Shown here: positions 1 through 15,255 of the stretch, in pieces
Layout of the letters: the number at the start of each line of letters is the position of its first letter
How positions within the stretch are numbered: position 1 is the first letter of the stretch
IMG/VR virus record: IMGVR_UViG_3300029843_000046
Reading direction: 5' to 3' (one strand)
DNA from: a virus
Lineage: Duplodnaviria; Heunggongvirae; Uroviricota; Caudoviricetes
DNA length: 15,255 nucleotides
Program-made: the position numbers and the translations under genes
Notes under the pieces: generated by a model
The model's database searches: none
Seen by the model: only the letters and a program-made list of their open reading frames with translations
Told to the model about the DNA's origin: nothing

Positions 1-28
1 AGCCCTGAGTCACGCGGCTCTGCCGTAA
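1..28 (+). CDS. 3' end of an upstream head gene (decoration or scaffold protein position); partial
   Basis: Open frame from position 2 reads ALSHAALP then TAA at 26-28. It sits where lambda has D, but the C-terminus does not match what I recall for lambda gpD, so the product is unassigned. Confidence 0.3.
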
Positions 29-85
29 CACGTTATCAGGCCACCATGGTGGCCTGACTGATTTCTGAATGAAAGGAACTGATTT

Positions 86-1114
86 ATGGGATTGTTTACG
101 ACCCGCCAGTTACTCGGTTATACCGAACAAAAAGTGAAATTCCGTGCGCTGTTTCTGGAGCTGTTTTTCCGCCGTACGGTGAATTTCCACACCGAAGAGG
201 TGATGCTGGACAAAATTACCGGAAAAACGCCGGTGGCGGCCTATGTCTCCCCGATCGTTGAAGGAAAAGTGCTTCGCCATCGCGGTGGTGAAACCCGCGT
301 GTTACGTCCGGGCTACGTCAAGCCCAAACACGAATTTAATTACCAGCAGGCGGTTGAGCGCCTTCCTGGTGAAGATCCGGCTCAGCTGAACGACCCGGCC
401 TACCGTCGTCTGCGTATCATTACCGATAACCTCAAACAGGAAGAGCACGCCATTGTCCAGGTGGAAGAAATGCAGGCGGTGAATGCCGTGCTGTATGGCA
501 AATACACCATGGAAGGGGATCAGTTTGATACTGTCGAGGTGGATTTCGGGCGCTCTGAAGGAAATAACATTGAGCAGGCTGACGGTAAAAAATGGTCTGA
601 GCAGGACCGTGATACGTTTGATCCGACGCATGATATTGACCTCTACTGCGATCAGGCCAGCGGCCTTGTGAATATCGCCATTATGGACGGTACGGTCTGG
701 CGTCTGCTGAATGGCTTTAAGCTGTTCCGCGAAAAACTGGATACCCGTCGCGGCTCAAATTCACAACTCGAAACGGCAGTGAAAGATCTGGGCGCAGTGG
801 TGTCCTTCAAGGGGTATTACGGCGATCTGGCCATTGTGGTGGCGAAAACGTCTTATATAGCAGAAGACGGTATCGAAAAACGTTATCTTCCAGATGGCAT
901 GCTGGTGCTGGGGAATACGGCGGCAGAGGGGATTCGTTGCTATGGTGCCATTAAGGATGCACAGGCGTTGTCTGAAGGAGTGGTGGCCTCTTCCCGTTAC
1001 CCGAAACACTGGCTGACCGTGGGCGATCCGTCCTGTGAATTCACCATGACGCAGTCCGCTCCGCTGATGGTGCTGCCGGATCCGGATGAGTTTGTGGTGG
1101 TACAGGTGAAATAA
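86..1114 (+). CDS. E: Major capsid protein (lambda gpE family)
   Basis: 342-aa ORF with AAAGGAA ribosome-binding site upstream of the ATG at 86. Translation is colinear with lambda gpE as I recall it (YVSPIV, PGYVKPKHE, KEKLDTRRGSNS, MVLGNT, SAPLM, DPDEFV) and about the same length (341 aa). Confidence 0.95.
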   Translation: MGLFTTRQLLGYTEQKVKFRALFLELFFRRTVNFHTEEVMLDKITGKTPVAAYVSPIVEGKVLRHRGGETRVLRPGYVKPKHEFNYQQAVERLPGEDPAQLNDPAYRRLRIITDNLKQEEHAIVQVEEMQAVNAVLYGKYTMEGDQFDTVEVDFGRSEGNNIEQADGKKWSEQDRDTFDPTHDIDLYCDQASGLVNIAIMDGTVWRLLNGFKLFREKLDTRRGSNSQLETAVKDLGAVVSFKGYYGDLAIVVAKTSYIAEDGIEKRYLPDGMLVLGNTAAEGIRCYGAIKDAQALSEGVVASSRYPKHWLTVGDPSCEFTMTQSAPLMVLPDPDEFVVVQVK

Positions 1115-1122
1115 TCCGTGAG

Positions 1123-1151
1123 CGGGGGCGAAATGCCCCCGTGTCTTTTTT
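1123..1151 (+). terminator. Terminator-like hairpin between E and FI (7-bp GC stem CGGGGGC/GCCCCCG, loop GAAAT, then TGTC and TTTTTT)
   Basis: Inverted repeat 1123-1129 / 1135-1141 followed by a T6 run at 1146-1151, read directly from the sequence. Likely a partial terminator or mRNA-stabilising stem-loop inside the late operon. Confidence 0.4.
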
Positions 1152-1165
1152 CACAGGAGGCTGAG

Positions 1166-1549
1166 ATGGCAACAAAAGAAGAAAATCTGAATCGTCTTCG
1201 TCAACTGGCTGGCCTGCTGGGGCGCGAGGCGGATATGTCGGGGAGTGCTGCGGATATTGCTCAACGTGTGTCTGAGTGGGAAGAGGAGCTTGCTGTTTCC
1301 CCGGAGGGCATTATGCACTCTGATGAGAGCGGGGCTGATCAAAATCACACAGACGATGGTGAGCAGTTGAACAACACGGATGCTCCGGATGATGTTAAAG
1401 CCGTCCGGGTACGGAAGTGCCTGCAAGTAATGGGGTATTGCCCGGAGACAGGTCGTCCCGTTGAGCTGGCGTTACGGGGTATGCGTGTTCTGGTGCCATC
1501 ATCACTGGCAACGGCCATGATACAGCACGGAACGGCTGAATATGCGTGA
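1166..1549 (+). CDS. FI: Head assembly / DNA-packaging protein FI
   Basis: ATG at 1166 preceded by AGGAGG (1155-1160); the tracked ORF start at 1118 is an upstream in-frame extension without a start context. Translation (MATKEENLNRLRQLAG..., acidic central segment) resembles lambda gpFI, and it lies between E and FII. Confidence 0.8.
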   Translation: MATKEENLNRLRQLAGLLGREADMSGSAADIAQRVSEWEEELAVSPEGIMHSDESGADQNHTDDGEQLNNTDAPDDVKAVRVRKCLQVMGYCPETGRPVELALRGMRVLVPSSLATAMIQHGTAEYA

Positions 1550-1895
1550 TTTTCAGAATGCCTTTGATGCTGCCCTTGCCGGGGTGGACAGTACGATCGT
1601 TGAAGTGATGGGGATCCGTGCGCAGTTCACCTCCGGAGCACAACGTGGCGGCGAAGTTCAGGGGGTTTTTGACGATCCGGAGTCGCTGGGTTTTGCCGGT
1701 GGCGGGGTCCGTATTGAAGGAAGCAGCCCGTCATTATTTGTGCGGACGGATACGGTGCGTGCCGTGCGGCGTGGTGACACGCTGACCATTAACGGCGAGA
1801 TGTTCTGGGTGGATCGTGTTTCTCCGGATGACGGGGGCAGCTGTTATCTCTGGCTGAACCGCGGGCAACCACCGGCAGTTAACCGGCGACGATAA
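1542..1895 (+). CDS. FII: Head-tail joining protein FII
   Basis: 117 aa, the same length as lambda gpFII, with closely matching motifs (GVFDDPE, EGSSPSLFVRTD, RRGDTLTI, FWVDRVSPDDGGSC, PPAVNRRR). The start overlaps the FI stop. Confidence 0.92.
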   Translation: MRDFQNAFDAALAGVDSTIVEVMGIRAQFTSGAQRGGEVQGVFDDPESLGFAGGGVRIEGSSPSLFVRTDTVRAVRRGDTLTINGEMFWVDRVSPDDGGSCYLWLNRGQPPAVNRRR

Positions 1896-1909
1896 ACGCA
1901 GGGTGAATT

Positions 1910-2443
1910 ATGGCGATAAAAGGGCTTGATCAGGCGATTGAAAATCTGAGCCGGGTTCGTAAAAACGCCATTCCGGCGGCTTCAGCAATGACGATTAACC
2001 GCGTGGCCACAACGGCGATTAATCAGTCTTCGTCACAGGTTGCCCGGGAGACCCGGGTGAGCCGGAAACTGGTAAAGGAACGGTCCAGACTGAAACGGGC
2101 GACGGTCAGAAATCCGAACGCAAAAATTATCGTTAACCGCGGTGATCTTCCAGTGATTAAGCTGGGGATCAGGATGCTGGGCCGTCGTCCGAACAGCATA
2201 CTTAAAGCCGGTCAGCATCGGTATCAGCGGGCATTCATTCAGCGATTAAAAAACGGTCGCTGGCATGTCATGCAGCGTGTGGCCGGGAAAAACCGTTACC
2301 CTATTGATGTGGTGAAAATCCCGATGGCGGCCCCACTGAAACAGGCGTTTGATGAGAATGTTGACCGTATCCGGCGTGAACGCCTGCTCGGAGAACTGGC
2401 ATCCGCGTTGAAACAACAACTGAGGATTGCGATAAAACGATGA
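1910..2443 (+). CDS. Z: Tail completion protein Z
   Basis: 177 aa; N-terminus MAIKGL and C-terminal block NGRWHVMQRVAGKNRYPIDVVKIPMA match lambda gpZ as I recall it. The stop overlaps the U start (ATGA). Confidence 0.9.
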   Translation: MAIKGLDQAIENLSRVRKNAIPAASAMTINRVATTAINQSSSQVARETRVSRKLVKERSRLKRATVRNPNAKIIVNRGDLPVIKLGIRMLGRRPNSILKAGQHRYQRAFIQRLKNGRWHVMQRVAGKNRYPIDVVKIPMAAPLKQAFDENVDRIRRERLLGELASALKQQLRIAIKR

Positions 2444-2835
2444 AACACACTGATATCCGTGCTGCAGTGCTGGATGCACTCGAGCAGCATGAACACGGGG
2501 CGACGCTGTTTGATGGTCGCCCCGTTGTTTTTGACGAAGAGGATTTTCCTGCGATCGCGGTTTATCTGACGGATGCAGAGTATACCGGTGAAGAGCTGGA
2601 TGCAGATACCTGGCGGGCCACACTGCATATTGAGGTGTTTTTACCGGCACAGGTACCTGATTCGGAGCTCGATCAGTGGATGGAAAGCCGGATTTATCCG
2701 GCGATGACTGCGATCCCGGCACTGGCAGGACTGATTACCACGATGGTTACGCAGGGCTATGAGTATCGTCGTGATGACGATATGGCGTTATGGAGCTCTG
2801 CGGATCTGACTTATTCCATTACATACGAGATGTGA
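2440..2835 (+). CDS. U: Tail terminator protein U
   Basis: 131 aa, the same length as lambda gpU, with near-identical blocks ([53 protein letters not shown]). Confidence 0.93.
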
Positions 2836-2842
2836 GGACGAT

Positions 2843-3592
2843 ATGGCAACACCAAATCCCCTTGAGCCGGTAAAAGGTGCCGGTACCACTCTGTGGGTTT
2901 ACAACGGCAAGGGTGATGCTTATGCAAACCCGTTGTCAGACGATGACTGGCAGCGACTGGCTAAGGTGAAGGATCTGACGCCGGGCGAGATGACGGCAGA
3001 ATCCTACGATGATAACTACCTAGATGATGAAGACGCAGACTGGACCGCGACCGGGCAGGGGCAGAAATCTGCAGGTGATACCAGTTTTACGCTGGCCTGG
3101 AAACCGGGAGAGGAAGGTCAGAAAGGGCTTATAGGCTGGTTTGAAAGCGGCGATGTCCGGGCCTATAAAATCCGTTTTCCGAATGGCACGGTGGATGTGT
3201 TTCGTGGCTGGGTCAGCAGTATCGGTAAGGCCGTGACGGCGAAAGAAGTGATCACCCGCACGGTGAAAGTCACTAACGTGGGTAAACCTTCTGTAGCGGA
3301 AGAACGCAGCAAAATTACGCCGGTCACTGCGATTAAGGTGACGCCGACATCCGGTACGGTGGCAAAAGGGAAAACAACCACCCTGACGGTTTCTTTTGAG
3401 CCGGAAAGTGCAACCGACAAGACGTTCAGGGCGATTTCCGCCGATCCATCAAAAGCCACCATTAGCGTGAAAGATATGACGATTACTGTGACGGGGGTTA
3501 AGGATGGAAAAGTCAGCATCCCTGTGATTTCCGGTAATGGTCAGTTTGCTGCGGTGGCTGAAATTACCGTTAATAATGTGCCGGGTGGCTAA
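2843..3592 (+). CDS. V: Major tail tube protein V with C-terminal Ig-like (Big_2-type) domain
   Basis: 249 aa (lambda gpV is about 246 aa). The N-terminal tube domain is followed by a C-terminal segment ([15 protein letters not shown]...[13 protein letters not shown]) typical of the bacterial Ig-like domain on gpV. Sits directly after U. Confidence 0.93.
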
Positions 3593-3610
3593 AGAGCTGA
3601 GAGATAAGCG

Positions 3611-4042
3611 ATGTTCCTGAAAACAGAACAATTTGAATATAACGGTGTATCCGTCACGCTTTCTGAGCTGTCTGCGCTGCAGCGTATTGAGCATCTTGCC
3701 CTCCTGAAACGGCGGGCAGAAGAGGCTGAAGCCAGCGGCAACCTGCAGGTGAGTGTGGAAGATCTTGTCAGAACCGGCGCGTTTCTGGTGGCGATGTCCC
3801 TGTGGCATAACCATCCACAGAAAACGCAGTCACCGTCAATGAATGAGGCCGTGATGAAGATAGAGCAGGAAGTGCTCACCACCTGGCCTGCCGATGCCAT
3901 TGCCCGGGCGGAAGACGTGGTGTTGCGTCTGTCCGGGATGAGCGGGGCTGTTCATGTGGATACGGATATCACCGAAGTGGCGAAAAACAACGCGCTTACT
4001 GATGATGATTTTTCTGCGGGAAAGTCTTCGACGGCGAGCTGA
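3611..4042 (+). CDS. G: Tail assembly chaperone G
   Basis: 143 aa ORF after V; translation (MFLKTEQFEYNGVSVTLSELSALQRIEHLALLKRRAEE...) resembles lambda gpG. It ends 18 nt after the slippery heptamer GGGAAAG. Confidence 0.9.
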   Translation: MFLKTEQFEYNGVSVTLSELSALQRIEHLALLKRRAEEAEASGNLQVSVEDLVRTGAFLVAMSLWHNHPQKTQSPSMNEAVMKIEQEVLTTWPADAIARAEDVVLRLSGMSGAVHVDTDITEVAKNNALTDDDFSAGKSSTAS

Positions 4043-4482
4043 ATTTTGCCCTCAGACTGGCGCGTGAGATGGGGCGACCCGACTGGCGCGCCATGCTTGC
4101 CGGGATGACATCCACCGAATATGCCGACTGGCGACATTTTTACCGTACGCATTATTTTCACGATACCCAACTGGATATGCATTTTTCCGGGCTGACGTAC
4201 GCCGTACTCAGCCTGTTTTTTTGCGATCCGGATATGCATCCCTCGGACTTCAGCCTGCTTGTCCCCCGGCGTGAGGAAGAGCAGACGGCGATGCCGGATG
4301 AGGACAAAATGCTGATGCAGAAAGCGGCAGGACTTTCCGGAGGCGTCCGGTTCGGTGGGGACGGAGGGCGCGATATTTTATCGTCTGCGGATGTGGCGGA
4401 TGTCATGGTGGATGATGCCGCATTAATGATGGCTTCAGCGGGGATTCCGGGAGGTGTGAGATATGTCCCAGCCGGTTGGTGA
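3611..4482 (+). CDS. T: Tail assembly chaperone G-T fusion, made by -1 frameshift at 4018-4024
   Basis: The -1 frame after the slippery site encodes ...LALRLAREMGRPDWRAMLAGMTSTEYADWRHFYRTHYFHD..., matching the lambda gpT portion as I recall it. The stop at 4480-4482 overlaps the H start region. The translated product is not a simple ORF because of the frameshift. Confidence 0.8.
4018..4024 (+). other. -1 programmed ribosomal frameshift slippery heptamer G GGA AAG (G to G-T)
   Basis: GGGAAAG is in the G frame as G-GGA-AAG (codons 4019-4021 and 4022-4024). The -1 frame from 4024 is open and continues in frame into the ORF ending at 4482; 4069 minus 4024 is 45. Confidence 0.85.
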
Positions 4483-7036
4483 TCTTGTTATTGACCTTAG
4501 TCTGGATGCTGTCCGTTTCGATGAGCAGATGAGCCGGGTAAGGCGTCATTTTTCAGGTCTGGATACCGACGCCAGAAAAACCGCCAGTGCTGTTGAACAG
4601 GGCCTGAGCCGCCAGGCGCTGGCTGCACAAAAAGCCGGGATTTCCGTCGGGCAGTATAAAGCGGCCATGCGAACCCTGCCCGCACAGTTTACGGATATCG
4701 CCACGCAGCTTGCCGGTGGTCAGAATCCCTGGCTCATCCTGCTGCAACAGGGTGGTCAGGTGAAGGACTCCTTCGGCGGGATGATCCCCATGTTCCGGGG
4801 GCTTGCCGGTGCGATCACCCTGCCGATGGTCGGGGTCACCTCGCTGGCGGTGGCGACAGGTGCGCTGGCGTACGCCTGGTACCAGGGAGATTCCACGCTT
4901 TCAGCGTTTAATAAAACCCTGGTTCTTTCAGGTAATCAGTCCGGACTGACTGCCGATCGCATGCTGACGCTCTCCAGAGCCGGACAGGCAACTGGGCTGA
5001 CGTTTAACCAGGCGAGAGAGTCACTGGCAGCCCTGGTGAATGCCGGTGTGCGTGGTGGTGAACAGTTTGAGGCAATCAACCAGAGTGTTGCGCGTTTTGC
5101 GTCTGCATCCGGTGTGGAGGTGGATAAAGTCGCTGAAGCCTTCGGGAAGCTGACCACTGACCCGACGTCGGGACTGATGGCGATGGCGCGCCAGTTCCAT
5201 AACGTGACGGCAGAGCAGATTGCGTATGTTGCACAGCTGCAGCGTTCCGGCGATGAAGTCGGGGCATTGCAGGCGGCGAACGATATCGCCACGAAAGGCT
5301 TTGATGAGCAGACCCGTAGCCTGAAAGAAAACATGGGGACGCTGGAGACCTGGGCGGATAAAACAGGGAAGGCGTTCAAATCGATGTGGGATGCCATTCT
5401 GGATATCGGTCGTCCTGAGTCCTCAGCGGATATGCTCGCCAGTGCACAGAAGGCATTTGATGAGGCGGATAAAAAATGGCAGTGGTACCAGAGCCGGAGC
5501 CAGCGCCGGGGAAAAACCGCCTCTTTTCGTGCCAACCTTCAGGGCGCATGGGATGACCGGGAAAATGCCCGTCTGGGTCTGGCAGCGGCAACGCTGCAGT
5601 CGGATATGGAAAAAGCCGGTGAACTGGCGGCAAGGGACAGGGCTGAGCGTGAGTCGTCACAGCTGAAGTATACCGGAGAGGCGCAGAAGGCGTATGAGCG
5701 CCTGCTGACGCCACTGGAGAAATATACCGCCCGGCAGGAAGAGCTGAATAAGGCCCTGAAAGACGGGAAAATCCTGCAGGCGGATTACAACACGCTGATG
5801 GCGTCGGCAAAAAAGGATTATGAATCGACGCTGAAAAAGCCATCTGCTGTGAAGGTGTCTGCCGGTGAGCGTCAGGAAGACCGGGCGCATGCATCCATGC
5901 TGGCGCTTGAAACCGAGCTCAGGACGCTGGAAAAACACAGCGGTGTGAATGAGAAAATCAGCCAGCAGCGCCGGGATTTATGGAAAGCGGAAAATCAGTA
6001 TGTGGTCCTGAAAGAGGCCGCCACGAAACGGCAGTTATCTGAGCAGGAAAAATCCCTGCTGGCTCATGAGAAAGAGACGCTGGAGTACAAACGCCAGCTG
6101 GCTGAGCTGGGAGACAAGATTGAACACCAGAAACGGCTGAATGAGCTGGCACAGCAGGCGGCGCGGTTTGAACAGCAGCAGAGCGCGAAGCAGGCGGCAA
6201 TCAGCGCAAAAGCCCGCGGACTCACCGACCGTCAGGCGCAGCGGGAGTCGGAAGAGCAGCGCCTTCGTGAGGTGTACGGTGATAATCCGGCTGCGCTGGC
6301 GAAGGCCACATCGGCACTGAAGAACACCTGGTCTGCGGAGGAGCAGCTTCGTGGAAGCTGGATGGCCGGGATGAAGTCCGGCTGGGGAGAGTGGGCGGAA
6401 AGTGCGACGGACAGTTTTTCGCAGGTTAAAAACGCGGCCACGCAGACCTTTGATGGTATTGCGCAGAATATGGCGGCGATGCTGACCGGCAGTGAGCAGA
6501 ACTGGCGCAGCTTCACCCGCTCCGTGCTGTCCATGATGACAGAAATTCTGCTTAAGCAGGCAATGGTGGGGATTGTCGGAAGTATCGGCAGCGCCATTGG
6601 CGGGGCTGTTGGTGGTGGCGCATCCGCGTCAGGCGGTACAGCCATTCAGGCAGCTGCGGCGAAATTCCATTTTGCGACCGGAGGATTTACGGGAACCGGC
6701 GGCAAATATGAGCCAGCGGGGATTGTTCACCGTGGTGAATTTGTCTTCACGAAGGAGGCAACCAGCCGGATTGGCGTAGGAAATCTTTACCGGCTGATGC
6801 GCGGCTATGCCACCGGTGGTTATGTCGGCGGTGCCGGAAGTCCGGCGCAGATGCGGCGGGCCGAAGGTATTAATTTTAATCAGAACAATCACGTGGTGAT
6901 TCAGAACGACGGTATCAACGGACAGGCGGGGTCGCAGCTGATGAAGGCGGTGTATGACATGGCCCGCAAGGGGGCACAGGATGAACTCCGGCTGCAGTTG
7001 CGTGATGGCGGTCTGTTATCAGGGAGCGGTCGATGA
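4463..7036 (+). CDS. H: Tail tape measure protein H
   Basis: 857 aa (lambda gpH is 853 aa) with GGAGGTG ribosome-binding site. Extensive colinearity with lambda gpH as I recall it (VGDLV.DLSLDA.RFDEQM.RVRRHFSG, SAEEQLRGSWMAG, and the glycine-rich C-terminal block IGSAIGGAVGGGASASGG). The stop overlaps the M start. Confidence 0.95.
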   Translation: MSQPVGDLVIDLSLDAVRFDEQMSRVRRHFSGLDTDARKTASAVEQGLSRQALAAQKAGISVGQYKAAMRTLPAQFTDIATQLAGGQNPWLILLQQGGQVKDSFGGMIPMFRGLAGAITLPMVGVTSLAVATGALAYAWYQGDSTLSAFNKTLVLSGNQSGLTADRMLTLSRAGQATGLTFNQARESLAALVNAGVRGGEQFEAINQSVARFASASGVEVDKVAEAFGKLTTDPTSGLMAMARQFHNVTAEQIAYVAQLQRSGDEVGALQAANDIATKGFDEQTRSLKENMGTLETWADKTGKAFKSMWDAILDIGRPESSADMLASAQKAFDEADKKWQWYQSRSQRRGKTASFRANLQGAWDDRENARLGLAAATLQSDMEKAGELAARDRAERESSQLKYTGEAQKAYERLLTPLEKYTARQEELNKALKDGKILQADYNTLMASAKKDYESTLKKPSAVKVSAGERQEDRAHASMLALETELRTLEKHSGVNEKISQQRRDLWKAENQYVVLKEAATKRQLSEQEKSLLAHEKETLEYKRQLAELGDKIEHQKRLNELAQQAARFEQQQSAKQAAISAKARGLTDRQAQRESEEQRLREVYGDNPAALAKATSALKNTWSAEEQLRGSWMAGMKSGWGEWAESATDSFSQVKNAATQTFDGIAQNMAAMLTGSEQNWRSFTRSVLSMMTEILLKQAMVGIVGSIGSAIGGAVGGGASASGGTAIQAAAAKFHFATGGFTGTGGKYEPAGIVHRGEFVFTKEATSRIGVGNLYRLMRGYATGGYVGGAGSPAQMRRAEGINFNQNNHVVIQNDGINGQAGSQLMKAVYDMARKGAQDELRLQLRDGGLLSGSGR

Positions 7037-7362
7037 AAACCTTTCGCTGGAAAGTGAAGCCGGATATGGAGGTGAACTCGCAGCCATCGGTGCGTGAAGT
7101 GCGTTTTGGTGACGGGTACTCACAGCGTATGGCGGCAGGGCTGAATGCTGACCTGAAAACATACAGGGTGACGCTTTCCGTGACCCGGGAGGAGGCCCGG
7201 CATCTGGAAGCGTTCCTGGCAGAGCACGGTGGCTGGAAGGCATTTTTGTGGAAGCCACCCTATGCATACCGGCAGATAAAGGTGACCTGTGCCGGGTGGT
7301 CTGCGCGGGTCGGGATGTTGCGCGTTGAGTTCAGCGCGGAGTTTAAGCAGGTGGTGAACTGA
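7033..7362 (+). CDS. M: Tail tip protein M
   Basis: 109 aa, the same length as lambda gpM, in the conserved position between H and L with overlapping start and stop codons. Confidence 0.88.
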   Translation: MKTFRWKVKPDMEVNSQPSVREVRFGDGYSQRMAAGLNADLKTYRVTLSVTREEARHLEAFLAEHGGWKAFLWKPPYAYRQIKVTCAGWSARVGMLRVEFSAEFKQVVN

Positions 7363-8060
7363 TGCAGGATATTCATGAAGAAAGCCTGAACGAGTCGGTT
7401 AAATCAGAGCAGTCACCGCGGGTGGTACTCTGGGAAATCGACCTGACGGTACAGGGCGGTGAGCGGTATTTTTTCTGTAATGAGCTGAATGAAAAAGGGG
7501 AGCCGGTCACCTGGCAGGGGCGTAAGTATGAGGCATACCCGATTGACGGCAGCGGCTTTGAGATGAACGGCCGGGGCAGCAGTGCCCGCCCGTCGCTGAC
7601 GGTGTCCAATCTGTTTGGCCTTGTCACCGGGATGGCGGAGGACCTGCAGAGTCTGGTGGGGGCCACGGTGGTCCGCCGCCGGGTGTATGCCCGTTTTCTG
7701 GATGCGGTGAATTTCGTTGCGGGCAATCCGGAGGCGGACCCGGAGCAGGAGCTGAGTGACCGCTGGGTGGTGGAGCAGATGTCGCAGCTGACAGCCATGA
7801 CGGCCTCGTTTGTGCTGGCTACACCGACCGAGACGGACGGGGCGCTGTTTCCCGGTCGCATCATGCTGGCGAACACCTGTATGTGGGATTACCGGGGAGA
7901 TGAATGCGGGTATAACGGTCCTGCGGTGGCGGATGAGTTCGACAACCCCACCACGGATATCCGTAAGGACAGATGCAGCAAGTGCATGCGCGGGTGTGAA
8001 CTGCGCAGGAATGTCGGCAATTTTGGCGGTTTCCTTTCCATTAATAAACTTTCGCAGTAA
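7362..8060 (+). CDS. L: Tail tip protein L (C-terminal Cys cluster typical of the gpL iron-sulfur site)
   Basis: 232 aa, the same length as lambda gpL. The C-terminal region carries clustered cysteines (CMWDYRGDECGYNG ... CSKCMRGC). Position is M-L-K. Confidence 0.9.
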   Translation: MQDIHEESLNESVKSEQSPRVVLWEIDLTVQGGERYFFCNELNEKGEPVTWQGRKYEAYPIDGSGFEMNGRGSSARPSLTVSNLFGLVTGMAEDLQSLVGATVVRRRVYARFLDAVNFVAGNPEADPEQELSDRWVVEQMSQLTAMTASFVLATPTETDGALFPGRIMLANTCMWDYRGDECGYNGPAVADEFDNPTTDIRKDRCSKCMRGCELRRNVGNFGGFLSINKLSQ

Positions 8061-8070
8061 ATCCCGGTTT

Positions 8071-8814
8071 ATGACACAGACTGAATCAGCGATTCTGGCG
8101 CATGCCCGGCGGTGTGCGCCTGCGGAGTCGTGCGGCTTCGTGATAAGCACGCCGGAGGGGGAGTGGTATATCCCTTGTGTGAATATTTCCGCAGAGCCGG
8201 AGGCGTATTTTCGTATCGCACCGGAAGACTGGCTGCGGGCAGAGATGCAGGGGGAGATTGTGGCACTGGTCCACAGTCATCCCGGTGGGCTGACCTGGCT
8301 GAGCGAGGCTGACCGGCGGCTGCAGATAAAAAGCGCACTGCCCTGGTGGCTGGTCTGCCGGGGTGACATTCACAAATTCCGCTGTGTGCCACATCTGACA
8401 GGACGGCGCTTTGAGCACGGGGTGACGGACTGTTACACGCTGTTCCGGGATGCTTATCATCTGGCGGGGACTGAAATGCCGGATTTTCATCGCGAGGATG
8501 ACTGGTGGCGCAACGGTCAGAACCTTTACCTGGACAACCTGGCGGTCACCGGCTTTTACCGGGTGCCCCTGTCCTCTGCACAGGCGGGCGATATTCTGCT
8601 GTGCTGCTTTGGTGCTTCGGTACCGAACCATGCCGCCATTTACTGCGGCAACGGTGAGCTGCTTCACCATCTGCCTGAACAACTGAGTAAACGGGAGAGG
8701 TATTCCGAAAAATGGCAACGACGAACGCATTCTGTCTGGCGTCACCGCCACTGGCACGCATCTGCCTTCACGGGGATTTACAACGATTTGGCCGCCGCCT
8801 CAGCCTGTATGTGA
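8071..8814 (+). CDS. K: Tail tip assembly protein K (JAB/MPN-like plus NlpC/P60-like domains)
   Basis: First ATG of the open frame downstream of the L stop is at 8071 (MTQTESAILAHARRCAPAESCGF...); the tracked start at 7810 lies inside L and is rejected. An HSHP motif and a Cys/His pair (GVTDCYTLF, PNHAAIY) fit the MPN and NlpC/P60 folds reported for gpK. The start codon is uncertain, since lambda annotation uses a later start. Confidence 0.85.
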   Translation: MTQTESAILAHARRCAPAESCGFVISTPEGEWYIPCVNISAEPEAYFRIAPEDWLRAEMQGEIVALVHSHPGGLTWLSEADRRLQIKSALPWWLVCRGDIHKFRCVPHLTGRRFEHGVTDCYTLFRDAYHLAGTEMPDFHREDDWWRNGQNLYLDNLAVTGFYRVPLSSAQAGDILLCCFGASVPNHAAIYCGNGELLHHLPEQLSKRERYSEKWQRRTHSVWRHRHWHASAFTGIYNDLAAASACM

Positions 8815-9392
8815 ACACGGCAGCGGAAGCCATTCGCGCCCTGTCGATGCAGATGCCGGGCTTTCGCCGTCAGATGAACGAAGGCTGGTACCAGATACGT
8901 ATTGCCGGTTATGACACGGCACCGGAGGCGGTGTACGCCCGTCTTCACGAACAGCTGGGTGAGGGAACGGTCATCCATATTGTGCCGCGACTGGCCGGGG
9001 CCGGAAAGGGTGGACTGCAGATTGTGCTGGGGGCGGCAGCCATCGTGGGCTCTTTCTTCACTGCCGGTGCCTCGATGGCGTTATGGGGTACAGCCCTGAG
9101 TGCCGGCGGTTTTTCTGCCACCACGATGCTGTTTTCACTGGGGGCCAGCATGATACTGGGCGGTGTGGCCCAGATGCTGGCCCCGAAGGCAAAAACACCG
9201 GAGTACAAAAGCACGGATAACGGTAAACAGAACACCTACTTTTCCTCGCTGGATAACATGATTGCCCAGGGTAACCCGATGCCGGTGCCTTACGGGGAAA
9301 TGCTGGTTGGCTCCCGCCGTATATCCCAGGACATCAGTACCCGTGATGAAGGCGGGGGCGGAAAGGTCGTGGTTATCGGGCGGCAGGGGTAA
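8712..9392 (+). CDS. I: Tail tip assembly protein I
   Basis: 226 aa (lambda gpI is 223 aa). N-terminus MATTNAFCLASP...ARICLHGDLQRFGRR and the hydrophobic Gly/Ala-rich central segment match lambda gpI. It overlaps the 3' end of K by 103 nt in another frame, as in lambda. Confidence 0.9.
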   Translation: MATTNAFCLASPPLARICLHGDLQRFGRRLSLYVNTAAEAIRALSMQMPGFRRQMNEGWYQIRIAGYDTAPEAVYARLHEQLGEGTVIHIVPRLAGAGKGGLQIVLGAAAIVGSFFTAGASMALWGTALSAGGFSATTMLFSLGASMILGGVAQMLAPKAKTPEYKSTDNGKQNTYFSSLDNMIAQGNPMPVPYGEMLVGSRRISQDISTRDEGGGGKVVVIGRQG

Positions 9393-9438
9393 AAAGAATA
9401 AAAAAATCCCGCAGTGATCGCGGACAGGAACTGCGGGA
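9391..9438 (-). terminator. Minus-strand intrinsic terminator: 8-bp stem (9431-9438 / 9407-9414), then a U-run on the minus strand from 9406 to 9391
   Basis: Inverted repeat TCCCGCAG ... CTGCGGGA with a 16-nt loop. On the minus strand it is followed by TTTTTTTATTCTTTTT; on the + strand no T-run follows, so it is oriented for leftward transcription. Confidence 0.5.
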
Positions 9439-9496
9439 GAGTTACGAAGATTAAGTGTAAGGAATTATTCTTATATCACGACAAAAAAATTAACGC
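9395..9496 (-). ncRNA. Candidate ~100-nt small RNA in the I-J spacer, antisense to the late operon (predicted only)
   Basis: Bounded by the minus-strand promoter (-10 TATAAT at 9508-9503) and the minus-strand terminator (9438-9391). The AU-rich body has no ATG in any frame. Start and end are approximate. Confidence 0.3.
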
Positions 9497-9502
9497 AGAG
9501 AA

Positions 9503-9530
9503 ATTATACGCGCCACAGTCAGTTTGTGAA
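9503..9530 (-). promoter_or_regulatory. Sigma70-like promoter on the minus strand: -35 TTCACA (9530-9525), 16-bp spacer, -10 TATAAT (9508-9503)
   Basis: Read directly from the reverse complement: TTCACA-aactgactgtggcgcg-TATAAT, with an AT-rich upstream region and a second TTCACA copy 8 bp further upstream. Predicted transcription start near 9496. Confidence 0.45.
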
Positions 9531-9602
9531 AATGTGAAGATATTCAGAATTTTTATGCCATTACCGGTTTTAACCAACAGGATTATCGGTGGGCATGAAA
9601 GA

Positions 9603-9638
9603 AAACCCCGGTATCTGCTGATACCGGGGTTTCTCTTT
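9603..9638. terminator. Perfect 12-bp hairpin (AAACCCCGGTAT / ATACCGGGGTTT, loop CTGCTG) with T-rich flanks on both strands; possibly bidirectional
   Basis: Left arm 9603-9614, right arm 9621-9632, read from the sequence. CTCTTT follows on the + strand and TTTTC on the minus strand. Confidence 0.55.
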
Positions 9639-9735
9639 AGCATGGCAGAAATGTGTTTCATGCTTTTCGGGCGAAGGATATCCGACTTCTGTACGGAATG
9701 GCAAGTGGCGGTTAATTTATTCAGGGGAAGGCTGT

Positions 9736-12700
9736 ATGGGAAAAGGTGGCGGTAAGGCACACACGCCTCGTGAGGCGAAGGATAATCTCAAATCCACGCA
9801 GATGATGAGCGTGATTGATGCGATTGGTGAGGGACCGATAGAAGGTCCGGTGAAGGGACTGCAGAGTATCCTGGTGAACAAAACCCCGCTGACGGACACG
9901 GACGGTAATCCCGTGATACACGGTGTGACGGCGGTCTGGCGCGCCGGGGAGCAGGAGCAGACACCACCGGAAGGCTTTGAGTCCTCCGGAGCTGAAACCG
10001 GACTGGGCGTGGAAGTGACGAAGGCAAAACCGGTGACGCGCACCATTACGTCCGCGAACATTGACCGCCTGCGGGTTACCTTCGGGGTGCAGTCACTGGT
10101 GCAGACCACGTCAAAGGGCGACCGTAATCCTTCCTCTGTCCGGATTCTGATTCAGTTACAGAGTAATGGCCGCTGGGTGACGGAAAAGGATGTCACCATT
10201 AACGGCAAGACCACCTCGCAGTTCCTGGCGTCGGTGATTCTGGATAATCTGCCGCCCCGCCCCTTTAACATCCGGATGGTCCGGGAGACGGCGGACAGCA
10301 CCACGGACCAGTTGCAGAATAAGACGCTCTGGTCGTCATACACCGAAATCATCGATGTGAAACAGTGCTACCCGAACACGGCGATTGTGGGCCTGCAGGT
10401 GGATGCGGAGCAGTTTGGTGGTCAGCAGATGGCTGTGAACTACCATATCCGCGGTCGCATCATTCAGGTGCCGTCAAACTATGACCCGGAAAAACGCACG
10501 TACAGTGGTATCTGGGACGGCAGCCTGAAACCGGCATACAGCAACAATCCGGCCTGGTGTCTGTGGGACATGCTGACTCACCCGCGCTACGGCATGGGAA
10601 AACGTCTGGGGGCGGCGGATGTGGACAAGTGGGCGCTGTATGCCATCGGGCAGTACTGCGACCAGACGGTCCCGGATGGTTTCGGGGGGACCGAGCCGCG
10701 GATGACCTTTAATGCGTACCTGGCACAACAGCGTAAGGCGTGGGACGTTCTCAGTGATTTCTGCTCTGCGATGCGCTGTATGCCGGTATGGAACGGTCAG
10801 ACGCTGACGTTTGTTCAGGACCGCCCGTCGGATGTGGTGTGGCCGTACACCAACAGCGATGTGGTGGTGGATGATAACGGCGTGGGGTTCCGCTACAGCT
10901 TCAGTGCCCTGAAGGACCGGCACACGGCGGTGGAGGTGAATTACACCGACCCGCAGAACGGGTGGCAGACCTCCACGGAACTGGTGGAAGACCCGGAAGC
11001 CATACTGCGCTACGGACGCAACCTGCTGAAGATGGACGCGTTCGGCTGTACCAGCCGCGGTCAGGCCCACCGTGCCGGACTGTGGGTGATAAAGACCGAA
11101 CTGCTGGAAACGCAGACGGTGGATTTCACGCTCGGGTCTCAGGGGCTGCGGCACACACCCGGTGACATCATTGAAATCTGTGATAACGACTATGCCGGAA
11201 CCCTGACCGGCGGACGTGTCCTGTCCATCGATGCCGCCACCCGCACCCTGACGCTGGACCGTGAAGTGACACTTCCGGAGACCGGTGCCGCCACGGTGAA
11301 CCTGATTAACGGTAGCGGTAAGCCGGTGAGTGTGGACATCACCGCACACCCCGCGCCGGACCGGATACAGGTCAGTACCCTGCCTGATGGTGTGGAGACA
11401 TACGGGGTGTGGGGACTCTCCCTGCCGTCACTGCGCCGTCGCCTGTTCCGCTGTGTCTCCGTCCGGGAAAACACGGACGGCACCTTTGCCATCACGGCGG
11501 TGCAGCACGTACCGGAAAAAGAAGCCATCGTGGATAACGGGGCCCGCTTTGAGCCGCAGTCAGGCACCCTGAACAGCGTTATCCCACCGGCAGTGCAGCA
11601 CCTGACGGTGGAGGTGAGCGCAGCTGACGGCCAGTATCTGGCGCGGGCGAAATGGGACACGCCGCGGGTGGTGAAGGGCGTGCGCTTCAGTCTGCGCCTG
11701 ACCAGTGGTAAGGGAACGGATGCCAGACTGGTGACCACCGCTATCACCGCAGACACGGAGCACCGTTTCAGCGGCCTGCCGCTCGGGGAATACACCCTGA
11801 CGGTGCGGGCGATAAACAGCTATGGCCAGCAGGGTGAACCCGCCACCACCACCTTCCGGATTAACGCGCCAGCAAAACCCGCCACCATTGAGCTGACGCC
11901 GGGGTATTTTCAGATAACGGCGGTCCCGCGTCTTGCGGTGTATGACCCGACGGTACAGTTTGAACTCTGGTTCTCAGAAAAACGCATCACGAACACGGCA
12001 CAGGTGGAAAAATCTGCCCGTTATCTGGGGACCGGCAGTCAGTGGACTGTCCAGGGGAGCCGGATTAAGCCGGGGACGGATTTCTGGTTTTACGTGCGCA
12101 GCGTCAACCTGGTGGGAAAATCTGCTTTTGTGGAAGCCAGCGGGCAGCCCAGCAATGATGGTGAAGGGTATCTGGAAATTTTCCGGGGGCTGATAGATGA
12201 GACGCTGCTGGGCCAGGCACTGAAAAAGCGCATTGATGCTTCAGCGCTGCGTACGGAGGTCACGCAACTGGAAGAAGATATCCGTCAGCGGATGGACACG
12301 GATATCGCAGAAGTGACCCGGAAAATCGGGAAGGCGGAAAACAGCCTCACGCAGCTGGTTGCGAAAAAGAATGAGGACCAGACACTGGCCATCGCGCAGG
12401 TGAGCCAGAAAGTGGACCGGGTGAGCAGTGAAATCTCACAGACTGTCAGCCAGGGGCAGTCAGAAAACGCCCGACAGATAGCACAGGTCCGCCAGTACGT
12501 GGATAAAAAAGGGAGTGAAATTACCTCGACCACGGATAAAAAGCTGGGTGACCAGGCCGTGACCATACAGCAAATCCAGCGGGTTCAGTCAGACACGCGC
12601 AATGAGCTGAATGCCATGTATATGCTGAAGGTGCAGAAAACAAAAAACGGTATTCCCTATGTGGCCGGGATTGGTGCGGGGATTGAGGATGTTGATGGTC

Positions 12701-13428
12701 AGACCCTGAGTAACATTCTGCTGCAGGCCGATCGCATTGCGATGATTACCCCGGAGAACGGCAACACCACGCCGCTGTTTGTGGCGCAGGGGAATCAGCT
12801 GTTCATGAACGACGTGTTCCTGAAGCGACTGTTTGCGGTGAGCATCACGTCATCCGGCAATCCTCCTACGTTTTCCCTGACGCCGGATGGCAGGCTGGCA
12901 GCCCGCAATGCGGATATCAGTGGAGCCATCACGGCGAATACCGGCACGCTCAATAATGTCACCATTAACGAGAACTGTGTCATCAGAGGGAAACTGTCTG
13001 CAAACCAGATTGAAGGCGATCTCGTTAAAACAGTGGGTAAGGCTTTCCCCCGTGACTCCCGTGCACCGGAGAGGTGGCCATCAGGGACCATTACCGTCAG
13101 GGTTTATGACGATCAGCCGTTTGACCGGCAAATTGTTATTCCGGCGGTGGCATTCAGCGGTGCCAGACATGAGCGGGAGAATAACGATATTTATTCGTCA
13201 TGCCGCCTGATAGTACGGAAAAACGGTGCTGAAATTTATAACCGTACCGCGCTGGATAATACGCTGGTTTACAGTGGTGTTATTGATATGCCTGCTGGTC
13301 GCGGCCACATGACGCTGGAGTTTTCTGTATCAGCATGGTGGGTAAATGGCTGGTATCCCACAGCAAGTATCAGCGATTTGCTGGTTGTTGTGATGAAGAA
13401 AGCCACTGCAGGCATCACGATTAGCTGA
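9736..13428 (+). CDS. J: Central tail fibre / host specificity protein J
   Basis: 1230 aa with AGGGGAAGG ribosome-binding site. N-terminus [22 protein letters not shown] and long blocks ([96 protein letters not shown], the C-terminal block ending [17 protein letters not shown]...[19 protein letters not shown]) match lambda gpJ as I recall it. Confidence 0.95.
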
Positions 13429-13446
13429 ATTTTATAACCCCAATAC

Positions 13447-13472
13447 GGGCGCCAGAAATGGCGCCTTTTTTA
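13447..13472 (+). terminator. Intrinsic terminator downstream of J (7-bp stem GGCGCCA/TGGCGCC, GAAA loop, then TTTTTTATT)
   Basis: Stem 13448-13454 / 13459-13465 with a GAAA tetraloop and a T-run at 13466-13472, read from the sequence. Confidence 0.7.
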
Positions 13473-13495
13473 TTGCAGAAAAGCGAGAGGTAATT

Positions 13496-14095
13496 ATGCG
13501 TAAATTATGTGCTGTTATTCTGTCCGCAGTAGTCTGGCTGGTTGCCGCTGGTACGCCAGCGAGCGCAGCAGAGCATCAGTCCACACTAAGCGCCGGGTAT
13601 CTTCAGACCCACACTGATATGCCAGGCAGCGATAATCTGAACGGGATTAACGTGAAATACCGTTATGAGTTTACGGACGCGCTGGGGCTGATTACGTCCT
13701 TCAGTTATGCCAATGCTGAGGATGAGCAAAAAACGCACTACAGCGATACCCGCTGGCATGAAGATTCCGTGCGTAACCGCTGGTTCAGCGTGATGGCGGG
13801 GCCATCTGTACGCGTGAATGAATGGTTCAGTGCTTATGCGATGGCAGGTGTGGCTTACAGCCGTGTGTCGACGTTCTCCGGGGATTATCTCCGCGTAACT
13901 GACAACAAGGGGAAAACGCACGATGTGCTGACCGGAAGTGATGACGATCGCCACAGCAACACGTCTCTGGCGTGGGGAGCTGGCGTGCAGTTTAACCCGA
14001 CCGAATCCGTGACCATTGATATTGCTTATGAAGGTTCCGGTAGTGGCGACTGGCGAACGGATGCATTTATTGTTGGTATCGGATACCGTTTCTGA
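13496..14095 (+). CDS. lom: Lom outer-membrane protein (Ail/Lom/PagC/OmpX family 8-strand beta-barrel); moron
   Basis: 199 aa with a signal peptide (MRKLCAVILSAVVWLVAAGTPASA then AE) and a C-terminal beta-barrel signature (DIAYEGSGSGDWRTDAFIVGIGYRF) ending in Phe. Conserved blocks (NGINVKYRYE, VMAGP, SAYAMAGVA) match lambda Lom as I recall it. It lies between J and stf, as in lambda. Confidence 0.9.
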   Translation: MRKLCAVILSAVVWLVAAGTPASAAEHQSTLSAGYLQTHTDMPGSDNLNGINVKYRYEFTDALGLITSFSYANAEDEQKTHYSDTRWHEDSVRNRWFSVMAGPSVRVNEWFSAYAMAGVAYSRVSTFSGDYLRVTDNKGKTHDVLTGSDDDRHSNTSLAWGAGVQFNPTESVTIDIAYEGSGSGDWRTDAFIVGIGYRF

Positions 14096-14199
14096 CAACA
14101 GACGCCGATTTATCTTCTGTAAATATTGTTATGATACGCAGGTTCATCCGCCTTATGGGGTGAACTGCGTTTGAGGAAACGTAAAGTTACACTGTCCTG

Positions 14200-14233
14200 A
14201 AGCCCGTGGCGTCACTGCTGCGGGCTTTTTTTA
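14200..14233 (+). terminator. Intrinsic terminator between lom and stf (stem AAGCCCG / CGGGCTT, then T-run)
   Basis: Inverted repeat 14200-14206 / 14221-14227 with a 14-nt loop, followed by a run of T's; read from the sequence. Confidence 0.6.
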
Positions 14234-14246
14234 TTGGTGGAAAAGT

Positions 14247-15255
14247 ATGACAGTAAAAATTTCTGGCGTGCTTAAAGATGGCACAGGAAAACCAGTACAG
14301 AACTGCACCATTGTGCTGAAGGCCAGACGGACCAGCAGCACGGTGGTGGTGAACACGGTGGCCTCTGAAAATCCGGATGAAGCCGGGCGTTACAGCATGG
14401 ATGTTGAGTATGGCCAGTACAGCGTCACCCTGCTGGTTGAAGATTTTCCGCCTTCACATGCCGGGACCATTACCGTCTATGAAGGTTCCAGACCAGGTAC
14501 GCTGAATGATTTTCTCGGCGCCATGACGGAGGATGATGTTCGTCCGGAGGCACTGCGCCGTTTTGAGCTGATGGTGAATGAAGTGGCACGTCATGCCGGA
14601 GCGTCATCACAGAGTGCAGCGGCGGCAAAGAAATCCGAAACGGCAGCAGCCTCATCGAAGAATGCGGCGAAAACCTCAGAAACGAATGCAGCTAACAGCG
14701 CACAGGCGGCAGCGGCCTCGCAGACTGCATCGGCAAACTCCGCGACAGCAGCCAAAAAATCAGAAACCAGCGCGAAAAATAGCGAGACAGCCACAAAGGC
14801 CAGCGAAAAAAACGCAAAATCCAGCCAGACGGCAGCGAAAACCAGTGAGACGAATGCCAAAGACAGTGAAGCCAACGCAAAGGTGAGCGAAACAGCGGCG
14901 GCGAACTCGGCGAAAGCATCGGCAGCAAGCCAGACGGCAGCAAAAGCAAGTGAAGATGCTGCCAGAGAATACGCAAACCAGACAGCAGAGCCGTACAGAT
15001 ATGTTTTACAGCCGCTGCCGGATGTGTGGATACCCTTTAATGATTCGCTGGATATGATTACGGGCTATTCTCCGGGTTATAAAAAAGTGAAGATTGGTGA
15101 TAATGTGGTTCAGGTTGCCAGTGATAAACAGGTTAATTTCAGTCGCGCATCAACGGCAACATATATCAACAAATCTGGCGAACTGAAAACGGCGGAAATT
15201 AATGAGCCGCGATTTGAGTGTGATGGCCTGCTTATTGAGGGACAAAGAACGAACT
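14247..15255 (+). CDS. stf: Side tail fibre protein Stf, 5' portion (truncated by window end)
   Basis: ATG at 14247; the frame is open for 336 codons to the window edge. It is absent from the ORF track because it has no stop in the window. N-terminus MTVKISGVLKDGTGKPVQNCTI...GRYSMDVEYGQYSV...FPPSHAGTITVYE matches lambda Stf (orf-401) as I recall it, followed by an Ala/Ser/Thr/Lys/Glu-rich quasi-repetitive shaft. Confidence 0.85.
   Translation, partial: MTVKISGVLKDGTGKPVQNCTIVLKARRTSSTVVVNTVASENPDEAGRYSMDVEYGQYSVTLLVEDFPPSHAGTITVYEGSRPGTLNDFLGAMTEDDVRPEALRRFELMVNEVARHAGASSQSAAAAKKSETAAASSKNAAKTSETNAANSAQAAAASQTASANSATAAKKSETSAKNSETATKASEKNAKSSQTAAKTSETNAKDSEANAKVSETAAANSAKASAASQTAAKASEDAAREYANQTAEPYRYVLQPLPDVWIPFNDSLDMITGYSPGYKKVKIGDNVVQVASDKQVNFSRASTATYINKSGELKTAEINEPRFECDGLLIEGQRTN

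Follow-up and report, generated by a model that had tools for sequence, protein, structure and literature searches.

Does the unusually long spacer between the tail genes I and J of this prophage carry a gene of its own, and if so, has a gene of that kind been described before? The window, by which we mean the whole stretch of 15,255 nucleotides that was analysed, is taken from the head-tail region of a lambdoid prophage and extends from the gene for the major capsid protein as far as the side tail fibre. The queried stretch is 100% identical to prophages in CFT073, S88, ATCC 25922 and many other E. coli. Upstream of the spacer lies the tail assembly gene I (8712-9392, plus strand; Pfam Lambda_tail_I; the RefSeq start corresponds to window position 8811) and downstream of it the tail tip and host specificity gene J (9736-13428, plus strand; Pfam GpJ domain). 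The CFT073 prophage, which is 100% identical, carries the same two genes in its RefSeq annotation.

The spacer itself (9393-9735) is 343 bp long and shows no conserved ORF. A preliminary description of this DNA had called it AT-rich and had given only about 60 bp between I and J for lambda. Both statements were correct: the G+C fraction of the spacer is 0.417 compared to 0.557 for the whole window and 0.58-0.60 for genes I and J, with a value of only 0.363 in the I-proximal half, and the gap in lambda is 60 bp (I ends at 15444 and J starts at 15505). Compared with lambda, the small RNA (sRNA) cassette described below is an insertion. In CFT073 (NC_004431.1; L165 9514-9856) RefSeq tags gene I as C_RS06865 and gene J as C_RS06875, which skips one number. 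No RefSeq feature is annotated in the CFT073 spacer now, and the skipped tag may stand for a feature that was once called there and later withdrawn.

Promoter, terminator and predicted transcript

On the minus strand we found a candidate sigma-70 promoter (9503-9530) in which TTCACA (9530-9525) and TATAAT (9508-9503) are separated by a 16-nt spacer, matching the consensus at 11 of 12 positions. This is exactly the promoter that the preliminary description had proposed. A consensus-only scan detected three promoter-like sites in the region, where 0.8 were expected from shuffled sequences. The promoter is followed by a putative intrinsic terminator (9400-9437, minus strand) with a 7-bp stem CCCGCAG/CUGCGGG, a 16-nt loop and a tail of A plus U7. 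The two arms are located at 9437-9431 (CCCGCAG) and 9414-9408 (CTGCGGG); after the A comes the U7 run (9406-9400) and then AUUCUUUUU. The predicted fold has a free energy of −15.7 kcal/mol (z = −4.2) and none of 200 shuffled sequences was equally stable. Thus the hairpin that had been noticed earlier stands, whereas the 3' end that had been placed at 9391 does not: an end in the U7 run at about 9400 is likelier.

From these elements we infer a transcription start about 7 nt past the −10 element, at G9496, and an end in the U7 run. The predicted primary transcript, a PasB-family sRNA as we describe below, therefore covers 9496-9400 on the minus strand (97 nt, counted from G9496 through the final U of U7; NC_004431.1 1364148-1364244 in CFT073). 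It does not contain an AUG, as had been said of it before. The earlier estimate of about 100 nt needs correcting, as members of the family give RNAs of 83-85 nt on northern blots.

Homologues at the same position

Two published sets of sRNAs map to the same junction. The first is PasB (E2348CN_0006), an 83-nt RNA from prophage PP6 of the EPEC strain O127:H6 E2348/69 (NC_011601.1 1466343-1466261, minus strand; Pearl Mizrahi et al. 2021, PMC8550237 Table S6). PasB was detected on a northern blot and has 37 partners in RIL-seq, and in an hfq mutant its level was down 2^6.8-fold in activating medium and 2^2.4-fold in overnight static LB (PMC8550237). We found that its interval is the I-J spacer of PP6, that it runs opposite to the tail genes and that its 3' end is 6 nt from the I stop. 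The published northern probe for PasB, AATCCCGCAGTGATCGCGGAGCT (PMC8550237), is identical to window positions 9405-9424 at 20 of 23 positions. The published 5' end of PasB is 22 nt downstream of its −10 element and corresponds to window position 9483, which points to processing of the 5' end at the U-run or to imprecise mapping of the ends. By homology with this end, a shorter 84-nt form of the window RNA would start at 9483.

The second set consists of EcOnc22, EcOnc23 and EcOnc24, which are Hfq-CRAC peaks in the prophages Sp15 (Stx1), Sp14 and Sp11, respectively, of EHEC O157:H7 Sakai (Tree et al. 2014, PMC4104026 Table S2). These peaks belong to I-J spacers and are antisense to the tail genes, and in the published coordinates they lie 22-24 nt past the J start. 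EcOnc22 was seen as a northern band of about 85 nt that is destabilised without hfq (PMC4104026), and its target was given as unknown in a 2021 review. The coordinates of Tree et al. refer to an older version of the Sakai genome and we calibrated them on AgvB and HnrS. AgvB, located on NC_002695.2 with Rfam, is 137-146 nt above its published peak, and the terminator of HnrS together with its length of 66 nt gives an offset of 132-149 nt. Overall the positions in Table S2 are shifted by about +128 to +146 nt relative to NC_002695.2, at least across 1.94-2.23 Mb. Once shifted, the three EcOnc peaks are placed on the body of the PasB-homologous RNA (for EcOnc22, L003 ~2343-2421). If the coordinates were taken unshifted on NC_002695.2, the EcOnc22 peak would fall on the J-proximal hairpin, a placement that the calibration rejects. 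On the basis of this coordinate shift, PasB and EcOnc22-24 are one locus, found twice by experiment under two names. We found no paper that equates EcOnc22-24 with PasB, and in the literature we found neither a published target nor a phenotype of a PasB deletion. The Sp12 copy of Sakai, which has a spacer architecture like that of the window, is absent from the 64 CRAC peaks of the table of Tree et al., and the locus is not mentioned in the UPEC Hfq co-immunoprecipitation paper.

The preliminary description had left open whether the locus matches any described sRNA and had proposed a search with Rfam and Infernal. Rfam gave no match in the window at the gathering threshold. With relaxed E-values we only obtained matches at chance level, the best of them with 19.6 bits against a threshold of 60. 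PasB and EcOnc22 are likewise without an Rfam family. A purpose-built covariance model, by contrast, was positive: model R1 was made from 13 members with all window-type sequences excluded, and it matched 9496-9400 on the minus strand end to end (model positions 1-94 of 94) with 63 bits and an E-value of 3.4e-10. A scan of the window with the same model detected no second significant match. The window copy is located between I and J, opposite to the late operon and with its 3' end beside the I stop, and it has its own sigma-70 promoter and an intrinsic terminator with a long U tail. The locus thus does match a described sRNA at the level of the family (PasB / EcOnc22-24).

Within this family the window RNA is a distant member, with a global identity of 74% to PasB and 74% to EcOnc22. 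The identity to PasB differs between segments: 94% for the promoter (53 nt), 67% for the body and 87% for the terminator. A 2026 preprint (Zhu, Shabalina and Storz) took a census of PasB by blastn with a word size of 28 and a query coverage above 75%, and reports that PasB variants differ by only a few nucleotides. When we compared the 83-nt PasB query to the window, megablast returned no match and blastn only 25 nt of the terminator (30% coverage), so that the window allele falls outside the published definition of a PasB variant. It is a diverged relative and not a PasB variant in the sense of the census, and the census settings would miss it.

What the window RNA shares with PasB is the position, the strand, the promoter, the 3' half of the terminator, the U7 tail and the order of the motifs, namely GCGUUA, a U-run, A-R-N repeats, AAYUCCUU, UU(A/G)AUCUUC and the hairpin. 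It differs in the loop of the terminator (16 nt compared to 11 nt in PasB), and its spacer has an additional module of about 100 bp beside J. With EcOnc22-24 it shares the locus, the strand and the scaffold; they differ from it by a weaker −35 element (CCGGCA), by AATAAT as −10 element and by a short spacer type of 240 bp. The feature is therefore a member of a family already described and detected by experiment rather than an element of a new kind. What is new is that 9496-9400 (minus strand), a very common but diverged allele, is assigned to the PasB family, and that PasB is linked to EcOnc22-24. The picture of a scaffold with a variable body and the conserved CRP-like box described below are new as well.

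Conservation, internal motifs and the remaining spacer

We aligned the window with the corresponding spacers of Sakai Sp12, Sp15, Sp11 and Sp14 and of PP6 from E2348/69. All of them showed a common order of elements on the minus strand: (G)AATAAAA-TTCTGAA-NN-TCTTCACATTT, the −35 and −10 elements, GCGUUA, a U-run and an A-rich stretch, followed by AAYUCCNU, UU(A/G)AUCUUC and CCCGCAG-loop-CUGCGGG-A-U7. A pattern search of IMG/VR returned 129 copies with 49 unique variants of promoter plus RNA, and the window type was the commonest in this sample (18 of the 129 copies). The same picture emerged from a second search that had AATCTT and the terminator's 3' arm as its only anchors; AATCTT is part of UUAAUCUUC and had not been an anchor in the first search. 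Across 40-58 unique variants we found that the promoter block, the −10 element, GCGUUA with the U-run, AAYUCC, UUAAUCUUC and the CCCGCAG arm were kept, whereas the loop and the body varied. The invariance of the 3' arm of the terminator and of the promoter block is partly by construction, as both were within the search patterns. The 5' arm was outside every search pattern and was invariant in 24 diverse variants with loops of 4-16 nt. A lack of conservation of promoter and terminator across related prophages had been named beforehand as a finding that would speak against an sRNA; both elements were kept across the variants.

Of 5,426 complete E. coli genomes, 1,842 contained the segment of promoter plus RNA; it occurred at 4,590 places in all, with no more than 9 in any one genome. 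For 636 records of complete E. coli genomes the best match was at least 99% identical to the window. Among the matches listed for these genomes there was no annotated feature beneath the family locus. In a search of one genome per species the strict pattern was confined to E. albertii and two contigs that resemble contamination. These two contigs, one of 460 bp assigned to Parendozoicomonas haliclonae (L127) and one of 3.4 kb assigned to Streptomyces flavalbus (L129), carry the sRNA locus and are most likely assembly contamination. An sRNA family that occurs in about one third of complete E. coli genomes is still without an Rfam model. PasB, EcOnc22-24 and the window allele of extraintestinal strains such as CFT073 can be brought under a single family definition, for which the covariance model offers a route to annotation. 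Outside EPEC and EHEC, the published census with its high-stringency BLAST has probably missed members of the family.

Upstream of the promoter we observed a conserved bipartite motif TCTGA-N6-TCACA (9533-9548, minus strand; AAATGTGAAGATATTCAGAATT on the plus strand) that resembles a CRP site at 9 of 10 core positions and is centred at about −44.5 from the predicted start. The half-sites were kept across variants and the 6-nt spacer between them changed (ATATCT, AACTCT, AATTCT, ATTTCT and GTTTAT). Of the 22 positions of the full CRP consensus, 14 agree. In class II CRP promoters TGTGA-N6-TCACA has its canonical centre at −41.5, compared to about −44.5 here. PasB is more abundant in overnight static LB, a condition in which the CRP-repressed Spf is low (PMC8550237). 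Binding of CRP to the conserved box is only inferred from the sequence.

Within the RNA, AAGAAUAAU (9464-9472, minus strand) contains three A-R-N repeats and may be where the distal face of Hfq makes contact. All variants that we folded retained three or more A-R-N repeats directly before AAYUCCNU, despite changes in the sequence, and such repeats would fit a distal-face contact. Together with the U7 tail and the U-rich stretch before the hairpin they make up the sequence features that fit Hfq. The window form of the conserved AAYUCCNU, AAUUCCUU (9459-9466, minus strand), has a mean unpaired probability of 0.63 and is a candidate seed. A further candidate seed is UUAAUCUUC (9446-9454, minus strand), which is the most conserved internal motif of the family and lies just upstream of the terminator. 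AAYUCCUU and UUAAUCUUC are likely seeds in the predicted structures because both are mostly unpaired in the ensembles and because AAYUCCUU is complementary to the Shine-Dalgarno-like AAGGA. The seed of PasB was placed just upstream of the terminator as well (Zhu, Shabalina and Storz 2026 preprint).

The most prominent element in the rest of the spacer is a strong hairpin at 9598-9638 with a 13-bp GC-rich core (9603-9632) and a free energy of −27.1 kcal/mol on the plus strand (z = −7.2). It is located between the sRNA promoter and J, has an A-run before it and a T-run after it on both strands and looks like a bidirectional intrinsic terminator. In the long-class spacers (the window and Sakai Sp12) this hairpin is contained in a J-proximal module of 185-186 nt. 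As the module was found only in the I-J context and with an identity of ~100%, the comparison is uninformative on its function. The short-class spacers (PP6, Sp15, Sp11 and Sp14) have a J-proximal module of 83-93 nt with a sense-oriented hairpin CAGGCAYCC...GGRTGCCTG followed by a T-rich stretch, in which one C-G pair is changed to T-A in a compensatory manner between variants. Lambda has a terminator-like hairpin in sense orientation at 15466-15494 (L130 767-795), within its 60-bp gap, ACCGCC-TGCG-GGCGGT followed by TTTGTCATTT, just before the J ribosome-binding site. We know of no described role for either the lambda hairpin or that of the short class. A candidate second transcript (9589-9704, minus strand) was suggested by a pattern match to a weak promoter TTGCCA-18-TATCCT at 9704-9675. 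The RNA would run from about 9668 to 9589, would be ~80 nt long with a 5' stem-loop and an A-rich linker, and would end at the 9598-9638 hairpin. We found no experimental or comparative support for this candidate, and by the covariance model it is not a paralogue of PasB.

Other phages carry different genes at this junction. In one class we found sodC (Pfam Sod_Cu, E = 4e-32) in antisense orientation and with its own terminator (L131 1050-1790; the same class also includes L133, L139-L143, L145, L147, L150 and L153). Here sodC replaces the sRNA promoter, and an sRNA body and terminator of the window type persist just downstream. With sodC inserted at the same junction, I-J is therefore a general moron site. 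The I-J spacers of L008 (~9969-10240, minus strand) and L134 hold PasB-like genes in tandem, and the pattern matched twice in both L045 and L053. In L008 the second copy has retained the upstream promoter block together with AACUCCUUAA, but differs in its body and in its terminator, CUCCCG...UGCGGGAG followed by U6. A tentative reading, which we regard as possible rather than probable, is that I-J serves as a cassette site in which a fixed scaffold receives interchangeable bodies and that the window allele is a functionally distinct sRNA. The scaffold would consist of the CRP-like box, the promoter, the leader with GCGUUA and the U-run, and the terminator, at a site that also accepts sodC and tandem sRNA genes. 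If this were true, the window allele would have either its own host regulon or a role in allele-specific antisense immunity to phages that share its spacer.

Mode of action and comparison with other prophage sRNAs

For the homologues, a transcript of 83-85 nt, dependence on Hfq, cross-linking to Hfq and many RNA partners have been documented. The sequence of the window allele shows homology, the same position and an intact promoter, leader, terminator and set of motifs. We consider it likely that 9496-9400 (minus strand) is a PasB-family sRNA gene, present as a moron-type insertion between the I stop and the hairpin before J, whose product acts in trans with Hfq as proposed. The preliminary description had arrived at a terminator-ended, Hfq-type sRNA that is transcribed against the late operon like a moron, and what has been shown for PasB and EcOnc22-24 at the same position supports it. 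In the lysogen the sRNA would be transcribed from its own sigma-70 promoter, against a silent late operon. The intrinsic terminator would end the RNA, and its U-tail and the A-R-N repeats further upstream would bind Hfq. The single-stranded body, with AAYUCCUU, UUAAUCUUC and the allele-specific flanks, would then pair in trans, with ribosome-binding sites as the most likely contact points, and alter the translation or stability of the mRNAs. Its most likely effect in the lysogen is that mRNAs are repressed or remodelled in trans. For the window allele itself, expression, the seed, the mode of action and any targets are predictions, and the PasB partners are not transferable to it because the body is only 67% identical.

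The best-surviving alternative, which we nevertheless regard as unlikely, is that the RNA acts in cis or as an allele-specific antisense RNA on the I-J stretch of the late mRNA. This mRNA would come from the induced prophage itself or from a superinfecting phage that carries an identical spacer allele. Cleavage or interference could then set J expression or confer superinfection immunity, and such an effect may coexist with regulation in trans. The gene is, by construction, fully complementary to the late transcript, and the Salmonella prophage BTP1 offers a precedent with STnc6030, which confers immunity to BTP1 and not to P22 (PMC7067206). Furthermore, the body is the most variable part and the scaffold is fixed, as allele-specific recognition predicts. 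However, the RNA is complementary to a non-coding stretch ~240 nt upstream of the J ribosome-binding site, and direct masking of J translation is therefore impossible. The short motifs that are conserved across alleles and the many Hfq-mediated partners of PasB in trans both point to pairing in trans instead, and no phage phenotype is known.

That the promoter and the hairpin are remnants, or chance matches in AT-rich filler that give no stable RNA, seems very improbable. AT-rich DNA readily yields promoter-like hexamers, the scan was consensus-only and we found no expression data for the window allele. Against this, the promoter shares 94% identity with the promoter of PasB, which is expressed, and the terminator arm and the internal motifs were kept across many diverged variants. 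The exact allele is also widespread, being the best match at 99% identity or more in 636 records and the commonest IMG/VR type with 18 of 129 copies. Least probable of all is a small protein encoded on either strand of the spacer. Two mechanical GTG-start ORFs do span it (113 aa on the plus strand, 9414-9755, and 94 aa on the minus strand, 9476-9760), one phage record annotates a hypothetical protein there and a tag number is missing between I and J in CFT073. Neither ORF, however, had a PHROG match better than E = 0.09, and both read through a terminator hairpin and a promoter. Both are also lost in the Sakai Sp12 spacer, which is 90% identical but has small indels (1-3 nt) that shift the frames, and the short-class spacers are without the DNA in question. 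We therefore rejected the coding hypothesis, in agreement with the earlier view that the spacer holds no credible protein-coding frame.

The predicted sRNA can also be set beside the other sRNAs of lambdoid prophages, and none of the other prophage-sRNA families in Rfam matched the window. As a positive control for this search, Rfam found AgvB in Sakai Sp10 at 96.5 bits. AgvB and AsxR (RF02702, RF02703) were rejected as identities of the window RNA, as they occupy the moron site of the Q-lysis region at PR' and had no Rfam match in the window. The genes of PasA, PasC and PasD are likewise located in the Q-lysis (PR') region, unlike the I-J spacer. HnrS (EcOnc10-12, 66 nt) was rejected because in Sakai Sp12 it lies between Rz and the gene for the terminase small subunit and is unrelated in sequence. 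The positions of three further candidates led to their rejection: svsR of prophage NC-SV is at the 3' end of cI, EsrF in the 3' region of glnA and EvrS in the Q-proximal region, beside a regulator and an esterase gene.

STnc6030 of BTP1 (Owen et al. 2020, PMC7067206) resembles the window RNA in being antisense to the late structural operon during lysogeny. It differs in its length of >700 nt, in overlapping coding sequence (the DNA-injection and tailspike genes) and in being an antisense immunity factor, and it has no sequence relation to the window RNA. The combination of a fixed scaffold with a variable body makes the PasB family a convenient system for studying how prophage sRNAs change their targets. 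AgvB/AsxR, HnrS (EcOnc10-12), PasA/C/D-STnc100, EvrS and svsR are likewise short, terminator-ended morons of lambdoid prophages that are made in the lysogen, and several other Hfq-dependent sRNAs of lambdoid prophages also combine a conserved 3' part with a variable pairing part.

What the first reader, a model, noticed from the sequence alone, without database searches (positions are those of the whole stretch)
9603..9638. Perfect 12-bp hairpin with T-rich flanks inside the late operon, just upstream of J
A 12-bp perfect stem with a 6-nt loop, flanked by T-rich sequence on both strands, is a strong intrinsic-terminator candidate in either direction. On the + strand it lies between I and J, which are normally co-transcribed, so J expression would depend on antiterminated late transcription. 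It could also insulate the candidate sRNA promoter from convergent transcription, or mark the right-hand boundary of the inserted element.
Basis: seen in the sequence. Interest (0 to 1): 0.45.

Follow-up and report, generated by a model that had tools for sequence, protein, structure and literature searches.

The report
Terminator hairpin between tail genes I/J
The strong stem-loop between phage tail genes I and J is real and is most likely an ordinary transcription terminator. It lies next to a known prophage small-RNA gene (PasB), and lambda and its relatives carry a comparable hairpin at the same spot.

Summary
The hairpin is real. It has a 13-bp perfect stem (9603-9615/9620-9632) and a TGCT loop, inside a longer imperfect palindrome (about 9592-9646). 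RNA folding gives -32 kcal/mol on the + strand and -29 on the - strand (z about -6.5). Only 2 of 1000 simulated windows hold an equal hairpin.

It sits in a 343-bp low-GC insert between I (ends 9392) and J (starts 9736). By my coordinate mapping, EcOnc22-24 of EHEC are further copies.

The hairpin is not part of PasB and is not the edge of the insert. It lies inside a separate 179-bp module (9557-9735) that is at least 99% identical in about 1445 E. coli genomes.

Its sequence scores as an intrinsic terminator on both strands. Nine of ten I-J spacer classes examined have a sense-strand hairpin just before J, eight with a clear T tract. These include lambda itself and phages with only 30-41% J identity. 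The window's hairpin is therefore best read as the local, non-homologous version of a conserved pre-J terminator, which Q-antiterminated late transcription would read through. The minus-strand activity may be secondary.

No 3'-end data were available. The finding is ordinary and of low interest.

The parts
9603..9632 (.). Perfect 13-bp inverted repeat with a 4-nt loop. The GC core stem is 9606-9615/9620-9629.
   Evidence: for the sequence. for folding. for the chance estimate of 2/1000.
9592..9646 (.). Extended imperfect palindrome around the hairpin (GGCATGAAAGAAAA...TTTCTCTTTAGCATGGC)
   Evidence: Minimum-free-energy structures. Sequence.
9630..9640 (+). Sense-strand T-rich tail TTTCTCTTTAG. 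The predicted + strand 3' end is at about 9636-9638. The Sakai Sp12 copy reads TTTTCTTTAG.
9597..9605 (-). Antisense-strand T-rich tail (TTTTCTTTC on the minus strand). The predicted minus-strand 3' end is at about 9598-9600.
9557..9735 (.). The 'long' right-hand module of the I-J insert, which holds the hairpin. It is at least 99% identical in 1442 of 1451 E. coli records. It is always linked to PasB and J. In 'short' spacers an unrelated module of about 77 bp takes its place.
9400..9496 (-). PasB-family sRNA gene (a variant allele). The 5' end is predicted from the promoter. The published 83-nt PasB aligns to about 9484-9400.
   Evidence: The Northern probe of PMC8550237 Table S6 matches 9405-9424 at 20 of 23 positions.
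9503..9530 (-). PasB promoter TTCACA-16-TATAAT (11 of 12). The upstream A/T-rich block is conserved in all alleles.
9407..9438 (-). PasB terminator stem (TCCCGCAGT/ACTGCGGGA), followed by T7 at 9406-9400
9675..9704 (-). Weak promoter-like site TTGCCA-18-TATCCT (9 of 12). If active, it would give an RNA of about 71 nt (9668 to 9598) ending at the hairpin.
   Evidence: There is no expression evidence.
8811..9392 (+). Tail assembly protein I
   Evidence: Pfam PF06805. RefSeq annotation of an identical locus.
9736..13428 (+). Tip attachment / host specificity protein J
   Evidence: Several gpJ Pfam domains. RefSeq annotation.

Best explanation
The hairpin is a Rho-independent (intrinsic) transcription terminator. 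It lies in the J-proximal half of a moron-type insert that carries the sRNA gene pasB between tail genes I and J.

Its main role is on the sense (+) strand. There it is the local, non-homologous counterpart of a terminator-like hairpin that lambda-like phages keep immediately upstream of J. RNA polymerase that has not been modified by the late antiterminator Q stops here, at about 9636-9638. That includes any stray transcription in the lysogen that has run through I and the pasB region. Q-modified polymerase reads through during lytic growth, so J expression is tied to the late programme.

The stem is flanked symmetrically by an A tract and a T tract, so it should also terminate minus-strand transcripts at about 9598-9600. 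These would come out of J, or from the weak promoter at 9704..9675. Stopping them keeps read-in transcription out of the pasB promoter.

Shown: the structure, its non-randomness, its terminator-like anatomy on both strands, its position, the identity of the neighbouring sRNA, and the recurrence of sense-strand hairpins at this junction.

Inferred: that termination actually occurs, that Q overrides it, and which strand matters most.
For: (1) Structure and statistics.

(2) Terminator anatomy was scored with a d'Aubenton-Carafa-type formula that I wrote from memory, using modern energy parameters. Sense scores 22.3 (34.3 for the Sakai Sp12 variant, tail TTTTCTTTAG) and antisense 32.9. In the same window the terminator after J scores 34.0 and the one after lom 27.3.

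(3) Context. The 343-bp insert has GC of 0.35-0.47 against 0.53-0.64 in the flanking genes. It has its own promoter and terminator for PasB. This fits the moron definition (PMC3594210).

(4) Recurrence at the same position:
- Lambda's 60-nt I-J spacer holds AACCGCC-loop-GGCGGTT followed by TTTTGTCATTT. The stem is invariant in 23 sequence variants while the loop varies.
- A 477-nt lipoprotein-moron spacer ends in AGCCGCC...GGCGGCT followed by TTTGTTGTTT. Relative to lambda this is an A-T to G-C double change in one stem pair.
- All 'short' PasB spacers carry a different hairpin, CAGGCAyCC-loop-GGrTGCCTG followed by TTGTTTTTGTG. It scores on the sense strand only, and 98.5% of stem cells pair.
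- Five phages with only 30-41% J identity all have a GC hairpin in a 41-77-nt I-J spacer. Four of the five are followed by T6-T8 on the sense strand, and none scores antisense.

(5) I-J is the only non-coding gap among the tail-tip genes of the window. M, L, K and I abut or overlap.

(6) One-base indels occur in both flanks of the hairpin in natural variants, so no ORF across it is conserved. Those ORFs also have no Pfam hit.
Against: - No 3'-end, Term-seq or reporter data for this site could be reached. The supplements of the Sakai Term-seq paper are not held.
- Both T tracts are interrupted (TTTCTCTTT and TTTTCTTTC), so efficiency may be modest.
- The 179-bp module is nearly invariant, so there is no covariation test for this hairpin itself.
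- The hairpin lies 106 nt from J, against 24-51 nt for its presumed counterparts.
- One spacer class, the 851-bp sodC insert, has no sense-strand terminator before J, so the feature is not indispensable.
- No good + strand promoter was found upstream within the insert. The best candidate is 8 of 12. What the sense terminator stops in a lysogen is therefore unidentified.
- Covariation in the analogous hairpin B is weak. One pair covaries, and 57 of 500 shuffles score as high.
Confidence: 0.55

Rival explanations
1. The hairpin is chiefly the terminator of a second, unannotated small RNA on the minus strand. This RNA would be about 71 nt (9668 to 9598), made from the weak promoter at 9704..9675, in tandem upstream of pasB.
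For: - The minus-strand tail TTTTCTTTC scores better than the plus-strand tail (32.9 against 22.3).
- A promoter-like site (9 of 12) lies at the right distance.
- The predicted RNA has a 5' hairpin, an A-rich linker and a terminator, like Hfq-binding sRNAs.
- In Sakai, 57% of a 378-nt antisense window (XECs209) that contains only the 83-97-nt PasB is covered by reads, probably ribosome-footprint reads.
Against: - The -10 element TATCCT with an 18-nt spacer is weak.
- No Hfq-CRAC peak is listed in the Sp12 I-J spacer of Sakai, although PasB copies in Sp11, Sp14 and Sp15 are (Tree 2014 Table S2, with a coordinate shift of +138 taken).
- No Rfam family matches.
- The counterpart hairpins in all other spacer classes have no antisense T tract.
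Confidence: 0.15
2. The stem-loop is an RNA processing or stability element of the late mRNA rather than a terminator. It could be a 3' hairpin protecting the upstream tail-gene message, a 5' hairpin protecting the J message, or an RNase III site formed by the extended helix of about 22 bp.
For: - The extended imperfect helix spans about 22 bp at -32 kcal/mol.
- Hairpins at this junction are conserved even though Q-modified polymerase would ignore terminators during the only phase when I and J are needed.
- PasB is fully complementary to the late mRNA just upstream, which would create a cleavage site nearby. This last point is inference.
Against: - The counterparts in other phages are short stems of 4-8 bp followed by T6-T8. 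That is the signature of termination and is far too short for RNase III.
- T tracts are conserved along with the stems.
Confidence: 0.12
3. The hairpin has no present function. It is a passenger, for example the terminator of whatever DNA the 179-bp module was copied from, spread recently by recombination together with pasB and J.
For: - The module is at least 99% identical in about 1445 genomes and pairs with at least five PasB alleles of 80-100% identity. This looks like recent mosaic spread rather than long purifying selection.
- It is confined to Escherichia.
- The sodC-type spacer manages without a pre-J terminator.
Against: - A 13-bp perfect stem with symmetric A and T tracts is unlikely to persist or arise by chance.
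- The same position is filled by terminator-like hairpins of independent sequence in nearly every relative.
- The few variants in the module cluster in the A and T tracts and leave the stem intact.
Confidence: 0.12
4. The region is protein-coding and the palindrome lies within an ORF. On the + strand this is the 66-aa 'hypothetical protein' annotated in phage ASU11 (9555-9755). On the - strand it is XECs209 of Sakai, or the 94-aa ORF at 9476-9760.
For: - ASU11 gp9c is annotated.
- XECs209 was classed as 'real' from RIBOseq by Hücker 2017.
Against: - Natural one-base indels on both sides of the stem shift the frame of every such ORF.
- XECs209 reads straight through the PasB promoter, gene and terminator, and has no predicted promoter, ribosome-binding site or terminator.
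- There are no Pfam hits.
- No ribosome-binding site precedes the candidate start codons (sequence).
Confidence: 0.02
5. The palindrome is a DNA-level site: a binding site for a dimeric protein, or a recombination or insertion hotspot that defines mosaic joints.
For: - It is a perfect palindrome.
- One degenerate prophage (NZRM4165) has a deletion that ends inside the right arm.
- One contig has an IS element inserted 19 nt upstream.
Against: - The mosaic joint between long and short spacers is at 9556/9557, not at the palindrome.
- No repeated copies occur outside this locus.
- The counterparts in other phages share structure and a T tract but not sequence, which points to RNA-level function.
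Confidence: 0.03

Closest known systems
Intrinsic (Rho-independent) terminators, including bidirectional ones flanked by an A tract and a T tract
   Same: It has a GC-rich 10-bp core stem, a 4-nt loop, a T-rich tail right after the stem on each strand, and a complementary A tract upstream. Its scores match the accepted terminators after J and lom in the same window. Sixty-three unrelated genomes carry the same AACCCCGGTA-N8-TACCGGGGTT palindrome. A rough estimate gives about 0.5 expected by chance, which suggests this is a generic terminator-type sequence.
   Different: Both T tracts are interrupted by C. No convergent gene pair flanks it. Termination has not been measured.
The I-J intergenic hairpin of phage lambda and its relatives (lambda coordinates 15445-15504)
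   Same: The position between I and J is the same, as is the sense orientation and the stem followed by a T tract. This is the only non-coding gap among the tail-tip genes.
   Different: There is no sequence homology. The window's stem is longer, lies 106 nt rather than about 25 nt from the J start, and alone also scores on the antisense strand. I found no paper describing the lambda hairpin's function, so this comparison is structural only.
The PasB sRNA moron (PasB of EPEC E2348/69; by my mapping also EcOnc22/23/24 of EHEC Sakai)
   Same: The hairpin always occurs next to a pasB allele, on the J side of its promoter, inside the same low-GC insert.
   Different: The hairpin is not part of the PasB transcript. 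PasB runs away from it, from about 9496 to 9400. The strain in which PasB was characterised, E2348/69, has the short spacer with a different hairpin.
Phage morons (promoter-gene-terminator units such as HK97 gene 15, lambda lom/bor, prophage sodC)
   Same: The I-J junction carries alternative cargo in different phages: PasB, sodC plus a PasB remnant, a lipoprotein gene, or nothing. The GC content is deviant and the insert has its own promoter and terminator.
   Different: The cargo here is a non-coding RNA transcribed against the late operon. The hairpin lies upstream of the cargo's promoter, not downstream of the cargo.

Membership tests
Intrinsic (Rho-independent) terminator | Stable GC-rich stem-loop | tested here: met
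   The 10-bp core stem has 6 G-C pairs and folds at -19.1 kcal/mol (+) and -18.5 kcal/mol (-). The whole structure folds at -32.2 and -28.7 kcal/mol, z about -6.5.
Intrinsic (Rho-independent) terminator | U-rich tract immediately 3' of the stem | tested here: met
   The + strand tail is TTTCTCTTTAG (tail score 3.43, or 4.09 in the Sakai variant). The - strand tail is TTTTCTTTC (tail score 4.15). Both are interrupted by C.
Intrinsic (Rho-independent) terminator | RNA 3' ends map to the U tract in vivo, or termination is shown in a reporter | not testable with these tools
   Term-seq exists for Sakai, which carries the element in Sp12, but the data tables are not held.
Bidirectional terminator | Transcription units converge on the hairpin from both sides | tested here: inconclusive
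   On the + strand the I gene and late operon read into it. On the - strand there is only a weak promoter-like site (9 of 12) at 9704..9675 and no annotated gene.
Conserved pre-J hairpin of lambda-like tail operons (a positional class defined here) | Sense-oriented hairpin plus T tract in the I-J spacer | tested here: met
   It is present in this window and in 8 of the 9 other spacer classes examined. One of those, Serratia phage Rovert, has only a weak T tail.
Conserved pre-J hairpin of lambda-like tail operons (a positional class defined here) | Sequence homology to the lambda hairpin | tested here: not met
   There is no similarity. The shared sequence between long and short spacers ends at 9556. 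The resemblance is of position and structure only.
Moron | Extra DNA between conserved genes, absent from relatives, with deviant GC and its own promoter and terminator | tested here: met
   The insert is 343 bp here against 60 bp in lambda. GC is 0.35-0.47 against 0.53-0.64. The PasB promoter (11 of 12) and terminator are present.
PasB sRNA | The hairpin lies within the PasB transcript | tested here: not met
   The published 83-nt PasB aligns to about 9484-9400 on the minus strand. The hairpin is more than 100 nt upstream of the PasB promoter.
Any Rfam RNA family | Match at the gathering score | tested here: not met
   There were no hits at gathering thresholds. Around the hairpin there were only sub-threshold, terminator-driven matches. 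The highest-scoring was 27.3 bits against a cut-off of 48.
REP / MITE / IS end | Many dispersed copies per genome, or terminal inverted repeats with target duplications | tested here: not met
   The median is 1 copy per genome and the maximum 4. Wherever the flanks were examined, the module lay in the I-J spacer with PasB and J.

The most novel reading that the evidence does not exclude
A terminator-like hairpin immediately upstream of J may be a selected, deeply conserved control point of lambda-like tail operons. When morons such as pasB are inserted, non-homologous hairpins replace it. It would divide the late operon into a part that any polymerase can transcribe and a part (J, lom, side tail fibres) that only Q-modified polymerase reaches. 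Alternatively it could set the I:J message ratio. The window's version would be a bidirectional variant that also ends a second, undescribed small RNA upstream of PasB.
Probability: 0.2. Interest if true: 0.45.

Novelty: new member of a known kind. Interest (0 to 1): 0.2.

Why it matters
In itself it matters little. It is one more intrinsic terminator, in a prophage region that about a quarter of complete E. coli genomes carry.

It is useful in three modest ways:
- It fixes the anatomy of the pasB locus: which parts are the sRNA, its promoter, and a separable terminator module. Anyone deleting or cloning PasB needs this.
- It shows that the I-J junction of lambda-like phages regularly holds a sense-strand terminator-like hairpin, and that the junction is a hotspot for alternative cargo (PasB, sodC, a lipoprotein). 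I found no paper describing this in the searches I ran.
- It flags two annotated or proposed ORFs over the hairpin as very probably spurious.

Tried and rejected
- **Rfam.** Gathering thresholds on the whole window and on five related loci, and permissive thresholds on 9350-9780, gave nothing for the hairpin or for PasB. Only AgvB and STnc100 were found, in an unrelated Sakai control locus.
- **Genome-wide pattern scan** for AACCCCGGTA-N8-TACCGGGGTT in one genome per species. Only E. albertii has the homologous locus. The other 63 hits are unrelated palindromes, so there were no diverged homologues and no covariation test for hairpin A.
- **Distant BLAST** of the 179-bp module against E. coli genomes and phages. 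Only near-identical copies turned up, so the origin of the module is unknown.
- **Coding hypotheses** (ASU11 gp9c; XECs209 of Hücker 2017; the window ORFs 9414-9755 + and 9476-9760 -). Rejected on frameshifting natural indels, no Pfam hits, and no ribosome-binding site, promoter or terminator.
- **A + strand promoter inside the insert** that the hairpin could terminate. The only candidate is an 8-of-12 site (ACGACA-18-AATTAT, 9478..9507) that overlaps the PasB -10 element on the other strand. It is too weak to build on.
- **Published data.** The Hfq-CRAC table of Tree 2014 lists no peak in the Sp12 I-J spacer. EPEC RNA-seq and RIL-seq concern the short spacer only. The Term-seq supplements are not held. 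Literature searches for a described lambda I-J terminator found nothing.
- **Hairpin as the boundary of the inserted element.** Rejected.
- **Covariation in the analogous short-spacer hairpin.** Only one covarying pair, and not significant.

Full report
**Observation.** The sequence at 9603-9632 reads AAACCCCGGTATC-TGCT-GATACCGGGGTTT. This is a 13-bp perfect inverted repeat with a 4-nt loop. It is the longest perfect inverted repeat in the 15.3-kb window. The GC core (9606-9615/9620-9629) is flanked by GAAAGAAAA and TTTCTCTTTAG, and pairing continues imperfectly to about 9592-9646. Folded as RNA, 9590-9650 gives -32.2 kcal/mol on the + strand and -28.7 on the - strand, with z-scores of -6.6 and -6.3. 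A perfect hairpin of this size occurred in 2 of 1000 simulated windows. The built-in terminator scan missed it. My reading is that the scan extends the stem through the A/T pairs and so uses up the T tract.

**Setting.** The flanking genes are tail assembly protein I (ends 9392) and tip attachment protein J (starts 9736). lom follows J (Pfam; RefSeq annotation of an identical locus in ATCC 25922). Between I and J lie 343 non-coding bases. Their GC falls to 0.35-0.47, against 0.53-0.64 in the genes. The upstream tail-tip genes M, L, K and I abut or overlap, so this is the only gap.

**The neighbouring small RNA.** On the minus strand the insert has a near-consensus promoter (TTCACA-16-TATAAT, 9530..9503) and a terminator with a T7 tail (about 9438..9400). 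The Northern probe used to validate PasB in EPEC E2348/69 (PMC8550237, Table S6) matches 9405-9424 at 20 of 23 positions. The published 83-nt PasB aligns to about 9484-9400. PasB is an Hfq-dependent sRNA, about 100-fold lower in a delta-hfq strain, and is described as embedded in an operon of phage structural genes (bioRxiv 10.64898/2026.05.13.724894).

I calibrated the shift between the two Sakai genome versions at +138, from XECs209 against the J start, and at +137 to +146 from AgvB. With that shift, the Hfq-CRAC peaks EcOnc22/23/24 of Tree et al. 2014 (about 85 nt on Northern, Hfq-dependent) fall on the PasB homologues in Sakai prophages Sp15, Sp14 and Sp11. The papers I read do not state this equivalence. 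It is my inference.

**Where the hairpin sits in the insert.** I compared 86 I-J junctions with spacers extracted. The insert comes in two main forms that share the PasB gene and promoter up to window 9556 ('...GAATTTTTAT') and then differ completely.
- The long form (338-344 bp) is found in this window, Sakai Sp12, E. albertii and many ExPEC strains. It continues with a 179-bp module (9557-9735) that holds the hairpin.
- The short form (234-253 bp) is found in E2348/69, PhiR5_1, Stx2c phages and Sakai Sp11/Sp15. It continues with about 77 unrelated bases.

The 179-bp module is at least 99% identical in 1442 of 1451 E. coli records, from 1446 of 5426 genomes. With one degenerate exception, it was always found together with PasB. 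Meanwhile the PasB body beside it ranges from 80 to 100% identity. The hairpin is therefore neither part of PasB nor the boundary of the insert. The few variants in the module are mostly one-base changes in the A and T tracts. One of them, in Sakai Sp12, turns TTTCTCTTT into TTTTCTTT.

**Terminator anatomy.** I scored stems and tails with a d'Aubenton-Carafa-type formula, implemented from memory with modern energies, so the numbers are only comparative. The hairpin scores 22.3 on the sense strand (34.3 for the Sakai variant) and 32.9 on the antisense strand. In the same window the terminator after J scores 34.0 and the one after lom 27.3. By sequence it is a bidirectional intrinsic terminator.

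**Comparative evidence for the sense strand.** This is the most informative result.
- The short spacers carry a different hairpin at the equivalent place, CAGGCAyCC-loop-GGrTGCCTG followed by TTGTTTTTGTG. It scores only on the sense strand. Its stem is kept in 13 distinct sequences, with one pair varying as U-A, C-G or U-G. The covariation is too sparse to be significant.
- Lambda itself has a 60-nt I-J spacer with AACCGCC-TGCG-GGCGGTT followed by TTTTGTCATTT. In 23 sequence variants of that spacer the stem never changes while the loop does.
- A 477-nt variant carries a sense-strand lipoprotein gene and ends in AGCCGCC...GGCGGCT followed by TTTGTTGTTT. This is the lambda stem with a compensated A-T to G-C change.
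- Five phages whose J proteins are only 30-41% identical to the window's all have a 41-77-nt I-J spacer holding a GC hairpin. They are Serratia Rovert, mEp235, mEp213, Cronobacter phiES15 and LF82-12. Four of the five hairpins are followed by T6-T8 on the sense strand, and none scores on the antisense strand.
- Only the 851-bp class, with an antisense sodC gene plus the 3' remnant of PasB, lacks a sense terminator before J.

A sense-oriented terminator-like hairpin just before J is therefore a recurring positional feature of lambda-like tail operons. The window's hairpin is its local, non-homologous representative. It is unusual only in lying 106 nt from J and in also scoring on the other strand.

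**Mechanism.** From the established biology of lambda, late transcription depends on Q, which makes RNA polymerase resistant to terminators across the whole late operon. This point rests on my own knowledge, not on a tool result. A terminator inside that operon is then silent during lytic growth and active against any unmodified polymerase. I therefore read the hairpin as a conditional stop before J on the + strand, with a secondary stop on the - strand. The secondary stop would keep transcripts from within J, or from the weak promoter-like site at 9704..9675, out of the PasB promoter.

Polymerases convergent with PasB come from I and meet PasB before they reach the hairpin. What the sense terminator stops in a lysogen is not identified. 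Tail genes are nearly silent in EPEC, and the only + strand promoter-like site in the insert matches 8 of 12.

**Rivals.**
- **A second small RNA on the minus strand, ending at the hairpin.** This is possible, and the read coverage of the antisense strand in Sakai hints at RNA beyond PasB. Against it, the promoter is weak, no Hfq peak is listed there, and no other spacer class has an antisense tail.
- **An RNA-stability or RNase III role.** This fits the long extended helix. It does not fit the short stems with long T runs in the relatives.
- **A functionless passenger.** This fits the recent, near-clonal spread of the module. It does not fit the recurrence of hairpins at this site.
- **Coding readings** (ASU11 gp9c, XECs209). 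Natural frameshifting indels and the lack of any translation signals rule these out.
- **A DNA-level site.** Only anecdotes support this: a deletion ending in the right arm in NZRM4165 and an IS element 19 nt away in one contig.

**Novelty and verdict.** PasB is known and intrinsic terminators are commonplace. I did not find this particular hairpin described anywhere, and I could not find the regular presence of a pre-J hairpin in lambda-like phages in the literature available. It is a new member of a known kind, of low interest. Reading the existing Sakai Term-seq data at 2217497-2217520 of NC_002695.2 would settle both directions at once.

Noticed in passing
window 9400-9530 (minus strand): The sRNA gene beside the hairpin is a PasB allele, about 80% identical to E2348/69 PasB over the module. 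After correcting for a +138-bp shift between Sakai genome versions, the Hfq-CRAC sRNAs EcOnc22/23/24 of Tree et al. 2014 map onto PasB homologues in Sakai Sp15, Sp14 and Sp11. The papers I read do not state this equivalence.
   Followed up: partly
window 9484-9496 (minus strand): The near-consensus promoter predicts a start at about 9496, giving an RNA of about 97 nt. The published 83-nt PasB 5' end aligns to about 9484. Either the RNA is trimmed at its 5' end or the coverage-based start is imprecise.
   Followed up: no
window 9393-9556 against 9557-9735; alignments of loci L001-L091: The PasB body, especially its 5' two-thirds, is hypervariable between prophages (68-100% identity, with indels). 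Its promoter -35/UP block (window ~9527-9556) is invariant among the long spacers and nearly so among the short ones, and the 179-bp right module is invariant. The conserved promoter block looks like a recombination linker between mosaic segments.
   Followed up: partly
L087, L070, L068, L074 and others (851-bp I-J spacer): The same junction can carry an antisense Cu,Zn superoxide dismutase (sodC) gene that replaces the PasB promoter. The 3' half of PasB and its terminator remain downstream of sodC.
   Followed up: partly
L164, L165, L178, L179, L202 (477-bp I-J spacer next to a lambda-type J): A sense-strand gene for a lipoprotein of about 110 aa (MNKTILFCTIIALTGCKS...) is inserted between I and the lambda-type pre-J hairpin. 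Together with PasB and sodC, this marks I-J as a hotspot for moron insertion.
   Followed up: no
L156 763-790 (lambda 15462-15489): Phage lambda itself has a terminator-like hairpin (AAACCGCC-TGCG-GGCGGTTTT) in its 60-nt I-J spacer. The stem is invariant in 23 natural variants while the loop varies. I found no description of its function.
   Followed up: partly
window 9555-9755 (+) and 9337-9714 (-): Two ORFs across the hairpin exist in public records or papers: ASU11 gp9c 'hypothetical protein', and XECs209, called a 'real' novel gene from RIBOseq. Both are very probably artefacts. XECs209 reads through the PasB promoter, gene and terminator.
   Followed up: yes
L004 about 1201-1214 (E. coli NZRM4165); L014 about 1345-1355: A degenerate prophage has a deletion running from inside I to the right arm of the hairpin. 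Another contig has an IS element inserted 19 nt upstream of the hairpin.
   Followed up: no
window 9639-9672 (+): A second, weaker stem-loop (AGCATG..GAAA / TTTC..CATGCT) followed by TTTTCGGG lies directly downstream of the main hairpin on the sense strand. It shares the GCATGAAA motif with the flank of the main hairpin. It scored below my terminator threshold.
   Followed up: no
window 36-57 and 1122-1142 (+): Terminator-like hairpins lie just before and just after the 342-aa ORF at 86-1114. From its size and position I take this ORF to be the major capsid gene, which I did not test. They would be further internal hairpins of the late operon.
   Followed up: no

What the first reader, a model, noticed from the sequence alone, without database searches (positions are those of the whole stretch)
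12223..12640. J is about 100 aa longer than lambda J, through a low-complexity, coiled-coil-like central segment
This J is 1230 aa against 1132 aa for lambda gpJ. Most of the protein aligns block by block with my recollection of lambda J. The exception is a stretch rich in Gln/Glu/Lys/Ser/Thr (roughly ...[34 protein letters not shown]...[28 protein letters not shown]), where lambda has a much shorter linker before the conserved YVAGIG...[17 protein letters not shown] region. This may change fibre length or flexibility. The C-terminal receptor-binding region looks lambda-like, but receptor specificity cannot be read from sequence here.
Basis: partly seen in the sequence, partly recalled or inferred. 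Interest (0 to 1): 0.4.

Follow-up and report, generated by a model that had tools for sequence, protein, structure and literature searches.

The report
Repeat-lengthened helical shaft in tail-fibre J
This prophage's tail-tip protein J carries about 100 extra residues in one place, made of 29-residue helical repeats that should lengthen the rod holding the receptor-binding tip by about 15 nm; it is a common natural length variant of a known domain, not a new kind of element.

Summary
J (9736-13428, 1230 aa) aligns with lambda J end to end. The only gaps of 3 aa or more total 101 aa and all lie within aa 835-938.

The segment is not a linker and not truly low-complexity. It is an expansion of the alpha-helical shaft (AHS) that Ge & Wang 2024 defined in lambda J (residues 809-861), between the second fibronectin domain (FNIII-2) and the beta-prism.
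- AlphaFold2, run twice, gives one continuous helix, aa 824-962.
- Hydrophobic periodicity is 3.65, not 3.5.
- The sequence is a tandem array of 29-residue (8-turn) repeats.

Relatives form a length ladder for this spacing: 75 aa (lambda), 103 (Stx phages), 176 (here), 212, 245 and 274. Where alignments are clean, the steps are 7, 11, 29 or 58 aa. Two relatives still show 87-nt and 174-nt DNA duplications.

The long allele occurs in 726 of 5426 complete E. coli genomes and in the deposited phage genomes PhiR40_1 and PhiR49_2.

Most likely it is a trimeric helical rod about 15 nm longer than lambda's. Whether it also acts as a coiled-coil-to-beta-prism spring, as in F-pyocins, is open; the published switch motif is not enriched. 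The receptor-binding domain is only 41% identical to lambda's.

It is a modest finding.

The parts
9736..13428 (+). Gene J (central tail fibre / tip attachment protein), 1230 aa
   Evidence: ORF. Pfam hits to FNIII-A_GpJ, Phage-tail_3, Ig_J, Ig_J_second, Phage_Tail_Tip and Ig_GpJ_C. PDB lambda J at E=0. PHROG 31 'central tail fiber J'. Lambda-like gene order ...H-M-L-K-I-J-lom-stf.
11875..12183 (+). FNIII-2 domain (aa 714-816), the conserved N-terminal flank of the shaft
   Evidence: Pfam Ig_J_second, 9.4e-39, aa 714-816. It ends in the motif [17 protein letters not shown], which I used as the anchor for measuring shaft length.
12160..12243 (+). N-terminal cap of the alpha-helical shaft (aa 809-836), homologous to the upper AHS helix of lambda J
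   Evidence: Aligns to lambda 811-838. AF2 gives a short helix at 809/810-821/822 and the start of the long helix at 824.
12244..12549 (+). The segment absent from lambda J (aa 837-938, 102 aa). It falls at the junction between lambda's upper (809-840) and lower (841-861) AHS helices.
   Evidence: HMMER and global alignments. AHS sub-division from PMC11101478. This DNA is found in 726 of 5426 complete E. coli genomes.
12205..12621 (+). Predicted single continuous alpha-helix, aa 824-962 (about 139 residues, about 21 nm)
   Evidence: AF2 with a 14-row MSA gives helix 824-962 with pLDDT 72-93 over 843-953. AF2 on the single sequence gives helix 824-961 with pLDDT 86-97 over 840-950. Hydrophobic periodicity is 3.65.
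12238..12324 (+). 29-residue repeat 1 (aa 835-863) [29 protein letters not shown]
   Evidence: Offset-29 self-similarity and the stacked register.
12325..12411 (+). 29-residue repeat 2 (aa 864-892) [29 protein letters not shown]
12412..12498 (+). 29-residue repeat 3 (aa 893-921) [29 protein letters not shown]
   Evidence: This unit is duplicated again in L042 as an 87-nt tandem repeat.
12499..12585 (+). 29-residue repeat 4 (aa 922-950) [29 protein letters not shown]
   Evidence: Its C-terminal part aligns to lambda 841-851, part of the segment that converts from helix to beta-strand on LamB binding.
12586..12672 (+). Repeat 5 (aa 951-979) [29 protein letters not shown], which spans the helix end and the first beta-strands of the prism
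   Evidence: AF2 strands at 964-968 and 974-978. Conserved in lambda and Stx J.
12622..13032 (+). Central straight fibre (beta-prism), aa 963-1099
   Evidence: Pfam Phage_Tail_Tip, aa 944-1071. 65% identical to lambda over aa 973-1099. Domain names from PMC11101478.
13033..13425 (+). C-terminal Ig-like receptor-binding domain, aa 1100-1230
   Evidence: Pfam Ig_GpJ_C, 4.8e-38. 41% identical to lambda and 95% to PhiR40_1. Closer to the OmpC-using A8 gpJ.
11600..11936 (+). Approximate recombination junction inside J. Upstream is Stx-phage-like; downstream is PhiR40_1-like and carries the shaft, prism and RBD as one cassette.
   Evidence: Sliding nucleotide identity: 9836-11535 is 91-98% to Stx2a_WGPS8 (first 100 nt 85%), and 11936-13428 is 93-100% to PhiR40_1.

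Best explanation
The extra ~100 residues are an expansion of a known J domain, the alpha-helical shaft (AHS). In lambda this is a three-helix bundle between FNIII-2 and the beta-prism fibre.

What the sequence shows:
- The shaft here contains about five in-register copies of a 29-residue unit (8 helical turns; 7+11+11). Lambda has about 1.5 copies.
- The core stripe is rich in Ile and Val.
- Each chain is predicted to form one uninterrupted helix of about 139 residues.

What I infer:
- Three chains pack as a nearly straight, parallel trimeric rod of about 21 nm.
- This places the beta-prism and receptor-binding domain about 15 nm farther from the tail tip than in lambda.
- The rod acts as a length-setting spacer. 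It gives more reach towards an outer-membrane receptor, for example through O-antigen or capsule.
- It remains part of the element that must collapse or swing aside after receptor binding so the tail tip can reach the membrane.

How the length varies:
- Length changes by tandem duplication or deletion in helix-compatible quanta (7, 11, 29, 58 aa).
- The shaft travels by recombination together with the prism and RBD as a C-terminal cassette.
For: Shown directly:
- The insert is single and sits at lambda 838-840, inside the AHS 809-861 (AHS definition in PMC11101478).
- Two independent AF2 runs give a continuous helix at 824-962 and 824-961 with pLDDT up to 97, and no dips at G865, G907, G926 or G938.
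- Hydrophobic periodicity peaks at 3.65, with 0 of 1000 shuffles reaching it. There is no signal at 3.5.
- The offset-29 self-similarity scores 102 against a shuffle maximum of 48.
- Of 36 residues on the core face, 17 are Ile or Val. The opposite face is Q/E/A/S/R/K.
- The FNIII-2 to YVAGIG spacing forms a ladder: 75 (lambda), 103 (Stx), 176 (window), 212, 245 and 274 aa. All stay in the same 29-residue register.
- Differences from the window allele are exactly +7+29, +11+58 and +11+87 aa.
- DNA-level tandem repeats of 87 nt (L042) and 174 nt (L058) are still visible.
- The allele is common and intact. The insert DNA is in 726 of 5426 complete E. coli genomes (1060 places). The same 701-nt region is 99.4% identical in the deposited phage genomes PhiR40_1 and PhiR49_2, listed with host ECOR13.
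- The cassette is mobile. The 3' 1.5 kb of J is about 99% identical to PhiR40_1, while the 5' 1.9 kb is about 95% identical to an Stx phage.
- The same RBD cluster occurs with shafts of 75, 103, 176 and 212 aa.

From established knowledge:
- Helix rise is 0.15 nm per residue, so 101 aa is about 15 nm.
- Beta-branched residues in the core favour trimers (Harbury rules).
- J is a trimer in every solved structure.
Against: - The trimeric state of this shaft was not modelled; only monomer AF2 was available.
- No micrograph of a phage with this allele was found, so the 15-nm extension is computed, not measured.
- In lambda the AHS flips 180 degrees and wraps the top of the prism. A 21-nm helix cannot do that in the same way, so the post-binding behaviour of the long shaft is unknown.
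- The 'reach through O-antigen or capsule' rationale is untested inference.
- Each repeat has polar or Gly residues at two core positions (columns 15 and 19). These could create hinges that the monomer model does not show.
Confidence: 0.7

Rival explanations
1. Metastable spring. The whole long coiled coil converts to a beta-prism after receptor binding, as the 163-residue shaft of the F7 pyocin central fibre does. Extra repeats would then add stroke and stored energy, not just reach. This is compatible with the best explanation for the resting state and differs only in what the shaft does after binding.
For: - The shaft has the same position and flanks as the F-pyocin shaft, between FNIII-2 and the beta-prism (PMC12874032; PMC13455828).
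- He et al. predict such switches in 21 of 24 siphophage central fibre proteins.
- In lambda itself, residues 841-861 turn from helix into beta-strands.
- The window repeats are paralogues of that segment: the offset-29 alignment runs through aa 910-931 against 939-960.
- Two perfect SxSxxMxxLxS matches lie at aa 942 and 950, next to the prism seed.
- The segment is rich in beta-branched residues and Gln.
Against: - The published switch motif is not enriched in helix 824-962. There are 9 near-matches against 12.2 +/- 3.5 expected, and the z-score for perfect matches is 0.9. The eight-repeat relative P0043 has z = 0.0.
- The same scan gives z = 2.0-5.3 in 8 of 9 distant long-shaft J-like proteins used as positive controls.
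- Ala is 8-9% here, whereas He et al. report 68% Ala at their small-residue 'S' positions.
- He et al. state that lambda does not show the extensive switch.
- There is no period-2 signal.
Confidence: 0.22
2. Docking platform for side fibres, as in F2-pyocin, where three side-fibre trimers attach to a kink in the long AHS.
For: F2-pyocin's extended AHS is the side-fibre attachment site (PMC13455828; bioRxiv 2026.02.24.707460). A side-fibre gene follows lom in this window, starting at 14247.
Against: - The Stf N-terminal region here is 73% identical to lambda Stf over its first 158 residues. This covers the collar domain (residues 1-94), which clamps the gpV/gpM junction and not J (PMC12617516).
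- The shaft has no sequence similarity to the pyocin shaft. The PDB match to 25vf covers only aa 3-695.
- AF2 predicts no kink.
Confidence: 0.04
3. A flexible or disordered low-complexity linker with no defined structure, tolerated as neutral length variation.
For: Biased composition (Q/E/K/S/T-rich, no aromatics or Pro). Only sub-threshold Pfam matches in the segment.
Against: - Strong helical periodicity.
- High-confidence continuous helix in two AF2 runs.
- Indels between alleles are restricted to 7, 11, 29 and 58 aa, which keeps the hydrophobic stripe in phase.
- Entropy is near the protein average.
Confidence: 0.03

Closest known systems
Alpha-helical shaft (AHS, residues 809-861) of phage lambda gpJ (Ge & Wang 2024, PMC11101478; PDB 8XCK/8XCI)
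   Same: Same protein family and same position between FNIII-2 and the beta-prism. Both ends of the shaft are homologous: window 809-836 matches lambda 811-838, and window 939-962 matches lambda 840-863. Both are helical, and the flanking domains are 65-74% identical.
   Different: The shaft is about 153 residues against 53. About five 29-residue repeats are in register, against about 1.5. The lambda AHS segment shows its peak near 3.5, whereas here the peak is 3.65. The lambda-style 180-degree flip and wrap cannot be assumed for a helix four times longer.
J of phages PhiR40_1 and PhiR49_2 (PV340560, PV340570; 1232 aa), and J of Stx phages such as Stx2a_WGPS8 (1160 aa)
   Same: PhiR40_1 and PhiR49_2 carry the same shaft, prism and RBD cassette (99.4% nt identity over 12100-12800). 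Stx-phage J shares the hub and FNIII part at 92% aa identity.
   Different: The PhiR40_1 hub is lambda-like (77% aa identity), so the window gene is a recombinant. Stx J has an intermediate shaft, with a spacing of 103 aa against 176 here.
Coiled-coil shaft of F-type pyocin central fibre proteins (F7: He et al. 2026 preprint, PMC12874032; F2: PMC13455828 and bioRxiv 2026.02.24.707460)
   Same: A long trimeric helical shaft between FNIII-2 and a beta-prism in a J homologue. The hub is homologous (PDB 25vf, E=1.8e-122 over aa 3-695).
   Different: There is no detectable sequence similarity in the shaft. The pyocin shaft has a canonical heptad register, against 29/8 here. The SxSxxMxxLxS switch motif is not enriched here. 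Pyocin side fibres dock on the shaft, whereas Stf here has the lambda collar domain.
SF-assemblin 29-residue segmented coiled coil (PMC2119799)
   Same: The repeat length is also 29 residues. SF-assemblin forms a segmented coiled coil.
   Different: This is an unrelated eukaryotic cytoskeletal protein. The resemblance is in repeat arithmetic only; homology was not tested and is not expected.

Membership tests
Lambda-type central tail fibre protein J | N-terminal hub domains and two FNIII/Ig domains homologous to lambda gpJ | tested here: met
   PDB 8iyk at E=0 over 1-836. Pfam FNIII-A_GpJ, Phage-tail_3, Ig_J and Ig_J_second. 74% identity over aa 1-816.
Lambda-type central tail fibre protein J | C-terminal beta-prism fibre (Phage_Tail_Tip) and Ig-like RBD (Ig_GpJ_C) | tested here: met
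   PF09327 at 4.4e-24 and PF12421 at 4.8e-38. Alignment to 8xcj and 9wca.
Lambda-type central tail fibre protein J | Gene order H-M-L-K-I-J-lom-stf | tested here: met
   ORF map, lambda annotation, and RefSeq annotation of a 98.3% identical prophage.
Alpha-helical shaft (AHS) of gpJ | Helical segment directly between FNIII-2 and the beta-prism | tested here: met
   AF2 helices at 809-821 and 824-962, followed by strands at 964-978.
Alpha-helical shaft (AHS) of gpJ | Parallel three-helix bundle | not testable with these tools
   Only monomer prediction was available. The Ile/Val-rich core stripe and the trimeric state of all solved J structures make a trimer likely.
Canonical heptad coiled coil | Hydrophobic periodicity of 3.5 residues | tested here: not met
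   Power at 3.5 is 1.1, against a shuffle mean of about 10. The peak is at 3.65. The register is 29/8 (7+11+11), so this is a non-canonical, nearly unsupercoiled bundle.
Fold-switching (coiled coil to beta-prism) central fibre shafts, He et al. 2026 | Conserved SxSxxMxxLxS pattern throughout the switching region | tested here: not met
   z = 0.9 (perfect matches) and -0.9 (at least 4 of 5 positions), against z = 2.0-5.3 in 8 of 9 distant long-shaft J-like proteins. Only two perfect hits, at aa 942 and 950.
Fold-switching (coiled coil to beta-prism) central fibre shafts, He et al. 2026 | Both conformations predicted for the trimer (AF3 or CF-random), or observed | not testable with these tools
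   No multimer prediction was available.
Low-complexity region | Markedly reduced sequence entropy | tested here: not met
   40-aa window entropy is 3.3-3.7 bits, against a mean of 3.77 +/- 0.16. The protein's minimum is elsewhere. 15 residue types are used.
Tandem-repeat protein domain | Significant internal periodic self-similarity, with copy-number variation among alleles | tested here: met
   Offset-29 diagonal scores 102 against a shuffle maximum of 48. Alleles have 1.5 to 8 units in register. Relatives carry 87-nt and 174-nt DNA repeats. No DNA-level repeat is detectable in the window itself.

The most novel reading that the evidence does not exclude
Lambdoid J shafts could be a natural allelic series of a tunable spring or ruler.
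- Each 29-residue unit is a paralogue of the lambda segment 841-861, which switches from helix to beta-hairpin.
- Copy number (about 1.5 in lambda up to 8 in relatives) would then set both the stand-off distance and the stroke or energy released when the shaft collapses onto the prism.
- This would extend the F-pyocin fold-switch mechanism to close lambda relatives using a different sequence code from the published SxSxxMxxLxS motif.
- It would give a genetically tractable system (lambda chassis with natural shaft alleles) for testing how non-contractile tails generate the force or approach needed to reach the membrane.
Probability: 0.2. Interest if true: 0.6.

Novelty: new member of a known kind. 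Interest (0 to 1): 0.3.

Why it matters
The shaft of J links receptor binding at the fibre tip to opening of the tail tip, and in lambda it is the part that rearranges most. E. coli prophages turn out to carry discrete shaft alleles that share the same hub, prism and RBD types and differ in copy number of a 29-residue unit.

This natural series could be used:
- to test whether fibre length affects access to receptors through O-antigen or capsule;
- to test whether the shaft stores energy, as in F-pyocins;
- to inform engineered lambda-based delivery particles. The published gpJ chimeras were fused at lambda residue 964, so they keep lambda's short shaft.

For annotation, it explains why J homologues of 1132, 1160, 1230 aa and longer are all intact.

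Tried and rejected
- Pfam on the isolated segment gave only sub-threshold matches to eukaryotic coiled-coil families (CCDC-167, LUC7, apolipoprotein). These reflect composition, not homology.
- Foldseek of the AF2 model against PDB matched only the FNIII-2 part to lambda J. The long helix gave nothing informative.
- The search for homologous proteins with the segment returned only short or partial E. coli J fragments. These served for an MSA but not for a survey.
- The genome-contig scan returned mostly lambda itself as a contaminant in unrelated genomes, so cross-species diversity could not be sampled that way.
- TRF found no DNA-level tandem repeat in the window's shaft. The repeats are old and visible only at protein level here.
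- The F-pyocin switch motif scan was negative for this shaft.
- Foreign origin of the insert by composition was rejected. GC is 0.53-0.55, like the flanks; the insert is only A-rich from codon usage.
- The antisense ORF 12285-12566 and ORF 9414-9755 have no PHROG family match. There are no Rfam matches anywhere in the window.
- Literature searches found no description of shaft-length alleles or a 29-residue repeat in lambdoid J. That is absence in the held library only.
Full report
**Context.** The window is the late structural region of a lambdoid E. coli prophage. It runs from the major capsid gene to the start of the side tail fibre gene, in lambda's gene order. The closest complete genome matches the whole window at 98.3% identity and is annotated accordingly, with gpJ at the same length of 3693 nt. 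Gene J is 9736-13428 on the + strand and encodes 1230 aa.

**Checking the observation.** Lambda J is 1132 aa.
- HMMER against solved structures aligns window J 1-836 with lambda J 1-838, and 939-1229 with 840-1131.
- A global alignment has only two gaps of 3 aa or more. They are 36 and 65 aa, both between aa 835 and 938.
- The ~100 extra residues are therefore concentrated in one place: aa 837-938, nt 12244-12549. The quoted peptides are there.
- The composition is biased. Q, T, E, V, K and S are each 9-12%, there is no P, F, W, C or H, and aa 806-973 is a 168-aa Pro-free stretch.
- Entropy is only slightly below the protein average, so the segment is not low-complexity in the usual sense.

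[quoted passage not shown] The AHS is a three-helix bundle with an upper helix (809-840) and a lower part (841-861). The insert lies exactly at the 840/841 junction, so it is an expansion of the AHS and not of a linker.
- AlphaFold2 with a small MSA predicts one uninterrupted helix at aa 824-962, with pLDDT 72-93 over 843-953.
- AlphaFold2 on the single sequence predicts helix 824-961 with pLDDT 86-97 over 840-950. A short helix at 810-822 precedes it, and the first prism strands at 964-978 follow it.
I draw no conclusions from it.

**Periodicity and repeats.**
- Hydrophobicity has a very strong period of 3.65 residues: power 138 at 3.65 (131-134 at 11/3) against a shuffle mean of 10, with 0 of 1000 shuffles reaching the observed power at 3.6 or 3.67. 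There is no signal at the heptad value of 3.5.
- Self-comparison shows why. There is a 29-residue tandem repeat. The offset-29 diagonal scores 102 against a shuffle maximum of 48, and offsets 58 and 11 also stand out.
- Rows start at aa 835, 864, 893, 922 and 951.
- 29 residues per 8 turns is 3.625, that is 7+11+11. This predicts a nearly unsupercoiled bundle.
- On the core face, 17 of 36 residues are Ile or Val. Polar or Gly residues recur at two core columns (15 and 19) of each repeat. The opposite face is Q/E/A/S/R/K.
- From general coiled-coil knowledge, beta-branched cores favour trimers, and J is trimeric in all solved structures. The trimer itself could not be modelled here.

**Length polymorphism.** I measured the spacing from the FNIII-2 motif (SVN..GKS.F) to YVAGIG in related loci and in database representatives.
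- The spacing is 75 aa in lambda, 103 in Stx phages, 176 here, 212 (L042 and L050), 245 (L058) and 274 (P0043).
- Stacked from the prism backwards, all alleles stay in one 29-residue register.
- Relative to the window allele, the longer ones differ by exactly +7+29, +11+58 and +11+87 aa.
- L042 still carries an 87-nt x2 DNA tandem repeat, and L058 a 174-nt x1.9 repeat. The window's own repeats are too diverged to show at DNA level.
- The lambda-to-Stx step is 28 aa and the Stx-to-window step is 73 aa. These correspond to about 8 and about 20 turns, but those alignments are not clean enough to decompose.
- Indels restricted to helix-compatible quanta are independent evidence that the whole segment is under selection as a phased helical bundle.
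- In more distant J-like proteins the same spacing reaches 231-639 aa. Lambda is therefore the short extreme of a continuum.

**Distribution and mobility.** Counts are in 5426 complete E. coli genomes.

| Shaft probe | Genomes | Places |
|---|---|---|
| Window-type insert DNA | 726 | 1060 |
| Lambda-type shaft | 2516 | 3746 |
| Stx-type shaft | 695 | 2788 |

- The best matches for the window-type insert include strains named S88, IHE3034, O7:K1 str. CE10 and PMV-1.
- About 15,400 places match the prism start at lower stringency.
- The region 12100-12800 is 99.4% identical in the deposited phage genomes PhiR40_1 and PhiR49_2, listed with host ECOR13.
- The window's J is a recombinant. Nucleotides 9836-11535 are 91-98% identical to an Stx2a phage J (the first 100 nt are 85%), and 11936-13428 are 93-100% identical to PhiR40_1 J.
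- In the sampled loci the window's RBD cluster occurs with shafts of 75, 103, 176 and 212 aa. Shaft length is therefore not tied to one RBD type. The sample is biased towards close relatives.

**How it most likely works.**
- Shown: an expanded helical repeat domain in the AHS position.
- Inferred: three such helices form a rod of about 21 nm (139 x 0.15 nm). This puts the prism and RBD about 15 nm farther from the tail tip than in lambda, where the tube sits about 17 nm above the membrane in type I complexes (PMC12617516).
- The functional reading is inference only: more reach to an outer-membrane receptor, possibly through O-antigen or capsule.
- After binding, the lambda AHS flips 180 degrees and wraps the prism top, and 841-861 becomes beta-strand. 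How a shaft roughly three to four times longer behaves is unknown.

**The spring rival.**
- He et al. (PMC12874032) show that the 163-residue coiled coil of the F7 pyocin J homologue converts to a beta-prism and that this is needed for killing.
- They predict the same in 21 of 24 siphophage fibres and define an SxSxxMxxLxS motif.
- In favour here: the repeats are paralogues of the lambda switching segment, and two perfect motif matches lie next to the prism at aa 942 and 950.
- Against: the motif is not enriched in this shaft (z = 0.9) or in the eight-repeat relative P0043 (z = 0.0). My scan does detect enrichment (z = 2.0-5.3) in 8 of 9 distant long-shaft J-like proteins.
- He et al. also note that lambda lacks the extensive switch.
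- I rate this rival at about 0.2. It needs trimer modelling or cryo-EM to settle.

**Other rivals.**
- Side-fibre docking on the shaft, as in F2-pyocin, is unlikely. The Stf N-terminal region here is 73% identical to lambda's over its first 158 residues. That region includes the collar domain (residues 1-94), which clamps the gpV/gpM junction.
- A disordered linker is contradicted by the periodicity, the AF2 confidence and the quantised indels.

**Receptor-binding domain.**
- It belongs to the lambda RBD fold family (PF12421).
- It is only 41% identical to lambda over aa 1100-1230.
- It is 57-67% identical to the OmpC-using A8 gpJ chimera (PDB 9wca; Brodel et al., PMC11338833).
- It is 62% identical to phage 21, and 94-96% identical to PhiR49_2, 2G7b and many Stx2a phages.
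- The receptor cannot be assigned from sequence.

**Verdict.** The element is an already annotated gpJ with a repeat-expanded version of a known domain, common in E. coli. What may be new is a modest structural detail: the 29-residue register and the quantised allelic ladder in lambdoid J. I found no description of it in the held literature. Interest is moderate to low, unless the shaft proves to be a tunable fold-switch spring.

Noticed in passing
window 9736-13428 (junction about 11600-11936): J is a mosaic. The 5' ~1.9 kb is about 95% identical to Stx2a_WGPS8 J. The 3' ~1.5 kb (end of FNIII, shaft, prism, RBD) is about 99% identical to PhiR40_1 J, whose own 5' part is lambda-like.
   Followed up: partly
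window 9393-9735: There is a 343-nt gap between the end of gene I and the J start codon; lambda has 60 nt. It contains ORF 9414-9755 (113 aa, GTG start, overlapping the J start), which has no PHROG match. The same spacing is present in the closest genome.
   Followed up: partly
window 4018-4024: A GGGAAAG slippery heptamer lies just before the end of the G-like ORF (3611-4042). This is where lambda's G/GT -1 frameshift site would be expected.
   Followed up: no
window 12285-12566 (- strand): A 93-aa antisense ORF lies entirely inside the insert. It has no family match and is probably a by-product of the A-rich sense codons (AT skew about +0.4).
   Followed up: partly
window 14247-15255: This is the start of the side tail fibre gene. 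The N-terminal collar region is 73% identical to lambda Stf. It is followed by Ala/Ser/Thr/Lys-rich 'AAKxSETNA'-type repeats, as in lambda Stf.
   Followed up: partly
loci L091-L102 (genome-contig scan): Lambda-type J sequences turned up in assemblies of unrelated bacteria (Pseudomonas, Shewanella, Bradyrhizobium, Bacillus relatives), several on ~48.4-48.5 kb contigs. This looks like lambda contamination of those assemblies.
   Followed up: no
proteins P0048-P0090 (representative library): Many 50%-cluster representatives carrying J C-termini are chimeras with unrelated N-terminal parts (terminase, portal, tape measure, methyltransferase). These are probably assembly or gene-calling artefacts around lambdoid prophage repeats.
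   Followed up: no
locus L067 and protein P0051: In these two sequences the shaft-to-prism-start region appears twice in tandem within one reading frame. This may be a real internal duplication of J or a misassembly.
   Followed up: no

What the first reader, a model, noticed from the sequence alone, without database searches (positions are those of the whole stretch)
13429..14233. lom moron cassette bracketed by intrinsic terminators
lom encodes an Ail/Lom/PagC-family outer-membrane beta-barrel, a family linked to adhesion and serum resistance. It sits between terminators at 13447-13472 and 14200-14233. This is the usual moron arrangement: expressed from the prophage independently of the late operon and of benefit to the host, not to the virion. 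It is the only clear lysogenic-conversion-type gene in the window.
Basis: partly seen in the sequence, partly recalled or inferred. Interest (0 to 1): 0.45.

Follow-up and report, generated by a model that had tools for sequence, protein, structure and literature searches.

The report
Prophage lom gene between two terminators
This is the well-known lom outer-membrane protein gene of a lambda-like E. coli prophage, flanked by two real terminator hairpins, but no promoter of its own was found, so the "independent moron" reading is only partly supported.

Summary
A 199-aa ORF (13496-14098) is a full-length Ail/Lom protein (Pfam PF06316, 425 bits; 3e-48 to the solved lambda Lom). It lies between two strong hairpin-plus-T-run terminators, 13447-13472 and 14199-14235. 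Both are present in every related locus examined, and the upstream stem shows compensatory changes. The stretch is 100% identical to a CFT073 prophage, and RefSeq already annotates the gene.

The "self-contained moron" reading is only partly supported:
- lom is extra DNA, since phage PhiR12_4 goes from J to stf without it.
- Only 23 nt separate the upstream T-run from the lom ATG, so there is no room for a promoter.
- No sigma-70 candidate in the J 3' end beats shuffled sequence.
- lom GC matches its neighbours.
- A 97%-identical ortholog in EPEC E2348/69, with an identical T1 hairpin, T-run, Shine-Dalgarno and T2, is silent in published lysogen RNA-seq.
- Papers citing the lambda ribosome-profiling study describe lom as strongly expressed late.

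Most likely lom is a passenger of the late operon, read by Q-antiterminated polymerase and kept off otherwise.

It is also not the only accessory unit in the window. A PasB-like sRNA gene sits on the minus strand between I and J. The long lom-stf spacer carries a conserved TGnTATAAT-like motif whose function is untested.

The parts
9736..13428 (+). J (tail tip attachment protein, 1230 aa). This is the upstream late gene, and its stop is 18 nt before T1.
   Evidence: Pfam domains Ig_J, FNIII-A_GpJ, Phage-tail_3, Ig_GpJ_C and others. PDB gpJ matches.
13447..13472 (+). T1: intrinsic-terminator hairpin GGGCGCCA-GAAA-TGGCGCCT followed by TTTTTTAT.
   Evidence: -16.5 kcal/mol, z = -3.9. Present in 87/87 loci. 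Compensatory changes at two stem pairs. Lambda has a weaker hairpin plus TTTTATT at the same place.
13485..13490 (+). Shine-Dalgarno GAGAGG, 5 nt before the lom ATG.
   Evidence: Read from the sequence. Invariant in all 16 upstream variants and in lambda.
13496..14098 (+). lom CDS, 199 aa plus stop: an Ail/Lom-family 8-stranded outer-membrane beta-barrel.
   Evidence: PF06316 at 425 bits over 1-199/199. PHROG 108 'Lom outer membrane protein'. PDB 9wso_C lambda Lom 3e-48, Ail 3qra 9e-20, OmpX 1e-19. RefSeq names it 'Ail/Lom family outer membrane beta-barrel protein' in CFT073.
13496..13567 (+). Predicted Sec signal peptide MRKLCAVILSAVVWLVAAGTPASA, with cleavage after ASA.
   Evidence: Read from the translation. 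Mature Ail and OmpX chains align from residue 26-29 onward. SignalP was not run.
14099..14198 (+). Extra segment of the long-type lom-stf spacer, absent from lambda and VT1-Sakai. It holds hairpins at 14142-14165 and 14166-14183.
   Evidence: The spacer 14099-14246 is found in 1650 of 5426 complete E. coli genomes with no annotated feature under any listed match except one pseudogene row.
14127..14135 (+). Extended -10-like motif TGTTATGAT. It reads TGnTATAAT in four other spacer variants. Function is untested.
   Evidence: Alignment A3. The PWM score of 8.0 equals the shuffle median for this AT-rich spacer. No compensatory changes in the downstream RNA. No sRNA is reported here in EPEC RIL-seq.
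14199..14235 (+). T2: intrinsic-terminator hairpin (13 pairs) plus a run of 7 T, 12 nt before the stf ATG.
   Evidence: -24 kcal/mol, z = -4.6. Present in 85/85 evaluable loci. Lambda has a different hairpin at the same place. Unrelated DNA begins right after the T-run in L022, L027, L057 and L070.
14247..15254 (+). stf (side tail fibre) N-terminal part, which runs off the window. It is the downstream late gene and must be transcribed through T1 and T2.
   Evidence: PF08400 phage_tail_N at 228 bits. PHROG tail fibre families.

Best explanation
The stretch is the lom gene of a lambda-like prophage. The window is identical to an E. coli CFT073 prophage over 13300-14400.

The protein. Lom is made with a Sec signal peptide. 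It is inserted by the BAM machinery, which recognises its C-terminal YRF, as an 8-stranded Ail/OmpX-type barrel in the outer membrane.

How it is transcribed. The gene sits inside the late operon, between J and stf. It has an intrinsic terminator directly upstream (T1) and one directly downstream (T2), and no detectable promoter of its own. The most likely mode of expression is therefore read-through by Q-modified, terminator-resistant RNA polymerase coming from the late promoter. That same polymerase must cross T1 and T2 to express stf. In the repressed prophage, T1 stops stray transcription coming out of J, so lom stays at or near background.

What is shown and what is inferred. The gene identity, the two hairpins, their conservation and covariation, and the lack of space for a promoter are shown. 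The silence of a near-identical ortholog in a lysogen comes from published data. Dependence on Q and actual termination at T1 and T2 are inferred.

What Lom does. This is taken from the lambda literature. It may act in adhesion in lysogens, and/or in blocking adsorption of the phage's own kind late in infection.

Confidence. About 0.97 for the gene identity and the terminators, and about 0.55-0.6 for the mode of expression.
For: Identity: profile and PDB matches; 100% identity to CFT073 and other strains, annotated as Ail/Lom.

Terminators. They sit at the same positions in lambda with different sequences.

No promoter: there are 23 nt between T1's T-run and the ATG. No + strand consensus site was found. 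The PWM maximum of 8.0 does not exceed the shuffle median of 8.5, whereas the PasB promoter in the same window scores 13.6. Lambda also has no good candidate, with a best score of 6.1. PMC2147009 states that little is known about the lom promoter and that lom was not detected in lysogen arrays.

[quoted passage not shown] Both cite Liu et al. 2013.

Silence in a lysogen: E2348/69 PP6 lom is 97% identical over 13400-14260, with identical T1 hairpin, T-run, SD and T2. Its baseMean is 2.0 and 0.34. In the same runs PasB from the same prophage is 482 and 1082, J is 15 and 6.7, and stf is 7 and 5.3.

stf lies 12 nt after T2, so late transcription must pass both terminators.
Against: Lambda lom is repeatedly reported as expressed in lysogens (Barondess and Beckwith 1990, and Liu 2013, as cited in PMC7067206 and PMC12366544). 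Some promoter or leak must therefore exist at least in lambda. Lambda's T1 is weaker, with a centroid energy of -8.1 kcal/mol and z = -0.5.

The EPEC data cover only two culture conditions and another strain. A condition-specific or non-sigma-70 promoter would be missed by my scans.

I could not read Liu et al. 2013 directly.

Termination at T1 and T2, and Q-dependent read-through, were not measured.
Confidence: 0.6

Rival explanations
1. Classical moron. lom has its own sigma-70 promoter in the 3' end of J, is transcribed constitutively from the repressed prophage, ends at T2, and serves the host through adhesion or serum resistance.
For: Lambda lom is cited as expressed in lysogens and as a moron product. 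lom is extra DNA relative to PhiR12_4. A terminator follows the gene. In the short-tailed Stx phage phi24B, a distant lom (33% identity) does have an AT-rich upstream region with better promoter scores (9.2), no upstream terminator, and its own terminator downstream.
Against: Any promoter in J would have to fire through T1, an 8-bp GC-rich hairpin with 6 U that is conserved with covariation. No candidate exceeds chance. GC is the same as the flanks. The ortholog with an identical T1 hairpin, T-run, SD and T2 is at background in lysogen RNA-seq.
Confidence: 0.15
2. Conditionally expressed conversion gene. lom is driven by a regulated or non-canonical promoter, for example one that responds to host signals as for pagC, ail or rck. 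T1 would act as an attenuator that is overcome only in the host niche.
For: Family members such as PagC, Ail and Rck are environmentally regulated (general knowledge, not tested here). [quoted passage not shown] The conserved TTTATAACCCC motif between the J stop and T1 travels with lom even behind a divergent J (L052).
Against: No alternative fold competing with T1 was seen in the 41-nt fold. No promoter-like element was found. The ortholog is silent both in virulence-activating DMEM and in non-activating conditions.
Confidence: 0.15
3. The hairpins are mainly RNA-processing or stability elements of the long late transcript, acting as 3'-end protectors of the J and lom segments, and are not functional terminators.
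For: Q-modified polymerase ignores terminators (established lambda biology). The selective value of the hairpins during lytic growth could therefore lie in mRNA stability. Stem covariation shows selection for structure, not for termination as such.
Against: Both hairpins carry the full terminator signature, including uninterrupted T-runs of 6-7 that are conserved in all loci. A stability hairpin does not need a T-run. A lom-less phage also keeps a hairpin plus T-run just before stf.
Confidence: 0.1

Closest known systems
Bacteriophage lambda lom (NP_040601, 206 aa; solved as PDB 9wso chain C)
   Same: Same position between J and stf. Same family (3e-48, full length). A hairpin plus T-run lies before and after the gene at the same places, and the SD GAGAGG is conserved.
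   Different: The protein is 199 aa, not 206, and is clearly diverged, with gaps in surface loops. T1 here is much stronger than lambda's: -16.5 against about -8 kcal/mol, and 6 U against 4. The lom-stf spacer is 148 nt here and 64 nt in lambda, and T2 has an unrelated sequence.
lom of E. coli CFT073 / E2348/69 PP6 / phage PhiR49_2 prophages
   Same: 100% (CFT073), 98.5% (PhiR49_2) and 97% (E2348/69 PP6) DNA identity over the locus, with the same long spacer and terminators.
   Different: Nothing of substance. E2348/69 differs mainly in the signal peptide and the first loop region.
Ail (Yersinia), OmpX (E. coli), Rck/PagC (Salmonella)
   Same: Same Pfam family and clan. They align over the whole mature barrel (E ~1e-19 to Ail and OmpX; NCBIfam Rck and OmpX models hit).
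   Different: The match is below the equivalog cut-offs of the Rck and OmpX models (114 against 258 bits; 106 against 176 bits), so this is not an ortholog of either. Its loops are longer. No serum-resistance or invasion function was tested for this protein.
HK97 gene 15-type morons (Juhala et al. 2000; Cumby et al. 2012, PMC3594210)
   Same: An extra gene inserted between conserved tail genes and followed by its own terminator.
   Different: No promoter of its own was found, a terminator rather than a promoter lies directly upstream, and GC is not distinct.

Membership tests
Ail/Lom outer-membrane beta-barrel family (Pfam PF06316, OmpX-like) | Full-length profile match above the curated cut-off | tested here: met
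   PF06316 at 425.1 bits (cut-off 23), residues 1-199 on profile 1-199/199. PF13505 OMP_b-brl at 82.8 bits. PHROG 108 at 356 bits.
Ail/Lom outer-membrane beta-barrel family (Pfam PF06316, OmpX-like) | Sequence relationship to members with solved 8-stranded barrel structures | tested here: met
   9wso_C lambda Lom 3.2e-48, Ail 3qra 9e-20, OmpX 1qj8/2m06 1e-19, each over the whole mature part. No structure was predicted here.
Ail/Lom outer-membrane beta-barrel family (Pfam PF06316, OmpX-like) | N-terminal signal peptide and C-terminal aromatic beta-signal | tested here: met
   MRK + 16 hydrophobic residues + ASA|AE, and a C-terminus GYRF, read from the translation. SignalP was not available.
Ail/Lom outer-membrane beta-barrel family (Pfam PF06316, OmpX-like) | Adhesion or serum-resistance activity | not testable with these tools
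   Only literature on lambda Lom (adhesion). Serum resistance in lambda is attributed to bor, not lom.
Moron (Juhala et al. 2000; Cumby et al. 2012) | Extra DNA relative to otherwise syntenic phages | tested here: met
   PhiR12_4 has J followed by an stf-like gene with a 182-nt spacer and no lom. Yersinia phage P840 also lacks it. The PhiR12_4 J C-terminus differs, so the exact insertion boundaries could not be defined.
Moron (Juhala et al. 2000; Cumby et al. 2012) | Own promoter upstream of the gene | tested here: not met
   There are 23 nt between T1 and the ATG. No consensus site was found. The PWM maximum of 8.0 is at or below the shuffle median of 8.5. This is an in-silico sigma-70 test only, so other promoter types are not excluded.
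Moron (Juhala et al. 2000; Cumby et al. 2012) | Own terminator downstream | tested here: met
   T2. Unrelated DNA starts right after its T-run in four loci. A terminator also precedes stf in a lom-less phage, so ownership of T2 is ambiguous.
Moron (Juhala et al. 2000; Cumby et al. 2012) | Base composition distinct from the neighbours | tested here: not met
   GC is 0.53-0.55 across lom, 0.52-0.56 in the J 3' kb, and 0.52-0.56 in stf.
Moron (Juhala et al. 2000; Cumby et al. 2012) | Expression from the repressed prophage | tested here: inconclusive
   The near-identical E2348/69 PP6 ortholog is at background in published RNA-seq. Lambda lom is reported as expressed in lysogens but was not detected in one array study. 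There are no data for this prophage itself.
Intrinsic (Rho-independent) terminator | GC-rich hairpin immediately followed by a U-run, on the transcribed strand only | tested here: met
   T1 and T2. By reading the sequence, neither reverse complement is followed by a T-run.
Intrinsic (Rho-independent) terminator | Stem maintained by compensatory change | tested here: met
   T1: 2 of 8 pairs changed on both sides and 100% of cells are paired. T2: only loop and wobble changes, so it is uninformative.
Intrinsic (Rho-independent) terminator | Measured termination | not testable with these tools
   Needs Term-seq or in-vitro transcription.

The most novel reading that the evidence does not exclude
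The 87 extra bases of the long lom-stf spacer are not filler. They may be a small transcription unit of their own: an extended -10 promoter at 14127-14135 (TGTTATGAT here, TGnTATAAT in four other variants), a start near 14142, two hairpins, a single-stranded AAAGUUACACUGUCCUGA stretch, and T2 as its terminator. That would give an unannotated sRNA of about 90 nt. Alternatively it could be a weak lysogen promoter for stf. The spacer is carried by about 30% of complete E. coli genomes. T2 would then serve this RNA as much as lom.
Probability: 0.2. Interest if true: 0.4.

Novelty: already known. Interest (0 to 1): 0.15.

Why it matters
It matters little as a discovery. lom is a textbook accessory gene and is already annotated in this exact prophage.

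The useful points are corrective. The anatomy is terminator, 23 nt, gene, terminator, with no promoter found. Together with the silence of a near-identical ortholog in a lysogen, this argues that the lom lineage should not be assumed to be a lysogenic-conversion gene. It fits recent suggestions that Lom acts late in infection. The lom promoter, long described as unknown, remains unmapped and is directly testable.

Tried and rejected
1. Rfam scans found nothing credible. The 1.7-kb scan at E<=10 gave only sub-threshold chance-level hits, and the whole window at E<=0.05 gave none.

2. I asked whether the phi24B microRNA-size RNA 24B_1, which maps to the 'lom-vb_24B_43 region', is the spacer element. 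It is not. The phi24B lom is only 33% identical, and its downstream region shares no sequence with this spacer.

3. I asked whether the spacer element is PasB. It is not. The PasB probe maps to the I-J spacer on the other strand.

4. A chimeric query (J 3' end joined to stf 5' end) was meant to count lom-less junctions in E. coli genomes. It failed because short-spacer lom loci fall within the tool's joining distance, so all top rows contain lom.

5. PADLOC has no model matching Lom.

6. Liu et al. 2013 could not be read. Its findings are quoted second-hand.

7. The partner chains of PDB 9wso could not be identified. They are neither J nor Stf.

8. RNAalifold on five spacer variants showed conserved folds but no compensatory changes.

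9. No structure prediction or large protein searches were run, because the family assignment was already unambiguous.

Full report
**What the window is.** The window is the late-gene arm of a lambda-like prophage. It runs from the major head protein through FI, the head-closure protein, the tail genes, H, M, L, K, I and J, to lom and the start of stf. The stretch 13300-14400 is 100% identical to prophages of E. coli CFT073, clone D i2/i14 and others. There RefSeq annotates 'gpJ', 'Ail/Lom family outer membrane beta-barrel protein' and 'prophage tail fiber N-terminal domain-containing protein'. It is 98.5% identical to phage PhiR49_2. Similar DNA (80% identity or more) occurs in 4824 of 5426 complete E. 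coli genomes.

- The ORF 13496-14098 encodes 199 aa.
- T1 is GGGCGCCA-GAAA-TGGCGCCT at 13447-13466, followed by TTTTTTATT.
- T2 is a 13-pair stem at 14199-14228, followed by seven T.
- As RNA they fold at -16.5 and -24 kcal/mol (z = -3.9 and -4.6), and none of 200 shuffles fold as well.
- The raw count of terminator-like patterns in the region is not above chance (4 against 2.8 +/- 1.7). These two are the best, and they sit exactly in the two spacers.
- Among 87 related loci every one has T1, and all 85 evaluable ones have T2.
- Lambda has hairpin-plus-T-run elements at the same two places with different sequences.
- The T1 stem occurs as GGGCGCC/GGCGCC, GGGCGTC/GACGCC and GGGCACC/GGTGCC, with G-U intermediates. 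On ten distinct variants all cells pair. Two pairs changed on both sides, and the slid controls pair only 32-64%. T1 is therefore under selection as a structure.

**The gene identity is beyond doubt.**
- PF06316 Ail_Lom scores 425 bits end to end.
- PHROG 108 is 'Lom outer membrane protein'.
- The solved lambda Lom (9wso_C) matches at 3e-48, and Ail and OmpX match at about 1e-19 over the mature barrel.
- The NCBIfam Rck and OmpX equivalog models hit well below their cut-offs, so this is a family member and not an ortholog of either.
- The N-terminus MRKLCAVILSAVVWLVAAGTPASA|AE is a typical signal peptide. The C-terminus GYRF is a typical outer-membrane beta-signal (by reading).

**Where the moron reading fails.**
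- The definition quoted in PMC3594210 asks for extra DNA, a distinct GC content, and the gene's own promoter and terminator, which together allow expression from the repressed prophage.
- Extra DNA is met. The E. coli phage PhiR12_4 goes from J to an stf-like gene across 182 nt without lom, and a Yersinia relative also lacks it.
- A downstream terminator is met. In four loci unrelated DNA begins right after T2's T-run. A lom-less phage also has a hairpin plus T-run directly before stf, so T2 may belong to the J-stf junction as much as to lom.
- GC is not distinct.
- Most importantly, only 23 nt separate T1's T-run from the ATG, and they hold the Shine-Dalgarno sequence. A promoter cannot fit there, and a promoter in J would fire into T1.
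- The consensus scan finds no + strand promoter in 12500-15255.
- My PWM scan of 12701-13520 peaks at 8.0, against a shuffle median maximum of 8.5 and a 95th percentile of 10.9. The PasB promoter in the same window scores 13.6.
- Lambda has no good candidate either. One paper says plainly that little is known about the lom promoter.

**Expression evidence from the literature.**
- Lambda lom is cited as one of the few genes expressed in lysogens.
- One array study did not detect it.
- Two papers citing the ribosome-profiling study state that it rises strongly in the lytic cycle.
- For this lom type there is a close proxy. E2348/69 prophage PP6 carries a locus 97% identical over 13400-14260. Its T1 hairpin, T-run, SD and T2 are identical, and its spacer differs by one base.
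- In the published RNA-seq tables lom (E2348C_1438) has a baseMean of 2.0 (activating) and 0.34 (non-activating). J has 15 and 6.7, stf has 7.0 and 5.3, and the sRNA PasB of the same prophage has 482 and 1082.
- Per kilobase lom is no higher than the silent late genes around it.

**Most likely mechanism.**
- lom is a passenger of the late operon. It is transcribed when Q-modified polymerase reads through T1 and T2, which it must do to reach stf 12 nt beyond T2. Otherwise the gene is held at background by T1.
- The stronger T1 here, compared with lambda, may explain a tighter off state. This is inference.
- On function, adhesion was reported for lambda lysogens.
- A 2025 study found that expressed Lom blocks lambda-vir. 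It proposed that Lom limits non-productive adsorption late in infection.
- Serum resistance in lambda belongs to bor, not lom.

**Inside the finding's coordinates there is one loose end.**
- The lom-stf spacer comes in two types: a 64-nt lambda-like one, and the 148-nt one seen here, in P-EibA and in about a fifth of the fetched loci.
- The long type occurs in 1650 of 5426 complete genomes. No annotated feature lies under any listed match, apart from one pseudogene row.
- It contains TGTTATGAT at 14127-14135. Four other variants read TGTTATAAT, TGGTATAAT or TGCTATAAT, so TG and TATAAT are kept while the middle base varies. One variant has lost the motif.
- Downstream lie two hairpins, an unpaired stretch and T2. 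This looks like a small RNA gene.
- The evidence is thin. The motif's PWM score equals the shuffle median for this AT-rich spacer. There are no compensatory changes. Rfam has nothing. The EPEC RIL-seq tables list no sRNA or chimera for this spacer, although one table was truncated in storage.
- I rate it at about 0.2.

**lom is not the only accessory element of the window.**
- The 343-nt I-J spacer has no credible ORF.
- It carries, on the minus strand, a TTCACA-16-TATAAT promoter (11 of 12 matches) at 9530-9503 and a terminator at 9424-9398.
- The Northern probe used for the Hfq-dependent sRNA PasB matches 9405-9424 in 20 of 23 bases.
- PasB of E2348/69 lies in the same I-J spacer, with conserved promoter, 5' part and terminator.

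**Verdict.** The gene and terminators are real but already known and annotated. The interpretation as an independently expressed, host-benefiting moron is only partly supported. Interest is low.

Noticed in passing
window 9398-9530, minus strand (I-J spacer 9393-9735): A PasB-like Hfq-dependent sRNA gene. It has a promoter TTCACA-16-TATAAT (9530-9503), a terminator stem at 9424-9408 plus a U-run, and a predicted RNA of about 97 nt. The published PasB probe matches 9405-9424 in 20 of 23 bases. E2348/69 PasB sits in the same I-J spacer. It is not annotated in RefSeq and has no Rfam family.
   Followed up: yes
window 9598-9638: A long perfect inverted repeat, GAAAGAAAACCCCGGTATC-TGCT-GATACCGGGGTTTCTCTTT, that looks like a bidirectional terminator. 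It lies in the part of the I-J spacer that has no counterpart in E2348/69 PP6. Purpose unknown.
   Followed up: no
window 14127-14235, + strand: A conserved extended -10-like motif (TGnTATAAT in other variants) followed by two hairpins and T2, in the 87-nt insert that distinguishes the long lom-stf spacer from lambda's. This is a candidate sRNA of about 90 nt. No experimental support was found.
   Followed up: partly
window 13500-13720 compared with L094 4542-4762: Between the window and E2348/69 PP6, almost all differences in lom fall in the signal peptide and the first ~45 mature residues. The rest of the gene and both spacers are nearly identical. This is either a mosaic joint or diversifying change in the first surface loop.
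   Followed up: no
L083 around 1800-2000 (IMG/VR UViG_2534681810_000012): An IS3-family transposase end abuts the lom cassette 13 nt before the T1 hairpin, replacing J. It is an insertion, not a natural cassette boundary.
   Followed up: partly
window 14575-14700, minus strand (inside stf): A weak partial similarity to the Salmonella prophage sRNA IsrG (19.5 bits against a gathering score of 100; E = 0.012 in a 1.7-kb scan, and not recovered in the whole-window scan). The Pas sRNA preprint lists IsrG-like elements near PasB loci.
   Followed up: partly
window 9736-13428: J is 1230 aa against 1132 in lambda. Its C-terminal 230 residues match a recently solved 'A8 gpJ 713' chain (9wca, 1e-93) better than lambda J (1e-72). 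This suggests a receptor-binding domain of a different specificity class.
   Followed up: no

What the first reader, a model, noticed from the sequence alone, without database searches (positions are those of the whole stretch)
14096..14246. Extended lom-stf spacer with an extended -10-like element, an imperfect stem-loop and a terminator
The spacer is 151 bp, against roughly 64 bp in lambda from memory. It contains TGtTATGAT (extended -10-like; TATGAT at 14130-14135 with TG at 14127-14128) but a weak -35, an imperfect 9-bp stem-loop (14136-14145 / 14161-14169), and a terminator at 14200-14233. Two readings are possible: a long structured lom 3' UTR, or a short independent + strand transcript of about 70-90 nt. 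Either way the terminator insulates the lom moron from stf.
Basis: seen in the sequence. Interest (0 to 1): 0.4.

Follow-up and report, generated by a model that had tools for sequence, protein, structure and literature searches.

The report
Candidate small RNA gene after lom
The unusually long gap between the prophage genes lom and stf holds a compact, highly conserved promoter–hairpin–terminator unit that looks like an undescribed ~92-nt small regulatory RNA gene carried by about 30% of complete E. coli genomes, but nobody has yet shown that it is expressed as its own RNA.

Summary
The lom–stf spacer is 151 bp (14096-14246), against 64 bp in lambda. It contains TGtTATGAT (14127-14135), a stem-loop and a strong intrinsic terminator (14199-14228 plus a T-run).

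Comparison adds these points:
- The same spacer is in 1650 of 5426 complete E. coli genomes, including CFT073, O157 Sakai Sp9 and EPEC E2348/69 PP6, and in E. albertii.
- It is a conservation island. Promoter to terminator is 83-100% identical between lineages whose Lom proteins are only 47% identical.
- In four of six compared lineages the -10 is a perfect TGnTATAAT. Only the free 'n' varies.
- Conserved pairing starts at the predicted +1 (G14142).
- Two deletion derivatives that lost lom keep the element intact.

The best reading is an independent ~92-nt sRNA gene that shares the terminator of the lom cassette: 5' hairpin, invariant central segment, terminator.

It matches no Rfam family. 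It is not PasB, AgvB/AsxR, HnrS or 24B_1.

The counter-evidence matters. There is no covariation. The held parts of the EPEC Hfq RIL-seq tables and the EHEC Hfq-CRAC list have no entry for it. The only expression trace is one RNase E-CLASH read. A lom 3'UTR element remains a live rival.

Verdict: moderate interest, a new member of a known kind.

The parts
13496..14095 (+). lom (Ail/Lom family outer-membrane beta-barrel), the upstream gene whose terminator the element shares
   Evidence: ORF of 199 aa. A spacer-identical locus in CFT073 has the corresponding gene annotated as Ail/Lom family.
14096..14108 (+). Variable 13-nt linker between the lom stop codon and the conserved unit
   Evidence: Only 23% of columns are invariant across six lineages. 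This is the least conserved part of the spacer.
14109..14126 (+). Conserved A+T-rich stretch upstream of the -10, with no recognisable -35
   Evidence: The -35..-10 block 14109-14135 (which includes this stretch and the -10) has 74% invariant columns and mean identity 0.92. No -35 hexamer passes the scan. No match to ten regulator consensus sites exceeds shuffles.
14127..14135 (+). Extended -10 promoter element, TGtTATGAT here and TGnTATAAT in other lineages
   Evidence: Seen in the sequence. The orthologous position reads TGGTATAAT, TGCTATAAT or TGTTATAAT in four of six compared lineages, with only 'n' free. One lineage (SCU-106 type) has a 1-nt deletion that spoils it.
14142..14142 (+). Predicted transcription start (G, 7 nt after the -10)
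   Evidence: Inferred from -10 spacing. The G is invariant in all 12 variants. The discriminator 14136-14141 varies and its pairing is poorly kept.
14142..14165 (+). 5' hairpin SL1 (8 bp, 8-nt loop)
   Evidence: Present in the MFE fold and predicted in all six variants folded. 93.9% of cells are paired, and the only changes are wobble-compatible and one-sided.
14166..14183 (+). Possible second hairpin SL2 (7 bp, GAGG loop); uncertain
   Evidence: Present in the MFE of four of six variants. A U-to-C change gives a C·A mismatch in the other two, which fold differently.
14184..14198 (+). Unpaired conserved segment (AAGUUACACUGUCCU) just upstream of the terminator; candidate seed or protein-binding region
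   Evidence: Unpaired in the MFE and centroid folds. The segment 14168-14198 has 97% invariant columns across BLAST-derived lineages. ACUGUCC is invariant in all 12 variants.
14199..14235 (+). Rho-independent terminator (hairpin 14199-14228, T-run 14226-14232); 3' end of both lom mRNA and the candidate sRNA
   Evidence: Terminator scan. All stem pairs are kept in the 12 variants and variation is confined to the loop.
14236..14246 (+). stf ribosome-binding region (GGTGGA, then ATG at 14247)
   Evidence: Seen in the sequence. The stf N-terminal domain gene is annotated in CFT073.

Best explanation
The extra ~87 bp that distinguish this spacer from lambda's are the body of a small RNA gene sitting at the 3' end of the lom cassette.

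Proposed mechanism:
1. A sigma-70 extended -10 promoter (14127-14135, with no useful -35) starts transcription at about G14142.
2. The transcript ends at the terminator that also ends lom (T-run 14226-14232). This gives an RNA of about 92 nt with a 5' hairpin, a conserved central segment that may form a second hairpin, a 15-nt unpaired conserved stretch and a terminator hairpin with a U-tail.
3. In a lysogen this RNA would be made independently of the silent late operon. It would act in trans through the conserved unpaired stretch.
4. The same terminator stops lysogenic transcription from running into stf.
5. During lytic growth Q-modified polymerase reads through.

What is shown: the sequence features, their conservation pattern, their distribution, and one sequencing read proving that the region is present in RNA.

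What is inferred: promoter activity, the 5' end, trans action, and any protein partner or target.
For: 1. Conservation island. Between lineages whose Lom proteins are 47-48% identical and whose stf 5' regions are about 50-75% identical in DNA, the stretch 14120-14240 is 83-100% identical. It peaks at 100% in 14180-14210.
2. Promoter signature. The -10 is a perfect TGnTATAAT in four of six compared lineages. 'n' reads T, G or C while the TG is kept throughout.
3. Edges of conservation. The 13 nt after the lom stop are variable (23% invariant columns). The discriminator varies, and its pairing with 14165-14170 is kept in only 78.6% of cells, against 93.9% for the hairpin that starts at the predicted +1.
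4. Thermodynamics. The 94-nt predicted transcript folds at -38.7 kcal/mol, z = -4.8. SL1 is predicted in all six variants folded.
5. Modularity. Two independent deletion derivatives have lost lom but keep the whole unit. One fuses a J remnant (L006) and the other a capsid gene (L083) to the last 11-14 nt of lom. L006 also has a degraded stf and still carries TGCTATAAT.
6. A distinct insertion. A covariance model of the element finds nothing in lambda-type spacers.
7. Distribution. It occurs at 1970 places in 1650 of 5426 complete E. coli genomes, always at the lom–stf junction, and in E. albertii.
8. Transcription. One RNase E-CLASH hybrid in EHEC Sakai joins MicF to AUGGGGUGAACUGCGU, which is 14156-14171 here.
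9. Precedent. The validated sRNA PasB lies in the I–J spacer of the same prophage type, and a PasB-like sequence lies in the I–J spacer of this window.
Against: - No compensatory base-pair change was found in any helix (0 of 29 pairs). Divergence is too low to test the structure.
- The RNA body without its terminator is only modestly more stable than shuffles (z from -1.0 to -2.65). SL2 is not kept in two of six variants.
- E2348/69 carries the element. Yet the held parts of the EPEC Hfq RIL-seq tables contain no feature for the E2348C_1438/1439 spacer and no coordinate in 1470600-1470899. PasB, 4 kb away, has 37 interactions in the same data. Some of those files were cut when stored.
- The EHEC Hfq-CRAC sRNA list has no entry there. 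Its filter excluded peaks within 100 bp of a coding region, which rules out most of a 151-bp spacer.
- The window's own -10 (TATGAT) is not statistically remarkable alone.
- One lineage (SCU-106 type) has lost the -10 but keeps the body.
- The short lambda-type junction is also well conserved. Part of the island could therefore reflect recombination at this module boundary rather than selection on an RNA.
Confidence: 0.45

Rival explanations
1. The element is a structured lom 3'UTR with no promoter of its own. The conserved segment is transcribed only as the tail of lom mRNA. It either stabilises or regulates that mRNA, or is cut out by RNase E to give a processed 3'UTR-derived sRNA.
For: - It shares lom's terminator and lies immediately after the stop codon.
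- In a read-through transcript the hairpin extends to 13 bp, 14136-14170.
- The one RNA trace comes from an RNase E crosslinking experiment.
- One lineage keeps the body although its -10 is damaged.
- The -35 is weak.
Against: - It does not explain a perfect TGnTATAAT placed 7 nt before the conserved hairpin in four of six compared lineages, with only the unconstrained position varying.
- The lower stem that only a read-through RNA could form is the poorly conserved part.
- The unit is retained in two derivatives that have lost lom and whatever drives it.
- lom itself is almost silent in EPEC (baseMean about 2).
- In this window the J terminator ends only about 24 nt before the lom ATG, leaving no room for a lom promoter.
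Confidence: 0.25
2. There is no separate function. The spacer is a mosaic-junction remnant whose only working part is the terminator. Its conservation reflects recent spread and recombination at the lom/stf module boundary, and the -10-like motif is fortuitous.
For: - 88% of E. coli copies are at least 99% identical, so most of the distribution is recent.
- The short lambda-type junction is similarly uniform over 12,206 places.
- There is no covariation.
- There is no Hfq-interaction record in EPEC.
- No regulator site and no in-window target was found.
- Lambda does without the extra 87 bp.
Against: - Divergent lineages (down to 85.6% identity for the spacer and 47% for Lom) keep the body nearly unchanged, while both flanking genes diverge far more.
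- Substitutions avoid the TG, the -10 hexamer and the unpaired segment, but hit the linker, the 'n', the discriminator and the loops.
- The unit is retained in degraded prophages.
Confidence: 0.2
3. The element is a cis-acting leader of stf. The promoter would drive stf, and the terminator would be a regulated attenuator whose read-through is set by alternative pairing of 14165-14170 with either 14136-14141 or 14178-14183.
For: - It lies directly upstream of stf. The EHEC CLASH annotation labels it the ECs1808 5'UTR.
- Two mutually exclusive pairings of CUGCGU are predicted.
Against: - Neither alternative pairing touches the terminator stem, so no antiterminator is evident.
- stf is a late structural gene served by Q-antiterminated transcription (established lambda biology).
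- The element persists where stf is a pseudogene (L006).
- The short-spacer phages express stf without it.
Confidence: 0.07

Closest known systems
PasB (EPEC E2348/69 prophage PP6; probably equivalent to the ~85-nt EHEC EcOnc22/23/24, by size and prophage location as I read them)
   Same: Both are short RNA units in an intergenic spacer of the tail-gene block of the same lambdoid prophage type (PasB is 83 nt). Both end in an intrinsic terminator with a U-tail. PasB also has a proposed seed in the unpaired stretch just before the terminator. A PasB-like sequence is present in this window's I–J spacer.
   Different: - PasB lies between I and J and is transcribed antisense to the tail genes. This element lies between lom and stf on the sense strand.
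- There is no sequence homology beyond the generic CTGCGGG-T-run of the terminator.
- PasB is validated by Northern blot and is Hfq-dependent, with 37 RIL-seq partners. This element has no such record.
3'-end sRNAs with their own promoter that share the terminator of the upstream mRNA (DapZ and MicL type; from my own knowledge of the class)
   Same: The architecture matches: a promoter at or near the end of a coding gene, an sRNA co-terminal with the mRNA, and a conserved seed upstream of the shared terminator.
   Different: Here the promoter lies after the stop codon, not inside the coding region. Expression, Hfq binding and targets are all unknown.
Anti-sRNAs AgvB/AsxR and HnrS (EcOnc01-03 and EcOnc10-12) of EHEC prophages
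   Same: They are prophage-borne short RNAs at cargo ('moron') positions. They adapt host regulation and are spread by phage acquisition.
   Different: - Those lie downstream of PR' near the lysis genes, or elsewhere among the late genes. They are 51-66 nt and Hfq-bound.
- No Rfam hit to AgvB (RF02702) or AsxR (RF02703) appears in the window.
- HnrS is at Sakai 1779522, not at the lom–stf junction.
24B_1 / EcOnc53 / sRNA108 of Stx2 phages
   Same: It is the only described phage sRNA mapped next to a lom gene, in the lom–vb_24B_43 spacer.
   Different: It sits in a 428-bp spacer of a short-tailed Stx phage, on the strand opposite to lom, with no intrinsic terminator reported. No sequence similarity to this spacer was found (best BLAST E = 0.022 over 15 nt).
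Lambda lom–stf spacer (64 bp)
   Same: It holds the same position and the same kind of terminator (AGCCCG…GGGCTTTTTT). The motif TGTTATGAc directly abuts that terminator.
   Different: It lacks the ~87-bp body. Its -10-like motif ends in C, and any start would fall inside the terminator stem. The covariance model of the long element does not match it. The short form is about six times commoner: 12,206 places against 1,970.

Membership tests
Enterobacterial Hfq-type trans-acting sRNA | Own transcription start (primary 5' end) | tested here: inconclusive
   A conserved extended -10 lies 7 nt upstream of an invariant G. No TSS data could be reached: the supplements of the EHEC dRNA-seq paper are not held.
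Enterobacterial Hfq-type trans-acting sRNA | Rho-independent terminator with a U-tail of at least 6 | tested here: met
   The stem is 14199-14228, followed by 6-8 T in all variants.
Enterobacterial Hfq-type trans-acting sRNA | Physical association with Hfq | tested here: inconclusive
   There is no entry in the held EPEC RIL-seq tables or in the EHEC Hfq-CRAC list. However, some tables were cut when stored, and the CRAC filter excluded peaks within 100 bp of a coding region.
Enterobacterial Hfq-type trans-acting sRNA | Conserved unpaired seed and identified targets | tested here: inconclusive
   A conserved unpaired 15-mer is present. No target better than shuffles was found inside the window. 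A genome-wide target search was not possible with these tools.
PasB family | Sequence homology to PasB and location in the I–J spacer, antisense to the tail genes | tested here: not met
   Local alignment covers only the 15-18 nt terminator tail. The location and strand also differ.
Rfam families, including AgvB (RF02702), AsxR (RF02703), Esr41 and STnc100 | Covariance-model score at or above the gathering threshold | tested here: not met
   There are no matches at gathering thresholds. The best sub-threshold hits have E = 0.77-9.8 and score 12-20 bits against thresholds of 39-59 bits; those in the spacer are driven by the terminator.
24B_1 / EcOnc53 | Sequence homology to the lom–vb_24B_43 spacer of phage 24B | tested here: not met
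   blastn with word size 7 gives a best hit of 15 nt at E = 0.022.
Lambdoid 'moron' cassette (extra gene unit bounded by its own signals and inserted between conserved genes) | Presence/absence polymorphism between conserved neighbours, with a terminator at the downstream edge | tested here: met
   Some Escherichia prophages join the J terminator directly to stf with no lom (L015, L017). Others carry lom with the short spacer, and others lom with the long spacer. In this window both cassette edges end in a hairpin followed by TTTTTTATT.
Lambdoid 'moron' cassette | Own promoter active in the lysogen | not testable with these tools
   No consensus promoter lies upstream of lom in the 24 nt after the J terminator. 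The only promoter-like element in the cassette is the one at 14127-14135.

The most novel reading that the evidence does not exclude
This is an undescribed prophage sRNA family (a 'lom-adjacent sRNA') carried by about 30% of complete E. coli genomes, including UPEC CFT073, ST131, O157:H7 and EPEC E2348/69. It would be made in lysogens from its own extended -10 promoter and would act on host transcripts. The lom cassette would then deliver an RNA regulator as well as an outer-membrane protein. Its absence from Hfq data sets might mean that it uses another chaperone, or that it is expressed only under conditions not yet sampled.
Probability: 0.35. Interest if true: 0.6.

Novelty: new member of a known kind. 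Interest (0 to 1): 0.45.

Why it matters
Prophage-borne sRNAs such as AgvB, AsxR, StxS, HnrS and the Pas RNAs are now known to rewire host regulation in pathogenic E. coli. Published catalogues were built with filters, such as a minimum distance from coding genes, that would miss a gene packed into a 151-bp spacer.

This element is widespread: 1650 of 5426 complete genomes, covering major extraintestinal and intestinal pathogens. It sits in well-studied reference strains for which RNA-seq, dRNA-seq, Term-seq, CRAC, CLASH and RIL-seq data already exist. The claim can therefore be settled quickly by looking at three stated coordinates.

If real, it adds one more regulator to the accessory sRNA repertoire. 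It also gives an example of an sRNA riding on the terminator of a lysogenic-conversion gene.

If not, it is still a clean case of a conserved non-coding island at a phage module boundary.

Tried and rejected
- **Rfam.** Neither the gathering thresholds nor a permissive E-value search gave a credible family. The weak hits in the spacer (trpB motif, Qrr, PyrR and others) align mainly to the terminator.
- **Identity with PasB.** Rejected. PasB maps to the I–J spacer on the other strand, and similarity is limited to the terminator tail.
- **Identity with AgvB/AsxR, HnrS or any EcOnc entry.** Rejected on position and on the Rfam result.
- **Homology with the lom-adjacent 24B_1 region.** None found.
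- **Printed sequence in the literature.** A full-text search for five diagnostic 16-17-mers gave no paper.
- **Covariation.** No compensatory change was seen. There are only 12-16 distinct variants, at least 85% identical. My terminator register was off by one, so that helix's numbers there are meaningless. One search gives the correct ones.
- **Divergent copies.** A covariance model searched over 343 kb of related prophage DNA found only the known copies.
- **Regulator boxes at the promoter** (Fur, LexA, CRP, FNR, PhoP, ArcA, OmpR, IHF, Lrp, Fis). None exceeded shuffles.
- **Targets inside the window.** The best duplex is -31.1 kcal/mol, against -30.0 ± 2.7 for shuffled seeds.
- **Unbiased sampling by the lom 3' end** (GGATACCGNTTCTGA in viral contigs). 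The new loci were all chance matches in unrelated DNA. The only lom contexts were loci already held.
- **Small ORF in the spacer.** Only a 10-codon ATG frame with no Shine-Dalgarno sequence exists, and it is absent where the -10 is TATAAT (by eye).
- **TSS tables for EHEC.** The supplements are not held.

Full report
**Setting.** The window is the tail-gene block of a lambdoid prophage. J ends at 13428, lom is 13496-14095, and the side tail fibre gene stf starts with ATG at 14247. A locus with an identical spacer in E. coli CFT073 has these genes annotated as tail tip protein J, Ail/Lom family outer-membrane protein and prophage tail fibre N-terminal domain protein.

**Observation check.**
- The spacer is 14096-14246, which is 151 bp. 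Lambda's is 19586-19649, which is 64 bp.
- TG (14127-14128), T, and TATGAT (14130-14135) are as described.
- No + strand -35/-10 pair passes the consensus scan, so the -35 is indeed weak.
- The terminator is a 13-pair stem at 14199-14228 with a T-run at 14226-14232.
- The stem-loop is real but larger than stated. In the whole spacer it is 13 bp with one bulge, 14136-14149 / 14158-14170.
- Taken alone, the -10 match is unremarkable: 4 matches with one mismatch or fewer in the window against 5.2 expected.
- The folds are more stable than shuffles. The spacer gives z = -3.2 and the predicted 94-nt RNA gives z = -4.8. Much of that comes from the terminator; the body alone gives z = -1.0 to -2.65.

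**Distribution.**
- The 152-nt query is found at 1970 places in 1650 of 5426 complete E. coli genomes. In every listed hit it lies just upstream of a gene annotated as a tail fibre or phage tail protein. 88% of records are at least 99% identical, and the most divergent is 85.6% identical.
- Carriers include CFT073, ABU 83972, S88, IAI39 and ST131 strains.
- In O157:H7 Sakai it lies in prophage Sp9, between ECs_1807 and ECs_1808.
- In EPEC E2348/69 it lies in prophage PP6, between E2348C_1438 and E2348C_1439.
- It also occurs in E. albertii and in five sequenced Escherichia phages.
- The short lambda-type junction is about six times commoner: 12,206 places in 4313 genomes.
- A third state also exists, with no lom at all. 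There the J terminator is joined straight to stf (L015, L017).
- Both the J terminator and the second terminator in this window end in TTTTTTATT. lom plus the long spacer therefore forms an inserted cassette bracketed by two terminators.

**Conservation pattern.**
I compared the window with five BLAST-derived loci that fall into two further lineages.
- Lom is 47-48% identical in protein for one group and 71-81% for the other.
- The first 450 nt of stf are about 50-75% identical in DNA.
- The stretch 14120-14240 is 83-100% identical, with 100% in 14180-14210.

Within the spacer, conservation is uneven in a telling way.
- The 13 nt after the lom stop are the least conserved, with 23% invariant columns.
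- The promoter block 14109-14135 has 74% invariant columns.
- The central segment 14168-14198 has 97%.

Caveat: the last ~65 nt of lom are also fairly conserved, and the short lambda-type junction is itself uniform. Part of this island may therefore reflect recombination at a module boundary.

**Promoter evidence.**
- The orthologous -10 reads TGGTATAAT, TGCTATAAT or TGTTATAAT in four of six compared lineages, which is a perfect extended -10. The 'n' takes three different bases while the TG is fixed in every lineage.
- The window type, TGTTATGAT, has one mismatch at a weakly conserved hexamer position.
- One lineage (SCU-106 type) has a 1-nt deletion that damages the motif.
- The G seven bases downstream (14142) is invariant.
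- The six bases between the -10 and that G vary. Their potential pairing with 14165-14170 is kept in only 78.6% of cells, against 93.9% for the hairpin that begins at 14142-14143.
- Conserved RNA structure therefore starts where a transcript from this promoter would start. This is what an independent gene predicts and what a plain 3'UTR does not.

**Predicted RNA.**
An RNA from 14142 to about 14232 (about 92 nt) folds as follows.
- SL1 is 8 bp, at 14142-14165.
- A possible SL2 is 7 bp with a GAGG loop, at 14166-14183.
- A 15-nt unpaired stretch, AAGUUACACUGUCCU, lies at 14184-14198.
- The terminator follows.

SL1 is predicted in all six variants folded, and SL2 in only four. Across 12 distinct variants no pair shows a compensatory double change. 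All changes in stems are one-sided and wobble-compatible, or are breaks at the stem top. Terminator variation is confined to the loop. The structure therefore rests on thermodynamics and on tolerance of substitutions, not on covariation.

**Modularity.**
- In L006 (strain AHB30) a J remnant is fused to the last ~13 nt of lom. stf is degraded, with its start codon lost. The element is still complete, with TGCTATAAT.
- In L083 a capsid gene is fused to the last ~14 nt of lom, and the element and stf follow intact.
- In L091 an IS200-type transposase gene sits immediately after the T-run.
- A covariance model built from the 12 variants finds only these copies in 343 kb of related prophage DNA, and nothing in lambda-type spacers.

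**Comparison with lambda.**
Lambda's spacer reads …GTGTTATGAC-AGCCCGCCGG…GGGCTTTTTT. The window reads …TTGTTATGAT-[about 66 nt]-AAGCCCGTGG…GGGCTTTTTTT. The two forms differ as if the RNA body had been inserted into, or deleted from, the junction between a -10-like motif and the terminator. The direction cannot be told.

**What is already known, and what this is not.**
- No Rfam family matches.
- The prophage sRNAs of EPEC (PasA-D) were checked. PasB is 83 nt and lies at NC_011601 1466343-1466261 on the minus strand, between the tail genes I and J of the same prophage PP6. Its similarity to this element is limited to the terminator tail.
- The EHEC anti-sRNAs AgvB and AsxR lie downstream of PR'.
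- HnrS is EcOnc10-12.
- None of the 64 EcOnc entries falls in the Sp9 lom–stf spacer. In the older Sakai coordinates used by these data sets the spacer sits about 140 bases lower, judging from the CLASH hit.
- 24B_1/EcOnc53 is the one described sRNA next to a lom gene, in Stx2 phages. It is unrelated in sequence.
- A review of O-island sRNAs lists none for OI-71, the EDL933 island that carries the same effector genes as Sp9.
- A full-text search for diagnostic 16-17-mers found no paper.

**Expression evidence, for and against.**
- The only positive trace is one RNase E-CLASH hybrid in EHEC Sakai. It joins the 3' part of MicF to AUGGGGUGAACUGCGU, annotated as the ECs1808 5'UTR, which is 14156-14171 here. 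By eye, GGGGUGAAC can form nine pairs with GUUUACCCC of MicF. A single read cannot establish an interaction. It shows only that the spacer is present in RNA.
- Against: in EPEC, lom and stf are nearly silent (baseMean about 2 and 7).
- The held parts of the RIL-seq tables contain no feature or coordinate for this spacer. PasB, from the same prophage, has 37 interactions in those tables.
- The Hfq-CRAC catalogue required peaks to be antisense to, or more than 100 bp from, coding regions. That would exclude most of a 151-bp spacer.
- dRNA-seq and Term-seq tables for Sakai are not held.

**Interpretation.**
- The best-supported reading is an independent small RNA gene that shares the terminator of the lom cassette (confidence about 0.45). 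Its likely mode is trans action through the conserved unpaired stretch, as for other prophage sRNAs. No partner protein or target is known, and the Hfq data so far do not support an abundant Hfq-bound RNA under the two EPEC conditions tested.
- The main rival is a lom 3'UTR element, possibly processed (about 0.25). It fits the position and the RNase E trace. It does not explain the promoter signature, the poorly kept lower stem, or the retention without lom.
- A non-functional junction remnant (about 0.2) fits the recent spread and the lack of covariation. It does not fit the way substitutions avoid the -10 and the central segment.
- A stf leader or attenuator (about 0.07) is unlikely, because no alternative pairing involves the terminator and the element persists where stf is dead.
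It follows from established lambda biology: late genes are read by Q-modified, terminator-resistant polymerase. It was not tested here.

**Verdict.**
The finding is real and more interesting than a long spacer. It is a candidate new member of the prophage-sRNA class, widespread and easy to test with data that already exist. It lacks direct evidence of independent expression and has some negative evidence for Hfq association.

Noticed in passing
window about 9400-9497, minus strand (I–J spacer 9393-9735): There is a PasB-like sRNA gene antisense to the tail genes. The PasB Northern probe target matches 9405-9427 with 3 mismatches (0 expected by chance). The region aligns with E2348/69 PasB through its terminator (CGCGATCACTGCGGGATTTTTTT). 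A conserved TATAAT lies at 9509-9504.
   Followed up: partly
window 9393-9735: The I–J spacer is 343 bp here against 240 bp in E2348/69. The extra DNA includes a strong hairpin (AAACCCCGGTATCAGCAGATACCGGGGTTTTCTTTC, about 9626-9590 on the minus strand) that looks like a terminator in both orientations.
   Followed up: no
window 13429-13495: The J terminator (13447-13466 plus a T-run) ends only about 24 nt before the lom ATG, and no promoter-like site lies between them. lom in this prophage seems to have no promoter of its own downstream of that terminator. In EPEC the orthologous lom is almost silent (baseMean about 2).
   Followed up: partly
L006 (NZ_OZ547086.1), L083 and L091 (IMG/VR contigs): Two independent deletions end within the last 11-14 nt of lom, at short ATACCG/TTACCG matches, and keep the spacer element. 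One contig has an IS200-type transposase gene inserted directly after the element's T-run.
   Followed up: partly
L011 (lambda J02459 19586-19649) and lambda-type loci L013, L014, L016, L028: The short spacer carries TGTTATGAC directly against its terminator, as if it were the long form without the ~87-bp body. Lambda and the other short-type loci differ in the terminator (CCGGAACCGGTGGGC against CCGGTTCAGGCGGGC), and both versions still form a hairpin.
   Followed up: no
L018-L037, L041, L043, L045 (GTDB representative genomes): Many assemblies of unrelated taxa (Pseudomonas, Shewanella, Oceanobacillus, Bradyrhizobium, Vibrio and others) carry lambda-like stf sequence, all with the same 85% match to the query; the one junction I read (L018) has lambda's spacer exactly. 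It is often on short contigs, several labelled with coverage of only about 1-2x. This looks like lambda DNA contamination of the assemblies.
   Followed up: no
window 14156-14171 (Sakai 'ECs1808 5'UTR' in the CLASH table): A single RNase E-CLASH hybrid links MicF to this segment. GGGGUGAAC of the element can form nine pairs with GUUUACCCC of MicF. The segment is otherwise the 3' arm of SL1.
   Followed up: partly

What the first reader, a model, noticed from the sequence alone, without database searches (positions are those of the whole stretch)
14610..15255. Stf: conserved N-terminus, low-complexity repeat shaft, then a distal domain I could not match to lambda Stf
The first ~110 aa match lambda Stf closely. 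A quasi-repetitive Ala/Ser/Thr/Lys/Glu/Asn shaft follows, with recurring SETNA- and AAK-type motifs, at about 14610-14960. From about 14990 the sequence (PYRYVLQPLPDVWIPFNDSLDMITGYSPGYKKVKIGDNVVQVASDKQ...RFECDGLLIEGQRTN) does not correspond to anything I recall in lambda Stf. Tail-fibre distal domains are the main host-range and mosaicism hotspot, and this one may be a distinct receptor-binding or enzymatic domain. It is cut off by the window end.
Basis: partly seen in the sequence, partly recalled or inferred. Interest (0 to 1): 0.4.

Follow-up and report, generated by a model that had tools for sequence, protein, structure and literature searches.

The report
Lambda-type side fibre with lectin-like tip
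This is the start of a prophage side tail fibre gene (identical to one in E. coli CFT073) that keeps lambda's tail-attachment end and coiled-coil stalk but ends in a common, already catalogued sugar-binding-type head instead of lambda's needle tip; it is an ordinary example of tail-fibre module swapping.

Summary
An ORF starts at window 14247 and runs off the end. Its full 687-aa product was read from the identical E. coli CFT073 locus.

- **Attachment end (aa 1-117):** 85% identical to lambda Stf.
- **Stalk (aa 124-247):** a strict 18-heptad repeat, E-T-A-A-K-x-S. This is a coiled-coil stalk, as in lambda, not mere low complexity.
- **Distal part (from aa 248, nt 14988):** no similarity to lambda Stf.

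The distal 440 aa give a confident model (pLDDT 93) of two lectin-type jelly rolls:
- The first is a GTA_spike_fiber domain (NCBIfam NF048003). A family profile matches the capsule-binding head-spike fibre of RcGTA at E = 4.8e-41.
- The second is LamG/pentraxin-like.
- No beta-helix, no C-terminal chaperone domain and no enzyme-like best match were found.

The module is widespread. It occurs in 229 phage records (lambdoid, T5-like, Dhillonvirus, Nonagvirus, Drexlerviridae, rV5-like) and 290 complete E. coli genomes. It is 61% identical to the "galectin-like domain" already described for phage IrisVonRoten Gp22.

In every locus examined it is followed by a conserved ~92-aa protein of unknown function. 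Here intact tfa is missing and only remnants remain.

Most likely function (inferred, not shown): a multivalent, non-enzymatic surface-glycan binder for reversible first adsorption. Low novelty.

The parts
14247..15255 (+). 5' part (336 of 687 codons) of the side tail fibre gene stf, cut off by the window end
   Evidence: Open frame from ATG 14247. It is 100% identical to CFT073 C_RS06885 / WP_000216560.1, annotated 'prophage tail fiber N-terminal domain-containing protein'. It matches phrog_1419 'tail protein' at 1178.9 bits.
14247..14519 (+). Collar (tail-attachment) domain, aa 1-91
   Evidence: 87% identical to the solved lambda gpStfN chain 9e7m, E = 2.4e-47. PF08400 scores 226 bits. In Ur-lambda, residues 1-91 form a 12-copy collar around the tail (PMC12617516).
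14520..14549 (+). Linker, aa 92-101. The boundary is taken by alignment to Ur-lambda Stf.
   Evidence: Aligned without gaps to lambda Stf. Lambda residues 92-101 are a flexible linker (PMC12617516). This is inferred by homology.
14550..14987 (+). Coiled-coil stalk, aa 102-247. It includes 18 heptads E-T-A-A-K-x-S from aa 124 (nt 14616).
   Evidence: Lag-7 identity is 0.43 against 0.187 +/- 0.032 in shuffles, 0 of 5000 reaching it, with a Ser/Ala register. The equivalent lambda segment, residues 102-393, is a trimeric coiled coil (PMC12617516). The stalk here is about half that length.
14988..15255 (+). Conserved N-terminal edge (first ~89 aa of 440) of the distal lectin-like module. The rest lies beyond the window (CFT073 locus L001:10156-11211).
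   Evidence: No similarity to lambda Stf. The nearly invariant motif PLPDVWIP..DSL and FsRAStATY..EPRFE..GLLIEG.TN is shared by 52 diverse relatives. Median identity is 53% here against 19-22% in the variable cores. The AF2 model has pLDDT 93.

Best explanation
The feature is the side tail fibre (Stf) of a lambdoid prophage and is built from three modules. Module 1 is a lambda-type collar domain that anchors the fibre to the tail. Module 2 is a short trimeric heptad coiled-coil stalk, roughly 146 residues and on the order of 20 nm. Module 3 is a 440-aa C-terminal head made of two lectin-type jelly rolls: a GTA_spike_fiber domain followed by a LamG/pentraxin-like domain.

The head replaces lambda's intertwined gp37-like needle and its Tfa chaperone. 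It most likely folds chain by chain, so each trimeric fibre would carry three separate heads. With four fibres per virion, as in lambda, that gives twelve heads.

The proposed role is non-enzymatic, low-affinity but multivalent binding of a repetitive surface glycan (O-antigen, capsule or LPS core). This would hold the virion reversibly at the cell surface until the central fibre J finds its outer-membrane receptor. Specificity would reside in the two hypervariable cores of the head (aa ~343-509 and ~548-652), both beyond the window.

Shown here: the domain architecture, the homologies, the fold, the distribution and the gene neighbourhood. Inferred: glycan binding, the oligomeric arrangement of the heads, and the role in adsorption.
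For: Anchor and stalk:
- 85-87% identity to lambda Stf and to the solved collar 9e7m.
- A strict heptad repeat.
- Lambda Stf is a trimer, four fibres per virion, with a coiled-coil shaft (PMC12617516).

Head:
- The AF2 monomer model has pLDDT 93.1 and pTM 0.90 and is all-beta.
- A family profile hits the RcGTA head-spike fibre Rcc01080 at E = 4.8e-41.
- NCBIfam GTA_spike_fiber scores 68.6 bits against a cut-off of 36, over aa 329-530.
- Laminin_G_3 is found in 32 of 53 relatives.
- The RcGTA head-spike fibre binds capsular polysaccharide experimentally (PMC10218006 abstract; PMC7296036). It is present as a single subunit per spike. Its homologue in Pa193 is single-copy in each baseplate triplex. 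The domain is therefore not an obligate trimer.

Variability pattern typical of a receptor-binding domain:
- Edges are conserved (median 40-53% identity) and cores are variable (19-22%).

Portability:
- The same head sits on PF08400, Phage_tail_fib, Tail_spike_N and T5-type anchors.
- An inducible plaque-forming phage, PhiR49_2, carries a 100% identical head.

Literature:
- Lateral fibres of these siphoviruses are thought to bind O-antigen as primary receptor (PMC8594841).
Against: - No ligand has been demonstrated for any member of this exact module in the papers I could search. Binding is inferred from fold and from a distant homologue, RcGTA.
- Lectin-type jelly rolls also bind proteins. 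LamG and the botulinum HC domains do so, and lambda's own Stf binds the porin OmpC.
- In T5-like and other virulent phages the module sits on a 'proximal' fibre that carries a second fibre. It may therefore have a structural or docking role there.
- The three-separate-heads arrangement rests on a monomer prediction and on analogies. No multimer model was run.
- Our protein's own Laminin_G_3 score is below Pfam's threshold, 17.9 against 27.6 bits.
Confidence: 0.68

Rival explanations
1. The head recognises a protein receptor, for example an outer-membrane porin as lambda Stf does with OmpC, rather than a glycan.
Against: The closest sequence relative with an assayed ligand binds capsule polysaccharide. 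The best fold matches are carbohydrate-binding modules. The extreme diversity of the variable cores and the spread across phages whose lateral fibres are linked to O-antigen fit glycan diversity better.
Confidence: 0.15
2. The head is mainly a structural end-piece or docking platform, possibly together with the 92-aa protein, for a second, truly receptor-binding fibre. It would not itself be a receptor binder.
For: In T5-like, Dhillonvirus, Nonagvirus and Drexlerviridae loci the cassette is followed by a second fibre gene. IrisVonRoten Gp22 is described as the proximal fibre that carries the T-shaped Gp24. The structurally related Pa193 gp46 carries a tail-fibre attachment loop.
Against: In the lambdoid versions (CFT073, phage 21) no second fibre gene follows. 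Only a 97-aa membrane protein, tfa remnants or cargo genes come next. The hypervariable cores are not expected of a pure docking piece. Where the second fibre docks on Gp22 was not established in the text read.
Confidence: 0.1
3. The head is an enzyme (glycanase, lyase or esterase) that degrades or modifies the surface polysaccharide, like a tailspike.
Confidence: 0.05

Closest known systems
Bacteriophage lambda (Ur-lambda) side tail fibre Stf with chaperone Tfa
   Same: The collar domain is 85-87% identical. It has the same linker and the same kind of Ala/Ser/Thr/Lys/Glu heptad coiled-coil stalk, and the same genomic position after J and lom.
   Different: The stalk is about half as long. Lambda's hinge, distal six-chain coiled coil and gp37-like tip are absent. 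There is no intact tfa, only two pseudogene remnants downstream. The distal part is a two-domain lectin-type head.
Lateral tail fibre Gp22 of T5-like phage IrisVonRoten (Bas32), the 'proximal fibre with galectin-like domain'
   Same: The C-terminal 436 aa are 61% identical. The same 92-aa gene follows with overlapping stop/start. It also has a coiled-coil shaft with SE(T/L)NA-type repeats.
   Different: The N-terminal anchor is T5/LtfA-type and binds an LtfC collar. A second, T-shaped fibre gene (Gp24) follows and is thought to attach to Gp22. Nothing equivalent is seen in the prophage.
RcGTA head-spike fibre Rcc01080 (PDB 6tb9; NCBIfam NF048003 GTA_spike_fiber)
   Same: The first jelly roll is homologous: profile E = 4.8e-41 over 236 residues, and NF048003 is passed. 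It is a flexible adhesin for reversible attachment, and capsule polysaccharide binding has been shown experimentally.
   Different: It is attached to capsid pentons, not the tail. It is present as a single chain per spike, lacks the LamG second domain and the coiled-coil stalk, and has an alphaproteobacterial host.
Baseplate wedge/triplex proteins Pa193 gp46 and E217 gp45 (PDB 9b45, 8env)
   Different: They are integral baseplate components of myoviruses that hold the tail fibre. They are not the tip of a fibre.
T5 pb1 and DT57C LtfA/LtfB fibre tips with a C-terminal intramolecular chaperone (pfam13884)
   Same: They have the same role in the virion, as lateral fibres binding O-antigen as primary receptor.
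   Different: The fold and the assembly logic differ. No S74/IMC domain and no autocleavage motif are detected here.

Membership tests
Lambda-type side tail fibre (Pfam PF08400 phage_tail_N anchor) | N-terminal ~130-aa prophage tail fibre domain scoring above Pfam's gathering score | tested here: met
   226.4 bits against a cut-off of 26.6, covering aa 1-131. It is 87% identical to the solved lambda gpStfN.
Lambda-type side tail fibre | Gene position directly downstream of J and lom in a lambdoid tail operon | tested here: met
   J lies at 9736-13428, lom at 13496-14095 and stf starts at 14247.
Lambda Stf / T4 gp37-type distal tip with Tfa/gp38-type chaperone | C-terminal region homologous to lambda orf-314 / gp37, and an intact tfa gene immediately downstream | tested here: not met
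   There is no significant BLASTP match to orf-314; the best E is 1.3. Only two tfa pseudogene fragments lie downstream.
NCBIfam NF048003 GTA_spike_fiber (phage head spike fiber domain) | Score above the curated cut-off | tested here: met
   68.6 bits against a cut-off of 36, E = 9.9e-19, aa 329-530 covering profile positions 1-181 of 182. The family profile matches Rcc01080 at E = 4.8e-41.
Pfam PF13385 Laminin_G_3 (concanavalin A-like lectin/glucanase superfamily) | Score above the gathering threshold for the C-terminal domain | tested here: inconclusive
   [not shown]
PHROG phrog_1419 (tail protein) | Full-length match to the family profile | tested here: met
   E = 0, 1178.9 bits, aa 205-686 against profile positions 310-793 of 793.
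Tailspike / depolymerase | Right-handed beta-helix or another catalytic domain | tested here: not met
   The model is two jelly rolls with no beta-helix. The best fold matches are non-catalytic modules. The weak sequence hits to depolymerases 7vyv and 7lzj lie only in the coiled-coil repeat, aa 149-229.
Fibres with a C-terminal intramolecular chaperone (Peptidase_S74 / pfam13884) | S74/IMC domain with an autocleavage motif at the C-terminus | tested here: not met
   No such Pfam hit was found in this protein or in 53 relatives.
Glycan-binding receptor-binding protein (functional class) | Demonstrated binding to a host surface polysaccharide | not testable with these tools
   Only indirect evidence is available: the fold, the homology to the capsule-binding RcGTA fibre, and the variability pattern.

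The most novel reading that the evidence does not exclude
Probability: 0.3. Interest if true: 0.4.

Novelty: already known. Interest (0 to 1): 0.2.

Why it matters
The practical value is modest.

- It explains why this common uropathogen prophage fibre does not look like lambda's. It also assigns the fibre a concrete architecture: collar, short coiled coil, and a tandem lectin head.
- It points to the variable cores (aa ~343-509 and ~548-652, outside the window) as the likely host-range determinants.
- The head probably folds without a Tfa-type chaperone and already occurs naturally on lambda-type, T5-type and P2-type anchors. It is therefore a plausible plug-in module for engineered lambda-based delivery particles. 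Such particles currently rely on chimeric Stf proteins (PMC11338833).
- The always-adjacent 92-aa gene is an uncharacterised but very widespread phage gene that would be easy to test.

Nothing here changes current concepts of tail-fibre mosaicism.

Tried and rejected
- **Tandem Repeats Finder on the DNA**: no array. The shaft repeat exists only at protein level.
- **Single-sequence Pfam scan**: nothing for the distal part. It only became classifiable with NCBIfam, a family profile and the structure model.
- **First homologue search**: the listed hits were all near-identical E. coli copies. Diversity came from the 50%-representative library and tblastn on phages.
- **DT57C LtfA/LtfB** considered as the model for the T5-like homologues. 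Rejected, because those carry pfam13884 chaperone domains and not this head.
- **Gifsy-1 Stf (LPS-core binder)** is lambda-type, with 50.65% identity to Ur-lambda Stf, so it is not informative for this head.
- **Papers with no information on this module:** the Eligo preprint and Nature paper, which mention CFT073 only for a primase gene, and a 2026 receptor-prediction preprint.
- **Co-variation of head and small-protein identities across 11 phages:** Spearman 0.46, p = 0.15, not significant. Only synteny is claimed.
- **Rfam scan of the window:** no hit.
- **Enzymatic reading:** rejected on fold grounds.

Full report
**What is there.** The window is the tail-gene region of a lambdoid prophage. 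The order is major capsid, tape measure (4463-7036), M, L, K, I, J (9736-13428), lom (13496-14095), and then an ORF that starts at ATG 14247 and runs off the window end. Positions 14100-15255 are 100% identical to E. coli CFT073 and to many other ExPEC chromosomes. I therefore read the complete gene and its surroundings from CFT073 (locus L001; window coordinate = L001 coordinate + 5099). The gene encodes 687 aa (WP_000216560.1), annotated 'prophage tail fiber N-terminal domain-containing protein'. Its first 336 aa are exactly those encoded in the window.

**Checking the observation.** All three parts of the description hold.

- Residues 1-117 are 85% identical to lambda Stf, and 87% over the 94 residues solved in PDB 9e7m. 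They pass Pfam PF08400 by a wide margin.
- Residues 118-247 (nt 14598-14987) are 35% Ala, 18% Ser, 12% Lys and 11% Thr, and carry the SETNA/AAK motifs.
- This stretch is not loose low complexity. It is 18 consecutive heptads E-T-A-A-K-x-S. Lag-7 identity is 0.43 against 0.187 +/- 0.032 in 5000 shuffles, none reaching it. There is no DNA-level tandem repeat.
- Lambda Stf has the same kind of repeat. In Ur-lambda this segment is a trimeric coiled coil that follows a collar domain (residues 1-91) and a ten-residue linker (PMC12617516). The stalk here is about half as long.
- From aa 248-249 (nt 14988/14991) there is no similarity to either half of lambda Stf.

**What the distal part is.** The last 440 aa match PHROG families annotated only as 'tail protein' (phrog_1419 and phrog_5939).

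- A scan of 1.84 billion 50%-identity representatives found 2923 clusters at E <= 0.001. In the full-coverage hits listed, the match ends at the protein's C-terminus.
- With 52 diverse relatives as alignment, AlphaFold2 gave a confident all-beta model, pLDDT 93.1 and pTM 0.90.
- At sequence level, a profile of the family hits the RcGTA head-spike fibre Rcc01080 at E = 4.8e-41. It hits E217 gp45 / Pa193 gp46 at ~6e-16. Its C-terminal half hits a LamG-like S-layer domain and C-reactive protein.
- NCBIfam NF048003 'GTA_spike_fiber' is passed for aa 329-530, 68.6 bits against 36.
- Pfam Laminin_G_3 is found in 32 of 53 relatives but is sub-threshold in this protein.
- No beta-helix, no S74 intramolecular chaperone domain and no enzyme family is detected.

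**Distribution and context.** tblastn finds the head in 229 phage records. These include lambdoids (phage 21, ev207, Lambda_2E9 and the inducible ECOR phages PhiR*), T5-like phages, Dhillonvirus, Nonagvirus, Drexlerviridae and rV5-like myoviruses.

- The anchors in front of the head differ: PF08400, Phage_tail_fib, Tail_spike_N and T5 LtfA-type. It is therefore a portable module.
- PhiR49_2, a plaque-forming phage, has a 100% identical head.
- Close DNA copies of head plus downstream genes occur in 290 of 5426 complete E. coli genomes. Where the gene is split, RefSeq already labels the fragments 'phage head spike fiber domain-containing protein'.
- Within the module the framing segments are conserved and two cores are hypervariable. 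Median identity to the query is 53%, 40% and 49% for distal aa 1-95, 263-300 and 406-440. It is 19% and 22% for aa 96-262 and 301-405.
- The 89 residues inside the window belong to the conserved edge.

**The published description.** The head is 61% identical over 436 aa to the C-terminus of Gp22 of the T5-like phage IrisVonRoten. Humolli et al. [quoted passage not shown] The module has therefore already been noticed.

No intact tfa follows. In CFT073 the order is stf, a 92-aa gene overlapping the stf stop, a 97-aa two-TM protein, a tfa fragment, a methyltransferase on the other strand, a second tfa fragment, then potB.

- The tfa remnants indicate that a lambda-type stf-tfa end was replaced by this cassette.
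- The 92-aa gene (phrog_1361, acidic) is homologous and identically placed in lambdoid, T5-like, Dhillonvirus, Nonagvirus, Drexlerviridae and Vequintavirus loci.
- It occurs in 189 phage records, once each, against 201 records with a near-complete head.
- Its function is unknown. Chaperone and adaptor are both possible.
- In the virulent phages a second fibre gene follows the pair (a branched fibre). In the lambdoids none does.

**Most likely mechanism.**

Shown:
- A lambda collar, a short heptad coiled coil and a tandem lectin-type head.
- Homology of the first jelly roll to a fibre that binds capsular polysaccharide experimentally (PMC10218006; PMC7296036).
- An RBD-like variability pattern.

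Inferred:
- The fibre is a trimer, with four fibres per virion as in lambda.
- The head folds per chain. The monomer model is confident. The RcGTA homologue is a single subunit per spike, and Pa193 gp46 is single-copy per triplex.
- A virion would therefore display up to twelve lectin heads. These would bind a repetitive surface glycan weakly but multivalently, giving reversible first adsorption before J engages its receptor. This matches the current view of siphovirus lateral fibres (PMC8594841).

I put this explanation at about 0.68. The rivals are a protein receptor (0.15), a mainly structural or docking role (0.10) and an enzymatic head (0.05).

**Novelty and verdict.** The sequence is an exact copy of an annotated RefSeq protein. 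Both of its unusual-looking parts belong to catalogued families (PF08400, NF048003, Laminin_G_3-like, phrog_1419). The homologous head has been described in the literature. This is a textbook case of tail-fibre modular exchange. What remains open is experimental: the ligand, and the role of the conserved 92-aa neighbour. Interest is low, about 0.2.

Noticed in passing
[not shown]
   Followed up: yes
L001:11496-11789: A 97-aa predicted two-TM protein (phrog_1443) follows the 92-aa gene in CFT073 and in phage 21. Its DNA appears to be found in many more E. coli genomes than the fibre head: most of the sampled partial hits among 1904 genomes cover only this 3' segment. This suggests an independent moron, possibly involved in exclusion or conversion.
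   Followed up: partly
L001:11808-11927 and 12800-12973; L001:11982-12638 (-): Two tfa (tail fibre assembly) pseudogene fragments flank a SAM-dependent methyltransferase (phrog_2132) at the prophage end next to potB. They are scars of an earlier lambda-type stf-tfa end.
   Followed up: partly
window 14199-14228 and 13447-13466: Terminator-like GC hairpins with T-runs lie between lom and stf (18 nt before the stf ATG) and between J and lom. The count is no higher than in shuffles, so this is only suggestive. They could insulate lysogen-expressed lom from the late tail genes.
   Followed up: partly
window 9393-9735: An AT-rich 343-bp spacer lies between I and J, with a strong hairpin around 9598-9631. 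The mechanical ORF 9414-9755 has no PHROG match and there is no Rfam hit. RefSeq leaves the stretch unannotated.
   Followed up: partly
window 14578-14886 (+), 14591-14875 (-), 14692-14976 (-): Long alternative-frame ORFs lie inside the shaft-coding region. They are by-products of the stop-free GCN/AAR-rich heptad repeat. Lambda's annotated 'orf206b' lies at the equivalent place on the minus strand of stf and is probably the same artefact.
   Followed up: partly
L004, L005, L006, L007, L009, L010 (T5-like, Dhillonvirus, Nonagvirus, Drexlerviridae loci): In the virulent phages the head plus 92-aa cassette is followed by a second fibre gene (phiEco32-like, 'endosialidase-like', or T-shaped Gp24). 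This means branched lateral fibres, and the arrangement is absent from the lambdoid versions.
   Followed up: partly
phage records MG065655 / MG065654 / MG065635 ('Campylobacter phage C2/C15/C12') and OR848352 ('Listeria phage LM 4-14-1'): These records carry rV5-like or E. coli-like copies of the head and the 92-aa gene, up to 72.6% identical to the CFT073 head. The host labels look doubtful, suggesting co-isolated coliphages or mislabelled records.
   Followed up: no
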